DNA from: Octopus vulgaris
Taxonomy: Eukaryota
Assembly (NCBI GenBank): GCA_951406725.2
Contig: OX597823.1
Span: forward strand, 65,844,001 to 65,908,000
DNA: 64,000 bases
Direction of reading: 5' to 3'
Positions within the stretch are counted from its first letter, which is position 1, and each line of letters starts with the position of its first letter. The position numbers and the translations under genes are program-made. Shown piece by piece: positions 1 through 64,000 of the stretch. The notes beneath the pieces were generated by a model. The model was not told the origin of the DNA. It saw nothing but the letters and a program-made list of their open reading frames with translations, and searched no databases.

Positions 1-1250
1 GAAAGCAATTAAAGCAGGATCGCTTAGGTACAAAAAGGCCCAAGTATTAGACCGAAATAGAATAGGAGACCTAGTTAAGAAATTAGAAGAGGCACTTAGA
101 ACTGGCATAGCGTCCAACGTACTTCAACGCTAAATACGAAGGATGCGTTGCAGAGCTAGGATGCGTGCTTAGAGGAACGAAGGAGTTGGAGTCGTCAGAG
201 AGACCCAAGTGGCGGAGGCACAACGCGGCAACAAAGCCACCATTAGGTCCCTGACAGCTGAACATGGGTGCGAATTACTCGAGTCTGAAAGGATGTGTAA
301 GGCCTTTCAACAACAACTTACCCGACTGTTCGGGACAACTGGTGGCACAGAACGCAGAGTGGACTTTACTGCCTACCTGCATAGTATGCCACGACTCTCG
401 GTAAGAAAGGCGGAGTACTGGATGCGATGGCAGGCTATACGGGAAACAAGTTATCAGGGTTGGATGGTCTGCCCTACGAACTTTATTTTCATATGCCAGA
501 CTTGTTTGGACGTGTCTTGGCAGCTGTCTACTCTAACTGGCAGCAAAACCGGAGTATCCCCGACTCTGTAAAGCTAAGAGCGGTGGCACTGCGAAAGAAA
601 GATCAAAGAAAGGAGAACGTCATAGATAACTTCAGGCCCATCACTCTACCCAACGCAGATTTGAAGATTTTTGGCCAAGGTGTTAGCTGAGAGGTTGGTG
701 CTTGTCATCGAGAAACTGGTCGACATCTCGCAAACGTGCGCCGTGCCGGATAGGAGTATCCATGACAACCTCCATCTGATGCACTACATCATAGACAGGG
801 TTGTTAAGGAACCTGGCATGGGTAGTGCGCTGATAAATTTGGAACAGTCAAAACCATTCGATAGGGTAGACTATCACTTCTTGGAGGCTGTCCTTAGAGC
901 GGCTGGTTTAGGTCCCGCTTACACGGTTGGATCGCTGCCTTATACAACAGCATCCACTTTTCGTGGAAGGGAAGCGTTCCCATGGTTAGGCGATCCCTTT
1001 GCTGTCAACACCCGCTAAATGGACAGCTCGGCATACCGTAGTTGATGATGCGCAGACATGCGCTGAAACTGCGGCATCTCCGGCGTTTCATAGACGATGG
1101 TGAACAGGTGCGGTCGCTGTTTGTGCGGCGCGCTTTCCCGCAGCTCGTCTCTTTAGCCGAACTGCAGTCGTGGATCATGAAACAGAGATTGAAGCTAGGC
1201 GAATGACACCGCGAGTGCCGCCTTGTTTCAAGCATCTCTGCCGTCCAAGA
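1..1250 (+). mobile_element. Degraded L1-clade (Tx1-like) LINE ORF2 fragment, reverse transcriptase N-terminal half plus downstream region
   Basis: Frameshifted ORFs 427-690 and 671-1018 give GLDGLPYELY, NFRPITLPNADLKI, LAKVLAERL, QTCAVPDRSIHDN, INLEQSKPFDRV (RT domains 0-3); after ~955 the sequence jumps to post-RT text (KGSVPMVRRSLCCQHP), so the YADD region is deleted. Confidence 0.85.
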
Positions 1251-1365
1251 CCAAACTTGTGCGTCTTCAATTCCACAAATTGAATCACGTTGATTTTATA
1301 CCCTTAACTCAAATGGTGTCATCTCATTTACTCGAAGGCTACCGAAGATCGCACCGGGATTTATT

Positions 1366-1562
1366 TTTACACTTTAACAGGGTGCATATAAAATTATGAC
1401 GGCAATTCCTGTACACACACAACACACGCACTCACACACACAGATAGACATATGTATGTATATACGGATACGTGTGTATGTGAGTGTGTGTGTGTGCATG
1501 TGTGTGTGTGTGTGTACAGGGTTTGCCATCATATTTCTATATGCGTCATGTTAAATTGTAAA
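1366..1562. repeat. Diverged inverted repeat (~50 bp arms) around a (CA)n/(TG)n core
   Basis: tttacactttaacagggtgcatataaaattatgacggcaattcctgtacac (1366-1416) vs gtgtacagggtttgccatcatatttctatatgcgtcatgttaaattgtaaa (1512-1562). Confidence 0.7.
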
Positions 1563-2483
1563 TATATATTTTTGCATATTATTTCTTCCGTGTTCAGCAA
1601 TAAGTATAATGGCAGCTTTTAAATACTCAATATATCGACCATTTAACACCGGCCATTTCATTTATTACTGAACATCGAAGACGTAAATGAAAAGATTATA
1701 TAGCTTTTCAACGTTGACTATGTAATCATGAAGGTAATTTGCCGAATCGTGTGCATGTTGTATTACGCATTAAACACAAACCTCTTTTCTGTATTTTTTA
1801 TATGTGTACTTCCCTCTATCGATCCACGTGCGTATTTCAGACTTGAAATCGTTTCGTCGATTTCTTAGTATCGAATATTTAAAGAACTTTCTAATATAAA
1901 AGATCGAATATATATTCTATATACTTTAACACTGCTAACCCCACAAAATTATGTTCACAAAAGTATTTGATTAATTCGAAGTTACAATCTAATTTACTTG
2001 ACAAATATAAGTTCTAAAATAACAGTTAACTATCCAACTATGTCAATGTGGTTCCCAGTGTTTCCCTGGTGTCCAGTTAGATGATCAAACGTTTCTGCAA
2101 ATAAACCTCATTCAAAATCAAGTATTGTAACATGAAAACAGAATAGAGAGAAAAAAAAGAACTTTATTGCTGGAGAAGAGTACTTCCTTATCTGGAACCT
2201 CGAAAGGCTTGCTTCTGCAACATTCAACAATATATCACTTTTTTCTTGAAATACGCCTCAGTTGTTTCAGCTTCTTCGTTAATGTGCGTTTTATAAAATT
2301 GCTACGATATAACGTAAGAAAAGAAGAAAGTTCGAAGAAACACAGTAGCTGTGATGAGCAGAAACAAATAAAGATTTGATGTTGATATGGGACGGCATTG
2401 TAAATATTTAGAAGATTTGCTGAAATGCAGTTATGATTTGTTCTCAAGCTACTTAGCTGACTTTAATGACAGCTATGTTGTGA

Positions 2484-2805
2484 AGGCGCATGGCTCAGTG
2501 GTTTGACCGTCAAGCTTACGATCGTGAGGTTGTGAGCTCGAATCCCGGACCGGGCAGCGTGTTGTGATCTTGAGCAAGAGACTTTATTTCACGTTGCTCC
2601 AGTTCACTCAGCTGTAGATATGAGTTGCGACGTCATTTCAAGCTGTATCGGCTGTTGCCTTTCCCTTGGATAACACTGGTGGCGTGGAGAAGGGAGGCCG
2701 GTATGCATGGGCGACTGCTGGTCTTCCATGAAAAACCTTGCCCGGGTTGGGAGGGTAACTTTCTAAGTGCAATCCCACGGTCAGTCATGACCGAAGGGTA
2801 TCTCA
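2484..2805 (+). mobile_element. tRNA-derived SINE, family B (CORE-like central domain)
   Basis: A-box-like tggctcagtggt, B-box-like gagctcgaatcc, then ttgagcaagagactttatttcacgttgctccagttcactcagctgtag resembling the CORE domain; second copy at 5734-6068. Confidence 0.8.
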
Positions 2806-2852
2806 ATTACAGCTACGTACACGTACACACACACACAAACGTTATATATATA

Positions 2853-2975
2853 TTAATAAATCTTGGGGTAGCAAAAAAACTTTTAGAAAAATTCTCCGCT
2901 ACCAGTGGTCTAACGGGAAGGAAAGAATAGTCAATAGACTATATATTATTCATAGAAAAATGCACACTGTATTTT
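2853..2975. mobile_element. Short terminal stub related to the left end of the 6081-6795 element
   Basis: ggggtagcaaaaaaacttttagaaaattctccgctaccagtggtctaacggga resembles gggtggcaaaaaaattttgtagaatcttattgccaccagcggcctagtggga (~6095-6146); bounded by (TA)n and (TATG)n. Confidence 0.6.
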
Positions 2976-2977
2976 TC

Positions 2978-3081
2978 TATGTATGTATGTATGTATGTAT
3001 GTATGTATGTATGTATGTATGTATGTATGTATGTATGTATGTATGTATGTATGTATGTATGTATCTATCTATCTATCTATA

Positions 3082-3118
<37 letters not shown>
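2978..3118. repeat. Compound microsatellite (TATG)n-(TATC)n-(TA)n
   Basis: Direct inspection. Confidence 0.95.
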
Positions 3119-3121
<3 letters not shown>

Positions 3122-5374
3122 TGTATGTCTGTATGGTATGTGCGCGCGCGCATCTACTGAATGACTGGGGTCATGATGGTGCACAGCCAGTAGATACGTA
3201 TATGCGTGCATGCAGATGTTTATATTCATATGAGTGTTTGTGTGTATCTGTTTGTATGTACATCTTATAATTAGATAGACATTCTTTTCTCACTGGTTGA
3301 TAGTCACACGCTCTCTTTCTTTCTCTTTCTCATTTTCTCTTTCTCTCTCTCTCACTCTCTATCACTCTCATCCCTCTATATTTTCTCTACGTTTTTCTTA
3401 CTATATCACAATTATTAACAGTTGAAGTCGAGTAAAATAAGTGTCATTTCAAGGTTCATTTCCCAGCACAAATATGTTCAATTATGCGATTCAAATGAAA
3501 GAATATCTACATATATGTGTGTGCGTGCATGTGCGCGTGTTCATATATATGTATGCATGTACGTAGGGAGATAATTGATTAACTGTGACACTATAAAGTA
3601 AATTTACGACTTCCTCTTCATCCTTAAGGATACTTCACGCTCAATGTACTGTTTGACGTACCTCCATTGATAACCTCCAGTTGAATAATGATAATCATGT
3701 AAAAACAACTGATAATGGTATGTTGTAGTTAATTGATTGTAAGATCATGGTTGGTGGAACACGATTTCAGTACCATTCTATTGCTAGCTAGAAAGGTTTG
3801 GCTCATGTAGCATTGTCAAAACCGAAGAATACACAATTATACTTCATATAATCCTCGACTAGATAAAGATACATATATAAATACATTTGTACAAATGGCC
3901 TCAATGCTGAGTAAATATATTTTACACACACATAAAGTAAAGTTGGATGAGTTTTTTTTCCAGGCAACAGGATTCAAAGATACATGAAGATAAACTTCTT
4001 AGAAAAATGCTTTTGTGTATTGATTAAATTAGATTTAATCAATATAAATTCTAATACAATAAATGATATTGTCAAGATAATCTCTTTTAAGTGCCCCCAT
4101 TGCAGCCACAAGAAACTGAATTGCTTGTGCACCAGAAAAACAACAAAGATAGTGAATAATATTTACTCAGTTCCCAATGAAGCTCTCTGTCCTCAATGAC
4201 CTAGTCTTTATAGGTTTAAATAGGCGTAATGACTGTAAGCCAGCACAAGGAGAGTAGTGTTCCAAAATTGCAAAGTGGTGCCGCATTTGAGATGAATTGG
4301 CGAAGTTGATTCATTCCAAATTAAGCTTTCAGTAATGTCTTTTTGTACTACTTAATGAGGAGATGCGGTACTTTTCCTCCAAAATAAAATAATTCCAGAA
4401 ACAGTCAAAGTTTATGTTAATGCAATCAATTTTCAATACATAAGTAGTAAAACACTTTTGCAAATTGAACTTAGGAAGTTTTAATAATTTTCTCATACAA
4501 TTTGGAAGATGTTTTCATAGAAACTTCGTTTCGTTTCTCAAATTAAGAAAAAAAAAACGTATTCCAAATCTTAATACAAAATATATTGAAAACAGTTTAT
4601 TTTTAAGTTTTAAGTTTGTAATCTTTATACATTTCCCTATTACATAAGATTTGTAAACAGACTCATTTTTGTTATTAATTCGGCTTGAATTTATTGAATA
4701 TTTTACTACCCCCTTATATGTTCTATACAATACGTTAATAGAAAAAGCAATTCTTTATTTTATTTGAAAACACTTTCTGTCTGTTTTTCGTAATTTTCTG
4801 ACTAATCTGATTTCTCTTTACATTTCACTTAAATTCTCCAAGTGATTAGTTTTAGCTAACCCATAGTCAGACAAACTACGAGCTTCACATGTCAAAGTTG
4901 ATTATGACGTCGTCTACATATGCCATGAGTTTATAAAATCTGATTCACTGGCAGAAGTGAACTATCTACCATCTTCATTTCTTTGCTGCCTTATTCCATG
5001 ATGCATTTTAATTCATGATGCTAAGAAAACAAATATTGTTTTGTTCGTGCTGCATTTATTATTACGTAGCCCAAAATTGTATCCGTGACCAAAACTATAG
5101 TCAAAGATCAATTGTATTTTCTTTAATATACCTGTAGGTATGTATGTGTGTATTATATATATAATAAAATATTAGGGAATAAATCCAAACTTACAGGGAA
5201 AAATCAGATTTAGGATTGAATCCAATTTTATTGTAAAATATTATATTATATTAAATTAGAGATAAAACCACTATTAGGCAAATCATACAATGAAAAACTT
5301 AAGCCAATACATAAGATTAATTCATTTATATTATTTAAATATATATCAAAAATATTAAAAAAGATAATTAATAT

Positions 5375-5443
5375 AACACTACGATCGTTTCATGGCTGTT
5401 CAATTCTTAAAATTTTCGAGTTACAGTCATTCTTCAGGTGGTT
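5375..5443 (-). ncRNA. Type I hammerhead ribozyme fold (element 1, left arm, mirror copy)
   Basis: Reverse complement of 5486-5554. Confidence 0.75.
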
Positions 5444-5485
5444 TACATATTTAACTTGATTAAACCTCGCCAAGTTAAATATGTA

Positions 5486-5554
5486 AACCACCTGAAGAAT
5501 GACTGTAACTCGAAAATTTTAAGAATTGAACAGCCATGAAACGATCGTAGTGTT
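5486..5554 (+). ncRNA. Type I hammerhead ribozyme fold (element 1, right arm)
   Basis: cac-CTGAAGA(5492-5498)-atgactgt...acagccat-GAAA(5538-5541)-cgatc-GTA(5547-5549)-gtg; helix III acgatcgt is a palindrome; helix I is short (cac/gtg, bulged extension). Confidence 0.75.
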
Positions 5555-5673
5555 ATATTAATTATCTTTTTTAATATTTTCGATATATATTTAAATAATA
5601 TAAATGAATTAATCTTATGTATTGGCTTAAGTTTTTCATTGTATGATTTGCCTAATAGTGGTTTTATCTCTAA

Positions 5674-5733
<60 letters not shown>

Positions 5734-5737
<4 letters not shown>

Positions 5738-6068
5738 TAAGCTCGACGCTCTAACCACTGAGCCATGCGAGGTTGTGAGCTCGAATCCCGGACCGGGCTG
5801 CGTGTTGTGTTCTTGAGCAAGACACTTTATTTCACGTTGCTCCAGTTCACTCAGCTGTAGAGATGAGTTGCGACGTCACTGGTGCCAAGCTGTATCGACC
5901 TTTGTCTTTCCCTTGGATAACACTGGTGGCGTGGAGAGGGGAGGCTGGTATGCATGGGCGACTGCTGGCCTTCCATAAAACAACCTTGCCCGGACTTGTG
6001 TCTAGGAGGGTAACATTCTAGGTGCAATCCCATGGTCACTCATGACCGAAGGGGGTCTTTACCCTTTT
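5734..6068 (+). mobile_element. SINE family B copy with inverted 5' head
   Basis: 5770-6068 matches 2527-2805; 5734-5769 is the reverse complement of the head cgcatggctcagtggttagagcgtcgagcttacgat. Confidence 0.85.
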
Positions 6069-6306
6069 ATATATATATATAATTAATCAATATAGGGTGG
6101 CAAAAAAATTTTGTAGAATCTTATTGCCACCAGCGGCCTAGTGGGAAAAAATTAAATAGTCATAAACCATTTTTAAGTTCAACATCACAATCAAGGAACG
6201 GCCATAATAGGCCATTCACCCACTAGAAATAACAGCCAAAAGCTTCAACCGCAAAATAACATCAATTCCGTAAACCAGGAGAAAATTAAAAAACATTTAC
6301 CCTGTA

Positions 6307-6413
6307 ATTTCTTATACGATGCACCGTTTCATCTACTGTTTAATGGTAAACTAACCTGATTAAATTAAATCAAGCCAATCTACCATAGGCCCTTAGATTC
6401 ATCAGTAAGAAAT
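6307..6413 (-). ncRNA. Type I hammerhead ribozyme fold (element 2, left arm, mirror copy)
   Basis: Reverse complement of 6566-6672 with one difference in the helix II loop. Confidence 0.88.
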
Positions 6414-6565
6414 AGCCAAGTCGGAACAGATAGTTTTCACGAGGCATTCTCATCCTTGCCTCGGCAATATCTGACCTAAAATTTTCAAATCATCGCACTC
6501 GCGCCAAATTTATCGGCAGCAAATTTATTTGCTGCCGATAAATTTGGCGCGAGTGCGACTTGGCT

Positions 6566-6672
6566 ATTTCTTACTGATGAATCTAAGGGCCTATGGTAGA
6601 TTGGCTTGATTTAATGTAATCAGGTTAGTTTACCATTAAACAGTAGATGAAACGGTGCATCGTATAAGAAAT
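6566..6672 (+). ncRNA. Type I hammerhead ribozyme fold with extended helix II (element 2, right arm)
   Basis: Helix I atttctta/taagaaat (8 bp); CTGATGA 6574-6580; helix II atcta/tagat plus 18 bp G-U-rich extension atggtagattggcttgat/atcaggttagtttaccat; GAAA 6649-6652; helix III acggtgcatcgt; GTA 6662-6664. Confidence 0.88.
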
Positions 6673-6818
6673 TACAGGGTAAATGTTTTTTAATTTACTC
6701 CTGGTTTACGGAATTGATGTTATTTTGCGGTTGAAGCTTTTAGCTGTTATTTCTAGTGGGTGAATGGCCTATTATGGCCGTTCCTTGATTGTGATATATA
6801 TATATATATATATATATA

Positions 6819-7485
6819 CTAAGCAATTAAGGGTTTAGCAACGAATTGCCTTACCGCACACCGAATTTAGAAATAGCAGTCAAAGAGATTATAGCTATTT
6901 CTTCTACTAAAAGGGAGATCACAGTAAAGACACAGCATTTGAAAGGCAAACACAAACAGGTAAGAGAGAATGAATTAACGGCAATCTATCATACAGTTTT
7001 AAGTCACCTACGGACGTACGTTTCGAGATCAAGTCTTAGGAAAGCATAAGAATTAGATAATTCTACCTTACCCAGACTTCTTCTCTCATCAGCGCAGGAT
7101 ACAAACAATCATGAATGATTGTATATTGAATTTTGAGATACTAGAAGGCACCAACTCAACTCAGTATCAGAGCGAGCTAGAAGCCACAGCTAGTATCACC
7201 AAATTCAAAGTGTGAATGAAAGCTTGTGTCACCAGTCCCTTCCCACCCGCGTGTAGCCAAGACAAAGTGCTGTGGTCATTTACTGGGATGAATATGGTTA
7301 TCAGTAACAATGAAGGGTGAAATTAATTAATTTGGAATAATTATCAATTACACCAAGTAGTCTTCGGAATGTAAAAGCCTCATTCGAGGAAAATTTTCCT
7401 CGAATGAGGCTTTTACATGCCGAAGACTACTTGGTGTAATTGATAATTATTCCAAATTAATTAATTTCACCCTTCATTGTTACTG

Positions 7486-7489
<4 letters not shown>
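6819..7489 (-). mobile_element. Non-coding element 3 (PLE pseudo-LTR-like) ending in a 192 bp palindrome, between (TA)n tracts
   Basis: Hammerhead at 7007-7098 (-); spacerless palindrome 7298-7489 centred on gaaaa|ttttc with one mismatch; (TA)n on both sides. Confidence 0.75.
7007..7098 (-). ncRNA. Type I hammerhead ribozyme fold with extended helix II (element 3)
   Basis: Minus strand reads cctgcg-CTGATGA-gaga...tctc-GAAA-cgtac-GTC-cgtagg; helix I 6 bp, helix III palindrome acgtacgt, canonical GUC triplet; helix II continues via aagtct/agactt and agaatta/taattct. Confidence 0.9.
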
Positions 7490-7536
<47 letters not shown>

Positions 7537-8069
7537 ATAGAATATGTTTTGTGACAGATTTACACTGTAAATTTTGCCATGATATAGCTTCTGAATTAAA
7601 GATGAATTAAAGTTAATACACCATGTAATAGTGCATGTCTTGTCCTATTCATAATTTTTAGATATGCAATCACTTCTACAGGTCATCTGTGAAGAAAATC
7701 ATAAGTACATTCTAGTAAATTCATTAATAACAGAATACGTAAGGGCATTTTGACAAAACAACTGTTTATAGTGAATGATTCCCATTATCTATTTGAATTA
7801 GTTTTTTTATTTTATTCTAAGAAAAGAACAACTTCACATATTTGTCCATTGAAAAAAAACATTGAGAGAACCGAAACTCAGCTGACTTAATCATATTGAT
7901 TTCGAAGTATTTTCAGGGACTATAGAAGAACATCCGAGGAACAATGAAATTTGCCTGTGAAAACAAATAATGAAATAAACAAATATGAAAGAAATCAACC
8001 ACAAAGCAGCCAACTGTTTTGTACATCCCTTAATGCAATAAACTGAAGGCAAAATTCGTTAAACATTAT

Positions 8070-8440
8070 AGGCGCTGGAGTGGCTGTGTGGTATGTAGCT
8101 AGCTTACCAACCACATGGTTCCGGGTTCAGTTCCACTGAGTGACATCTTGGGCAAGTATCTTCTTCTATAGCCTCGGACCGACCGAAGCCTTGTGAGTGG
8201 ATTTGGTAGAAGGAAACTGAAAGACGCTCGTCGTATATATGTATATATATATATATAAGTTTGTGTGTCTATGTTTGTCCCCCCAACATCGCTTGACAAA
8301 CGATGCTGGTGTGTTTACGTCCCCGTAACTTAGCGGTTCGGCAAAAGAGACCGATAGAATTTGTACTAGGCTTTCTCGACTAAAGGCGGTGCTCCAGCAT
8401 GGCCGCAGTCAAATGACTAAAACAAGTAAAAGAGTAAAAG
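8070..8440 (+). mobile_element. tRNA-derived SINE, family C (internal TA/TG microsatellite)
   Basis: gtggctgtgtggt A-box-like, gggttcagttcc B-box-like, cttgggcaagtatctt CORE-like segment, A-rich tail; related copies at 31733-31890, 56360-56715, 61225-61582. Confidence 0.8.
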
Positions 8441-9533
8441 TAATAATTTTAGACAGCTTTTCAAAACAATAACGAGATAACGAAAGAATAGGGTATTTAA
8501 TTGTATATCATATCCCCGTCTCTATTGCTAAACATCTGCAGCAAAGCTCGCATATACACATACGCGTATGCCAGGAAATACACACACAAACATACACACG
8601 TACTAAATATTTGACACAATTGTTGGGTATGTTGATAAACGCAAACGCAAACGCAACACGTACAAATTTATAGTTAAAAAGTAAAGGAACAAAAAAGGGT
8701 AAATATATCAGTTTTGGGCACAAAGCCAGTGGTACGCAAGATTTATTATAATATAAACCCAGAGAGAAATCGAAAATCGATACCATACACATAATGATAA
8801 CTGATCCCGTGGCATTGCAAACAGAAAAAAAAAACTATCGAGAATAATGCAAACATAGAGAGATAGAAACCAGACTGGCTTCAGTCAAAATCAAGAGACA
8901 TTAAATATGAATCCATCTTATATATTAGGGTGGAACGAAAACGATACTTATTACACAAATTTTCAAACTATGCTTTAAGAACATATACAAATACGTTAAA
9001 ATCTGAAGTTCTTAAAATTACATATTTAGGCTTCTCAGCCCACTTGAGATTTTGAGTAATGAGCAAAAAATCAATTTATAACACGTTTGCCGTTCCACAT
9101 TTTATTTTTTATTTCACTATTATGAATTAATTTTGCTTTCTAAATTCCTTTATTAACAAGTGTATTAAAATCTCAAGCTCTACAATTTATAGCTTTAGAT
9201 TCCGCATCGCAGTGAAAATTTCCTAATTATGCGAAATAAATTAACATTTCGACTTTGTTTACTGTATTATTTTTCAATACTAGGTCACCGAATATATGGG
9301 TTATATGAGGTCTAGATTAAACACTTATTAAAATAAATTATGCAAATTGTTGAGATCGTTACAAAAAAGATAATTCTTCTATGGCAAAAGGCATCCATCC
9401 CTTGTGTTACGATTGAGTCAGTTAAACCGAAAATCTTAAAAACATTCCTTTACTGACGTAAAAGAGCGACTGTGACGTGGCCGATTCTTTCTCATCAGTC
9501 TCTGATAGGTCTGTTTAGATACAGCTTGATCAA

Positions 9534-9868
9534 GACGGCGAGCTGGCAGAAACGTTAGCCCGCCGGGCGAAATGCTTAGCGAAATGCCTAGCGGTATTTC
9601 GTCTTAATCCGTTTGTTTGTCCTTGTTTGTCCTCCGTTACGTTCTGAGTTCAAATTCCGCCGAGGTCGACTTTGCCTTTCATCCTTTTGGGGTCGATTTA
9701 ATAAGTACCAGTTACGCACTGGGGTCGATGTAATCGACTTAATCCGACTTTGCCTTTCATTTTTTGAGGGGGTCGGTAAATTAAGTACCAGTTGCGTACT
9801 GAGGTTTATCTAATCGACATGTCCCCTCCCTCAAAATTTCGGGCCCTGCGCATAGAGTAGGAAAGGAT
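9534..9868 (+). mobile_element. tRNA-derived SINE, family A, with internal duplications
   Basis: gagctggcagaaacgttagc head, gagttcaaattcc B-box-like, gactttgcctttcatccttttggggtcgatttaataagtaccag central domain present twice; many relatives in window. Confidence 0.8.
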
Positions 9869-10599
9869 ACTGCTTGATCTATTCCGCCAATGATCATTTT
9901 TCGATTTGTCCCTTAAGTCTGTCAGAAATCTTGTTCTCTCTGCGGTACTTTTGGGTCGCTATTACAACAGTTTTTAAAGGAATTACACATGCAGCAGGAA
10001 ATGTCAAATAAATATTCTGTTGCATTGTTTTTAAACACATTACACTTTGTTTTCCCGAGGGCGTTTATACATCCATATAGGTTAACGGTTATTTTCAATA
10101 CTTGTCTCGCCGGATTAAGTGTTCGTTTCTCATTTTTTCTTCTGCAATTTTATTTTTGAATCTTCTATATATATATATATATGATGAATTTTCCTCCGTC
10201 TGACTGCTTTTCTCTCTACAAAACGAAAAGTTGCATTATGGAACTGTCATTTTAACGAGATTTTTTTATTTATCACCCGACTAGCTACGTCTGCACCACC
10301 GGATACTCTGGTACCAGTTTTTGTGTCCCACAAGAGGAGTCGATGCTAGATGCACAATTATTGTGATTAATAATATATTCTCGTATATTCCATCTTGTGT
10401 CTTTCATTTGTTATATATATATACGTATATACGTTTATTATTTCGTTTTGAAAGATTCCCGATGGGAAATCTTGCGTTGAAACCGATATTGTTGTATTTC
10501 GGAATGATCACTGTTTTTTCCAATTAAACACACGCATTATATTTTTTTTCACACGTTTATTACTGTTCTCATTTTATTATTTTAACACATGTCCACATA

Positions 10600-11060
10600 A
10601 GGATACACATCTTAGAAGAACAGAATGGAATAAGTGAAGCAAGAACACACGAAAACGAAACATGTTGCTGAAGAGGTGACAGATGTGTGACGAAAGATTT
10701 CCAATGATAACTGCATTGGCTTGTAGGATTGGCCCTGGCATTAATTGTAGAACTAGAAATGTAGTTTACAGCATAAGATGCACAGATATTACTTGTAAAG
10801 AAATGAACATGACATACATAGTGGAGACATCTAGGAGCATTGCAGAACGACTAAATGACCATTTGGGATAATATGACAACAAACAACAATCCTCCATAGC
10901 CTACCAACATACCAAGGACCAACATGGAAGGAACCTGGGTCAACTTGACATTCGCATCTTATCCAAGCACCCAAAGGACCCAACACTCAGACACATACGG
11001 GAGTACGTCCTCATAAATGAAACTTCCCTAATACTAAATAGGAAATTACATAGTAGATAC
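10600..11060 (+). pseudogene. Penelope-like element GIY-YIG endonuclease remnant
   Basis: ORF 10683-10871 INCRTRNVVYSIRCTDITCKEMNMTYIVETSRSIAERLNDH matches the VVY..C..C..YIGET.R....R..H pattern; continues past a stop with IAYQH..DQH and DIRILSK. Confidence 0.75.
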
Positions 11061-12589
11061 CATACCCCCATACACATAGTTTACACAGGTAGAGTAGAAT
11101 AGTTACTGGGCTGTAGATAGAAGTATGTATGTGTGTGTGGGGGGGGGGGAGTATGTATATATGTATATGCACATGTATGTAAGCATATGGATCTGAAAGT
11201 AAACAGATCAACATACAGACGGATAGGTACATAGGTTATATGAACAGACAAGCACATTTACGCAAATGAAGACTGAAACACATGACCATATACACACACA
11301 CACACACACTTTACTTTACACAAGGACACATATGGAGACTCACGTCCACACATATAGAGATGCACATCCACTCATACAAACACGGTATATAGTTGCAAAA
11401 TACATACACACACTTAGACATGCACATACAAGGAGACAGTGGTGCACACACGCACATATACGAACACACACACATACACACGAACATGCAAACATATGAA
11501 TATCCAGAATACATACATACAAATGTACACATATAGATAAATATATAGATATGCACACACACATACATGTATACACATCTTCATACATACATGCATGCTT
11601 GTATAGGCACACATACACACAAACTGATCCACGCACATGTGCACAAACAAACAAAAAGGAGCGCAGTGTGAGTAACGGACAGATTCAAATCTATTGAAAA
11701 TGTTGCACGACGTAACGAAAACTTTAGAAAATTAAAAAGGAATAAGGGGAAATTTTACCGGCGAGTGTATTACATTATAATGCACCAAAAGAGAATTACT
11801 CTCCCCACACACAGCAGAATATACTTCAACACACGAACTCACAGAAAGATTCTTGCAAACCAAATCCCAAAACGAAATATATATATATATATATACATCA
11901 TAATGCGTACACATGAGATACATTTGTGAGTCCAGAAGGCAATGAATGAATTGTAGTTCCAAATTGCATTTATTGTAATTATTTCTATGCCAAAAGATTT
12001 TCGTCTTAAACACTTGAAAATCTATTTAGTGAGTAACGTCGATTATACCTAGAAGCCAAATCTTATTTAGTCACAGCATATTAATACTCTACATTTTGAA
12101 GGTGTTTGATTCCTAATCACAAGGTTATTCATACAGTTTGGTTTCAATGATTTTAACATGATTTCTGTTGATTGGTTTGTTGAGCAAGTTTTAACGTTTA
12201 GATATACTGTAACGATAATTGGATATGGAATTACGATTTCCTTTACTGAAAATGTGTGCTGATACGTTGACCGATATCACCGATTAACTGGAAGAACATC
12301 GTTCACCTGTTGACCTACTGGAATACTTTACTCTCTTACTATATACTACACACAACAATTTGAGAATATCGTCTTGAACACTTATCTATAAATGCTATCA
12401 GAATTGATTAAATTTGCAGAAATTTTAGCAGCGTAGACTAGATTCCAAGCACCTTTTATATATTAGTGAATGAAAACAAAAAAGAAATTATGTGATATTC
12501 ATTCATATCCTTCCTTAGGATTTTAGTTTCAGAAATTAATGAAGCATTATAAATATGACTGCATAGTTAAGCATCTTACATTGCAGTTA

Positions 12590-12920
12590 GGTGGACTCGG
12601 GTGCGATCAAATTGCAAAGAACCTTAGATGACTTCTTTGCTCTTGTGTTTTCCAAATTGGGTATTCGAAATTCGGTAGGCAGAAATCGTTAGGAATCTCG
12701 TTTGTAATCGTCCCTATTCTTGGGCTAATAGAATTATTTCACTTGCCAGTTTAACGCCATCAACTAAACCTTGTGCGTCATCTATGATGCAGTAATTCGA
12801 GCTATTGAAATGTGTTTTAGTTTGAACGAAAAGTGATGACTGTGAACCATTGCAGGGACTCTGAGAATGGTTGGAGGTGAGAGCGAAACGCCTCCTCAAA
12901 TCAAAAATATCACCCAAATA
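12590..12920 (-). pseudogene. Possible highly decayed DNA-transposase C-terminus (hAT-like)
   Basis: IIDDAQGLVDGVKLASEIILLAQE*GRLQ loosely resembles the VND.AERGVKL..DF...A..E...Q ending of some invertebrate transposases; weak. Confidence 0.25.
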
Positions 12921-15651
12921 TTTTCAACAGATTGTACGCTTTAAAAAGAAACTATTAAAGTGTCAGGTAGCAGTGTTATGTTCATCTACGGTTGAAGACT
13001 ACCGCCCAGTTAGGCTGTGGCAATATTTGTCCCCAAAACGGATAGATCAGGGGCAAATATTACAATGAACCTGGGCCAATATTCTTACAGCCCCATTAAT
13101 TTACTGCCGTGGGTTGTTACATTATTTTGTTATCACTCCTGAATTTATGAAATGCAAGGATGACCATAGACCATAGAACTAATCCCTGAAGATTTAGTGA
13201 CATGATTCTGCCAATTCGAGGCTTAACATGGGATATAGAAAGATGAACGAAGATAAGATTATAGTAAAACCTTATCGAAGAATGTTGTAATGAAATGAGA
13301 GTTGAAGAGATGTTTTCTAAATTTGTACATTTTTATCTATATCAACCAACGTATGAAAATGCTACCAGACACCAGCAATTTTACAAGGGTAGATTACGAG
13401 CAACAATGCAGTGGGAGACACGTAGAGTTACTGATCCCTCTGTCATAGGAGCTCTAACTCAACCAATTCCAGTATGAATCCCGTTTGAGGATCATTCACA
13501 CCACTCTTCTCCAGGCTTGGATATCTTAAAAAGTGTTGTGATTGAGCGCATCATTTCCACCACTCATTAAACGTTTTAAACAATTAGGGACTTGCTTTAA
13601 TTTAGAGAGTTTGCTAAATTTAATTAAAACATCTTTCATCAATATTTTGATATTCATATACAGAAAATTATGAAAGAGTAAAAGAAAACATTGTAAATTT
13701 ATATAAATACCACAACAGGAAAGTTCATGTGATTGCTTAATATTTATCGATAATTAAGTTGTGATGGACACACTTGTTGAATGAGAAACAACTTTTGATT
13801 AATTTAGCTTTTAATTCATAGGAGTACTATTGTATCCACCCTGGAGAGGTGTTTGTCAAGTACAACGATTGTAGAATTATAATTCCGTTGTGAATATTGT
13901 CTACATCTATTGTTCTTGACAAGTTAATGTATGTGCTATAATGATACAAACATTAAGATGAATCGAACAACAAATGATAGATGCACTATAAACAAACGAA
14001 TGACGAGATAAGAAATGAAAGACCAATACGAAAATATACTCACAGTATTTGCAACTGGTAGAGTTAGCTACATGTTGTGAAACAACGCATTTACTGCCGC
14101 TTCTCTTTCGTTCGTATCTTCCCAATTCTCTGATACCAAACTTGAAAATGTAATACTGAACTCACTTTTTTTCCTATGACCAAAGGTTACCATTGAAATG
14201 TTGCAGTGTAAAAAGTAACTTGATGGCATTTCGCCTCGTTAGTTTCAGAATTCCACTGTCACTGAAACTCATGTGAATTATCATACCTTTTCTTCATAAA
14301 TAATTTGCTAAAATTAAAGTACCTTGCAGATTAAAACAATATTAGAATTTCAATTACAGGTTGATTGGTATTGACGTCTTTACTATTTAGCGGTGGGACG
14401 TGAAGATAACATTTCTCATATTTTCTAACGTTTAAAGACTCCCTTTCTTTCTAGTGAAAAAGACAGTGTCCAGTTGAGCAGAGGAGTGGCACAAGGGTAA
14501 ATGTACTTGTTCTCTTAATTGCATCTTTTTATATTTTGAAATACTTTGCTTCCTTCCGAACCGATAGTTACTTTCGTTTGTAGTCAATTATTAAGGAAAT
14601 ATCTGCTGTTGTGACTTAGATTCAAGCTTTCCTTCATTTTCTGTCACTATAATAAAGGAAAAAGAAATACTTCTGCTGTATACTACACAACTTTTATTTC
14701 AGGTTTAGGCTTTATAATAATACATTTTTAGCAGACGCAACAAAATCTGACCCACAGAAGTGTTATCTTTTCGACGTGCCTTTTCTACCGCTCCTCTCAA
14801 CTTTGCTCTTCCTGAGATTTGTATGGTCTTATATACTGTAGCATACAAGACCTACTCGTCTTTGCGCTATTCATCTTCAGACTTGCAATGACGTTCAGTA
14901 CTTCGTTACTTCACAGAATATCCACCCTCAGGTATCTATTCATTGCTTATATTTTCCCCATACGTGTCAATGTTCAACGATTTTTTTAAACGGATCATCA
15001 ACAGTATGGATATCTTCGGTTTCAGATTGTCTCAAAGGCTATGGATATTGGACGCTCTTCTAGAATTAGTAAGTAAAAACTTAATTTACAGAGAAGGATT
15101 TCATAGAAATTTGACTGTGTGCTTCAGGTGAGTGATACGGACTCCATTTCTCATCTGCCAAAATCCCCAATTGCAGCTACTCGATAATAAAGAAAATTTG
15201 ATTTGTAGAATTTGAAAATAAAAGGATGAATAACTTTGGAAATCTATATATTTCTTCTCATTTACATCTTTGACTGTTATGAATCTGAAGCATAATTTCG
15301 GATATACAATAGCATTGAATGTCAGATTCTTAATGTATTTCTTCTTTCATACTAAGGCGCCCTTGCATGTCAGTTGTTGTTTGGATAATTTTCTGCAAAC
15401 TCTATCTTTGAAATATTGAAGATATGGGAAATTGTCTTCGCTACGACCGGAATTAGTTTCCTTTATTCGGAATTATTTCATGTATTCAGTATTATAATCT
15501 CTACCCACACAATACATTCACAACAACACACACACGCACACACAGAGTCATACCCACAGACACTTGAGCGCATATGCTCATGAAAGGAAATATAATTGCA
15601 TATTTCTTTTCAATTCAATACTGTTCGCAAACCGATTCACATACACGATTA

Positions 15652-15708
15652 TTATATATAGATTCTAATGATCGATGTGACACATCGATCATTAGAATGT
15701 ATATATAA
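15652..15708. repeat. 57 bp near-perfect palindrome
   Basis: ttatatatagattctaatgatcgatgtg-a-cacatcgatcattagaatgtatatataa, one mismatch. Confidence 0.9.
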
Positions 15709-16140
15709 CAATGCTGTGCGTTAATGTTGGTACATTAACGACAACATATGATTAATATTTATACTATAGATTCCGGTGTTTAGGAAAGCAACGTTAACCC
15801 ATCCAACCCAGATCTGAACTCACAACTCAGAAATACAACACGATATACTCTACAACGTTTAGATCTTTGTTCTAACCTTTGTATCTCCCTAGAAAATTAA
15901 CTCTAGTTTAATAATTATTTCGGAAAATACGGAAGTAATTTCGGATATGTTCCTGTTTAAGTGTGAGGCAAATGGTTTAGGTCAAATGTTCAATACCTGG
16001 CTAAAATTTCTTTCACAAACTAAATAAAGTCCTCGATATTTCGGTAAATAAGTGTGAAATATCATATGAATAGAATAATTGCAAATCACCATAGGATAAA
16101 CACATTACACATTTTAATATCTTATTATGAATTCTGAGCG

Positions 16141-16350
16141 GAGGCGGCAAGCTGGTGGAGTCGTTACCGCGCCGGGCAAAATGTTTAGCGTCATTTTATT
16201 GCCTTTACACACTGAGCTCGAATTCCGTCGAAGTCGATTTTTGCCTTTCATACTTTCGATAAAATAAGTACCAGTTTGAGCCCTGGCGTCACTGTAATTG
16301 ATATACCCTTTACTTTGAAATTGCTGGCCTTGTGCCAAAAGTCTGAAAGG
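16141..16350 (+). mobile_element. SINE family A, diverged copy
   Basis: ggcggcaagctggtggagtcgttacc head and ttgcctttcatactttcgataaaataagtaccag domain. Confidence 0.7.
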
Positions 16351-17378
16351 GCTTCACGAACGTTTGGAACAAAGTGACTTTAAAACCCTTACAGTCGTGA
16401 CCGATTTATGCAACGAAGTCAAATACATGCTAAATTGGAAAATAATAAAACTCAAATCAGGCAAGCAAAGAAGCAGTGTCTTTTTCATGGGTGGGCAGGG
16501 AAAATAGTAAAAATACTTGTCTAAGTTACCTAGAGAAGAAGCAACTGAATAAAGTTGAGAATATTAAATTAAATATAGTTACCGAAATCATACATCACCG
16601 CACGTAAGAATCTTACAATTCACAAGCACAATTCATGTAATACATTCTCCACACACATAATATACTGTCACTTAAAAATAGAATAATGCAACAGACGTAT
16701 CTCCGCTCATAATCCTCTACAAACAATATAATCCTTGCACACGTGCCTCACTTTACAAAGACCCCAGGCAATGATATACCAGAATATATTCTCTTAAGAT
16801 AATAGATATATGATACTATCATAGAAGCAACTCACACATCACACATACTATTCTGTTGCTCACCTATAATTTCACACAACCGCAGCAGTGGCGTTTAGCC
16901 GTCGTTCACCAGTGAGTACAACCTCATAATTTGTACTACTCCTTCGCCAGTTGTTTTAGGTGACTAAACACGGACATTGTTCTAGCCTCTCTCGCAAACA
17001 AAAACAAATAAAGCAATCTTGTGTATGATAACCAAAGGAAAACAGTGCTGCGTCAGTAGTCGATGGATATTCGTTTTCGAATATTCTTTTGTAGGATCGA
17101 AGTGAATTTATATGCCTTGACCAAGGATCCAACATGTCCCCCAATCTAAATAGGAAACGAAACCATGACTCCACAGTCGAAGTCTCCCAGCCTAACTACT
17201 AGGTCACAGGCCTTTTCATCAAACGCAACATAATTACCATTTGTCATTAAATCAACACACGCCATACTTACCAAAATTAGCATCCAATAAAAATACGAAA
17301 GAAAAAAGGCTCCACAAAAACCACAACACAGCAGAAAAGCGTAACGCACATTGTAAGTGTTAGATATACGCAAGCGAA

Positions 17379-17796
17379 GGCGGCGAGCTGGCAGAATCGT
17401 TAGCACGCCAGGCGAAATGCTTACCGATATTTCGTCTGTCGTTAAGTTCTGAGTTCAAATTCCGCGGAGGTCGACTTTGCCTTTTATCCTTTCGGGGACG
17501 ATTAAATAAGTACCAGTTGCACACTCGGGTCGATGTAATCGACGACTTAATCCATTTGTTTGTCCTTGTTTGTCCTCTCTGTGTTTAGCCCCTTGTGGGT
17601 AGTAAAGAAATAGGTATTTCGTCTGCCGCTACGTTCTTAGTTCAAATTCCGCCGAGGTTGACTTTGCTTTTCATCCTTTCGAGGTCGATTAAATAAGTAC
17701 CAGTTACATATTGGGGTCGATATAATCGACTTAATCAGTCCGTCTGTCCTTGTTTGTCTCCTCTGTGTTTAGCCCCTTGTGGGTAGTAAAGAAATA
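17379..17796 (+). mobile_element. SINE family A, dimeric copy (head plus two body units)
   Basis: Head 17379-17430; unit tatttcgtctg...gagttcaaattcc...aagtaccag...ccccttgtgggtagtaaagaaata occurs twice. Confidence 0.85.
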
Positions 17797-18229
17797 TGTA
17801 TACACAACAGACACAACATTAAAGGAATAAGAGAAACAACAACACAAAATCTATAAAAAAAAAATAAATGTAATACTACACCCTGTTCTGACAACGATTC
17901 TCAGACCGCAGTTACCTGAAGAAGCAGAAATTCGTGAGCAAAGATTTTTTTGAAAATGTGGATAATAATAATTATAGTAGTAGAAATCAATATTTCCATT
18001 ATTGGTACAAGACCAGTAATCTTGAGGGTTTAGTCAATTATATTGACCCACTACTTAACTGGTGCATTATTTTATCGACGCCAACAAGATAAAAGGTGAG
18101 GTTGACATCGATAATGTGACAAGCTAGTAGAATCGTTTGCGCCTTGGCAGAAACAGATTTGCAGCAATTCCTCCATCTCTGAGTTCTTGTTTTCTTCTAT
18201 TTCAACTCATTTGAACTTGTAACAGCAAC

Positions 18230-18241
18230 AACAACAACAAC

Positions 18242-18315
<74 letters not shown>

Positions 18316-18342
18316 TAATGATAATATATATTGCTTTTTATT

Positions 18343-18395
<53 letters not shown>

Positions 18396-18397
18396 TA
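18230..18397. repeat. (CAA)n(TAA)n followed by oppositely oriented (TTA)n
   Basis: Direct inspection; the two tracts are complementary. Confidence 0.9.
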
Positions 18398-19651
18398 ATA
18401 AAGACAAAAAGAAGACGAAGAGGAAAAACACAAAGGGGCTATGTACCAAGAATAATAGAAGACGTGGACTTATTAAAAGCATAATCAGTGACTGACTGTT
18501 AATGAATTCAACTACTTTTGGTCTCCTGAATTGTTTAACAAAAATGGTAAACTATATGTCACACACAGAAATTTAACATGCATATGCATAATGAACTCAA
18601 CAAAGTTTAATAACATTTCAGAAGCAGTAAACAACAGAAAAATATATTTTAGAATTGAACATGAAACGAAAGCTAAAAGAGGAAGTCACATAAACAATAA
18701 GACAGGAATGAAAGCGATATATCTTACCAAAAAGCACATGTATTCTGCTATATTAGATCTACGAATGCTTCTTTTATTATATGTTATTCGACAGAAATAC
18801 TTGAATACTTCGTAGAAGTCAAACGAATATGGTGAAACTAAACAGACACAAGAATCGAAATAGAAACATTTGGAAGATATATGATAGAAATATGTCACTT
18901 TCAAATAGAAGGAAACAAGAATCACAATGTAGCCACACAAAGAAAAGCACAATGTAAAAGTAGAAATTATGTAATATATGGACACACGAAACGAAGTTTC
19001 TATTAAAAGAAACCCGAATTTGAAATCCCTTGCAATCAATTGTGTATGCGTAGCAGAAGTGCCTCACATTTAAAAATAATACTTGTCGTAGAAAAGTTTC
19101 ACTAGCATCATGATATTTTGCTAGGCCTATTTTGAGAAAGGTGACGGAAATAGAGGAATTTATACTCTAATCTGAGACCTCACAAATTCTGGCAACATAA
19201 TGGAGTCTGCTATGCAAACATACAAATATCAGACTGTATTATGAAACGGCACAACTTATTGCATCTACCATTTGAAAGACAGAATACTGCAAACCAACGT
19301 ACACATAGGCTGTCAACCTATCAATAGATGATTTGTGAGTATCTCGACTCTAACAGAGTTTGCACACTCCCGAAGAAAACGAAAATCGTATGCTATAACT
19401 AGAATTGACGTCACGGAACAACTGAGTCAATTTGCATTGTAAAAAAATACTTATCTGGATATACAATATTCAGGGGAAAAAACATTGCTTATCGATTCCT
19501 TATTGGATTGAGGAAATTGGTCGAACTTTGGCTGATCCTGAAACTGGTTGCTTTATGTGACACAATGAGCATTGCATGACGTTCAACTTTTTCCCGTTTT
19601 CTCAAAGCATCTAAAAGTTTAATGGTGGCAGATTATGTCAAACAACACAGA

Positions 19652-19713
19652 AGTACCCAGGGGGTACATTTAGTACCCAGAGGGTACATTTAGTACCGAG
19701 AGGGTACATTTAG
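19652..19713. repeat. Three tandem 20 bp units (agtacccagagggtacattt)
   Basis: Units at 19652, 19672, 19692; each has a small gtacc/ggtac dyad. Confidence 0.9.
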
Positions 19714-20002
19714 ACTAAGACACTCTCCATGTGGTTTGCAGCTGTTGTAAAAATAGCAGGCAAATCTGCCTCAAATTACACCTACCCGAATTCATAACAA
19801 TGGACATTTTGGAGAATGCAGTTGTAGGTGTTTGATAAAATGCTTTTGTCATGTTCAATCAGAGCTGATTTGGGGCTAGAAAACAAAAACAAAAGCAATG
19901 GGTTGAGCTGGAAGAATGGCAGGGAATACCTGCTGAATATATCGTGTATTGGAATGCATTTCAGATTTATATGATTACAAACAAACTACATTGTAGTAGA
20001 GC

Positions 20003-20184
20003 TTGTCCAAGTAAATCTCCAGCGAGATAGGAAAATCTACACAAATGAGAAACTGTAATAAATCTGCAACATGAATGACAATAATAAACTTTCATGGTTT
20101 GTCCAAGTAAGTCTCCCGCGGGATACGAAAATTTACACAAACGAGAAACTGCAATATGAATGACAATAATAAACTTTCATCGTT
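20003..20184. repeat. Tandem duplication (~96 bp and ~85 bp units)
   Basis: ttgtccaagtaa...gagaaactg...atgaatgacaataataaactttcat starts at 20003 and 20099. Confidence 0.9.
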
Positions 20185-20413
20185 GTTCTATTTTACATCT
20201 ATCATTATCATTATTCAATTAGTTTGCAAATTTAAGCAATCGACTGCTTCATAAATCGTTCAGTCAGTCACTTAACCAGCTAGGTTTGTCTTTTTGTTGT
20301 CAATCGTGACCTCATCAATAACATGCCCTCTATACTCCAGATGTGTTCCAGTTTACAGATTCTACGTTTATACGCTGAGAAGATGAATGATATGAGTTTA
20401 AAAGAAGAGAGAA

Positions 20414-20465
<52 letters not shown>

Positions 20466-21816
20466 TCAGACAGATAGACAGATAGACATATAGACAGAGA
20501 CTGGTAAGATATTCAGGACTCAATATCAAGAATATATCATCGACATATAAGGAGATTTTAACGTAAAATCCTACATGCTTATATCTGTACGTACTTACAT
20601 ATTGGAAAGGGTGGATTTAGTATAGCCTTTGCTAAACGTCGACAAAAAGAGAACCTGTGGGGGCGTCTGAAAGAGTAGATACGAACTGGCCACAGTAATA
20701 TAGAAGGAGATGGCATACGCCTGTCAAGATAGTTCACTATAGAAGATGTCTAGATTGCGGTAAAAGAGAAAACAGGGTAAGGTAATTGAGTTTGAGAGGT
20801 AGTGGTGGGAACGTATTCCTAAATCGAACGGCCTTTATTCAGATCCGATGTACCGAATTTATTACTAGTGTCTAGTCTCAGGTCGGTCTTGATCAAGGAG
20901 GGCTATGATGAAAGCTTTTCCAACTGTGGCTGTCACTCATTTTACTTTCCTATACATTTTATTGAGTTATCATTTATTTGATACATTCGTTTCTATGACT
21001 AGGAACTTTTTGAGAATGATTTCAAAGATGTTTCCAGCCGGTCGAAAGACAACGGAGAAGTTATTTTCTTTGTTTGGCTCCAGTATGATGGTGCTGTGGA
21101 GACCATACTCTCACAAATTATGTCAGACCAATATTTCCGCAAACCAGAACATCATAAGCAACTGCACCATCTCTTTTAAGTTACAATAAATAACTATTAC
21201 TTATAAATCTGTACAAACATGCAGTTATACAAAAGATTGATCAGTAAATATATAAATATTCTATGTTTAAATTTGTTTCTGGCAGTTGCATAAACTGCTA
21301 TATTGCAATAGAAAGTATACATGGATATTGTAGATTATCATTTATTTTATGATTTTCTTTGAAGAATTAACAAACAATCTTTACTCATCTGCTTTGCATG
21401 GCGTGGCAAATTGTTGAATTATATTTTCAATACTTTTCCAGTAAATGAGATTCCTTTGAAAATAAATCTATATATTCTATTTGTCAATAACTGTATCATG
21501 CAAATACTTTTTTGTCTGCATTGTTTTTGAGAGGGGGGAGTTGTGACTTTCAGACAGATGCTACGAATTGTAAAAACAGGAAATACATAAAGTTTATTAT
21601 TCGGACAGATAACATTATTCAGATAACCATCTGCCCCTTTCAAATCGTATTTTAATATTTAAAGTTTTTGGTATACTAAATCTTCATATTAAATCTAATA
21701 TTCATAATATCGTTCAACATAATATATTTTATGTCATTCCTTTCCTTAGACAAAGAGGAAAAAGAGAGTAAGTTGCAAAGCTAGGAAAGTAGATCAAATA
21801 TGTATATATGGACAAG

Positions 21817-22447
<631 letters not shown>

Positions 22448-23386
22448 TGGATGCAAGTCAGTGGATGCAAGATCAGGTGGGTATTGTGCATGACGGAGAA
22501 CTTCCAACTCCAATTCTTATAGATTCGCCAATATCATTTTTGTGATTTGTGGTCTGAGGTTGTCTTGCAATACAATAAGACTGATCTAGGCTGTTTTTGT
22601 AAGTTTCTGCATCATTTGGTCCAGTTGGCTGCAGTATACTTCGGACGTGATTGATGAGACAGGTTTAATGAAATCATAATGGATCACACCTGCTCCAGAT
22701 CACCAAACACACAGCGTTAGCATCCTTTGATAAATTTTGCATTTCGGACTGTGTTTTGGTGGCTCGTCTTTGTCCAACCATTGTGCTGAACGTTCAGTGT
22801 TGTTGTGTTGTGTCCATTTTGAATCACATGGTACAATACGATTAAAAAATGACTCGTTTTGGAACCCACTTATCCAATTTTTTTCACTTCACCGATTTGA
22901 ACTAGGTGTGTCAATATTATTTGCTTGCTATAACCAAACAACAATGATCATTCTGAGGCATTTTGAGATGGATCTGACTCGACGGTGCATTATCCACCTT
23001 TTTTCTGGTCGACCACATTGTTCATTTGTGAGGTTAAAGTTACCAGAACGAAATTTTGCAAAACATTTTGATGCGGTCTGCTGTGTAATTGCAATGAAAT
23101 ACTCATTTAATATTCCGAGCTCCCTGTGATGCTGTATTTCCAATGAAGAACTCATACTTCAAAACTGTATGAATTTCCGTCTTATCCTTCTCTAAAAAAA
23201 TAGCAAAAACGATTTATAAATTGTGAAAAAGGCGCAAAATGAATAAAGAAATAGATGTCATCTTCCTAACAAAAAATAAGGATTGTCAAAATATGATAAT
23301 AATGCAAAATGAACAGCTGTTAAAGTTTACTATATAGCTTACTACATATTTCATACTTGGCGACCTACTATATATAATATGCAATA

Positions 23387-23423
<37 letters not shown>

Positions 23424-23922
23424 CAACGAAATCTTCATTTTATTTCCTTTGATCGTTTTTATAGAACTTCGTTTAATGGATTAATTCTTATAATGAACAT
23501 TTGCGTACATATATTCATACGGATATAAGAAATTCGTAAATAAGGTATGATAAAAAAGACATTGGAAACCCAGGAAATAATTCCCTTAGAGGAAGAAGTA
23601 AATTTTCATGCGGATAAATATTATATATATATATATGTGTGTATGTGTGTATGCGTGTGTGTGTGTGTGTGTGTGCGTGTGTGTGTGTGTGTGTGTTTGT
23701 ATATATATATTTGTTGAAATGGAAAGATGAATTATCTCGTTACGGATTATTCAAAAGTTTAACCGATACCTGGGTAGCAAAAATCACAGCAGAAAAAACA
23801 CGGTTGGAGTTATGACCATAGGGTGTTGCAACCGTGCGTTGGCGCGGATAATTGAAGTTTAATATAATTAGTGAATGGAAGAAATGGAGCTGAACGAAGA
23901 TTCTACAGAATTCCTTTTATTA

Positions 23923-24006
23923 CATTCTACACATGTTTCAAAGGCCACAAATTTCCAAATTCTGATTGAATAATGGGACCATATTGCAGCTTTCTCTTCA
24001 GGAAAA
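23923..24006 (-). ncRNA. Type I hammerhead ribozyme fold in a non-coding insert between microsatellites (~23711-24075)
   Basis: Minus strand ttttc-CTGAAGA-gaaagctgcaa...ttgtggccttt-GAAA-catgt-GTA-gaatg; helix II 10 of 11 pairs with G-U, helix I short. Confidence 0.7.
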
Positions 24007-24113
24007 TCCAGGAATTACGATGTCCAAACAAAACAAAGGCGCAGCAAGCAACACGAACAAGAACGCTCCCATGATGTGTGTGTATGTGTGTGTGTGTGTG
24101 TGTATTTGTGTAC

Positions 24114-24162
<49 letters not shown>

Positions 24163-24240
24163 GAAAAGATAAATCCGGAGAAGCACCTCACGCTAAGAAA
24201 TAGAGCAGTCTATATTCATTACTGGTGAAGGCCGGCTTAT

Positions 24241-24298
24241 ACGAACCTGGGTTTCTCGACATAAAGTGTACCTTTATGGCGTATCTTCAGACAGTAGG
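24241..24298 (-). ncRNA. Possible decayed hammerhead in insert 24160-24548
   Basis: CTGAAGA-tacgccataaag-gtaca-ctttatgtcga-GAAA-cccag-GTT; good helix II, but helix I does not pair cleanly. Confidence 0.4.
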
Positions 24299-26729
24299 AC
24301 CTGTTGGACTAGGGCCTCTTAAAAATTTTATTTATAAGAATTTTTCCATATTTAAGGAGACTGCGGTCTTCGTAAAATATGTAGAAGCGCTGCGTTGGTT
24401 AGCTATTTGATGGAGAGCACATGGACAGTGCGAAAAACTCCGTCCACGTAGCGTAAAAGATTGTTTTTAAGGCCAGCAGATGTTAATGTTTCATGATACC
24501 CGATGAAGGAAACCGAGGGTATCCCTATAAACCTGCCTTAATCAGTAATATATATATATTAATCAAAGGAATTTCAACTTTGATTTTGACGTTTTATTTA
24601 CAATCATATAATAACATAATATGAAATAATATGATATAATGAAATGATAGAAATCTAAATGTTCATACTGATTGAACTAATACTTTTATGCATCAAACTA
24701 TCAAATCTTCAGGCTCATATAATAGTGGTGACAGTTATCTTTTACAATTTACAGCTGTAGTGAGATGGCTAAAATGTGTGCCTTAAATACATTTGTATAG
24801 ACTCCACAATGTCAAGTTTTGCAAACTGTATTCTGACCAATCAGTGTGTTGCTTCACTAAAGTTGATTCGAGTTTGTTTAAGTGTCACGGTTTGTTAGAC
24901 ATGTCAAGAGACCTGTAATTTGACCCTGGCCAACGCAGTAATTGTTTGGCTATTTTTAGAAATGTATTAATTTCCCAGAGATTTCTACATTTCAATTACC
25001 ATCGCCATCTTTATTATTGTTGTGTTTGTTGTTTTTGTTGATGGTGTTGACGGTGGTGGAGGTGGTGGTGATGGTTGTGATAGAAGTAGCTGTGGTAATA
25101 AAACCTTAAACCCTAAATAAGATTATTTTTACTGACTTTTCTCTTGACTTAGCTAGTATTTTCCTGTTATCGTCATTATGAGAAATGTTCATATTGATTG
25201 AGCTAGTACCTTCATGCATCAAACTATACATTAAACTATGTATTCTTGTTGTTGCTGTAGGTGGTAGTGGTCGTAGCAGTAGAAATAATACCTCTAAATA
25301 ATATTATTATTTTTTTTTAGCTTTGGTGATAAGTTATCAATAAAGTTCTTTGCTCTGATGTTTCTCTCGATTCCGCTTTGTATGTGTAGATTGCTGAATA
25401 GAAATGTAAATATTTTCCGACCACATGTTGCTAGATGGTTACTCAAAGGTATCTGACAGACATCTGGGTGTTTAATTTGCTGTCGGTGTACACGTCAACG
25501 TTCTGATATTGCATTTTCACTCTGACTCACATATAGTTCTTCACAATTCGGGTATTAGGTACTTCCGAGGAAGAATAGGTGTCGTTAAAAAATTGATTTC
25601 AGATGCGTTTCAGCATATTTTTCGCATTTATATGCCTTCCAGAACTTTTGTTTTCTTATGTTAAGAAATGTTTTCTATGTCTAGCACATCCCTTTTCTTT
25701 TTTTTTTAGATGAGCGTCGTATTCCAGATATCTCTCGTTTATCTCTGACATCCAAGGATGTTGTGGTAGATCGTAAAAGCGTTGATATAATTTCAACTAA
25801 TTCTTAATTCCAGAGTTTTTTTGGGTTCAGTTATCAGTTTTCCGTCTGTAGACTGCTTTACTATTTCTTTTAAAATAGAGGATTGAGTGTCAATCATTGC
25901 GATGCGCGTTGGTAATTTCGATAAAATTTCAATTAGAATTCTTTCTGATTCTGTTAATTTTGTTTGTTGCTTTGTTAACATTTTGATATATACACAATAG
26001 GGATATATATATACAGACGGGTATGTATGATTGTGTGTACATGAATATATTAATCGAAGGAATTCCAACATTGTTTGATTTTCACTCTTATAATAACATA
26101 ATATATAGCTGGTCCAGCTTGCCCTACCCACCATCTAAGCAATTGTATTGAACTTGTTTTGAAACCACTATGTACCTACATACCCAGTTTCATTCAGGAT
26201 AGCATCGACTACCTATCCCATCTTCCCAAAACAACAGAAGCAAATTCACTTTTAATTAGTTAAGCATCTGTATCCACTCAAAACAAATTCATTCACTCAC
26301 CGCAAATTGTGGACTCTCGCAATGTTTGCATGAAGTTACTGAGTTTAGGAAATGGTCATAGTCGGTCACCAGTTGACTTCCACCATATATACGTAAAAGA
26401 ATGCGGTATATAATGTAAGGAAAGAATTCAACAGCTATTGGAATTAAGCGAGGTACATGATATAACTGTAACCGGTTTTCTCAACGAGTAGTAAAGCTTA
26501 TTTGTACAAATAGTTATAGCTACAGGTCATGCTTTTGTAGTGATGCTGCCACATTTTATCGATGGTTAGCGGCATCATAAATTACATCTATCTACCTGTC
26601 TGTCTGTCTATCTACCTGTCTGACAATCTGTCTGTCTGTGTGCCTGTCCCTCTCAGTATGTGTATGTGTGTATGTCTCTCTCTCACTCTGTATATAGATA
26701 GATATGGTTGGCTGGCGTTAAATATTGAC

Positions 26730-26933
26730 TTCAATGTTTGGCACAACAACAGCATTTTCAAGGGAAGAGGAAATTCGATTACATCGCCCTCAGTGCGCGA
26801 GCTGTTCTTATTTTATCGGCTCCGAAAGGATGAATGGTACAGTCACTAACAGCGGAAACTGAACTCGGAACGCAAACACAGAGGAAATGTCACTGAGAAT
26901 ATTGCCAAGCATGGTAATGATTCTGCCAGCTCG
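26730..26933 (-). mobile_element. SINE family A, diverged copy
   Basis: tcgattacatcg...cttattttatcggctccgaaaggatgaa...gattctgccagctcg is the reverse complement of family A. Confidence 0.65.
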
Positions 26934-27371
26934 ACCCACTTTCTGTTTTAAATAATGCTCATAATTAACGCAAATACAATATTAAAGATAATTTGAAACA
27001 AGAGAATTAGAAAGAATGGGGGAATGGAACTAGTTGCATTAAGCTGCTAAACATTAATTGATTGACTATTCCCAATGAATCAAGCACTTTCCATTGTAAA
27101 TAAATTATATACATCATTCAGTATCTTTTCGTTACGTATTATTTTTCTCCTTTTATTTGAAAACGCTAAATATAAATTATGTTTATGTATTTGCTTTGCA
27201 CGATTCCTGAAGTGATATCATGTTTTGAAACACATAATGTTTATATTTCAGGATGATCACTTCAGCTTTATTTCTATAAAGCTGAGGAGTGAAGAACGAG
27301 TGTATAGTGCGTGTGTTTATTTTGAAAAGAAAATTAAAAAATAAAAATATATATCCTCGTAGAATATTTAT

Positions 27372-27779
27372 TTATTTATTACCCACAGGGGGATAAAAAT
27401 AGAGACGACAAACAAGAACAGGCAAAGGAATGAAGTCGATTACATCGACCCGAGTGCGTTACTGGTACTTATTTAATCGACTCCGAAAGGATGAAAGGCA
27501 AAGTTGACCTCGGAAGGACTTGAACTTAAAACCTAACAGCAGACGAAGTACCTATTTCTTTACTACCCACAAGGGGCTAAACGCAGACAGGAGAAACAAG
27601 GACAGACAAACAGATTAAGTCGATTATATCGACCCCAGTGCGTAAGTGGTACTTATTGAATCGACCCCGAAAGGATGAAAGGCAAAGTCGACCCCATCGG
27701 TATTTGAACTGAGAACGTAACTGCAGACGAAATACCGCTAAGCATTTTGCCCGGAGTGCTAACATCTGCCTGCTCGCCG
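27372..27779 (-). mobile_element. SINE family A, dimeric copy
   Basis: Reverse complement of the 17379-17796 architecture, two body units. Confidence 0.85.
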
Positions 27780-28349
27780 AATTATTACAGTAACTGAATA
27801 TAAGCGTTTTGCCAAAATATATTATTTCAGTATTCTAGTCTTTCATACAGGTGTATATACATACATGCATACATACATGCGCGCGAACACACACAACACA
27901 CTCACAAATATACACAATAAATTTCTCCCTACTTGCTGTATGCGTGTTGTTGTTTGTGTATTTGTGTAGTTTGTGCGTTTGCGTGCCTGCGTGCATGAGA
28001 GTGAGAATGTGTGTCCTATAGCTACAAAACATGGAATACAACAAATTCCGTCGACAAGAATATACCAAACACACTATTATTTTACTGTAATATTCAATAT
28101 TTTTCTCATTTCGTATTCGGTACATGATTACATACAAATATGTAAATATATTTAGTACCTACTTTATATACATGCTTTAATTTGAAGTACGACTTTCCGT
28201 TTACTGTTACTTCAACAACATTACGACCAAACACTAATTTTTCCGATTTACAAATTTCTCTCCTTGCTGGGATCCCATCTGGAAAGGTCTAGTCGAAGGA
28301 ATATACCAGAGTGCTTCATTTTAGAGCCTGAAACGCTAGACTATATATA

Positions 28350-28413
<64 letters not shown>

Positions 28414-28543
28414 TTCGAGAATGATCCGGTTCTTGACTGAAGATTGAAGGCTTCGAATGTCCCGTCCGTGTTTTTTTGTATCGTCTTCTAATGCTTTGCG
28501 TTCTTGTCCCAGTTTGTATTTTTTTACATATACACACACACAC

Positions 28544-28588
<45 letters not shown>

Positions 28589-28754
28589 AAATTTAAAGGA
28601 CTGACCACTAAAAGTGGACGGTCAACATGCTAGATATAGACGTCAAATCGCTATTTTCCACAAAGAATATGTTCTCAAATAAAAAAACTCAGCACAAACC
28701 AAAGTATTAAAAATAAGCAAGACAAATGAAAATATACGAAATAAAAATGATTAC

Positions 28755-28821
28755 CTATGTACCGATGAGTTTCGATTGTTAATATCCACACATATGTATA
28801 TCTGCAATCTCATCAGCATAG
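28755..28821 (-). ncRNA. Type I hammerhead ribozyme fold in insert ~28586-28852 between (TA)n tracts
   Basis: Minus strand ctatg-CTGATGA-gattg...caatc-GAAA-ctcatcg-GTA-catag; helix I and basal helix II both perfect 5 bp. Confidence 0.82.
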
Positions 28822-28990
28822 TATGTCATATAGAAATACAATTTTAAATTTATATATATATATATATATATTTAAATATCTGTAAATATAATATGTGACA
28901 ATTATTCGGTAGCTATGTTAAAACTCCGAGTTTCGGATGATTGACTCATTATTAATTATCTTATAACAGCAATGCCTGGGAAAATAATGG

Positions 28991-29509
28991 ATTACAAGGA
29001 AAAATACGAGCATGAAAAGTCATATTCTTAAGATTATAAACTTGGAAATGTACAGGACAAGTTATTACCCATGTAAAGGTATAGGACAATCTATTGCTTC
29101 TGGTAAAGTAAAGGATAAAAAACTTTTTACTTAAAATATTCCAGCTAAAATTAGAATTTTATTATTAAAAATTAATCCATTGTAGTTTACAAATCACACT
29201 ATACCTATTTAAGTAGATTTTGGCTAATTTACTACCTTAAATACTGAAAAAAGAGTGACTAATTAGACAAACTTACAAACTAGCTGAACAGTTTTATATA
29301 ATAAATTTAAAAGATGAGAACTGTTAAGAGTGATGAATTAGAAGAACTGGTATTCTTAGCTGTAATATTTTAAGTAAAATATTTCTTATTCTTTACTTTA
29401 GTAAAATAGCTAGTCCTCTACTTTTACAGGTGTAATAACTTGTCCTGTATTTTTCCAGGTTTATAATCTTAAGAATATGACTATTCATGCTCGCATTTTT
29501 CCATGTAAT
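28991..29509. repeat. Old fold-back / MITE-like inverted repeat (~155 bp arms)
   Basis: 28991-29148 vs 29356-29509, e.g. cgagcatgaaaagtcatattcttaagattataaac / gtttataatcttaagaatatgactattcatgctcg. Confidence 0.8.
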
Positions 29510-29683
29510 ACGTACTTATTTGATATTTACCTTCAAAAAGCAACGAAAAAGCGACGTTTAATCTTTGAATTATTTCTTTATTTCTTTATATACTATACCT
29601 GGACACCTTATAATCTGTTTTAACAGCATTTGTTAATGTAAGGTTAATTAGTAAGTAGGGCTGCATCTTTTAATATGTTTATA

Positions 29684-30973
29684 CGAGGGACGTTCAATAA
29701 GTAATGTCTCTGACCCACTTGCACTTGTTTGATCTAGCTGAAATTTTGCTTGTGCAATTATTTATGTCTCTATAGATTAAGTGGCAAATTACAGCTCTGA
29801 ATTAATTGTGGTTTCTGATTTACAGGTGTTTGAACCGAGTCAAGTGTGAGATGGAGCCTGTTGAGTGTCGAGCAGTGATCCGGTTTTTGTATTTGAAAGG
29901 ACGCACACCACGGGAGACTTTTGATGAAATGAAAGTAACTTATGGTGATGATGCCCCATCATATGACCTTGTAAAACGCTGGCATCGTGAATTCAAACAT
30001 GGTCGGAACTCTGTGGAAACAGCTCCCAGATCTGGTCGCCCCTTCTGCCATTGATGAGGCATCTGTCCGTCAAGTTGAGGCTGCCATTTTGGAAGATCGA
30101 CGCATAATTCTTCGCCAAATAGCCCATGAGGTCAAGATTAGTACCGGGTCTGTGGAAACTATCATTCATGACCATTTGCATATGCAAAAGGTGTCTGCCA
30201 GATGAATTCCCAGGTTGCTCACGCCTTTCCAGAAGCAAGAACGCGTCGAGTGCTCGAGGGTGAATTTGGAGATGTGCCAAGAAGATGAGTCAACATTTTT
30301 CAAAAGACTGATTACACAGGATGAAACCTGGGTCCATCACGATGATCCAGAGACCAAATCCCAGTCAATGCAGTGGAAGCACCGTGACTCACCCCCTCCA
30401 AAGAAGGCAAGGGTGCAGCCCTCCGCTGGCAAGGTCATGCTCACAGTCTTCTGGGACCAGGACGGAGTAGTGATGACATATTTCCTGGCAAAGGGTATCA
30501 CAATTGCAGGAGCCTATTATGCTTCACTTTTGAGGAAATTAAGAGAAGTTATCAAAATCAAGAGGCGGGGCAAGATCAGCAAAGGCATCCTCCTCCTGCA
30601 GGACAACGCTCCGGTCCACAACTCGCTTGTCGCCAGATCAGAAGCACAGGCGTATGGCTATGAACTCCTCCCTCATCCCCCTACTTTCCTGACCTTGCAC
30701 CCTCTGATTTTCACCTCTTCCCAGTCATGAAGTTGTTTTTGAAAGGAAAGCGTTTCCCAGATGATGCAGCCTTGATTTCTGAAGTCACGTTCAGGTTGGA
30801 GGACCAAGCTGGGGTCTTCTACAAAAACGGTCTGCAGAGCCGCATCAAACAATGGGAGAAATGCGTAACACTGGGTGGTTCCTATGTAGAAAAAGACTAA
30901 TAACTGGGCCAAGTTTCGTTGCTCTACTGCTATGGGAAGTGGGTCAGGGGCATTACTTATTGAACGCCCCTCG
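29684..30973 (+). mobile_element. Near full-length mariner transposon (1290 bp), TA target duplication
   Basis: 37 bp TIRs cgagggacgttcaataagtaatgtctctgacccactt / aagtgggtcaggggcattacttattgaacgcccctcg, flanked by TA on both sides. Confidence 0.95.
29851..30900 (+). pseudogene. Mariner D,D34D transposase pseudogene
   Basis: MEPVECRAVIRFL..., RSGRP, *IPRLL (WVPR motif hit by a stop at 30203-30205), ITQDETW, LLQDNAPVH, PDLAPSDFHLF; 34 residues between second and third D after correcting a frameshift near 30680; another frameshift near 30041. Confidence 0.93.
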
Positions 30974-31263
30974 TATATATATTTGTCATATATTTTTATA
31001 GATTTGCATAATATGTCGAAAATAAATGTCTATTATATTTCTAATATTATTAGTGTGTCTATAATTTTGAAATGTTTGGTATTGTTTCGATGTTGGATAA
31101 TGTTTTCATTGTTTCAGCATAGAATATTTATAATGAGAGATGCATTAAATATATTAGAATTACACCTTTTAGCTCGATTTATATTGTAACTTTCTAAATT
31201 GTCGAACATGTCTGACGTCTCATCTTTAATTAGAAAATATCTATATACATACACATACACATA

Positions 31264-31314
<51 letters not shown>

Positions 31315-31430
31315 CCATACATATGTACATATATATTCATACGTACATACATACATTCATACATACATACACACACATATATATATATATGCGAACGTAT
31401 ATATACAGAGAGAGAGAGAGAGAGATAGAT

Positions 31431-31732
<302 letters not shown>

Positions 31733-31890
31733 CGGCAGACTTCCTTCAGTTTCCATTTACCAAATGTACTCACAAAGCTTTGGTCGGCTCGAAGATATAG
31801 TAGAAAACACTTGCCAAAATGCTACACATTAAGATTGAATTTGTAACCATGTGGATAGGTTACAACATTCTTACCACTTAGCCGCCTTGC
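31733..31890 (-). mobile_element. SINE family C 5' half
   Basis: cttccttcagtttccatttaccaaatgtactcacaaagctttggtcggc...aaccatgtgg is the reverse complement of 8070-8235. Confidence 0.7.
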
Positions 31891-32799
31891 ATCTTCATAC
31901 ACCTACATTATGTAGTGTTCACTCCCAAGTCAGTATTCAAATTGATCAAGGGTCGACTCTGACTTTCGTGTGTTAGTAGACCGTAATGTACAAACTGATA
32001 TAACTAGTATTAAATTAATATCCCACAAAATTGTTCATTAGACCGATATATATAACTTGAAACAAATACAAACATAGAAACGAAATGTTTTGTCATGTTT
32101 ACATTTATTATATTACTTCAAGCGATTTACTAACCGGACAGTCTAACAAAAAGGACATCAATATTCGTTTATGTGAATGTGAGACAACATAATTAACCTT
32201 TGTCAATATTCTGATTTGCAGAAGTCCATCTATCAATTTATTTGGTTTATCACTGTTACCTTAGATGAATACATTTATGTACTAATTGACAGAACTTAAT
32301 CACTAACATCAGCATTGCAGGCACCTATCATGATTCATATATTATGTCTTATGTTGTTTGAAAGGAGTGAAGCTTCCGCATGCACCGGCTACAATCACGT
32401 ACGTTCTATATATACCTTTAATTAATGGATCTACTCTTCGAGACATTTATCGTTTCTCTCATGTCTCATTATACTCAGGTATGCTTCTTTTCAAATGAAT
32501 AATTTGTCCGGTGAAGTTTACACCGTCATCTGTCTTAAAACAGAGGCAGCGTAAAGAGAATTAATTCATAATTCTAAGCTATAGAATTCTGAATGACGAA
32601 ACCTGACGGGCACAAGTATCAGCCAATTCGATCGGTTCCATTAATTAACTGGTACACAATTATAGAATCTACTTAAAGTCAGACAAAATTACCTCGACAG
32701 AGTTTCATCGTAAAATACTGGGACTTGATACTGCACAGGATCAAATTTAAAACATTTCATCCATAAATTGTGAATTCAGGAGATATGATAATTATTATA

Positions 32800-34343
32800 A
32801 AACAACAAAAGTTTTATTGTCTGCTATCCAGACAAATGGTGCTGTACTAAATTAAATCGAGTACGATGATTACGAATCTGAACTCAGAATTGCTGCAGCC
32901 CGTCGGAATTTTGAATTATGCATATAATTATATATTAATGCGTTATTATAATCAAGAATAGTTACGTTCAAGGCAAATAATTATCATAATAGTATATTAG
33001 TACTTTATATAGGGAATTTATGTTCTAGATAAATATTATTATAATATAATTGTGCGTTGTATGTTTATGTTAAGGGAACACTCATTCTATTTTTGATATG
33101 CTCAATTCAGAAATGTTTGAGACACTTGCTCTTGCGCTTATGCGTCGTGCTGGTCTCCCGTTGTAGAAACCAGCAGTAGTCACCCATCATGTGTGGATTG
33201 ATTCGGGCTTGATACCTCGTTTCCACCTCAGATATGTCCTAATGGAACCTCTCACTATGCTCATCACTAAGGGCACCAAGATTCGTTGGAAAAAATCGAG
33301 AAGAGAATGCAAGAAGTGCATTTTAAGGGACATTCGGCATCTCATTCTTTCCTACCCTGTTAGCATGTTGTTTATTAAATCAGCATAGTTTTCAGCCCTA
33401 TGATTTCCAAGAAAGTTCTGTACAACTAATACGAATGGAATCCATACCGTCAGCTCAACTGTATTCAATTTACCTCTGAATTTATTAACATATATCAATT
33501 CTCTGATCTCAGGTCCAATGAAAATGCCTGCTCAAAAACTGAGACAGGGTTCTCGAAGTCATGTGGGACCAGTTTTAGGGCTGGCTTACAATTTGCATAC
33601 ACAATTTTTGCTTTGGTCTTCTTTGAGAACACATGCAAAGTCATGCAAAAGTAACAATCAGAGACATGATAGGCTGGCTCACGCCATACCATTAGTACAG
33701 CAGAAGACATGTGCTTCCGTTTTCCGTTCAGCCACTGTGTAAGCCCTGAGTAACACACAGTGCAAGATTTATGAGGCACCCACCTCTTGTCTTGGACCCC
33801 AACTATACACCCGAAATAATATTTATAGGAAGTTTTTAATTTAGTGGCAATGTTCTTCAGCTTGTCATACGGAGAAAATTTTCCAGACAACAAGAATTGT
33901 CAGGGTGATTCACACGGCCTCTTCTATTGATGATTTAACACGATGAACACAGTTAAAACAATAATCACGCAAAGGGAGAGATATACATACCACACGTGAC
34001 GGCAGCGCAAACGACGCTGAGAGTTACCAAGAACAAACTGACGTATTTGGCATTGCATTCAATACATCAGTGCCATCTTTTGCTAAACTAAATAATAAAC
34101 TGTTTCATTATTTCTTGTTATTTCTGTTATTTCTTTAATTTTCGATTAAGAACGATTTCATTTTAGCAAATTTTATAATACGGCTTATATCTAGCCGAAA
34201 GTGTTGTTATAATATTGCGCATGCGTATAACTTAAAATCCTGAAGTATTTAAACAATTCTCAGTGCGGATCCGGAATCAGTATCCTCGATTTAGTGTAAA
34301 ACACATGCTTGTACCCCAGTAGCACAATCTTTGTTTTCCAGTG
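32800..34343 (-). mobile_element. Chapaev3-like (CMC superfamily) DNA transposon, internally deleted
   Basis: N-terminal QDKRWVPHKSCTVC...MVWREPAYHVSDCYFC (ORF 33495-33893) joined to C-terminal GNHRAENYADL...CRMSLKMHFLHSLLDFF (~33280-33410); right end cagtg|taa; subterminal inverted similarity taaatcgagtacgatgattacgaatctgaactcagaattg vs caattctcagtgcggatccggaatcagtatcctcgattta; left terminus not resolved. Confidence 0.75.
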
Positions 34344-34516
34344 TAATTGATGTAAAACCTCCATATTTCATTTTCAATCCTCGTAGTGTTGCATGAATAT
34401 AGTATATCATTACTCTATTCATATCACCGAAGTCTTTTGTCAACTGGATGCAAATGTACCTCTGTGCCATCCTTGATAAGAATGTATCATATTCAGGTAT
34501 TTGTTATAAACATATG

Positions 34517-34589
<73 letters not shown>

Positions 34590-35284
34590 TATACCACGCA
34601 CATCCTGCCGATACCACGTGCAAGACAATAGTATGTGTCCCATAGCTCAGAAGACCGCGTAGGCGAGCTCAGCAAACCAACTTACTTAGAGCGGAAGAAG
34701 CAGTAGTCAAAGAAGTCAGAATAATTGAAAATAACAACCAAAACCGTTGAATACAACGGAAATGCAAGAACTTTATCTAAAAAGCCAATAACATTTATGG
34801 AATGAATAAACAGGTCTTTGAAGAGATTTTAGAGTTCTTTTATTTACCTCTGAAATGTGTAGCCTTCTTCTGGTGAGCTCTTTTCTGTTTCTTATTAATG
34901 GACTATTGTTACTTCTGAATGCACTGTTCCATTCCACCTTCTTTATGTTGCTAACTTCACACTAATTTCTATTGTATATTCTGTTAAGAACGTAGTAGTG
35001 TACAACTGTATAAAGCTCGCCCACCTTCAGATTTCACCCTGTGCTATCCAGTTGTATAGCAGAATACGTACTTCCAGGTTTGCGTCTGGCCATTTGTCGT
35101 GTGTGAATAGATAATTGACTCTTAATTATTTTTCCATTACATATATAATATAATATTATTATCGTAAACTTTCCCTTTATATATATATATTTCTTCCCTT
35201 CTTTCCTGAACGTCCAATAATACTTTATTTGTTCCACGTCCTCGCGTTGTTGTGTTTCTTTGCTTTTGTGTTTTCTTATTTGGA

Positions 35285-35347
<63 letters not shown>

Positions 35348-37042
35348 TATATTTGTGTGTCTGTGTACATTGATTGTATGTGTGTTTGTGTAGATTGATA
35401 GGTAGATAGACAGATAGAAATATATATAGATAGATAGATGATGGATGGATGGATGGAGACACATGCAAACATACAAAGAGATAGAAATCATGCATACCTA
35501 TATCTTTCAAGGCGACGCATCGCTTGAAGGTACCTTCTTTTTCTTCTTTTCGTTTTGGGATATTGCTGTTGCTTTTGGTAGCAACACTTGAAATACATTG
35601 TAAGCACTCTGATTACAGTATAAGCAATGACATACGTAAAAGAGGTGCTGTCGTGCGAATGTGTATGAATAGATGACTACTAAGGAAACGTTGATATTTC
35701 CACTCGTAGGAAGACTGTCTATTACATTCTCATTTTTCTCGATACATTTGACCCAAATAGAATTTTTGACCCAAATAGAATAGATACAAGTAAAAAATAA
35801 AAAGCTCCAGAGAATTAGATCGTGAGAATTCCATCCTGTATATCAATCATTTTCCTGATTCTTCAATTTGTGGACATTTTCAGCGTAAAATTTATCATGC
35901 TCCATATGAAAAATCTAATTTAAATCTAAATGAATCGATTTGTTTGACTAAATACAGAAGAAAACTAATAAACTTCACATGATTTTTGCGTAATTGCTCA
36001 GCTTGGATGAAACGAGAGAGGATAATTGCACCAATGCACATAAATTACACCACTGCATATAAATAGCAAAGCTATAATTTTCAAAATCATTATATTGAAA
36101 AGAACACCTCTCAAATAAATTGCACGCAAAATTTTTGTAATGAAATTGTTCGATATGTTGAAAATCTATATATTTAACTATAAAATTGAAACAAGTATCG
36201 ACATTTACTATGACAATAAAAATCACTTTTTTTCATACACAACAGAGCATAATTTATCAAAGTCTATGAAATTATAAGAAATTCCTAATTTCCTATGCTG
36301 AAAATGTATCACTTCTGAAAAAAGTCGCGTTCGTGTAGTGTCTGTAATCAATGTACATTAGAACAAAACTTTCTTGGTTAATCATCAAATTTGCATTTTC
36401 TATCACGCGAAGTTAATGAAGTGGATGTACGGTATTGGGAGACTGAATCTACGAACCGTTTCATAAACACACTACATCAACCTCCCTCGTTTTCTGTCTT
36501 TAAAAACATGGTGTAACCCATTAGAAAATAGAGCTGAATGTTCCAGTTATTCAGTTTTATTCTAGTTTGAAGATGACTCCATAGTTTTTACGCACAAAAT
36601 GTAAGGTACCATATGGAGAGTAATGTTCTTTACTGCTAAATGTACAAATATATGTAGTTCTCCCGTAGAAGAACCGTAATTAAATTCTGAGAAGCTACTC
36701 TATTTATAGTTTCGTAGCAAGACAGCAACAAGCCATAATTAACTCTTTGTTTATTTCCTACTCCAATCCAAGAAAATTAAAATTCATAGGTTTTGCCTTG
36801 TCACGTTGCAAGAGCAATAAAAATGTGAAACAATTAACTATAAATACGTAATTATTTGCACTCTTGTGTGAATTAGTGGACATTGATTTACTTTATTCTC
36901 TAACTTATTCATCACATCACTTCCTATATTTGTCTCTGTGTATATATAAATGTAAATAAATATATATATATATACATACATATGAGTATATGTATCTATA
37001 TACATATACGTAAATACACACGCATTCAAACACACACACACT

Positions 37043-37078
<36 letters not shown>

Positions 37079-37091
37079 CACATATATATAT

Positions 37092-37204
<113 letters not shown>

Positions 37205-37242
37205 GTCAAAAATTGTGAAGCATGACTGTCAACACTACTACA

Positions 37243-37287
37243 TGAACCCGAAGATTGCAGAATTCAATGCATGAAAGTACTAGTTCA
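37243..37287 (+). ncRNA. Minimal hammerhead fold with one core substitution, in insert 37201-37418 between (TA)n tracts
   Basis: tgaac-CCGAAGA-ttgca-gaattcaa-tgcat-GAAA-gta-CTA-gttca; helix I perfect, helix III palindrome agtact; CUGA is changed to CCGA. Confidence 0.65.
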
Positions 37288-37412
37288 ATCAGAATGAATA
37301 TTTAACATTCTACTATTTCATTTTATTTTATTCAATTATAATATATTATCTTATAATATATCATTATAAGATTGTAAATAAAACGTGAAAATCAGACAAG
37401 GTTGGAATTCTT

Positions 37413-37490
<78 letters not shown>

Positions 37491-39166
37491 TATTTTGTAT
37501 ATTTGTGTGTATACATATCTCTGCATTTCTGGCATTCCTGTATGTGTATATGCGTGTAACTTCATGTATGTCTGTATAAATGTGTCAAGAAATATGAAGT
37601 TTTATTGCTTACTTTACAGATAAAAATATGCTAATAATTAAATGTTAATTATTTCCATTCACATAATCAATTTCTATTCAAACTGTATATCAAGCGAAGA
37701 AAAAAAGTTGTTTTTAATGTTATAATGATATGTTTAAAAATAAAGAGCTTGAATTTTTCCCTTGTAATTATTGTCTGAATTAATGACATTCGCAGAAATA
37801 AACGTCAATAAATTTAAGACCTTATATATCTGGAAAGTGAATTTATATAAGGATGTCCAGGTCTTACATCTTATTCCAAGAAAACATATGTGAGGTATTA
37901 TACTTTTCTCAACCAACTTTAATCGATAATATATAATTTATATATTTTATGATTGTGACACCATTTCAAATATGATGTTTCTTTTGTATGCCATTGAAGA
38001 TATCAGCCGAAGTAATTCTGTTGCTCTTCATCGAAAAACAGTAAATGTACAAGTCCAATCTTTCATGCTATGTAAGATTATTTGGTTTGAAGGCTATCAT
38101 AGTGCCTACTAGTTTCATTAGATGCTTTACAGCATGTGGTCAATAAATACTGAGAATCTGACTTCAACAAGTCAAAAACATCAGCAAGAATACATCTATT
38201 ACAATTAGATTAATCACTGTTGCTCGGAGTGCATATTTACAATGCATAGTTTTATTATATTGCATTCCGTCATATAAGTTAATATTTGTGCAGAGAAAAA
38301 GAGAACTACGTTCATTGTTTCATACTATCTGTGATAGCCATGACTAAGCAGTTTTGTTCTACATTTTATATCGCGTAACAATACCTTGCAATAATTCATC
38401 AGAAAAATTCCAGTTTATAGAATGTAATGAAAGTAGCAACAAACCCACGATATTATGTACATATATAATATCCCTTAATTCCTTCATATCGGGAACAACT
38501 CCTTATACGTACGCATTACATACACTGCATGTATTGCTTCAAGGACCGTGAATCAGAAGATTGAAACTTTTGATGAAGTTAAATCATGGCATAATATTTG
38601 AGCGTTGCTTCAATATCCCAAATATTGCTTAAGGATACTGTCACTATATTTTCACAGACATTTGCATTTTCTTGTCCTAAGCAACTTCCAGAAGTCTGGT
38701 TACTGATTTTATATACGTTTCTGTGTTGTCTATTCTGAATTACCTTGAGAAGAATAGCAGAATGCAAACAACGTTCTGCGATTCGATGTATATGCAATAC
38801 AGATTTGTAATTTTATTATAAAAAGAAACACTTATACCCGTGATCGCATATACACATACATTCACACATACAGTAACTAAAAAATTCGTATGTTCATGCA
38901 GACATACACACATAACCTCACACACGCGCGCACACGTATATAAGCATGCCTTATATATGCTTATTTATATTTCTGTATGATTTCATAGATAGGTAGATTA
39001 GACAATACATTATTTCCTGAACCATATGTGAAATGCTTCAGAAAGTAGGAATTCACTAGACTGCTACTTCACTATGCAGAACTATCACCATCAGAAACAA
39101 CATGTAGAAAGTACAATTTTATATAGCATATGTACATCCTCCACCACAACATACATACATACATAC

Positions 39167-39283
<117 letters not shown>

Positions 39284-39424
39284 TTATATACGCATATATA
39301 CATATTTAACGACGGTGCATCAGCATGGCCGCAGCTCTGAGCTGAAACTAAAACTAAAAAAAATATGCTTTGGTACGTACTAGAGCGTATGTTTATTGAG
39401 TTCTAGCTATAGTTTACTAGCGTC

Positions 39425-39478
<54 letters not shown>

Positions 39479-40129
39479 CATACATACACATATACACATA
39501 TGTGTGTGTGCGTGTATGTGAGTGTGTGCATATGCGAATATACGTATATATGTGTGTGTCTGTGTGTATGCATATGTATTAAATTGGTATGGTGTCTAAG
39601 TGAATTAAATGTATTTCGACGCAAAGGTAGGAACGGAAAATTATATTATTATTTCTAACACAGTGATTTTGGCAAAGGATGTAATCATAAGCAGGAAACC
39701 AGAACGACCATGAACCCCAAAATGCAAATTTAATTAGAATATATAGCTTCATGATTAGAAACCAAGAACTTCAGATTTGCGAAAGTGGGTTAATAGATCA
39801 GATTCAAACTTTCAGTATATTATACTCACAATAAATACAGAGATGATTTACAAGACAAATTTTCTTTTATTGTTATGCATTACTATAATGTAATGTGACC
39901 TGCAGCATTTACGTACCATAAAAGAGGAATATATAAGAGTTTAGATGAAGTGAGAATGTACAATCTCTGAATATAACAAGCAATTTTCTTTTTTTAAATC
40001 AATATAAATTTCATGTGGACATATTTTATTTGGCCATTGGTTAGTGTTCAAACATTGTAATACGCGACAAAAGTAAGAACTTACCGTGCATATAGTTACT
40101 CGCGAAAATAAACATATAACCCTCTCTCA

Positions 40130-40390
40130 CAAGAATAAGAAGTAGAAGAAGAAGAAGAAGAAGAAGAAGAAGAAGAAGAAGAAGAAGAAGAAGAAGAAGA
40201 AGAAAAAGAAGATAGAGAAGAAGAAGAAGAAGAAGAAGAAGAAGAAGAAGAAGAAGAAGAAGAAGAAGAAGAAGAAGGAGGAGAAGAAGAAGAAGAAGAA
40301 GAAGAAGAAGAAGAAGGAGGAGGAGAAGAAGAAGAAGAAGAAGAAGAAGAAGAAGAAGAAGAAGAAGAAGAAGAAGAAGAAGAAGAAAGA
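40130..40390. repeat. Long (GAA)n polypurine tract
   Basis: Direct inspection, ~260 bp with few interruptions. Confidence 0.97.
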
Positions 40391-40559
40391 CGGGTGTGGC
40401 ATTATCCAGTAGTAGAAGTTGTCCATGGAATTTATTTTAATGTTCAAGTGGCCCGTTGTGGTCGTAGCAGCAGTAGTAGTAGGGACTGTTCTGAATAGAT
40501 TCGTGGGTAGCGGCTGTTCTAAAAATAGTAGTATCATCTGTGGTGGAAGCATTCATAAA

Positions 40560-41700
40560 TAGGCTTATAATTTGCGATAAAATATGATTTCTTTGCTGAT
40601 TATAGGTTACATTGTCCCTAAATTTATATATGGGAAAATTTCTAAAATTCTAAGGTTATGCTTTTCATTAGTGACGCAAATGATGATGAGTTCGCTTAAT
40701 GCTATTTTCCTGTATTCTCGTATTTTAATCTGGGATCTATATACGGTTATCCTCTGACGCGGACTGTTTATAGTTTGACCAATGTATTGAACTCGAAACC
40801 CTGAGCAAGTTAATACATACATCAAGTTTACCGAAGCACATGGTAAATCGTTTTTCACTGTAAAACTTTGACCCTGTTTGAAAGAGAACTCCGATCTCTC
40901 AATTAGGTTGACTCACATACAACAGTTAGGTCTTCCGCATTTTTTTTAATGTCGGTTTCGATGTTGTCGACGATTGTACTTCGGGTTGTGTTAGAATACT
41001 TTTGATTGACTTGGGATGACATTTGCTCTTTATGACGGTGTGCGTTAGAAGGATTTGATTAATTATGGTCCCTTTTTAGTAAAGGAATGTTCTGGAAGAT
41101 GGTGTCGAAGCTTCATTGTTTAGGGGGTTGTGTGTAGATATGCGTGGTGGTGGTTTTAATTGAAATTCATTCATTAGTTTGGGATGTCTGAGTTCGTGGA
41201 TGTCGAGTTAGTTACATATCAATTAGGGATAGTAGGTGTTCCTTCTGACGTGTATATCCTTCACCTCATGTAGTCGTTTGTCCCTGGTGCTTGTATCAGA
41301 TGCTATAGTGCTAATATTTTTGGCTAGGTAGAATGTGACATTCATTCTAGCGAGTCTGGAGTGGCAAGAGTTGAACGGTAGACATTGCTTGGAGTCCATG
41401 GGTTTATAGTATGTGTCTCTAGTTCTATTTTGCTGTTGGATGTCTTAAGGATGTCGAGGGATGGAAGTTGTTTGCTATATTCCAATGTAAATTGAATGTT
41501 TATGTCAAGTCCATTTAGAAATGCTTGAAATTCTTGCAGTCTCTCTTTACTTTAATAACAAAGAATAAAGCAGTCGTCTAGATATCGCTTCCAGTTATTT
41601 TCCACGTAAAGGGAGAACAAGTCTCCGATTCCATCTAGTAATTTACGATAAAGAGAGATTTCTAGGTGCCACATGACTTGGTTAGGAAAGGAAGAGGGCA
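40560..41700 (-). mobile_element. Degraded Penelope-like retroelement, RT (YLDD) plus thumb, Cys linker and C-terminal GIY-YIG
   Basis: NWKRYLDDCFIL (ORF 41552-41758); YKPMDSKQCLPFNSCH; CGRPNC; CASVNLMYVLTCSGFRVQYIGQT...RQRITVYRSQI (ORF 40607-40858). Confidence 0.85.
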
Positions 41701-42003
41701 ATCTTTTCCCCAGTTTAATTATTTTTTTCTTCTGAATTAATATGCAGCTTTGTTTCACTCTTAGTTGAAAAAGTTAAAATGGCAGAAACCGGCACTAACC
41801 ATTACAAAATGTATTTCATAACGAAATTAATTTAGCATTTTGTGCCTTTTCATATTTTCCTTATACATATCAACTCGTGTGTCATTTTTCAACATTTCAC
41901 ACACACACACACACACACATACACAGACACACACACAGACACACACACACACATATACATATATATATATGATTTCATCCACATGCACACAGAAACGTTG
42001 TCA

Positions 42004-42041
<38 letters not shown>

Positions 42042-42048
<7 letters not shown>

Positions 42049-42592
42049 AAATTCCCTGTTACCCAGATCATATTTCACTTTGGGTGAAAACCTTATTATA
42101 CTAGAATAACTAACTGCAGGATGTGTCACCACGAACAAGCTTATTTCATCTTACCTCTATTGATAAAATTATTTCTATAAAATTCATACAACGTGTAATG
42201 AAACAAAACGTATTAGGTATCATAATATGGAATCAAATATAATGTAATGACTGACAAGGAAATTACAATAACATAAATATACATACACACACACACACAC
42301 ACATATGTATGTATGTATATTTATGTTATTGCGTTTTCCTTGTCAGACATTACATTATATTTGGTTCCATATTATGATACATAATACCGTTTGTTTCATT
42401 ACACGTTTTATGTATTTTATATAAAAATAATTTTATCAATTCAGCTAAGATGAAATAAGTTTGTTCGTGGTGACACATCCTCCAGTTAGTTATCCTAGTA
42501 TAACAAGATTTCCACCCAAAATTGACATTTCCTGATTTATTTGGTTGTTGTCGTTGGGGTTTATGATCTGGGTAACGACGAATTTCTGTTAT
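42042..42592. repeat. Diverged fold-back (~245 bp arms) with microsatellite centre, bounded by (TA)n
   Basis: 42042-42285 vs 42312-42592, e.g. ggatgtgtcaccacgaacaagcttatttcatctta / taagatgaaataagtttgttcgtggtgacacatcc; right arm has ~35 extra bp. Confidence 0.85.
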
Positions 42593-42667
42593 ATACATAT
42601 ATATATATATACATACAAATATATGTATGTATATATAGATATATATATATATATATATATACATATG

Positions 42668-42705
<38 letters not shown>

Positions 42706-42955
42706 TATACATATATGTATATATATACACATATGCATATAAATATATATGAATACGTATATATATATATACATATACGTGAATATACATATATATACAT
42801 ATATATGTATGTATGTATATATATATATATATACGTTCATATATATACATATATATACATACATACATATATACATATATACATATACATATATATATAT
42901 ATATACATATATACATATACATATATACATATATACATATATATATATACATATA

Positions 42956-42998
<43 letters not shown>

Positions 42999-43015
42999 TT
43001 ACATATATATATATA
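42593..43015. repeat. Long degenerate (TA/CA) microsatellite field
   Basis: Direct inspection. Confidence 0.9.
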
Positions 43016-43717
43016 ATGGTGACGACACCTCTGTTTGCAAGTGGAGGAATGAAATCATATTCCCGACACATTCTTCTAAATTGCGTATATTATTTTCATG
43101 TATATGCGTGAAATCGATATTTTATGATGTTAGGCTACATATTGCCTTATCTCGTATATACTTATACATGTACATACATCTATTCATCCATCCACGCATA
43201 CATACATACGTATGTATGTGTGTGTATATGTGTGTATAACTTGACAATTCGTCTACTTATATTAGTGCATCGTAGAATGTCAGTCAATAGGGCTTTTTGG
43301 TCTCTGAATATAGTTTGTAAATATAAACAGATATCTGTTTTGACAGCATGTCGTTTTCTGGCGTTCCTGCTATGTGTAAACAGATATATATGTGAGTATA
43401 ATTTCCTTATACTCACAGGTACATACACCAATCCACACAAACGTACACAGACACAGACACACGCATACACACTCATACACACGCATATATTCACGTACAT
43501 ACATAGAGATGTGTGTCTCTGTAAATATATAAAGGAATAGAAAGAGACAGAGATAGAGGGAGAGAGAGAGAGATAGAAACGAATATAGGTATATACGTAG
43601 AGACAACCCTACATCTAATTATTTTGTAGACTTTTATATCTACTTATACACACACACCTATATAAATATATGCATACACGTGAATCACACGCAGACATAT
43701 AGGCACACTAACACATA

Positions 43718-43757
<40 letters not shown>

Positions 43758-46444
43758 GATAGATATGCGTATTTAGATATACGTATGTATATTATATATA
43801 TACACACACGTATTTAAAGAAGTTTATAGACATATATCAATATGCATACACGCTCACACACCCACACGAGCGCACACACATACACGCACGCACACGCACT
43901 CACATACACACACATACACTCACACGCAAATACAAACGTACACACTAATATGTATGTGTGTTTTTACACATTTTATAAAAATATTTTGATTTATTACTGA
44001 TTTTCTGCAGCTTGTTTTTAACAACAAATATAACCACTGAGATTTGAGATTTAGACTCCATTCTGTCTGGAGTAGATATAGTGTGCATTAAATCATATAA
44101 TTGGTAATATGTGACGATAGTCACTAGAGAAACGATATTTCAGTGAAATGATTCATCAAATATTTCTGTTTATTTCACGGCAACGGCCCATTACCACGCA
44201 ACATATACACTTTTTCTTTTATGGTCTAAATAAACGTAAATGTATAAATTTGCCTTTAGGCTATTGTGTAGTTTTGTTATATTTAAAACTAAAATACTTT
44301 CCAATAAGCAGTGTTTTTTTCTCATTTCTTTCTGATGTTTAATATTTTTTTTTCCTTTAATCCTCAGTGAAAAGTGTGTTTATTATGCCCCAAATTCACG
44401 CTGGGAGTCTAACTTTAGAATGTTTGAGGACTCTGATGGTTTTCGCCAACACAAAGTATAATGTAAATATCGCAATTTATCATTTCTATAGTTCTGCAGC
44501 CTTCAATATATGTCACATAGTTGTGCATTTTAACGCATGTTGGAGGGAAGCATGGAACCTTAACATTAATAAGTCAAAGTTTTGCATATTTTATCAGTAT
44601 TTGATTTTTTTACGTTAGAAGTAGGTATCTAAATACTGCAAGTTATTTGAGCAGTGATATTCCCTCTTGATCCAAATTCGTTTCTTCGACCAAAAATTAT
44701 TTCTGTTGGTCAGACAATACTCCAATTTACTCTAAGCGGCCTTTGTATATTTATCACAACAAAGAGTCATTTGTGTCGAATATTAATATTGCATATACAG
44801 CTTAGAGTGTAAAATATTATATGATATTTAATAGCATTCAGAATCCTGAGAAACTGTTGCTGGTCTTCATCAGCAATATTCATCAGTAAAAATTTTCAAG
44901 AAGCAAAATAATTGAGTAAGTTTATTTCCCTTGTGGAAAAAAGATATCCTAAAGTTCATACACATGTCTTAACGCGCTTTTAGAAAAGTACGAGCGCGTA
45001 ATGTAAGGTTACGAGTGATATGGAAAGGTTGTTGCGTGGAATGTGGTTAATGTGGAAGGTAAAAACAATGTAATATAGTCAAAGTGTGAAAACCTGCGTA
45101 GTATGTTAGGTCGGTGAGTTAAAGGAATGATATTTAGAAATGAACAAAAGGAAATACGCAAATTAACAAAACACAAAAGAGGAACAGGGAAAGTGAATGA
45201 ATTGATAATGAGAGATAAATAATTTACAGCATGTGCGGAAAGTAGTGAAAGGATATTCAATGAATTCACCTAGTGCTCAGAATTGTTTCCATATGAATTT
45301 CAAGAGAAACGAAGCAGAGAAGTTTCAGTCTTTGGAGATAGTTGAAAAGAGTGTATAGAAGTATGGGCGAGTGAGGTAAGTTGGTGGAATTTAAAATACA
45401 AGACTATATTGCAATTATTCAACTATATTGAATAAGTGTAATAATTATAAGTACGATGACATAATATCCGCTTACATATACAGAGTTTATATACACATAA
45501 AACGTATATGGACGTATAGATACAAGCCCATATACATATATACATGCGTACATGCATAATTATATACATACATACACAACAACAGGCACATATATAGACA
45601 TACGCACACACACAGAGGAAGTATAACTCGAACAAAAACATGGGTAAAAGAAGAGATAGAGTTCTGAGCCAATTAAATTCTCTACAAGAACTGCCCCAAC
45701 TGTCTTTTGGTTTCTGGACTACACTTTCATAAGAACAGAGTAGAAACAACTCAAATTACTTTGATACACTACTGTCACTTGATATATAAACCTGGCAATA
45801 AATATAGAGTTATCCATGTCATGCTAGCAATACAGACGGTAAAATGACTCGTTGGTTTTATGTGTTGATAATCAAAACATAGATCAGACACAACGCTTAG
45901 ATTACACAGGACGCACACATAGTATTACACAGACTGAGTCTCAACAGAAGGCATGAATGGAACGATATCACCCCTCCACTACACTGCACAAGATGGCGAC
46001 TAAACAAAATAAAGAGCAGGAAAAGAGGTGAATACAAACCGTATAATAAATAGACCCATATACAAACACACAAGACACAAAAATACTTAAGACAGAATGA
46101 GATAATTAAAGAAATAAGTAAATAAACGAGTAAAATGTTAAAAAGGCACTAAAATGTAAAAGAGAAGGGTAGCAGTGTAGTAAGCAAACCCAAGTACACG
46201 CACAAGAAATATACTTTACATATGGACAAGCACACCTACACCTACAGCTATACACACAGATACAGATGGAAACGCACACGCATATAAGAATACACACCAC
46301 AGAAACACTGAATGGACTAAACAGAACAAAAGGAAACAGGTGGGGAGAAGAAGTTATTGAAGAGACCACAGGATGTGTGATGGAACATTTCAGACAAAGA
46401 ACACTAAACTAATAATAACAATAACAACAACCACTGATGCCGTA

Positions 46445-47045
46445 CCATTGTCCTGATGCAGTATACTTGCCCTGATGCAGTACCCGGCACTGGCTCTTGT
46501 GGCTTTGATCTTAACTGATTGGAAGTGTTATCATGTACATTGTTTTGTCTTGGTATAAAAGATGGGCTACAGCAAATATTCTGCTCAATAACACAGATGT
46601 GCTTGTCAGTTGTTTGACCTTAACCAGTTGAGCATGTCCCTTAGTGGTTGACAATATGTGCATCTCTAATCAAAAGCAGAAGTAATGGGGGAGCATTATA
46701 GCCATGTGTTGACAGGGGTTCTTTAGGGTTTGAATAATTCACCTCTGGAAACATGGGTGGTTCGTTCAACATATTTAAACAACCCTTATTCAGAGACCTT
46801 TTGAGCGGGATGGGCTACTCGACCAGAAGAAAATTCTAACTGTTCCCCACCTGCAAGTTCATGTGCTGTTTATCTTGATATGAGATCACCATGTTGCGCA
46901 CATATGGTTGTGATGCATGTGCCTGGTGTACCCTTATCAGACGGGTAGTCATGATTGGTATACTGAGCTTCGTATATTTTACCCAAGTTTCACTTCGATG
47001 GCATGCACTGCTCTCTCACGCAATAATAATAATAATAATAATAAT
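46445..47045 (+). mobile_element. Interspersed repeat ending in an (AAT)n tail, probable non-LTR retrotransposon 3' UTR
   Basis: Higher-GC non-coding block ending ...gcactgctctctcacgc(aat)n; recognised from memory as a common octopus repeat, single copy here. Confidence 0.5.
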
Positions 47046-47123
<78 letters not shown>

Positions 47124-47139
47124 GGTGGTGGTGGTGGTG

Positions 47140-47183
<44 letters not shown>

Positions 47184-47196
47184 TATTGTAGTAGTA
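47022..47196. repeat. Compound trinucleotide array (AAT)(CAG)(TAG)(TGG)(TAG)
   Basis: Direct inspection; units change by single-base steps. Confidence 0.95.
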
Positions 47197-49425
47197 AAAA
47201 TGTGAAGAACCAGTATATAGTGCGGGTGTCTATTTTGCAAAGAAAATGGACATCCACAAATATAACTATATCTGTTTCAATACAGACGATTTCACATTAT
47301 TAACCTTATATATATATATAAACACAACATGGAATTGGTTAAACGATATATTATTTCATAGAACATATTCAAAACACATGTTCATTATTAGACGTATATT
47401 GTTGCAACATGAGAGTTGAAGTAATATATGATATTGCTAACCAGAATGATGAACAGAGACAAGGTGTATTTGCTAGTAAGTTACATATCTATAATCGATG
47501 ATATAATCTATTCAGTTTACTTGGTCCTGTACTTGAATTTACTTTATTCGACCTCGTAAAGCAGAGCATTATATATGTCGCATCAAGGAGATTTAAGGTT
47601 TAAAGCATTTCTAATTTTTTTTAATATGTACATATACTAATAAACCTGTCACTCTTCATCCTCACTATACCACTTTCTCTTCCCCTCCTGTTACTACCTT
47701 CCTTCTGTTTCTATTCCTCTGTTTTTTTGCGTTCTTTCATTCTCTCTCTCTCACCCCCCCTCTCTCCCTCTCTCTCTCTTGCTTCACATGTCATGCATAC
47801 AGGCCTTGACGATCATGAATTTCTCTACTAAAGTCTGAAAATTCATAATCTTTCTTGGGAAACATAAATCATTGGTTTCACATTGTTTTCCGTTGGTTTA
47901 TTTAATTATTTGCTCGGCCAGATTTCTGCTACCGTGAAAGTATCCTTCAGGCATACGGTCATATTCTAACCTTACACATGGAACAGGTTTGCGCGATATT
48001 AAAATGTGTACAGAAGTGGTAGGTCTGCATATCTTATGTCTAGAATCCAAACCTTTAGCGAGTTCTGTAAGACTTGGTATCAAGGCCATTACTAGGGCCC
48101 TTAACAGGTACTACCAGCTCGGTCCATATTGGAAGACTGGTGTGTATGAGGTAACTCTACACTCTCACATGTCCGAACTATAGAACTGGATGTAGTTTAA
48201 TGTCTTTGCGCAGGCATTTCAATAGATAATTGTAAATAGCGTAGGTTTAGTTTAAATTGCAGCGCGGACCGATGCAGTCATTCATAAATCACAACAAAAA
48301 TGGCTGAAAGTTATCAGTAAACCACAAGAGCTTAAATTGTCATAAAGTAACAGGAACACAAATAGTTAGCAGAAACGCTTCCTTCTTATAACAGTCGCCA
48401 TTGAAGTCTTTTTATCTGCATTCTACATATCACATTATTCTGCTTAGTAAAATAAAGGGCGTAGTGAATTTAGCTTTCAATATAAAAGGCTGCAATCCTC
48501 AGAAATATAATGGATTTCTGAACAACGGTCCTTGCGTAATTTATTGTAAAACTAGTCGTAGACAGATGATGAGAGTTTCGCTGTGAGGAGTGCTGTAAGG
48601 CAAAACCTATATTAATTATTTTAACATTAATAAAGATATTATTTATATTATTTACATTTGACGATTCAATAGTAAGTATATTTAAGATGTTTCATTATGT
48701 GATACCATTTCTACCATTAAACACGGGCAAAAATCACCACCGTGGTGATTATCAAACATGTGGCGCACCATAAAATACGAGAAACGGTAGAGAACATCGG
48801 AGAAGGAAATTGTTGTTATGAAGTTAAATGAATCCGAAATCGGTTATCGGTTTTCCATAGTAATTTGCAATTGCTTGCAGCGGTATAGAATATTAATTAG
48901 CTCCTACTGATTATTCAGTACAGCGATCGACTTTTACAAAAGTTCCAATCGATATTTAACGAAAACACGTAAATGAAGAATTTGGCGATTTGGTGAGGAA
49001 CATGAGGAGTTCATTGTGTTTGTTCAAGTGTGCCAATGACACAGTATAGGGAAATAAAATGACTAATGCGGTGTTTACTTCATCAAATATGTTAACACTA
49101 ACTAAAGTGATATTTTAATTCATTTCCTAATAACATAATCAATAATTTATTTACTATAAATAAACCAACAAAATGTGATTCTACTTTCATTAAATATTTT
49201 AACATTAATTTAAATATTGTTTGTATTTCATGTGTATGGCTTTTCTCAATTATCTAAACAATTACAGAATTTCGTTCATCTGCATTTAATCGGAGAATGC
49301 TGGATCAATTTATTTGCAAGTATGGTGTACTCGGTTCTTCTCCGACCTATTCATAAAGGCGAAATAGGTCCGGACTTGCCACCCGTATTCGCGGAAATCA
49401 TTAAAATTATGTTACTCAATATGTA

Positions 49426-49547
<122 letters not shown>

Positions 49548-49619
49548 TCTCCTCTCATAACTGTTACAAATTGTCTTTTCTAATGTCTGGTACCTGAAAT
49601 AGCTAAACATTATTTTCCG

Positions 49620-50430
49620 TTTAGCTCAAGCTACCTGAAACACATCAAGAGGAATATCCCCTTTAATTTAGCAAAAAGGATTTGCACAATAATGTGTAAT
49701 GCAAATACTCGGGACCTCCCTCTTCAAGACCTCATAGCAACAGTAACTGGGAGACAATATCCACCATCACTTATAGACGGTTGCATTAAGCGTGCCAAGA
49801 AATTAAGCATTAAATCCCTAAGAGAAACAAAGTGTAACTCCACACCACATCTCAAAACACTACCATATATATCAACACACAGGCCTAGAAACAATGAACC
49901 ATACAACACTATTGTACAAAATTTACCTATGCACACCAGAAATCTAAAAATGAAGAACATACTGAAAACATAAATTTATCAAATGCAAAAAGCAGCACAA
50001 ATCGCTGTTACACAACAACCACGAAACCAATGTTTAAAAATGTGGAGGTCTAAACTTTGGAACATTCCCCAGCCTAAAAGAAGGCTCGGAATACCTATTT
50101 AAAAGAGATAGGTTTGCAATTAAATACAACTTCGCTTGTGCCTCCGAGAATCTAATTTATGTTACACATTGTTCAGTTTCTGAACGTAACTATATAGGAC
50201 AGATAAGTATAGCTTTAGACGGAGAACCGCCCTACATAAGGGACAAATCCGTTCACAACAGTAAAGACAGATTCCTTCAAGTGAGCACGTAGGTGTGCAT
50301 GCAATATCCAAACAAACATCAGTTTTCCACATATATCAGTGCAAAGGAAAAATATATATGTACAAGAACGCATAAAGAGAATTCATTTATCGAAAAATAC
50401 AGAACGCACCTAAATATGAACGCATAAACG
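49620..50430 (+). mobile_element. Degraded 5'-truncated Penelope-like retroelement (thumb, linker, GIY-YIG)
   Basis: KHIKRNIPFNLAKRICTI...RQYPPSLID...LPYISTHRPRN (ORF 49692-49973 and upstream), then CASENLIYVTHCSVSERNYIGQ; homologous to 40560-41400. Confidence 0.85.
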
Positions 50431-50804
50431 AGTTTGATCTCATTTATATATTTTAATTCATGTTCACAGGCACATGTTCACAGACACATCACATATTTCA
50501 TCTCACTATTTTAGCTTCTGAGTTTTTGTATATTTATTTATCCCCTCCCCCAAAATGAGCAATCATCTCTCCTCTCCCGAATAATAAAGATCACCAATTA
50601 CCTGCTTTTTAGATTTTTTACCTGTTGATTTATATCATTCACAAGCCCCTATACAAAACATGACCTAAGATCATTTTAGGAAAATGCTAAATTACAAAAA
50701 TTTCAACTCTATAATTAGTGTAAGCAAAACCGGTCGACAAACACAATACGCTTTCCCTTATAAAACAAATTTTAGAATATATTAACACTTTGTGGGTTTT
50801 CTAC

Positions 50805-50848
<44 letters not shown>

Positions 50849-51063
50849 CTTTTGTATTACATATCACCACGTAGAGATAATCGAAATTATTCTCCCTATT
50901 TCTTTATATATATATATATGGAGAGAGAGATAGAGAGGTAGATAGATAGATAGGAAGGAAGGAAACAAATTATCGCCACTATTTGTAATTGAAGGCGCTG
51001 AATAGCACCTGTATTGCAAGGAATAAGAGATGACGGACCCATCAGCAAAGCTAGGAAGACTGG

Positions 51064-51105
51064 ACTAGAACAGTTTCGTCAATGACGTGCAGACTTGTCA
51101 GTAGT
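51064..51105 (-). ncRNA. Decayed minimal hammerhead
   Basis: acta-CTGACAA-gtc...gac-GAAA-ctg-TTC-tagt; helices I and II pair, but core G8 and helix III are mutated. Confidence 0.4.
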
Positions 51106-51151
51106 GTCTACTCCATTGCTCGGATGGTTTGGCTATATATAGGTTACGTTT

Positions 51152-51207
<56 letters not shown>

Positions 51208-51459
51208 ATATATATTCCCCCGTCTTCCCTTCTATTGGAATTTCCTCTGTTTCCGAAGAAGAGCGTCTGCTAATATTTTACATGTACCACGTCCTCGTCT
51301 TGTGTTTTTTTGGGAGGATGGTGGGTAATCATGTGTTGAAACAGATACTGTCATTTTCGGAGATGGTCATTTGGCATTTTTCCTTTCGCAAATAACCACA
51401 CGCACTGTATATGTTGACATTATTGTACAACATATTTTTAAGAGAAAAAAAAAACATAG

Positions 51460-51812
51460 TTAAATATGAAAAAAGTGCTTGGGCGGGGTGATACATAACC
51501 TGTGCACATACAAGGATAATTTTAAAATTTAATTTAATAAATGCTTTCTCAGACGAATTCATATTCCAACCAGATCACATTAAGCGTTAATGTTTAACAA
51601 AAAAAAAAACATTTTGATTCACCCTTCCGCCAGTGTTGGCGATAATCAAACCAAACTTTAATGATTTGGAGCCATCTGCCTATTGAGAATTTCTGCCTAA
51701 TTTGGTGAAAATCCGTTCAACCGTTTACTAGTCATTTTGCCACCAGACAGACAAACATACGCTGACGAGCAACGACATTAACCGTGCTCCCCTTATGCAC
51801 GCAGGGTTAATG
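51460..51812 (+). mobile_element. Possible non-autonomous Helentron/DINE-like element
   Basis: aatttggtgaaaatccgttcaaccgttt, short cagacagacaaaca repeat and terminal hairpin attaacc-gtgc...gcac...ggttaat resemble such 3' ends; boundaries uncertain. Confidence 0.3.
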
Positions 51813-51877
51813 GGCAAGGGATTCTCAAAAAAAGTTCAGCAAACAAATCAGATATATTTCTCTAATATACATGTGCG

Positions 51878-51911
<34 letters not shown>

Positions 51912-52851
51912 CGTTTGGATTGTACCTATTGAGCTATGTAGTTTGCTTGGAGGATGAGAATGCCTATAGGTCATAGCGAATTGCGAATTAACCAACGGTC
52001 ATTATTCTTGTCAATAGCTTTCTAGAAATGACTTTCAGAATACATTGGGCATTAAACATATATATATATAAATAGATTATGAAATTAATCATAATAATGC
52101 CTTTTGAACAAGTTATAAACCAACACTTTTCAGCGGACAGTGTTAGTCATTTGTATCGACCCTTGGTCTAGACTATAATATTTTATTAACCCCTAAAACA
52201 TGAAAGACAACACTACTCTCGGTGAAATTTGAATTTGATCTTATAAATTTAAGACCTTCTCAAAATACAACAAAGCATTTTATTCGACCCGCTAAAAATG
52301 CTATTATCAGTACGTACATATATACACAGAGGGATAAAGAGAAACACACACACATTCATACATATATATGCATATGTATATATTTACCGATGTAACTATT
52401 TCTCTATCTATGTACCTGTCTACATATATATGTTTTTATATATACGCATGTGCATGTGTATGTATATATATAAAGATTTTTTTCTATTACTGAGCGTTAT
52501 ACTAATACATCTATTTGTTTTGTACACCACATGCATTCGTCTTTTGTTTTTTTTTGGAAACTCTCCCTATATATATCTATATGATGATGATGATACATAT
52601 ATACATACATACATATATACGTAGGTATGTAAGTCATTATTCAGTCTTATTTCAAGTTTTCTAGCCAATAAAGAGCCGGTTTCGAATTGGAATTTCAACA
52701 CCAACGAAGTATTTTTGTATGTATTTATGAGTTCAGATTTGTATGGTTTGTTTTATGTATATCTTCTCATGCATATACTTGCATATATTGACATGTCCAT
52801 ATATAATTACGTGTTAAGATACTTTCATATATATACATACATACACACGCA

Positions 52852-53228
52852 CATAATGATAATGGAAGTCTGTCGGGGTTCGACAAACACGTCAGCCACG
52901 CCGGAGGTCGGAGCGTAACCCAAAGGCGGACGCGTAGACGCGACCATATGTTGGGCACGTAACAGCAGAAGTAGGGTCGGGGATCCTCTCTTTTCGTGCT
53001 TGTCGCTTTCGGACAGCTGGGCGCCAGGCACCGCGGTCAGAGGCAATGGATTCCCAGCCACGGGCTGAAATGCCGCAGGTCTCAAGGGAAATCTTCAGGT
53101 TGTCCTTGTAACGCCTCAGTGACATTCCAGGGTTTCTTGCTCCGGAAGCCATCTCAGAGAAGATCATCTCTGGTGGACGTGCGTCGTCCACTCGGACTAC
53201 ATCTCCAACCCACCGGCGCTGGGCCTTC
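52852..53228 (-). mobile_element. RTE-clade LINE 3' end
   Basis: ORF 52892-53230 AQRRWVGDVVRVDDARPP...GAR..G...RRYKDNLKISL..CGI....WE..A.DR..WR plus decayed zinc-finger CPTYGRVYASAFGLRSD; short 3' UTR and (CAT/TAT) tail. Confidence 0.85.
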
Positions 53229-53639
53229 ATACATACTTACATACATAAATACATACATGCATACATAAATACATACATACATACATACATACATACATAC
53301 ATACATACATACATACATAAATGCATACAAACATACATACATACATACGTGCATACGAACTATAAGTTTGGATTTCGAAAAATACAGATGTACGTATTTT
53401 ATATACATGGACATACAATGTATGTTATTGTATACATACATGTATATATATATATGTGTGTGTGTGTGTGTAGTTTCTGTGACTTTAATTTAAATCCTAG
53501 AGAGTTCAAGCCCGTCGATAACAAAGCAACTAGACTTCTTGAGTTTTCCGGTGTTTTAATTACGTTGATTTGGTTTACTGATTGAACTGTCAAGGTATAC
53601 ACCCATGCGTGTGTATCTAATCACATAAGAATTTCACAT

Positions 53640-54600
53640 GGAGAAGTTTTCGAATGTCTTGCAGAACTTCACGGTGCCGCTAATAGAGTGGATTTTTGAG
53701 AATCCGCCCCAGTCTCCTTTGCTCTTTCTGTGAAGCCTTGTATATCTCGGTTTTTGTGTAACTTTGTTGGTATATAATCTAACGCACCTATGATGATTCG
53801 TACAAGCGTGAATTCATAGTCAGAGTGCAAGAGCTGTAAGTTCGGGATGAATATGCAATAAATGTTCTCTTTTTCCTGGATTTTGATTGTACACCCATAT
53901 CTGCTGAAGTGCTCACTTCTGCAACAGTACACTGCTTTTGTTCCCAGTCCCACACAACTACATCAGGTCTGTCACGGTTGAACCTAAGTGATGCCATTAT
54001 TGGAGTCTTCCACAAGTATTCCCTAATTTTAAAGGTGTAAATATTTGTTGGTTCTCATATGCCTTTGGTGTATACATCAGCACAGTTCTTCCTGCGGATT
54101 GCATTGTAAATAGTCTTTGCAACTATATCATGCTTCAAGGAATGTAGTATCTCGTAGACATTTGGGGGCATCTGCTGATGATGTGGGTCATATTTTCTAC
54201 ACTGGTATAACAGGTTTGACATTTTCTCTCACGATGCGGAGGTCAGGTGATATCTTTATCTCTCTCGTCTATCAGGTATTTAGTAGCTACCTCCCGTTTC
54301 TGAGTAGGGAAGGCGTGTCCTTCCAGGTGGGATGTAATGCATTTATTGAAGGTCCAGAAGTGGATGCTCTTCCTTTCAATGCTGTTGTTGCTCTCTTGCT
54401 TACGGGTTATGTACCCATTCTTTCATTTTTGTTGATATGATGCCTGCTTCGCCGCCAAACTTCTGTCTAGGTAGGGCAGACCAGCCTGCTTTGGGGCATA
54501 TGTGCCAATCGTATCGTATTCTCAGAGTACATGCACTCTAGTTCTCCAACTCTGAAGATGTTGCTGCTCTCGCTTTTGAATATGCTTGGAATATACTCAT
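53640..54600 (-). mobile_element. Non-LTR retrotransposon 3' part with CCHC and PD-(D/E)xK restriction-like endonuclease (R4/NeSL-type)
   Basis: KCQTCYTSVENMTHIISRCPQMS (~54160-54230), NRDRPDVVVWDWEQKQCTVAEVS (ORF 53788-54015), EKENIY...LQLLH..Y.F....IIIGAL (ORF 53669-53953); frameshifted. Confidence 0.82.
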
Positions 54601-56359
54601 TTCTTTCTTTACTGTTTAGCAATGCATGTATGCTTGTGTGTATGTGTGTATGTATATATGTATGTAAGTATATATATATATATATATATGCATGTAGACA
54701 TGTATTTAGGTATGCATATATGTATGTATATATTTTCGTCGCTTAGCTTTGCTTATCTGCATCAAAACAAAATTTTCATAAGAAATTTATTCGCAATTAT
54801 TGAAAGTGTGGACAACACTATTTTATATAAAAAATTTAATCCAATAGGCTCTTTCTCTAATTTGTCTCTCGCCGAAAATAAATCAACTCAACTTTCAAAC
54901 TATTTAAGCGTTTCTAAATACTTCAATTTCTGTTTAAAATATCAAACAATGGCGTGAGGACAAACACTATGTAATATTCCATCATTCTATGATGAGATTG
55001 AAGATGCCATTAACTATTTTTCTAGCTGCCAAACTATTCTCATAGCCAAGAGTTTTGAGGTATATTTCAACAGAAAACTTTAGGTGGTTACATAACTTCT
55101 AATATTTAACTTGTATTTGAAAGCAATAACAATATAACATTTAGCCTGAAAGTTATTGCAGATTTGAGACGTAGACAGAGGCATGTCATTAACTATCGGT
55201 TGTAGTAGAATGATGAATCGGAATTATTCTGTCTCGACACTATTAAATTTCAGTCCACATGTATCTTACTTTATTTGTGAAGATGCAATGTATTTGAAAA
55301 TATTTCTTTTAGACTACATACAAAAAAAAGTAATAATAATAACACACTTTAAATGAATCGTTTAAACTAATTTGTATTCATGATAGTATAGTGATTTTTT
55401 TGAGATCCATGAAAGGAAATAAAGAAAAAGAAATTAAAAACATGAGGAGAAATAGGGCATCACAAAATATCAGAAAGTTTCTAATACTAACAATGAAAGT
55501 AAGTATTAATTTAGGAGAAAGAATTTACCGCTGTGTACAGCTTTATAAATTAAGTAGGATGAAAGAAATACTATAATTTCCTGCGTTATTTGCAATATAG
55601 CCATCAGTAATTCTTTCATAGACGGTTTGTCAGAGAGTAGAGGCGTGTTTTCAATATAAGTGACAAATGAATCTCTATTACTAATGACAAGCAGACAATT
55701 TGTCATACATATGAAATCACTTGACATGTAATATCTCATCCTCATCAAGACTGGAATTGACAAAAAGAAACTAATCTGATATTTTCATCTGCTGCATTGT
55801 TGATACTTACAAATAATATGTGGTTGTCCAATTAAGAAATGCTTGAAAGTTGTACATACTTTTGGCAATAACAAAATACAGTTATGATATATGTAAGATA
55901 ATCTGAAACAGTAAGAGCGGAATATGTTTCGCATAAAAAATTTTAGCGACGCAATAAAAAAAGTGGACGTATTTTTTTTTCTATACGGTATAGATTGAAG
56001 ATTTCATTGTATTTCGCTTATTATACTAAACTATTTTGACAAGATTTTTATCATTTTGTAACACGAGAACTTACTGTTTATTATGAATTAACTGGTTATC
56101 ATAAATGCAGTATTGTTTTTAATGCAGCTATATTATCGGATATGAAGTGTTCAGGTACTATCCGGCATTTGAATCTTCGTGATTGTTGGGTCGTGTATCG
56201 AGAGATACGTAAGGCCAAACGATTACTGCGCTGTCTGAACACAAAACTTAAAGTAGATTATGTTTAACTCCTGTATTTATATGCACACACACACACACAT
56301 ACACACACACACACACACGCACACACACATCTAAGCGTTATATAAGTGTACTTTTTTGA

Positions 56360-56715
56360 CGAGCAGCTGATTTCTAGTTCAGCCCCCACATATGAGATAA
56401 TTTGGTCATTTGACATCTGCCCCAACTATGGTTGCGCCGATGAATGCTGAATGAATTTAGTAACTGGAAACCTTTCGGAAGCCTTTTGTGTATGTTTATA
56501 TGTAAGTTTAACTGCTGGTCTATCTTTGTATTTTCTCACACTGATTTACAACAGCTGTTAGTGTATTTATTTTGTGGTAGTTTATCGGCGACAGGAATTG
56601 ATGGAACATTACTGGAGTTAAAATAATTACTGGTATCGATTTTATCGACTAACATTTATCACGCTCGTGCCTCATCATTGCTGCAGTCCAAAAACGTAGG
56701 AGAGAGTAAAACAAG
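56360..56715 (+). mobile_element. SINE family C, heavily diverged
   Basis: tgctgaatgaatttagtaactggaaacctttcggaagcc and cattgctgcagtccaaaa tail resemble 8190-8430. Confidence 0.45.
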
Positions 56716-59700
56716 ATATGTTTTTTTGTATACCCTGTTCGGAAATAGTTATGTGTATACAGGTTCTAAAGAATTATGCACCGCTTATGCGAAAACATTG
56801 AATTAGTTGACACCGTTATTCTGCTATTCCCTTACTACCTATTGCTCTGTCAGAGAACTTAGTGGTATAATGCACGAAGAGTCTTATGATGACTAGCATA
56901 TTTTATTCCGCCGTATGAGACACAAATCTTGATGAAGAAACTGGAAAATGCGTGAGGGCATTCATTAGGTACTATGTCCTTCTATTCTGTAAACTTTAAT
57001 ATCATAAATGACGGCTGTGTTGGAGATTCTGAAACAACGTTTGGAAAGTATTAATCAATCATTGTTATTTGTTAGTTACTTATATTGCTTAGTTACATTC
57101 TGAAACAATATAACGTTTTATTTGAGCAAAATTGCAGTTTAGCAAATAGAAGGTCGGATTACACGAATTACAACATACATATGTATTCGATTGTGCGTGT
57201 ATTTCTGTAGGTGTTCATGCTCACATACATATACATTCTGTGTATGTGTGTATGTGTGTGTGTGCGTGTGCGTGCGAGTGTGTATGCCTGAAAGTGTAAC
57301 GTGAACGGTCTAGCTCGTATTTAAAGTGTTATTTCTTTAAAACAGCATTTGGTACCTAGCGATTTTTACCCAGCACTTTACAAGCTTTGTAACCGATTGA
57401 ATTTGGGAAGAGTTCATTATAGATTATACTGCAGTACTGGGTGGTGATATCTCGCCCATATCCACCCAGTCCGCCTCCACAGTTTATATAGTTCCATTAT
57501 TAACCCAACATAAAATCGTTTCCTAAAATAATATGTGGTAGCCTGAGGTAGAACCACTGCTTATTTTCCAATGACAGGGTCTACAAATCGTGTACCAACA
57601 TTTGAAACCAGCATCTGCAAAACCCGTTATTATCTCTTGTTCCACGATTTTCTCTGTTTGATAAGTACCTTGAGAAATTCATATAGTGCTATTCATGTAG
57701 GGAGATATTTAAAATCTGAGCTATTTTCATTTCCATATTGTTATAAGTGGGGATGGCCATATTTCATGTCAGCGTCATTATTACTATTATTCTTTTAGTG
57801 TTCATTGTCAAAGACCTTTCATCACTCATCTTAAAATATTTCGTCACAGTATGTGTGACGAGAGATTTAAAAGAAAGGACACTAAAATAAGAATAATAAT
57901 AAAGCTGTAGTGAAGACCAAGTATATTATGCGTGTGCTTAGTTAGCAAAAATATGATTATCCCCAAATCTGTTTCAACACTCGATTTCGCATTCCTGCAA
58001 AGCAAATTTATTTCCATTTTAAAATTTTCGTCTTCTTTTTCTTTTCTTTATTTTCACATAGAATAAAATTAATTCTATTATCTCATTTCACACAATGCTA
58101 TATTGTAGTATATCCAAGAAAATTGCTTTTCGTTTTATTATGTTATTTGTTGCAAAACGTGTGAAGCTAACGTTTTGGCCTATAACCCTCTGTCAGCGTA
58201 TTATAGCCAATATTGTCAGCCTTTTCCTGTATCCACGACAGGCTAATTTAATGGTAACTAGACATCAAACACTTTTGAATATATTATTGCCATTGTTGCC
58301 GACGGAGACCCTTTAAAGATTCCTCAAATTTCCCATCTGGCCCATATTCTACTTAACCTTTCTATATCATATTATACTATGCAATACCATACTATGAAAA
58401 GTTGATTTCCATTTTGCAATGAACATTTCCGTCATTGATTTATTATCTCCTATTATAATGTTGGCAATAGGTATATCGATCAATAGCATCAATCATTCTC
58501 ATTAGCTATTTCCCTGCTTCCAATAGCAGACAATCAATAAATATCCATCCACATGATGTTTCTTAATTTAGATCTGACAACAACGTTCTCATGGCACACA
58601 TTCTTCTTCGCTGCAAAAACTCATCATTGTCATGACACTACTTCCGTTTCAGTATTACCTCGTAATGTTTCTACGTATAGCGCTTTCAATCATTTTCGCC
58701 TTCCCAATTGTTGTTATTTAAAAGCACCTGTACATATACGCATATGTACAAATACGGATACACACAAATCCATAGGTACACAAGATTTTACACTCTTACA
58801 TGTTCATTTGTGCATATACGCGCGAGCAGGCGCATGTGTGTAAACGTCTCCAATTCACACGACGTACATATATGTGCACATATTATTAGCTCTTGTAGTA
58901 GTAGCTATAGTTCCAACGTTCAAATAATAATAAATATATTAATTAATTAAGCTAGCAATTAAGTAATTAAATTGTATTACAACTCTGTACACTGGAAAAG
59001 TCATAGGAATATATCGTGCAAACAAAGGTATATAATAAACCAGTTTGTCTTAAACTATTCAGAAAAGACGTGTTTTCATTCTGTCCCGAAGTAACATATT
59101 ATTAGGTGACAATGATTTTAGAAAAACCTTAAAAGCTACAGCAAATGAATGTTTGGTGTCGGAGCAGAAAGAGAAATCATTGAATTAAACCTGAGGTTCT
59201 GCGAAGCAAAGGTTGCAGGAAAAAGCTTAATTGTTCTTCAAGCGTTTGGATGCACACAAAAGCAAATGTTTATACAATAGAAACTATTTTTGATTTCATT
59301 TGAAAATTGATGGGTAAACATTGATCTTCAATTAATGATCGTTCAACGTGTTCACGTTTGAGTTGTAGTCTTCTAACAAGGCGAACACAAATATTAGCCA
59401 TTACATGCAAGTTTCTCTATTATGCATTGTCCCTTCGTGGATCCATATAGATGGCTACCATGACATCACAGTACACATCACGATTGGAACATCATCATGC
59501 AAGGAATTACCATACGACAGCATTATACGTCTGCTTCTTGATAACGTGTCAACCATGAATTGTTTCTTAGGTAAACACATTTACAATAAAATGAGGTCAA
59601 CTCAAATTTTGTGTGGCAGTTTCGTTACACAGAAAATATGGAGAAGCTAAGTATATTGAATGTTATTTACTTATAACTGGAGATCAGCACCAACGCTCGA

Positions 59701-60803
59701 TTTCATACTGTCAGCTGATACTTAAGCTTCTTTAGCCCTCGACCAGGGTCTTAAGCTGGAATTATAAATCGATACCATAAGGTATCGGAGAATAATTTTT
59801 CATTCACTTGACACTGATAGATACTGACGCCCATCCACTAGCATGCAGCTAACTAATTTATAAAGATAACAATTGGCATAGTGGTGCAAGGCAAAGCAGA
59901 AGAGCGGCTCAAATATAGAGCCTGCACTGAATCGTAATCATAATCCTTGCAACATTTACGGGCTTCTTTGCAAAACATTGGCGGGACTCATGTTACATTC
60001 AGCATAAGTATTATGAAGGATAAAAAATATGTACGTTGTCGGATCGTCCTACAGACTGGTGAATACACCATATTTATGTACACACACGCACATATGTATA
60101 TATACATACATACATACGTACATACATATGAATGTATATATGGATATAATTTCATACATATATATATACGCGCGGACGGGGTGGGGGTATATATGTGCGT
60201 GTGTATGTATACACATGATAGAAGAAGGAAAAAATCTATATACTTATCTATCCATTGGATATCTTTATATTTTGCTGCAACTGGACTTATGGTGCATATC
60301 TTCGAAGCTAGTATTCAAGACGCATCGCATAAAGGCAATGTTCACACACACACACACACACACATACACACACATACACAATCAAACACACAAATACATA
60401 CACACACTCACACACAAACTGACACACACACACATATATATATTTGCAGATACAGATATCCACACTGGAATCTTCTCAACTGAAGGGCTCTTTGAGTGTA
60501 AACAATTCCACTTGTTACAATTTGCGTTCAAAACGACTTAGTGATTATTTTTGAATCTCTAAGAACTTCTGCGAAAGGAGACTGAAAATTAGATTGACAG
60601 ATACGTACATATAAGCAAACATAGATATAGGTAAACCGGCAGGCATTCCCAGAAACCACTTTTGGAATACAGAATTATACGTACTCATTTGCATGCGAAG
60701 CAGTATACGTACACAAATAACAAGTACCTTGATATATTTGAGGTTGGGACAAGAAAGAAATAGTTGGCTGTGGGTCAAGTATTGAAGATCACAAATAAAC
60801 GGG

Positions 60804-60844
<41 letters not shown>

Positions 60845-61224
60845 AGACAGATAGACATACAGATGCATATTATATAGAATGATGAAAATGGAGGAGAGAA
60901 TACAATAATGCATAAACTAAAATGACGTTGTTTTTATTAGCAATAATCGAACAAATATATCCACACGTTTGAACATCACTGGAAACATGCATATGAATAT
61001 CATAGGCAAATACACTATACCCAATATACCATACAGCACAAATTCTCGTTGGTCATTTTTTATTGATTAATGAAATCACCTAGACAATGAATATGTTAAT
61101 TTTTTTAATTTTTCAATCTCTCAATAACCTTTGCCTGCTGGAGACAGCTTAGGGCAAGTGGTATGCCGTCGACCATTTTAAAGTCAGAAACAGGTACCAA
61201 TAACTAATTCTTTTGTTTGAATTC

Positions 61225-61582
61225 CATCTTTTATTCGGTTCAGGAATTTGGCTGCGGTCATGCTGGCACACCGGCTTGAAGGGTTTTAGCCGAACAAATC
61301 GATCTAGGACTTATTTTTTGAAAACCTAGTATATATCCTATCGCCCCATTTGCCGAATCACTAGATTAGGGGATGTAAAGACACCAACACCAGTTGTCAA
61401 GTAGGGGTGGGAGACAATCACTGTCTAAAAGACACGCAGAAACATGGTTATATACACATATATACATAGATGACGGGTTTCTTTAAGGGATCATCTACCA
61501 AATCCACTCACAAAGGTTCGGTCAGCTTGAGGCGATAGTAGATAAAAGTTACCCAAGGTGCTACGATGGGGTCTGAACACTG
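61225..61582 (-). mobile_element. SINE family C, diverged
   Basis: gctgcggtcatgctggcacaccg, ttgccgaatcactag, catctaccaaatccactcacaaagg, acccaaggtgctacg match the reverse complement of family C. Confidence 0.7.
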
Positions 61583-61773
61583 AAGTATACACCTATCTGT
61601 AAATATTGTTCATATATATACTACTGGCGACTGAGTTATGTTTCTGTGCTCATTTGATGTATATACACATAGACACTCACATATAAACACACAAAAACAC
61701 ACACACGCACATAAAATAATTATTTCTAAATCTCTGAACGAGAGTCATTCAGTAACAGTATTCTAGAGTAAAT

Positions 61774-61876
61774 ATTATTTGCCAACATAATGTGGCAGTC
61801 CTGGATAGGACAACAGGGGCTAAATAACAGTAGCAATCCTCCTAACCACGACTGCCACATTATGTTGGCAAACAAT
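61774..61876. repeat. Hairpin with ~35 bp arms beside (TA)n
   Basis: tttgccaacataatgtggcagtcctggatagga / tcctaaccacgactgccacattatgttggcaaa, 29 nt loop. Confidence 0.88.
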
Positions 61877-61997
61877 TTCAGTTATATATATATATATATC
61901 CATAGATACATAGATATATATATTATATTTATATATATATACATTATATATCATATACATATATTATACATTATATATATGTATATATAATAATAAT

Positions 61998-62066
61998 ATG
62001 TGGGAATATTATTCCAAACTTACAGGGAAAAATTCAATTCAGAAATGCTAAATCAAATTTCACAAA

Positions 62067-62073
<7 letters not shown>
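61998..62073. mobile_element. Terminal stub of the element 1 family
   Basis: gggaatattattccaaacttacagggaaaaattc vs gggaataaatccaaacttacagggaaaaatc (~5175-5205); TA-rich tracts on both sides. Confidence 0.7.
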
Positions 62074-62125
<52 letters not shown>

Positions 62126-62127
<2 letters not shown>

Positions 62128-62178
62128 CAATGTGTTTGGAGGTCATATCACCCGGGCAACACCAGGATGCATTACTAG
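62126..62178 (+). mobile_element. Possible Helitron 3' terminus
   Basis: GC-rich imperfect hairpin cccgggcaacaccagg, then CTAG|T about 8 nt later. Confidence 0.45.
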
Positions 62179-62859
62179 TACATATATATATATATATATA
62201 TATCATATGTAGTAACGATTCAGCAAGTAGAGAACCAGAAATTTTATTACTGCTTTGTAATGTATCCTATTCGAAATACCAATTTAATTCGCCAATTTAT
62301 CAAGCACAGAAAAAGACCGATTGTCTCTCTCCTTTTGAGCAGAGAACCTTTAAAGAAGAGCCGCTGGTAAAAAAAAAAACAAGAAGAATAAATAAGGGAG
62401 ATAATCAACGTTACAATAATTCAATGTCAAGAGGACGTAAACAAAATGTTTATCAAGCTGCTCTACTTTTAAATTCGAATAAGATGTATTCCTTGAAATG
62501 CAGTCGTACAGAAAATTCCCTTTCTTGGAATTTATGTATTCGTTTGGTATTCTCAAGCCTTTTAAGAGATTTATTTTTCAAAAGAACATGCTAAACATTT
62601 CATGACCCGTTAATAGAATGTCTAGTGTTGAAGTGGACGAGTTTCGACATCAAATGGAGAATCCTCTCCAACACCAGATTGAATAATAACGGATCCAAAC
62701 AATGTTCAGTATCTTTTCTTGGAAATGTTTTTCCAATTTGAATGAGCGTTTCTTTTGCATAATTACCAATATGTTCAATAGTAAAGTATTTTCAAAACGT
62801 CAGTGAATGACAAAATGTTCATCCAGGTGTACATTATGGAACAATTGCACGCAGATCAA

Positions 62860-62990
62860 AATGCAAAACAACATTTCTTCCGACTCCTTTCGGTCTGTGT
62901 TCAAATTCCACGAAAAAAAATCTTTGATCTTAATCCTATCGGAGACGATGAAATAAGCACCAGTAGAACCCTGTGGTCGATGTAACGAGC
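62860..62990 (+). mobile_element. SINE family A, diverged fragment
   Basis: gtgttcaaattcc...taatcctatcggagacgatgaaataagcaccag...ggtcgatgtaac. Confidence 0.6.
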
Positions 62991-63389
62991 ACCTTTCTCC
63001 AAAGTTTCACTGTTTGTGTCTGTAGAGGAAAGGGTTATATTTAGCCAAGATCTAGTGGCGAGGCTGTACAATATATAACATCTCAGACCAAAGTTTATGT
63101 AAGTGGCACGGCTGTTAAGTGTCACGGCTGTCATAGCACCTTGCCAGTAATATTGCTTGATTTTGGCACATACAATTTATAAGGTATTCTGTTCATATAT
63201 TACAGTAGTTTGTGTCTACTAATGAAAACAATATTAAAGTTAGTTGAAGTCAGAAAGCGAATGTTAAATATCTTGGGCAAAAACAACCAAGTAATATCGT
63301 TAGTGGGCTATGAAGCATGAAGACTTCGGCCATTAGTCAGCTGCGCAGCCAAAAGATTTAAACAAATGTTGAGGCTGGAAAAGGAGAAT

Positions 63390-63424
<35 letters not shown>

Positions 63425-63650
63425 CAAGAGAGAGGAGAAAGAGAGAGGGAGAGCTGTGGAAGATAGGAAAGAAAAATTACAACAGCGCAGGAAGGAGCAT
63501 GAAAGAGAGCAAGGAAGAATACAAGAATTAAAGAAGGGATGAAATGAAGGAGGAGAAAAGAAATGAGTTAGCTTCAAAGATTAAAAAGAACTAATGGAGT
63601 AAATGAAGCAGATATAGATATAGACAGTAAGAAAATTTATATCCATACTT

Positions 63651-63700
<50 letters not shown>

Positions 63701-64000
63701 ATATACACATACACACACACATACATATATATATATACATATGTATGTATTGTTTACGTATATATATATATACCTACATATATATATACATATATATATA
63801 TATAGACATATATATATATATTAATAGATATAGATACATATACATAGAAATGTATATACATAGATGTATGTGTGATACATACGTGCATTATTGTATGTAT
63901 ATATGTATGCATATCTGTGTTTATATTAAAGTGCAGGACAACACAGCTAATTTGGATTTATAGAGCGATAAAAACCATTGAAAGGAAGTGCAATGATGTA

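What the first reader, a model, noticed from the sequence alone, without database searches (positions are those of the whole stretch)
5160..7533. Stack of three unrelated fold-back, hammerhead-ribozyme-bearing non-coding elements in one (TA)n tract
Seen: three sequence-unrelated inserts (5163-5682, 6081-6795, 6819-7489) are separated by (TA)n and one SINE, share a polarity, lack ORFs, and each has a long near-perfect inverted repeat whose right arm ends at (TA)n. Five hammerhead folds lie within 1.8 kb. Established: Penelope-like elements carry minimal type I hammerheads in pseudo-LTRs, can show inverted pLTRs and often target simple repeats; retrozymes are their non-autonomous relatives. Inference: these are a class of non-autonomous, TA-targeted fold-back ribozyme retroelements mobilised by PLE RT/GIY-YIG proteins such as those decayed at 40560-41700 and 49620-50430. 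The low arm divergence suggests recent formation or arm homogenisation.
Basis: partly seen in the sequence, partly recalled or inferred. Interest (0 to 1): 0.88.

Follow-up and report, generated by a model that had tools for sequence, protein, structure and literature searches.

The report
Ribozyme retroelements landing as mirror pairs
Three abundant protein-free repeats, each with a predicted self-cleaving hammerhead RNA, sit side by side in TA repeats as mirror-image pairs, likely because a Penelope-type retrotransposon enzyme copied each RNA twice from two fixed start points, a known kind of element whose copies here make that copying model testable.

Summary
The anatomy is real: three inverted repeats (212, 240, 102 nt; 97-100%) and five type I hammerhead folds (three distinct, two mirrored). 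It is not a new fold-back class. Each insert belongs to a dispersed family with over 1,000 first-look candidates in this 2.8-Gb genome. Families 2 and 3 are 491- and 586-nt tandem monomers (non-LTR retrozymes); family 1 is a ~320-nt solo unit. The hairpin apex differs between copies and about half the copies have one arm only, so the mirror arises at insertion. Outer ends are fixed: 104 of 115 sampled fold-backs have one tailed and one tail-less end (1 two tailed, 0 two tail-less, 10 off-phase). Young autonomous Penelope-like elements (PLEs) here show the same pattern (29 of 30 pairs). This is the published PLE 'inverted copy plus tail' signature. Best model (inferred): both DNA strands are primed from two RNA start sites and the two cDNAs are end-joined; in 12 cases neither arm contains the other. 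No sequence link to an autonomous PLE was found; cleavage and expression are untested. The scan noted a similar case in another genome (e1-7858806).

The parts
5163..5458 (-). Family 1, tailed (L) arm; tail about 5163-5246; RNA sense on - strand, 3' end at the left (TA)n
   Evidence: reference 1-296
5456..5691 (+). Family 1, tail-less (S) arm (right end 5682-5691, ambiguous in TA-rich sequence); reaches 15 nt further 5' than the L arm; 3-nt overlap at a junction that recurs in other copies
5380..5437 (-). Type I hammerhead core, family 1 (CUGAAGA, GAAA, palindromic 8-nt helix III, GUA; helix I 3 bp); predicted cut between 5380 and 5379
5492..5549 (+). Mirror copy of the family 1 hammerhead
5678..5735 (.). 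(TA)n target tract
5736..6067 (+). Dispersed SINE-like repeat (tRNA-like head judged by eye; ARAGORN finds none); first 34 nt inverted relative to the copy at 2487-2798
6081..6539 (-). Family 2 (491-nt tandem monomer), L arm; tail 6081-6183
6512..6795 (+). Family 2, S arm: reference 462-414 at the apex hairpin, a ~69-nt deletion, then 344-104
6315..6405 (-). Type I hammerhead, family 2 (helix I 8 bp, long helix II, GUA)
6574..6664 (+). Mirror copy of the family 2 hammerhead
6794..6818 (.). (TA)n target tract
6816..7396 (-). Family 3 (586-nt tandem monomer), S arm, about one whole monomer
7013..7092 (-). Type I hammerhead, family 3 (helix I 6 bp, palindromic helix III, GUC)
7391..7488 (+). Family 3, L arm, made only of the ~100-nt tail
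7486..7533 (.). (TA)n target tract
40593..41710 (-). Decayed PLE RT-thumb-GIY-YIG remnant (context; not the mobiliser)
49593..50415 (+). Decayed PLE thumb-GIY-YIG remnant (context)

Best explanation
The locus holds three independent insertions of non-coding repeat families with predicted type I hammerheads (non-LTR retrozyme / non-autonomous Penelope-like type), each likely written into (TA)n by a Penelope-like RT-endonuclease that would nick both strands and prime two cDNAs on one template, one from a downstream start (tailed end) and one from a start 75-105 nt upstream (tail-less end). Shown: dispersed families, two fixed 3' end phases in (TA)n, head-to-head arms, variable apex, one-tailed-one-tail-less pairing, near-identical arms and monomers within an insertion, and the same anatomy in young autonomous PLEs of this genome. 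Inferred: the two cDNAs stop at variable points and are joined by microhomology or with short inserts; if only one is completed a solo arm results; each insertion leaves (TA)n on both sides, which would keep the site a target and so build stacks. Hammerhead cleavage, circular RNA and the identity of the helper PLE are untested.
For: First-look candidates 1282, 1468, 1896 (not copy numbers). Tandem periods 491 and 586. Among 205 deduplicated insertions (97/53/55), 115 are simple fold-backs: 104 L+S, 1 L+L, 0 S+S, 10 with one off-phase end (104 of 105 classifiable, p 3e-30 against 50%). (TA)n lies within 16 nt of 207 of 230 fold-back ends and 78 of 88 solo 3' ends. Autonomous PLE-A and PLE-B: 30 inverted pairs scored, 29 L+S with a ~40-nt tail (one search prints 30; L154 is L+L). 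In 12 of 104 L+S cases the S arm lacks the tail and the L arm stops more than 20 nt short of the S arm (counted by hand's list), 3 of them with the L arm ending inside the tail, so neither arm can be a copy of the other. The recurrent family 1 junction occurs with either arm as the longer (5 and 1 of 6 resolved). Arm-arm divergence 1.2/0.4/0.3% against 3.6/3.3/2.1% between loci. Junction overlap of 2 nt or more in 34 of 75 resolved junctions, null 15-26%. Frangieh 2024 (PMC11167929): a PLE protein cuts and extends both strands, starts RT at two internal sites bounding the tail, predicted dimer.
Against: No DNA or protein similarity between the three families and PLE-A, PLE-B or the other sampled RT/GIY-YIG loci beyond nested insertions. 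PLE-A and PLE-B have no CUGANGA core in their end repeats (one unit each scanned). Tails are 75-105 nt, not the published 30-40 nt. In 79 of 104 L+S cases the L arm reaches as far as or further than the S arm (within 20 nt), which snap-back copying also explains. 22 of 75 junctions show inserts and 19 are blunt or 1 nt. Within-family covariation is weak: 1 compensatory, 8 one-sided, 12 broken alternative pair types; core variants at 1 of 33 positions against 148 of 1099 elsewhere. Frangieh saw no difference in start site between strands. Samples are top-scoring hits, not random draws; at least one segmental duplicate (L101/L104) is probably counted twice.
Confidence: 0.75

Rival explanations
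1. Same PLE-mobilised families, but the mirror arm is made by snap-back: one cDNA folds on itself, is copied as DNA, and the endonuclease trims the second arm at the internal site, leaving the tail on one end (self-priming, as Arkhipova 2013 proposed on an antisense template; EN-mediated resolution, as Craig 2021 suggested).
For: Near-symmetric apices in 31 of 52 family 1 pairs; apices at natural hairpins (family 2 position 462 in several copies); window element 3, whose L arm lies wholly inside its S arm; passages.
Against: 12 of 104 pairs in which neither arm contains the other, and the family 1 junction read with either arm longer. It may still account for part of the copies.
Confidence: 0.17
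2. Fold-back or MITE-like DNA transposons whose inverted repeats are part of the element, with arms kept alike by conversion.
For: Long near-perfect inverted repeats and TA flanks; arms share non-majority variants.
Against: Variable apex, unequal ends, solo arms and tandem monomers; tandem monomers are as alike as arms (0.55-0.6% against 0.3-0.4%), which common birth explains.
Confidence: 0.03
3. Mobilised by a LINE with ordinary twin priming, as for the neighbouring SINE with its inverted head.
For: 5' inversions are a LINE feature (recalled); LINE-like RT frames occur in fetched flanks; no sequence link to a PLE was found.
Against: LINE twin priming gives non-overlapping pieces and one fixed end (recalled); here both arms repeat the same sequence and both outer ends are fixed, as in PLE-A and PLE-B.
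Confidence: 0.04
4. Assembly or library chimeras.
For: Palindromic chimeras occur in long-read libraries (recalled); no public contig bridged the element 2 apex (inconclusive).
Against: The one-tailed-one-tail-less rule across five families on many contigs, arm differences and a ~69-nt deletion in one arm cannot come from read fold-back.
Confidence: 0.01

Closest known systems
Metazoan non-LTR retrozymes (Cervera and de la Pena 2020, PMC7229834; Li, Clavereau, Pollet 2026, bioRxiv 10.64898/2026.07.22.740005)
   Same: Non-coding, low-GC tandem monomers with one type I hammerhead each; proposed PLE dependence; monomers, dimers and multimers dispersed in the genome.
   Different: Monomers of 491 and 586 nt (150-450 in the 2020 paper, 51-972 in the 2026 preprint); family 1 is almost never tandem; PLE-type inverted, one-tailed insertion ends are shown here and were not in the parts I read (no occurrence of 'inverted' in the 2020 main text); no homology to a sampled PLE end, unlike 24 of 57 Xenopus families; RNA not tested.
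EN+ Penelope-like elements with inverted pLTR and tail (Arkhipova 2013, PMC3846280; Craig 2021, PMC8557442; Frangieh 2024, PMC11167929)
   Same: Head-to-head inverted 5'-truncated copy, tail on one end, partial tandems, AT-rich or (TA)n targets, two RT start sites.
   Different: No ORF; tail 75-105 nt instead of 30-40 nt; the sampled autonomous families share the anatomy but not the sequence or the hammerhead core.
Non-autonomous Chlamys elements such as MRC1 (Craig 2021)
   Same: Non-autonomous PLE passengers with multicopy head-to-tail insertions.
   Different: Those generally resemble their autonomous partner at the 3' end and their clade lacks canonical hammerheads; here hammerheads are present and no 3' similarity was found.

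Membership tests
non-LTR retrozyme | Type I hammerhead in each unit | tested here: met
   Descriptor hits in all three families; 355 hits in 1.68 Mb of fetched loci (overlapping loci included), 0 in 0.87 Mb shuffled. Rfam models do not score them; family 1 helix I is weak.
non-LTR retrozyme | Short tandem repeats, dimers to multimers | tested here: met
   Families 2 and 3: 491- and 586-nt periods, up to about 5 units. Family 1 does not meet it: one dimer (L289) seen among the listed insertions.
non-LTR retrozyme | Non-coding; no LTR, PBS or PPT | tested here: inconclusive
   No credible ORF and no match to PLE proteins; PBS and PPT were not searched.
non-LTR retrozyme | Self-cleavage of the RNA | not testable with these tools
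   Indirect hint only: 5' ends fall within 10 nt inside the predicted cut in 5 of 26 (family 1, p 0.008), 5 of 91 (family 2, p 0.04), 2 of 75 (family 3, p 0.37); local AT-rich microhomology is an alternative and the window was chosen after seeing the data.
non-LTR retrozyme | Expressed as linear and circular monomer RNA | not testable with these tools
   No raw RNA reads were available; within-insertion variants are nearly all single-monomer, which does not separate a circular from a homogeneous linear template.
PLE-type insertion (non-autonomous) | Head-to-head inverted 5'-truncated copy with variable junction | tested here: met
   115 of 205 sampled insertions; 31 of 61 in short-query samples.
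PLE-type insertion (non-autonomous) | Tail on one of the two 3' ends | tested here: met
   104 of 105 classifiable pairs; tail longer than published.
PLE-type insertion (non-autonomous) | Simple-repeat or AT-rich target | tested here: met
   207 of 230 fold-back ends and 78 of 88 solo 3' ends at (TA)n.
PLE-type insertion (non-autonomous) | Sequence shared with the pLTR or 3' end of an autonomous PLE | tested here: not met
   No match in 130 RT/GIY-YIG loci other than nested insertions; the sample is dominated by a few Neptune/Nematis-like families, so other partners are not excluded.
autonomous PLE | RT plus GIY-YIG ORF | tested here: not met
   Absent from the three inserts; present in PLE-A and PLE-B elsewhere (Pfam scores GIY-YIG in PLE-B only).
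minimal PLE hammerhead (Cervera 2014) | Reduced or absent helix III, 4-5-bp helix I, dimer-dependent | tested here: inconclusive
   Helix III is 3-5 bp with palindromic or near-palindromic sequence, helix I 3-8 bp, helix II region long; dimer dependence untested.
MITE / fold-back DNA transposon | Fixed terminal inverted repeats and fixed internal structure | tested here: not met
   Apex variable, ends unequal, solo arms common.

The most novel reading that the evidence does not exclude
Every inverted Penelope-type insertion is one event in which a protein dimer primes both target strands from two different start sites on one RNA; these retrozymes are passengers that supply both sites by structure, without sequence homology, to hammerhead-less Neptune-like helpers. 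That would be direct integration-signature evidence that retrozymes move by the PLE machinery.
Probability: 0.5. Interest if true: 0.68.

Novelty: new member of a known kind. Interest (0 to 1): 0.48.

Why it matters
How Penelope-like elements make their inverted-plus-tail insertions is described as undefined (Craig 2021), and the link between retrozymes and PLEs rests on co-occurrence and pLTR homology (Li 2026). Here three short passenger families and two autonomous families in one genome obey one rule (133 of 135 classifiable pairs have one tailed and one tail-less end), some pairs exclude snap-back, and the start sites are mapped to within about 10 nt. This gives 300-600-nt RNA substrates for a direct test. 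The stack itself is ordinary reuse of (TA)n targets.

Tried and rejected
Rfam scan at E<=1: 117 matches, none a hammerhead. Search for an autonomous partner sharing sequence: none among loci from RT, GIY-YIG and PF01541 searches (compared in 27, 31, 60). The 5' extension of family 1 subfamily 1b gave no PLE-like frame. A 66-nt AT-rich query returned nothing and shows nothing. Expression: no RNA holder listed; three runs guessed to be RNA and one unlabelled run hold family 3 contigs including the monomer junction, which tandem DNA also explains; not used as evidence. Independent support for the element 2 apex: no listed contig piece bridged it, inconclusive. Circular against linear template test: inconclusive (the first count was confounded by alignment noise at L229). 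Cleavage footprint: the family 1 pile-up's sample was discounted because that query ended at the same position; retested. Within-family covariation: weak. Target-site duplications cannot be read inside (TA)n. ARAGORN found no tRNA in the SINE. Earlier notes on this genome or on similar sequence: none. Rejected: new fold-back class, shared polarity, local decayed PLEs as helper, MITE, assembly chimera.
Full report
OBSERVATION. A type I hammerhead descriptor (CUGANGA, helix II, GAAA, helix III, NUH, helix I) run on both strands finds five folds in 5380-7092; three pass the strict form and 0 of 1000 shuffles give one. Two of the five are mirror copies. Elements 2 and 3 fold with helices I and II formed (z -4.3, -3.5); element 1 does not (z 0.78). 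Rfam lists no hammerhead among 117 matches, probably because 39-68 nt separate the core strands (inference).

FAMILIES. The window is G000:C10:65844001-65908000 in a 2.8-Gb genome. Whole-insert searches gave 1282, 1468 and 1896 first-look candidates, of which 40 each were scored. Family 2 is a 491-nt and family 3 a 586-nt head-to-tail monomer. Family 1 is a ~300-340-nt unit whose copies mostly end 20-60 nt upstream of the hammerhead; a subfamily continues into further AT-rich sequence. To reduce the bias of whole-insert queries I added short one-arm queries (one search returned nothing) and fetched the remaining top loci.

ANATOMY. Pooling all fetched loci, dropping insertions cut by a locus edge or under 100 nt, and removing duplicates by flanks gave 97, 53 and 55 insertions. 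Arms are joined 5' to 5' with RNA-sense 3' ends outward. Each family has two fixed 3' phases, a long end L and a short end S 75-105 nt upstream; the stretch between is a tail that folds into a hairpin in all three. Of 115 simple fold-backs, 104 are L+S, 1 L+L, 0 S+S and 10 have one off-phase end; 88 insertions are solo arms and 2 are complex. (TA)n flanks 207 of 230 fold-back ends and 78 of 88 solo 3' ends. The apex varies over the whole monomer. In the short-query samples 15 of 25, 7 of 15 (4 loci unassigned) and 9 of 21 insertions are fold-backs. In the window, elements 1 and 2 are L-left and element 3 is L-right. Mixed stacks of these families occur in 4 other fetched loci.

AUTONOMOUS ELEMENTS. 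An RT fragment beside one family 3 copy led to a young family PLE-A (811-aa frame), and the window's GIY-YIG remnant to PLE-B (784 aa); they are 56% identical. Both have a CX4CxxC linker before the GIY-YIG, which Craig 2021 gives for Neptune and Nematis (sequences; passage; no tree built). I fetched 20 ten-kb loci of each, many chosen because two hits faced apart. Thirty inverted pairs could be scored: 29 have one ~40-nt tailed end and one tail-less end in (TA)n; L154 has two tails. Neither family has a CUGANGA core in its end repeat, and no similarity to families 1-3 was found in these or in 90 further RT and GIY-YIG loci, apart from nested insertions. The window's remnants are 34-59% identical to PLE-A/B and broken.

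MECHANISM. Arms of one insertion differ by 1.2, 0.4 and 0.3%, different loci by 3.6, 3.3 and 2.1%, and tandem monomers within an insertion by about 0.6% (on the first 46, 21 and 24 loci). Common birth from one template explains this without later homogenisation (inference). Snap-back copying needs one arm to lie inside the other. In 25 of 104 L+S pairs the S arm reaches over 20 nt further; in 12 of these it also lacks any tail copy, so neither arm contains the other (hand count). In 43 the L arm reaches further and 36 are within 20 nt; these fit either model. The recurrent family 1 junction, the one in the window, appears with the L arm shorter in 5 and longer in 1 of 6 resolved cases. Of 75 resolved junctions 34 overlap by 2 nt or more (null 15-26%), 19 by 0-1 nt and 22 carry inserts, which suggests end-joining. 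Frangieh 2024 showed that a PLE protein cuts and extends both strands of AT-rich DNA, starts at two internal RNA sites that bound the tail, does not need hammerhead cleavage in vitro, and is a predicted dimer. The simplest reading is paired priming, one start site per strand, then joining. This step is inferred.

RIBOZYME. More than 20 other sequence-unrelated motifs in the fetched loci keep the same core with their own complementary helices, against 0 hits in 0.87 Mb of shuffled sequence, so the motif is not chance. Within the three young families covariation is weak. 5' ends lie within 10 nt inside the predicted cut in 5 of 26, 5 of 91 and 2 of 75 cases (p 0.008, 0.04, 0.37), and family 2 has no ends in the next 35 nt (p 0.001). 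This is a hint only: the window was chosen after seeing the data and AT-rich microhomology lies there. Li 2026 found cleavage in 1 of 9 Xenopus elements, so activity cannot be assumed.

LITERATURE SEEN. Li 2026 preprint, parts 1-3 of 5. Frangieh 2024, parts 1-2 of 4 and passages. Passages only: Craig 2021, Arkhipova 2013, Cervera 2020, Cervera 2014. No supplements. The inverted copy, the tail at one end, (TA)n targeting and non-autonomous PLEs are all in print. Six searches showed no paper that counts the end pairing, tests arm nesting, or reports PLE-type inverted ends for retrozymes; the library lacks most subscription journals.

VERDICT. Real and well formed, but new members of a known kind. 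The value lies in the end-pairing rule and the short testable substrates. Interest 0.48.

Noticed in passing
L160:4432-5916 and 2171-4603; L204:5118-6533 and 2833-5184: PLE-A and PLE-B both have an upstream 470-495-codon frame whose first Met follows the tail and which overlaps the RT-EN frame (about 170 and 65 nt); the second frame has no early Met. Possibly a frameshift or two-ORF PLE. No significant Pfam match.
   Followed up: partly
L160, L205: Young PLE-A and PLE-B lack a CUGANGA core in their end repeats although the genome is rich in hammerhead passengers.
   Followed up: partly
window 28816-28760(-) and about 24001-23930(-): Two more type I hammerhead motifs of other families in the window; an 85% inverted repeat lies near the first, at about 29000-29500.
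   Followed up: partly
e.g. L389:208-455, L226, L050, L206, L216, L219: More than 20 further unrelated hammerhead motifs in fetched flanks; L389 has one as an inverted pair.
   Followed up: no
window 5736-5769: The SINE-like copy has its first 34 nt inverted relative to copies at 2487-2798, L045 and L161.
   Followed up: partly
L109, L110, L112, L271, L272, L287: Family 1 subfamily that diverges at reference position 292 into a shared AT-rich extension of over 300 nt in L110/L112, with longer fold-back arms.
   Followed up: partly
L387, L392, L410: A third young PLE family with a 781-aa frame, 58% and 66% identical to PLE-A and PLE-B; its ends were not scored.
   Followed up: no
window 30206-30730(+) and 173-1018(+): A mariner-like transposase fragment and a broken LINE-like RT, judged by eye from the ORF list (names recalled).
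   Followed up: no

Follow-up and report, generated by a model that had tools for sequence, protein, structure and literature searches.

The hairpin-bearing stretch at 5154–5735 is, with a probability of about 0.8, one insertion of a Penelope-like family that is short, non-coding and very abundant; two copies lie head-to-head in a (TA)n run, and the mirror pair of ribozymes would be a by-product. We call this insertion element 1. It lies in a 64-kb window, by which we mean the whole stretch of DNA analysed; this is animal DNA with plentiful microsatellites and decayed transposons. The family unit is approximately 310 nt long, and consists of a 5′ start near 5456, a type I hammerhead, an AT-rich 3′ region and an optional 83-bp tail. 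The features of element 1 are the following.

5154–5163, no strand: (TA)n run, the left boundary, a target-like site
5164–5246, minus strand: 3′ tail of 83 bp, one-sided, extending the left arm, with no counterpart on the right arm
5247–5458, minus strand: left arm, an inverted copy of the family unit, 5′-truncated relative to the right copy
5371–5448, minus strand: mirror type I hammerhead, identical to that of the plus strand, with its core at 5437–5431 and a predicted cut after 5380
5456–5473, plus strand: inversion junction, where TTG 5456–5458 pairs with CAA 5471–5473
5471–5682, plus strand: right arm, a sense copy that stops at the inner 3′ end, without tail
5472–5486, plus strand: codons K-L-N-M-stop directly before helix I, resembling the ends of Penelope-like GIY-YIG endonucleases
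5481–5558, plus strand: type I hammerhead, with a predicted cut after A5549
5481–5491/5550–5558, plus strand: helix I (3 bp, a 2-nt bulge, 6 bp)
5492–5498 and 5538–5541, plus strand: core, CUGAAGA plus GAAA
5499–5506/5530–5537, plus strand: helix II, with one A-C mismatch
5541–5548, plus strand: helix III, the palindrome ACGAUCGU
5678–5735, no strand: (TA)n run, the right boundary

The geometry can be read directly from the letters. The arms (5247–5458 and 5471–5682) are each 212 nt long, match at 211 of 212 bases and enclose a loop of 12 nt, in agreement with the initial annotation; the sole mismatch, 5348/5581, is a C/T difference at a CpG. That annotation took the element to extend from 5247 to 5682, which describes the hairpin correctly but misses the left-only tail at 5164–5246 and the 3-nt microhomology at the junction. 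This microhomology is the TTG at 5456–5458, with which the left arm ends and the sense copy begins. The loop, 5459–5470, is assigned to the plus-strand copy because other copies of the family begin at 5456. The right copy has 12 extra bases at its 5′ side and the left copy 83 extra bases at its 3′ side, and neither arm contains the other. Both outer ends lie in (TA)n, of which there are 119 runs in the window at a mean spacing of 538 bp; no target-site duplication is readable in the runs that flank element 1. The run on the right carries an inserted SINE-like repeat (5736–6070), a second copy of which, 89% identical, is found at 2487–2798; this repeat may resemble octopus SINEs and, with the general repeat landscape, would point to a cephalopod host, probably an octopus. 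A search with ARAGORN found no tRNA.

The family was characterized by comparing Logan contigs from four of 24 listed runs (X1, X2, X6 and X12) with positions 5000–5690. X1, X2 and X6 are DNA runs and X12 is guessed to be RNA. The flank at 5000–5160 has single-contig depth, from 16 to 47. Expressed as summed contig depth, which is not equivalent to copy number, X1, X2 and X6 show approximately 500–2,800 times the flank depth over the hammerhead and 6,600–47,000 times near the outer end. The 3′ end is roughly tenfold deeper than the hammerhead in each of these three runs, as expected from 5′ truncation. Family depth starts in the bin at 5168, to the left of which the depth is that of a single contig, and the family unit therefore runs 83 bp past the left arm as far as the (TA)n run at 5154–5163. 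The depth of the tail is among the highest of the family in all four runs. X2 record 18 (5184–5278), which derives from another copy, bridges tail and arm, and contigs that end at 5242 into AT-rich letters number 11 in X2 and 12 in X6; both 3′ ends, with and without tail, are used by other copies of the family. A tail-only copy with 78% identity lies between (TA)n runs at 61982–62081. The two tails can form a stem in the same place despite their 22% divergence, and this folding is not better than that of shuffled sequences (z −0.88 and −1.07). At the other end of the unit, pieces beginning at 5456 are found in X6 record 32 and X12 record 14, and in the former the sense copy is preceded by 260 nt of unrelated letters, whose depth is that of a single contig. 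The contigs of X12 match 5456–5559 with no or one difference and leave the unique flank and 5432–5455 uncovered; contigs of this kind show no strand, ends or editing. An exact 28-base motif of the family had no matches among metagenome, genome and viral contigs (three prokaryote/virus collections). The family is apparently non-autonomous and undescribed: it was not described in the accessible parts of the literature on octopus or cephalopod Penelope elements and hammerheads or ribozymes, and Repbase, Dfam or the supplements of bioRxiv 10.64898/2026.07.22.740005 may list it.

The contigs also contain joints between family copies, 39 in total, of which 15 are listed. Each is supported by one or two contigs, with a short side of 20–36 letters, and mirrors that are nearly complete would escape detection as joints. 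Thirteen of the 15 listed are head-to-head, with variable cut points and, in many of them, filler letters. Seven of the 15 connect a point in the left arm (5261, 5262, 5324, 5362, 5388, 5396 or 5400) to 5456–5461, so that an inverted copy of variable length abuts a sense copy with a recurrent start. In six more both copies are truncated, again head-to-head and in several cases with filler letters, and the remaining two listed are of other kinds. Both hammerhead cores are kept in none of the 13 head-to-head joints, and no backward joint of tandem type is present, among the 15 listed of 39. At element 1 itself, the arms share letters that are rare in the family: those at 5352/5577 are carried by 0.2–0.4% of the family depth and those at 5323/5606 by 0.4–3.3%, while the letters common to both arms at 5286/5643 account for 11–35%. 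The arms therefore share a single template or source copy, unless they were homogenized later.

The hammerheads were located using a descriptor written from the hammerhead consensus, with which the window and 60 shuffled windows were scanned. It identified seven sites in the window, compared to 0.017 per shuffled window (one site in 60 shuffles). Two of the seven are in element 1, two are in a neighboring element (6184–6795), and there are single sites at 10668, 24001 and 28816. The motif of element 1 follows the core rule CUGANGA ... GAAA ... UH with the C3–G8 pair and, as in the minimal hammerheads of metazoan Penelope-like elements (PLEs), positions 15.2–16.2 and loop 3 are palindromic. An unpaired base between 9 and 10.1 and the pair G10.1–C11.1 are absent, helix II being closed by A5499–U5537. 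The same hammerhead is thus present on both strands with a palindromic helix III, as first proposed; the motif placed at 5486–5554 is indeed there, and its extent is slightly wider, 5481–5558. Both hammerheads read outward from the loop. Rfam gave no hammerhead match at the gathering score over the window, and no hammerhead among 30 matches with E values up to 10 in 5200–7000; the matches were to generic miRNA-hairpin models only, below their gathering scores. Variants with a long helix II and a short helix III may fall outside the Rfam hammerhead models.

Folding of the single motif was no better than that of shuffled sequences (z 0.33), 116 of 200 of which did as well. All three helices can form, but the monomer is weak, lying 2.7 kcal/mol above the ensemble, and helices I and II are computed to be held by approximately 1% of molecules. 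Variation within the family gives a modest sign that the ribozyme may be conserved: the 19 variable rows within the arms correspond to 16 positions after folding (three tail and two flank rows were left out), and none of the 16 is among the 41 core and stem positions (P ≈ 0.03). One subfamily in the loose ends of X12 differs at the first base of helix II. The seven hammerheads of the window were not aligned in register by MAFFT, and the arm gave no alignment above shuffles with the other hammerhead units of the window.

The neighboring element, element 2 (6082–6795), is unrelated to element 1. It is also head-to-head, with arms of 240 bp containing three mismatches, and carries a mirror pair of hammerheads whose helix II is very long (cores at 6574 on the plus strand and 6405 on the minus strand, z −4.35). 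At its center is a 32-bp palindrome with a 2-nt loop. The right copy has a 69-bp deletion bounded by a short repeat. A left-only tail of 102 bp and (TA)n at both ends follow the same plan as element 1. Complete mirrors do therefore recur. A peptide in the element 2 loop that seemed to resemble an endonuclease was dropped, being on the wrong strand.

Of the single sites, those at 28760–28816 and 23928–24001, both on the minus strand, are type I hammerheads with a palindromic or near-palindromic helix III; each lies in a short unit bounded by (TA)n/(CA)n, and the two belong to different families. The match at 10668–11042 (plus strand) is 20 bp upstream of a GIY-YIG remnant; it is probably inside coding sequence, and possibly a chance match. 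The window also contains fold-backs without a hammerhead match, at 7298–7489, 42006–42628, 21817–22447, 28991–29509 and 15635–15725. Those at 7298–7489 and 42006–42628 adjoin (TA)n and could represent either MITEs or head-to-head insertions, of reduced length, from other families. A mariner transposase fragment is present at 30206–30730 on the plus strand (Pfam Transposase_1, E 2e-22), with relatives of up to 92% identity; those of its 67 matches that bear a species name come from a snail, crustaceans, a tick and a fish (45–89% identity), with no cephalopod among them.

We assign the family to the Penelope-like elements by its architecture rather than by a linked ORF; there is no ORF linked to it at the locus. 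In what follows, papers are cited by accession, for the accessible parts of their text. General features of PLEs are an inverted 5′-truncated copy, a tail of 30–40 bp at one end and targeting to (TA)n (PMC8557442). Element 1 and its family have the marks of insertion by endonuclease-bearing (EN+) PLEs: an inverted, 5′-truncated head-to-head copy, a tail at one end, a (TA)n target and a 3′ bias. The window also contains four remnants of Penelope-like ORFs that match the C-terminus of RT and GIY-YIG proteins. They were found through at least 150 relatives of the remnant at 49584 (full HMMER search); among seven relatives scanned, GIY-YIG was present in five and RVT_1 in four. The GIY-YIG ends of the remnants are located as follows.

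10722–11042: GIY-YIG-end remnant
25309–25551: GIY-YIG-end remnant
40628–40981: GIY-YIG-end remnant
49963–50421: GIY-YIG-end remnant

Broken ORF remnants of Neptune type, with stops and frameshifts, extend over 25309–26260, 40628–41710 and 49584–50430. The CxxC linker in the relatives of the remnants, by which the Neptune type is defined (PMC8557442), points to this type as the probable one. Alignments of the arm to the 3′-terminal parts of the four ORF remnants scored no higher than those of shuffles. A weak hint comes from the codons K-L-N-M-stop before helix I, which resemble the end of a GIY-YIG endonuclease. All 36 of 36 related proteins, selected for that motif, end in P-x-L/F-N plus 0–9 residues, and the chance of LN-x(1-4)-stop so close is 0.014 per position.

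The initial annotation proposed that a transcript across both arms would contain one ribozyme together with its antisense and form a long dsRNA, and we agree. It further proposed that dsRNA formation would compete with self-cleavage. The antisense is indeed predicted to block the ribozyme, but competition is too mild a word: the computed cost of the hammerhead fold is 106.6 kcal/mol when the motif has just been completed and 108.3 kcal/mol in the whole fold-back, and both ribozymes face away from the loop, so that a transcript from either side reaches the antisense arm before the ribozyme. Already 30 nt of antisense over the core costs 25 kcal/mol. In read-through RNA the ribozyme would thus be dead within approximately 212 bp of dsRNA, which is a likely ADAR substrate; editing of dsRNA derived from repeats is general in animals (PMC9989829). 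RNA that starts at or after approximately 5450 escapes the block, with a cost of 2.4–2.8 kcal/mol up to 5575 and of 7–12 kcal/mol with further downstream sequence. The ribozyme would therefore be expected to fold only in RNA starting in or near the loop, and such RNA would still need a second sense copy in trans or the help of a protein. Two molecules can pair with each other through the palindromic helix III, the self-duplex of ACGAUCGU having an energy of −10.0 kcal/mol, and a co-fold of two copies is predicted to pair through the palindromes, with helix I also swapped. The mirror copy cannot serve as the dimer partner because it is antisense, and a cis dimer at element 1 is impossible. The suggestion that hammerheads of this kind cleave efficiently as dimers applies to the tandem copies of amphibian retrozymes (PMC7229834); minimal hammerheads of Penelope type cleave weakly as dimers in vitro (PMC4209133), and the anole hammerhead requires the protein of its element (PMC11167929).

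The route of copying and joining we infer from element 1 and from the biochemistry of related elements. Penelope-like proteins nick AT-rich DNA, and in vitro both DNA strands are nicked and extended; reverse transcription starts at two internal sites, which delimit the tail, and cleavage by the hammerhead is dispensable for insertion in vitro (PMC11167929). A Penelope-like RT/GIY-YIG protein would have copied the element in trans: it would have nicked AT-rich DNA and initiated cDNA synthesis at two positions within one RNA (or source copy). The outer start site would give the left arm with its tail and the inner site the right arm without it, and the two cDNA ends could then have been joined through the 3-nt TTG microhomology. 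The mirror ribozyme would be incidental, present because the inverted copy happened to extend far enough to include it. Priming of one RNA at two sites would account for arms of which neither contains the other but which share rare letters. The 83-bp tail counts against this explanation, compared to the 30–40 bp reported. A more specific form of it, that the family is a SINE-like, fixed-start Penelope derivative with a conserved hammerhead and a long tail of 83 bp, whose insertions arise from two cDNAs on two nicked strands and two RT start sites of one RNA, we put forward only tentatively. Nothing relevant was found in the literature on twin priming with Penelope.

The strongest competitor, although one that we would bet against, is a snap-back, in which the first cDNA folded on the TTG/CAA microhomology and was copied back, with the endonuclease later trimming the tail at one end. 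The microhomology at the junction and the rare letters common to both arms are what this would produce, the center of element 2 (a long palindrome with a minimal loop) fits it, and self-priming on an antisense template has been proposed for rotifer Penelopes (PMC3846280). It sits poorly with the 12 extra 5′ bases of the right copy and the 83 extra 3′ bases of the left, and with the six listed joints that bring together two truncated copies, in several cases with filler letters. Since neither arm contains the other, pure copy-back would require the tail to be trimmed in a further step and is a little less economical. Another reading is that the arrangement was selected as a regulatory switch: pairing with the antisense would silence the ribozyme or feed siRNA against the family. 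We consider this very unlikely. The energetic cost of the antisense, about 107 kcal/mol for the full arm, agrees with it, as does the second element with mirror hammerheads 500 bp away, and in Drosophila the inverted repeats of Penelope yield siRNAs that match the inverted regions (PMC3681739). Against this, the junction points vary widely and the listed head-to-head joints (13 of the 15 listed) never keep both cores, so that the built-in off switch suggested in the initial annotation finds no counterpart in these copies; the block is total rather than tunable; and insertion in vitro has no need of hammerhead cleavage (PMC11167929). In addition, a survey of 32 molluscs found no endo-siRNA (PMC12479628), and if the host is a mollusc, it is doubtful that such arms would give siRNA.

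Element 1 could also be read as a fold-back DNA element of MITE type, bounded by long terminal inverted repeats and giving rise to shorter forms by internal deletion. The near-perfect long arms, the TA-rich ends and the other fold-backs of the window without a hammerhead match (7298–7489 and 42006–42628) resemble such elements, and “skip” joints could equally be central deletions. We regard this as highly improbable in view of the one-sided tail and strong 3′ depth bias, the conservation of the hammerhead positions and the sense copies that start at 5456 behind unrelated sequence (X6 record 32). Finally, arms that are 99.5% identical raise the question of whether the palindrome is an artefact of assembly or amplification, that is, a fold-back chimera. 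The central junction is spanned by no listed contig, nor is the whole stretch, and the left junction is covered in X1 only, which may be the source of the assembly. Yet one CpG distinguishes the arms, which are also asymmetric in tail and loop, comparable head-to-head joints of other copies are found in three DNA runs (X1, X2 and X6), and in X1 record 1 the unique left flank runs on into the tail, matching 5000–5183 without a difference, making an artefact the least probable of the explanations considered.

We thus return to a head-to-head insertion of Penelope-like type. Its architecture is already known: the hairpin of mirror ribozymes was described between 2013 and 2021. The closest parallel is the arrangement of inverted pLTRs in EN+ PLEs (PMC8557442, PMC3846280), which shares with element 1 a head-to-head, 5′-truncated copy, a tail at one end, a hammerhead in the pLTR and a (TA)n target. 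In a rotifer, head-to-head pLTRs have palindromes at their junctions, and one rotifer copy has inverted pLTRs of 212 bp, the same length as the arms of element 1 (PMC3846280). Element 1 differs in having no ORF between or beside the copies and a tail of 83 bp rather than 30–40 bp, and the sense copies of its family often start at 5456–5461. In the Cercyon PLEs of Schistosoma, minimal hammerheads on opposite strands, approximately 100–700 bp apart, were ascribed to truncated PLEs in 2014 (PMC4209133). Like element 1, these have an opposite-strand pair, a long helix II, a palindromic helix III region and U-rich or AU-rich flanks. In element 1, however, helix II closes with A-U and not G-C, without the unpaired base, and the loop of helix III is a 4-nt palindrome, as in the Drosophila and rotifer variants; element 1 belongs to a different family (PMC4209133). 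A limpet motif in the same paper has the CAC/GUG helix I and CUGAAGA core of element 1. The hammerhead PLE of Octopus bimaculoides, Hydra-1_Obim, shares the (TA)n preference, the CUGAAGA core, the A-U closure of helix II and the palindromic helix III, but its helix sequences differ, and the accessible part of the supplement that describes it shows no match to the 28-base window motif (PMC8557442 supplement).

Non-LTR retrozymes, which are proposed to originate from the pLTRs of PLEs, are likewise short, non-coding and non-autonomous type I hammerhead units, of 170–400 nt (PMC7229834; bioRxiv 10.64898/2026.07.22.740005). They form head-to-tail tandems that are able to cleave as dimers and circularize (PMC7229834), whereas element 1 is head-to-head and unable to do so. 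A hairpin of mirror ribozymes is expected retroelement debris. If transcribed, such insertions would supply the host with much near-perfect dsRNA for editing. The inversion step of Penelope-like retrotransposition is named as unresolved in PMC8557442, and this family is of some use for testing models of it, because it is abundant, its inversion junctions are numerous and independent, and it has two 3′ ends. If priming at two sites is correct, the thousands of junctions in one genome would provide a direct genomic test of how inverted PLE insertions arise.
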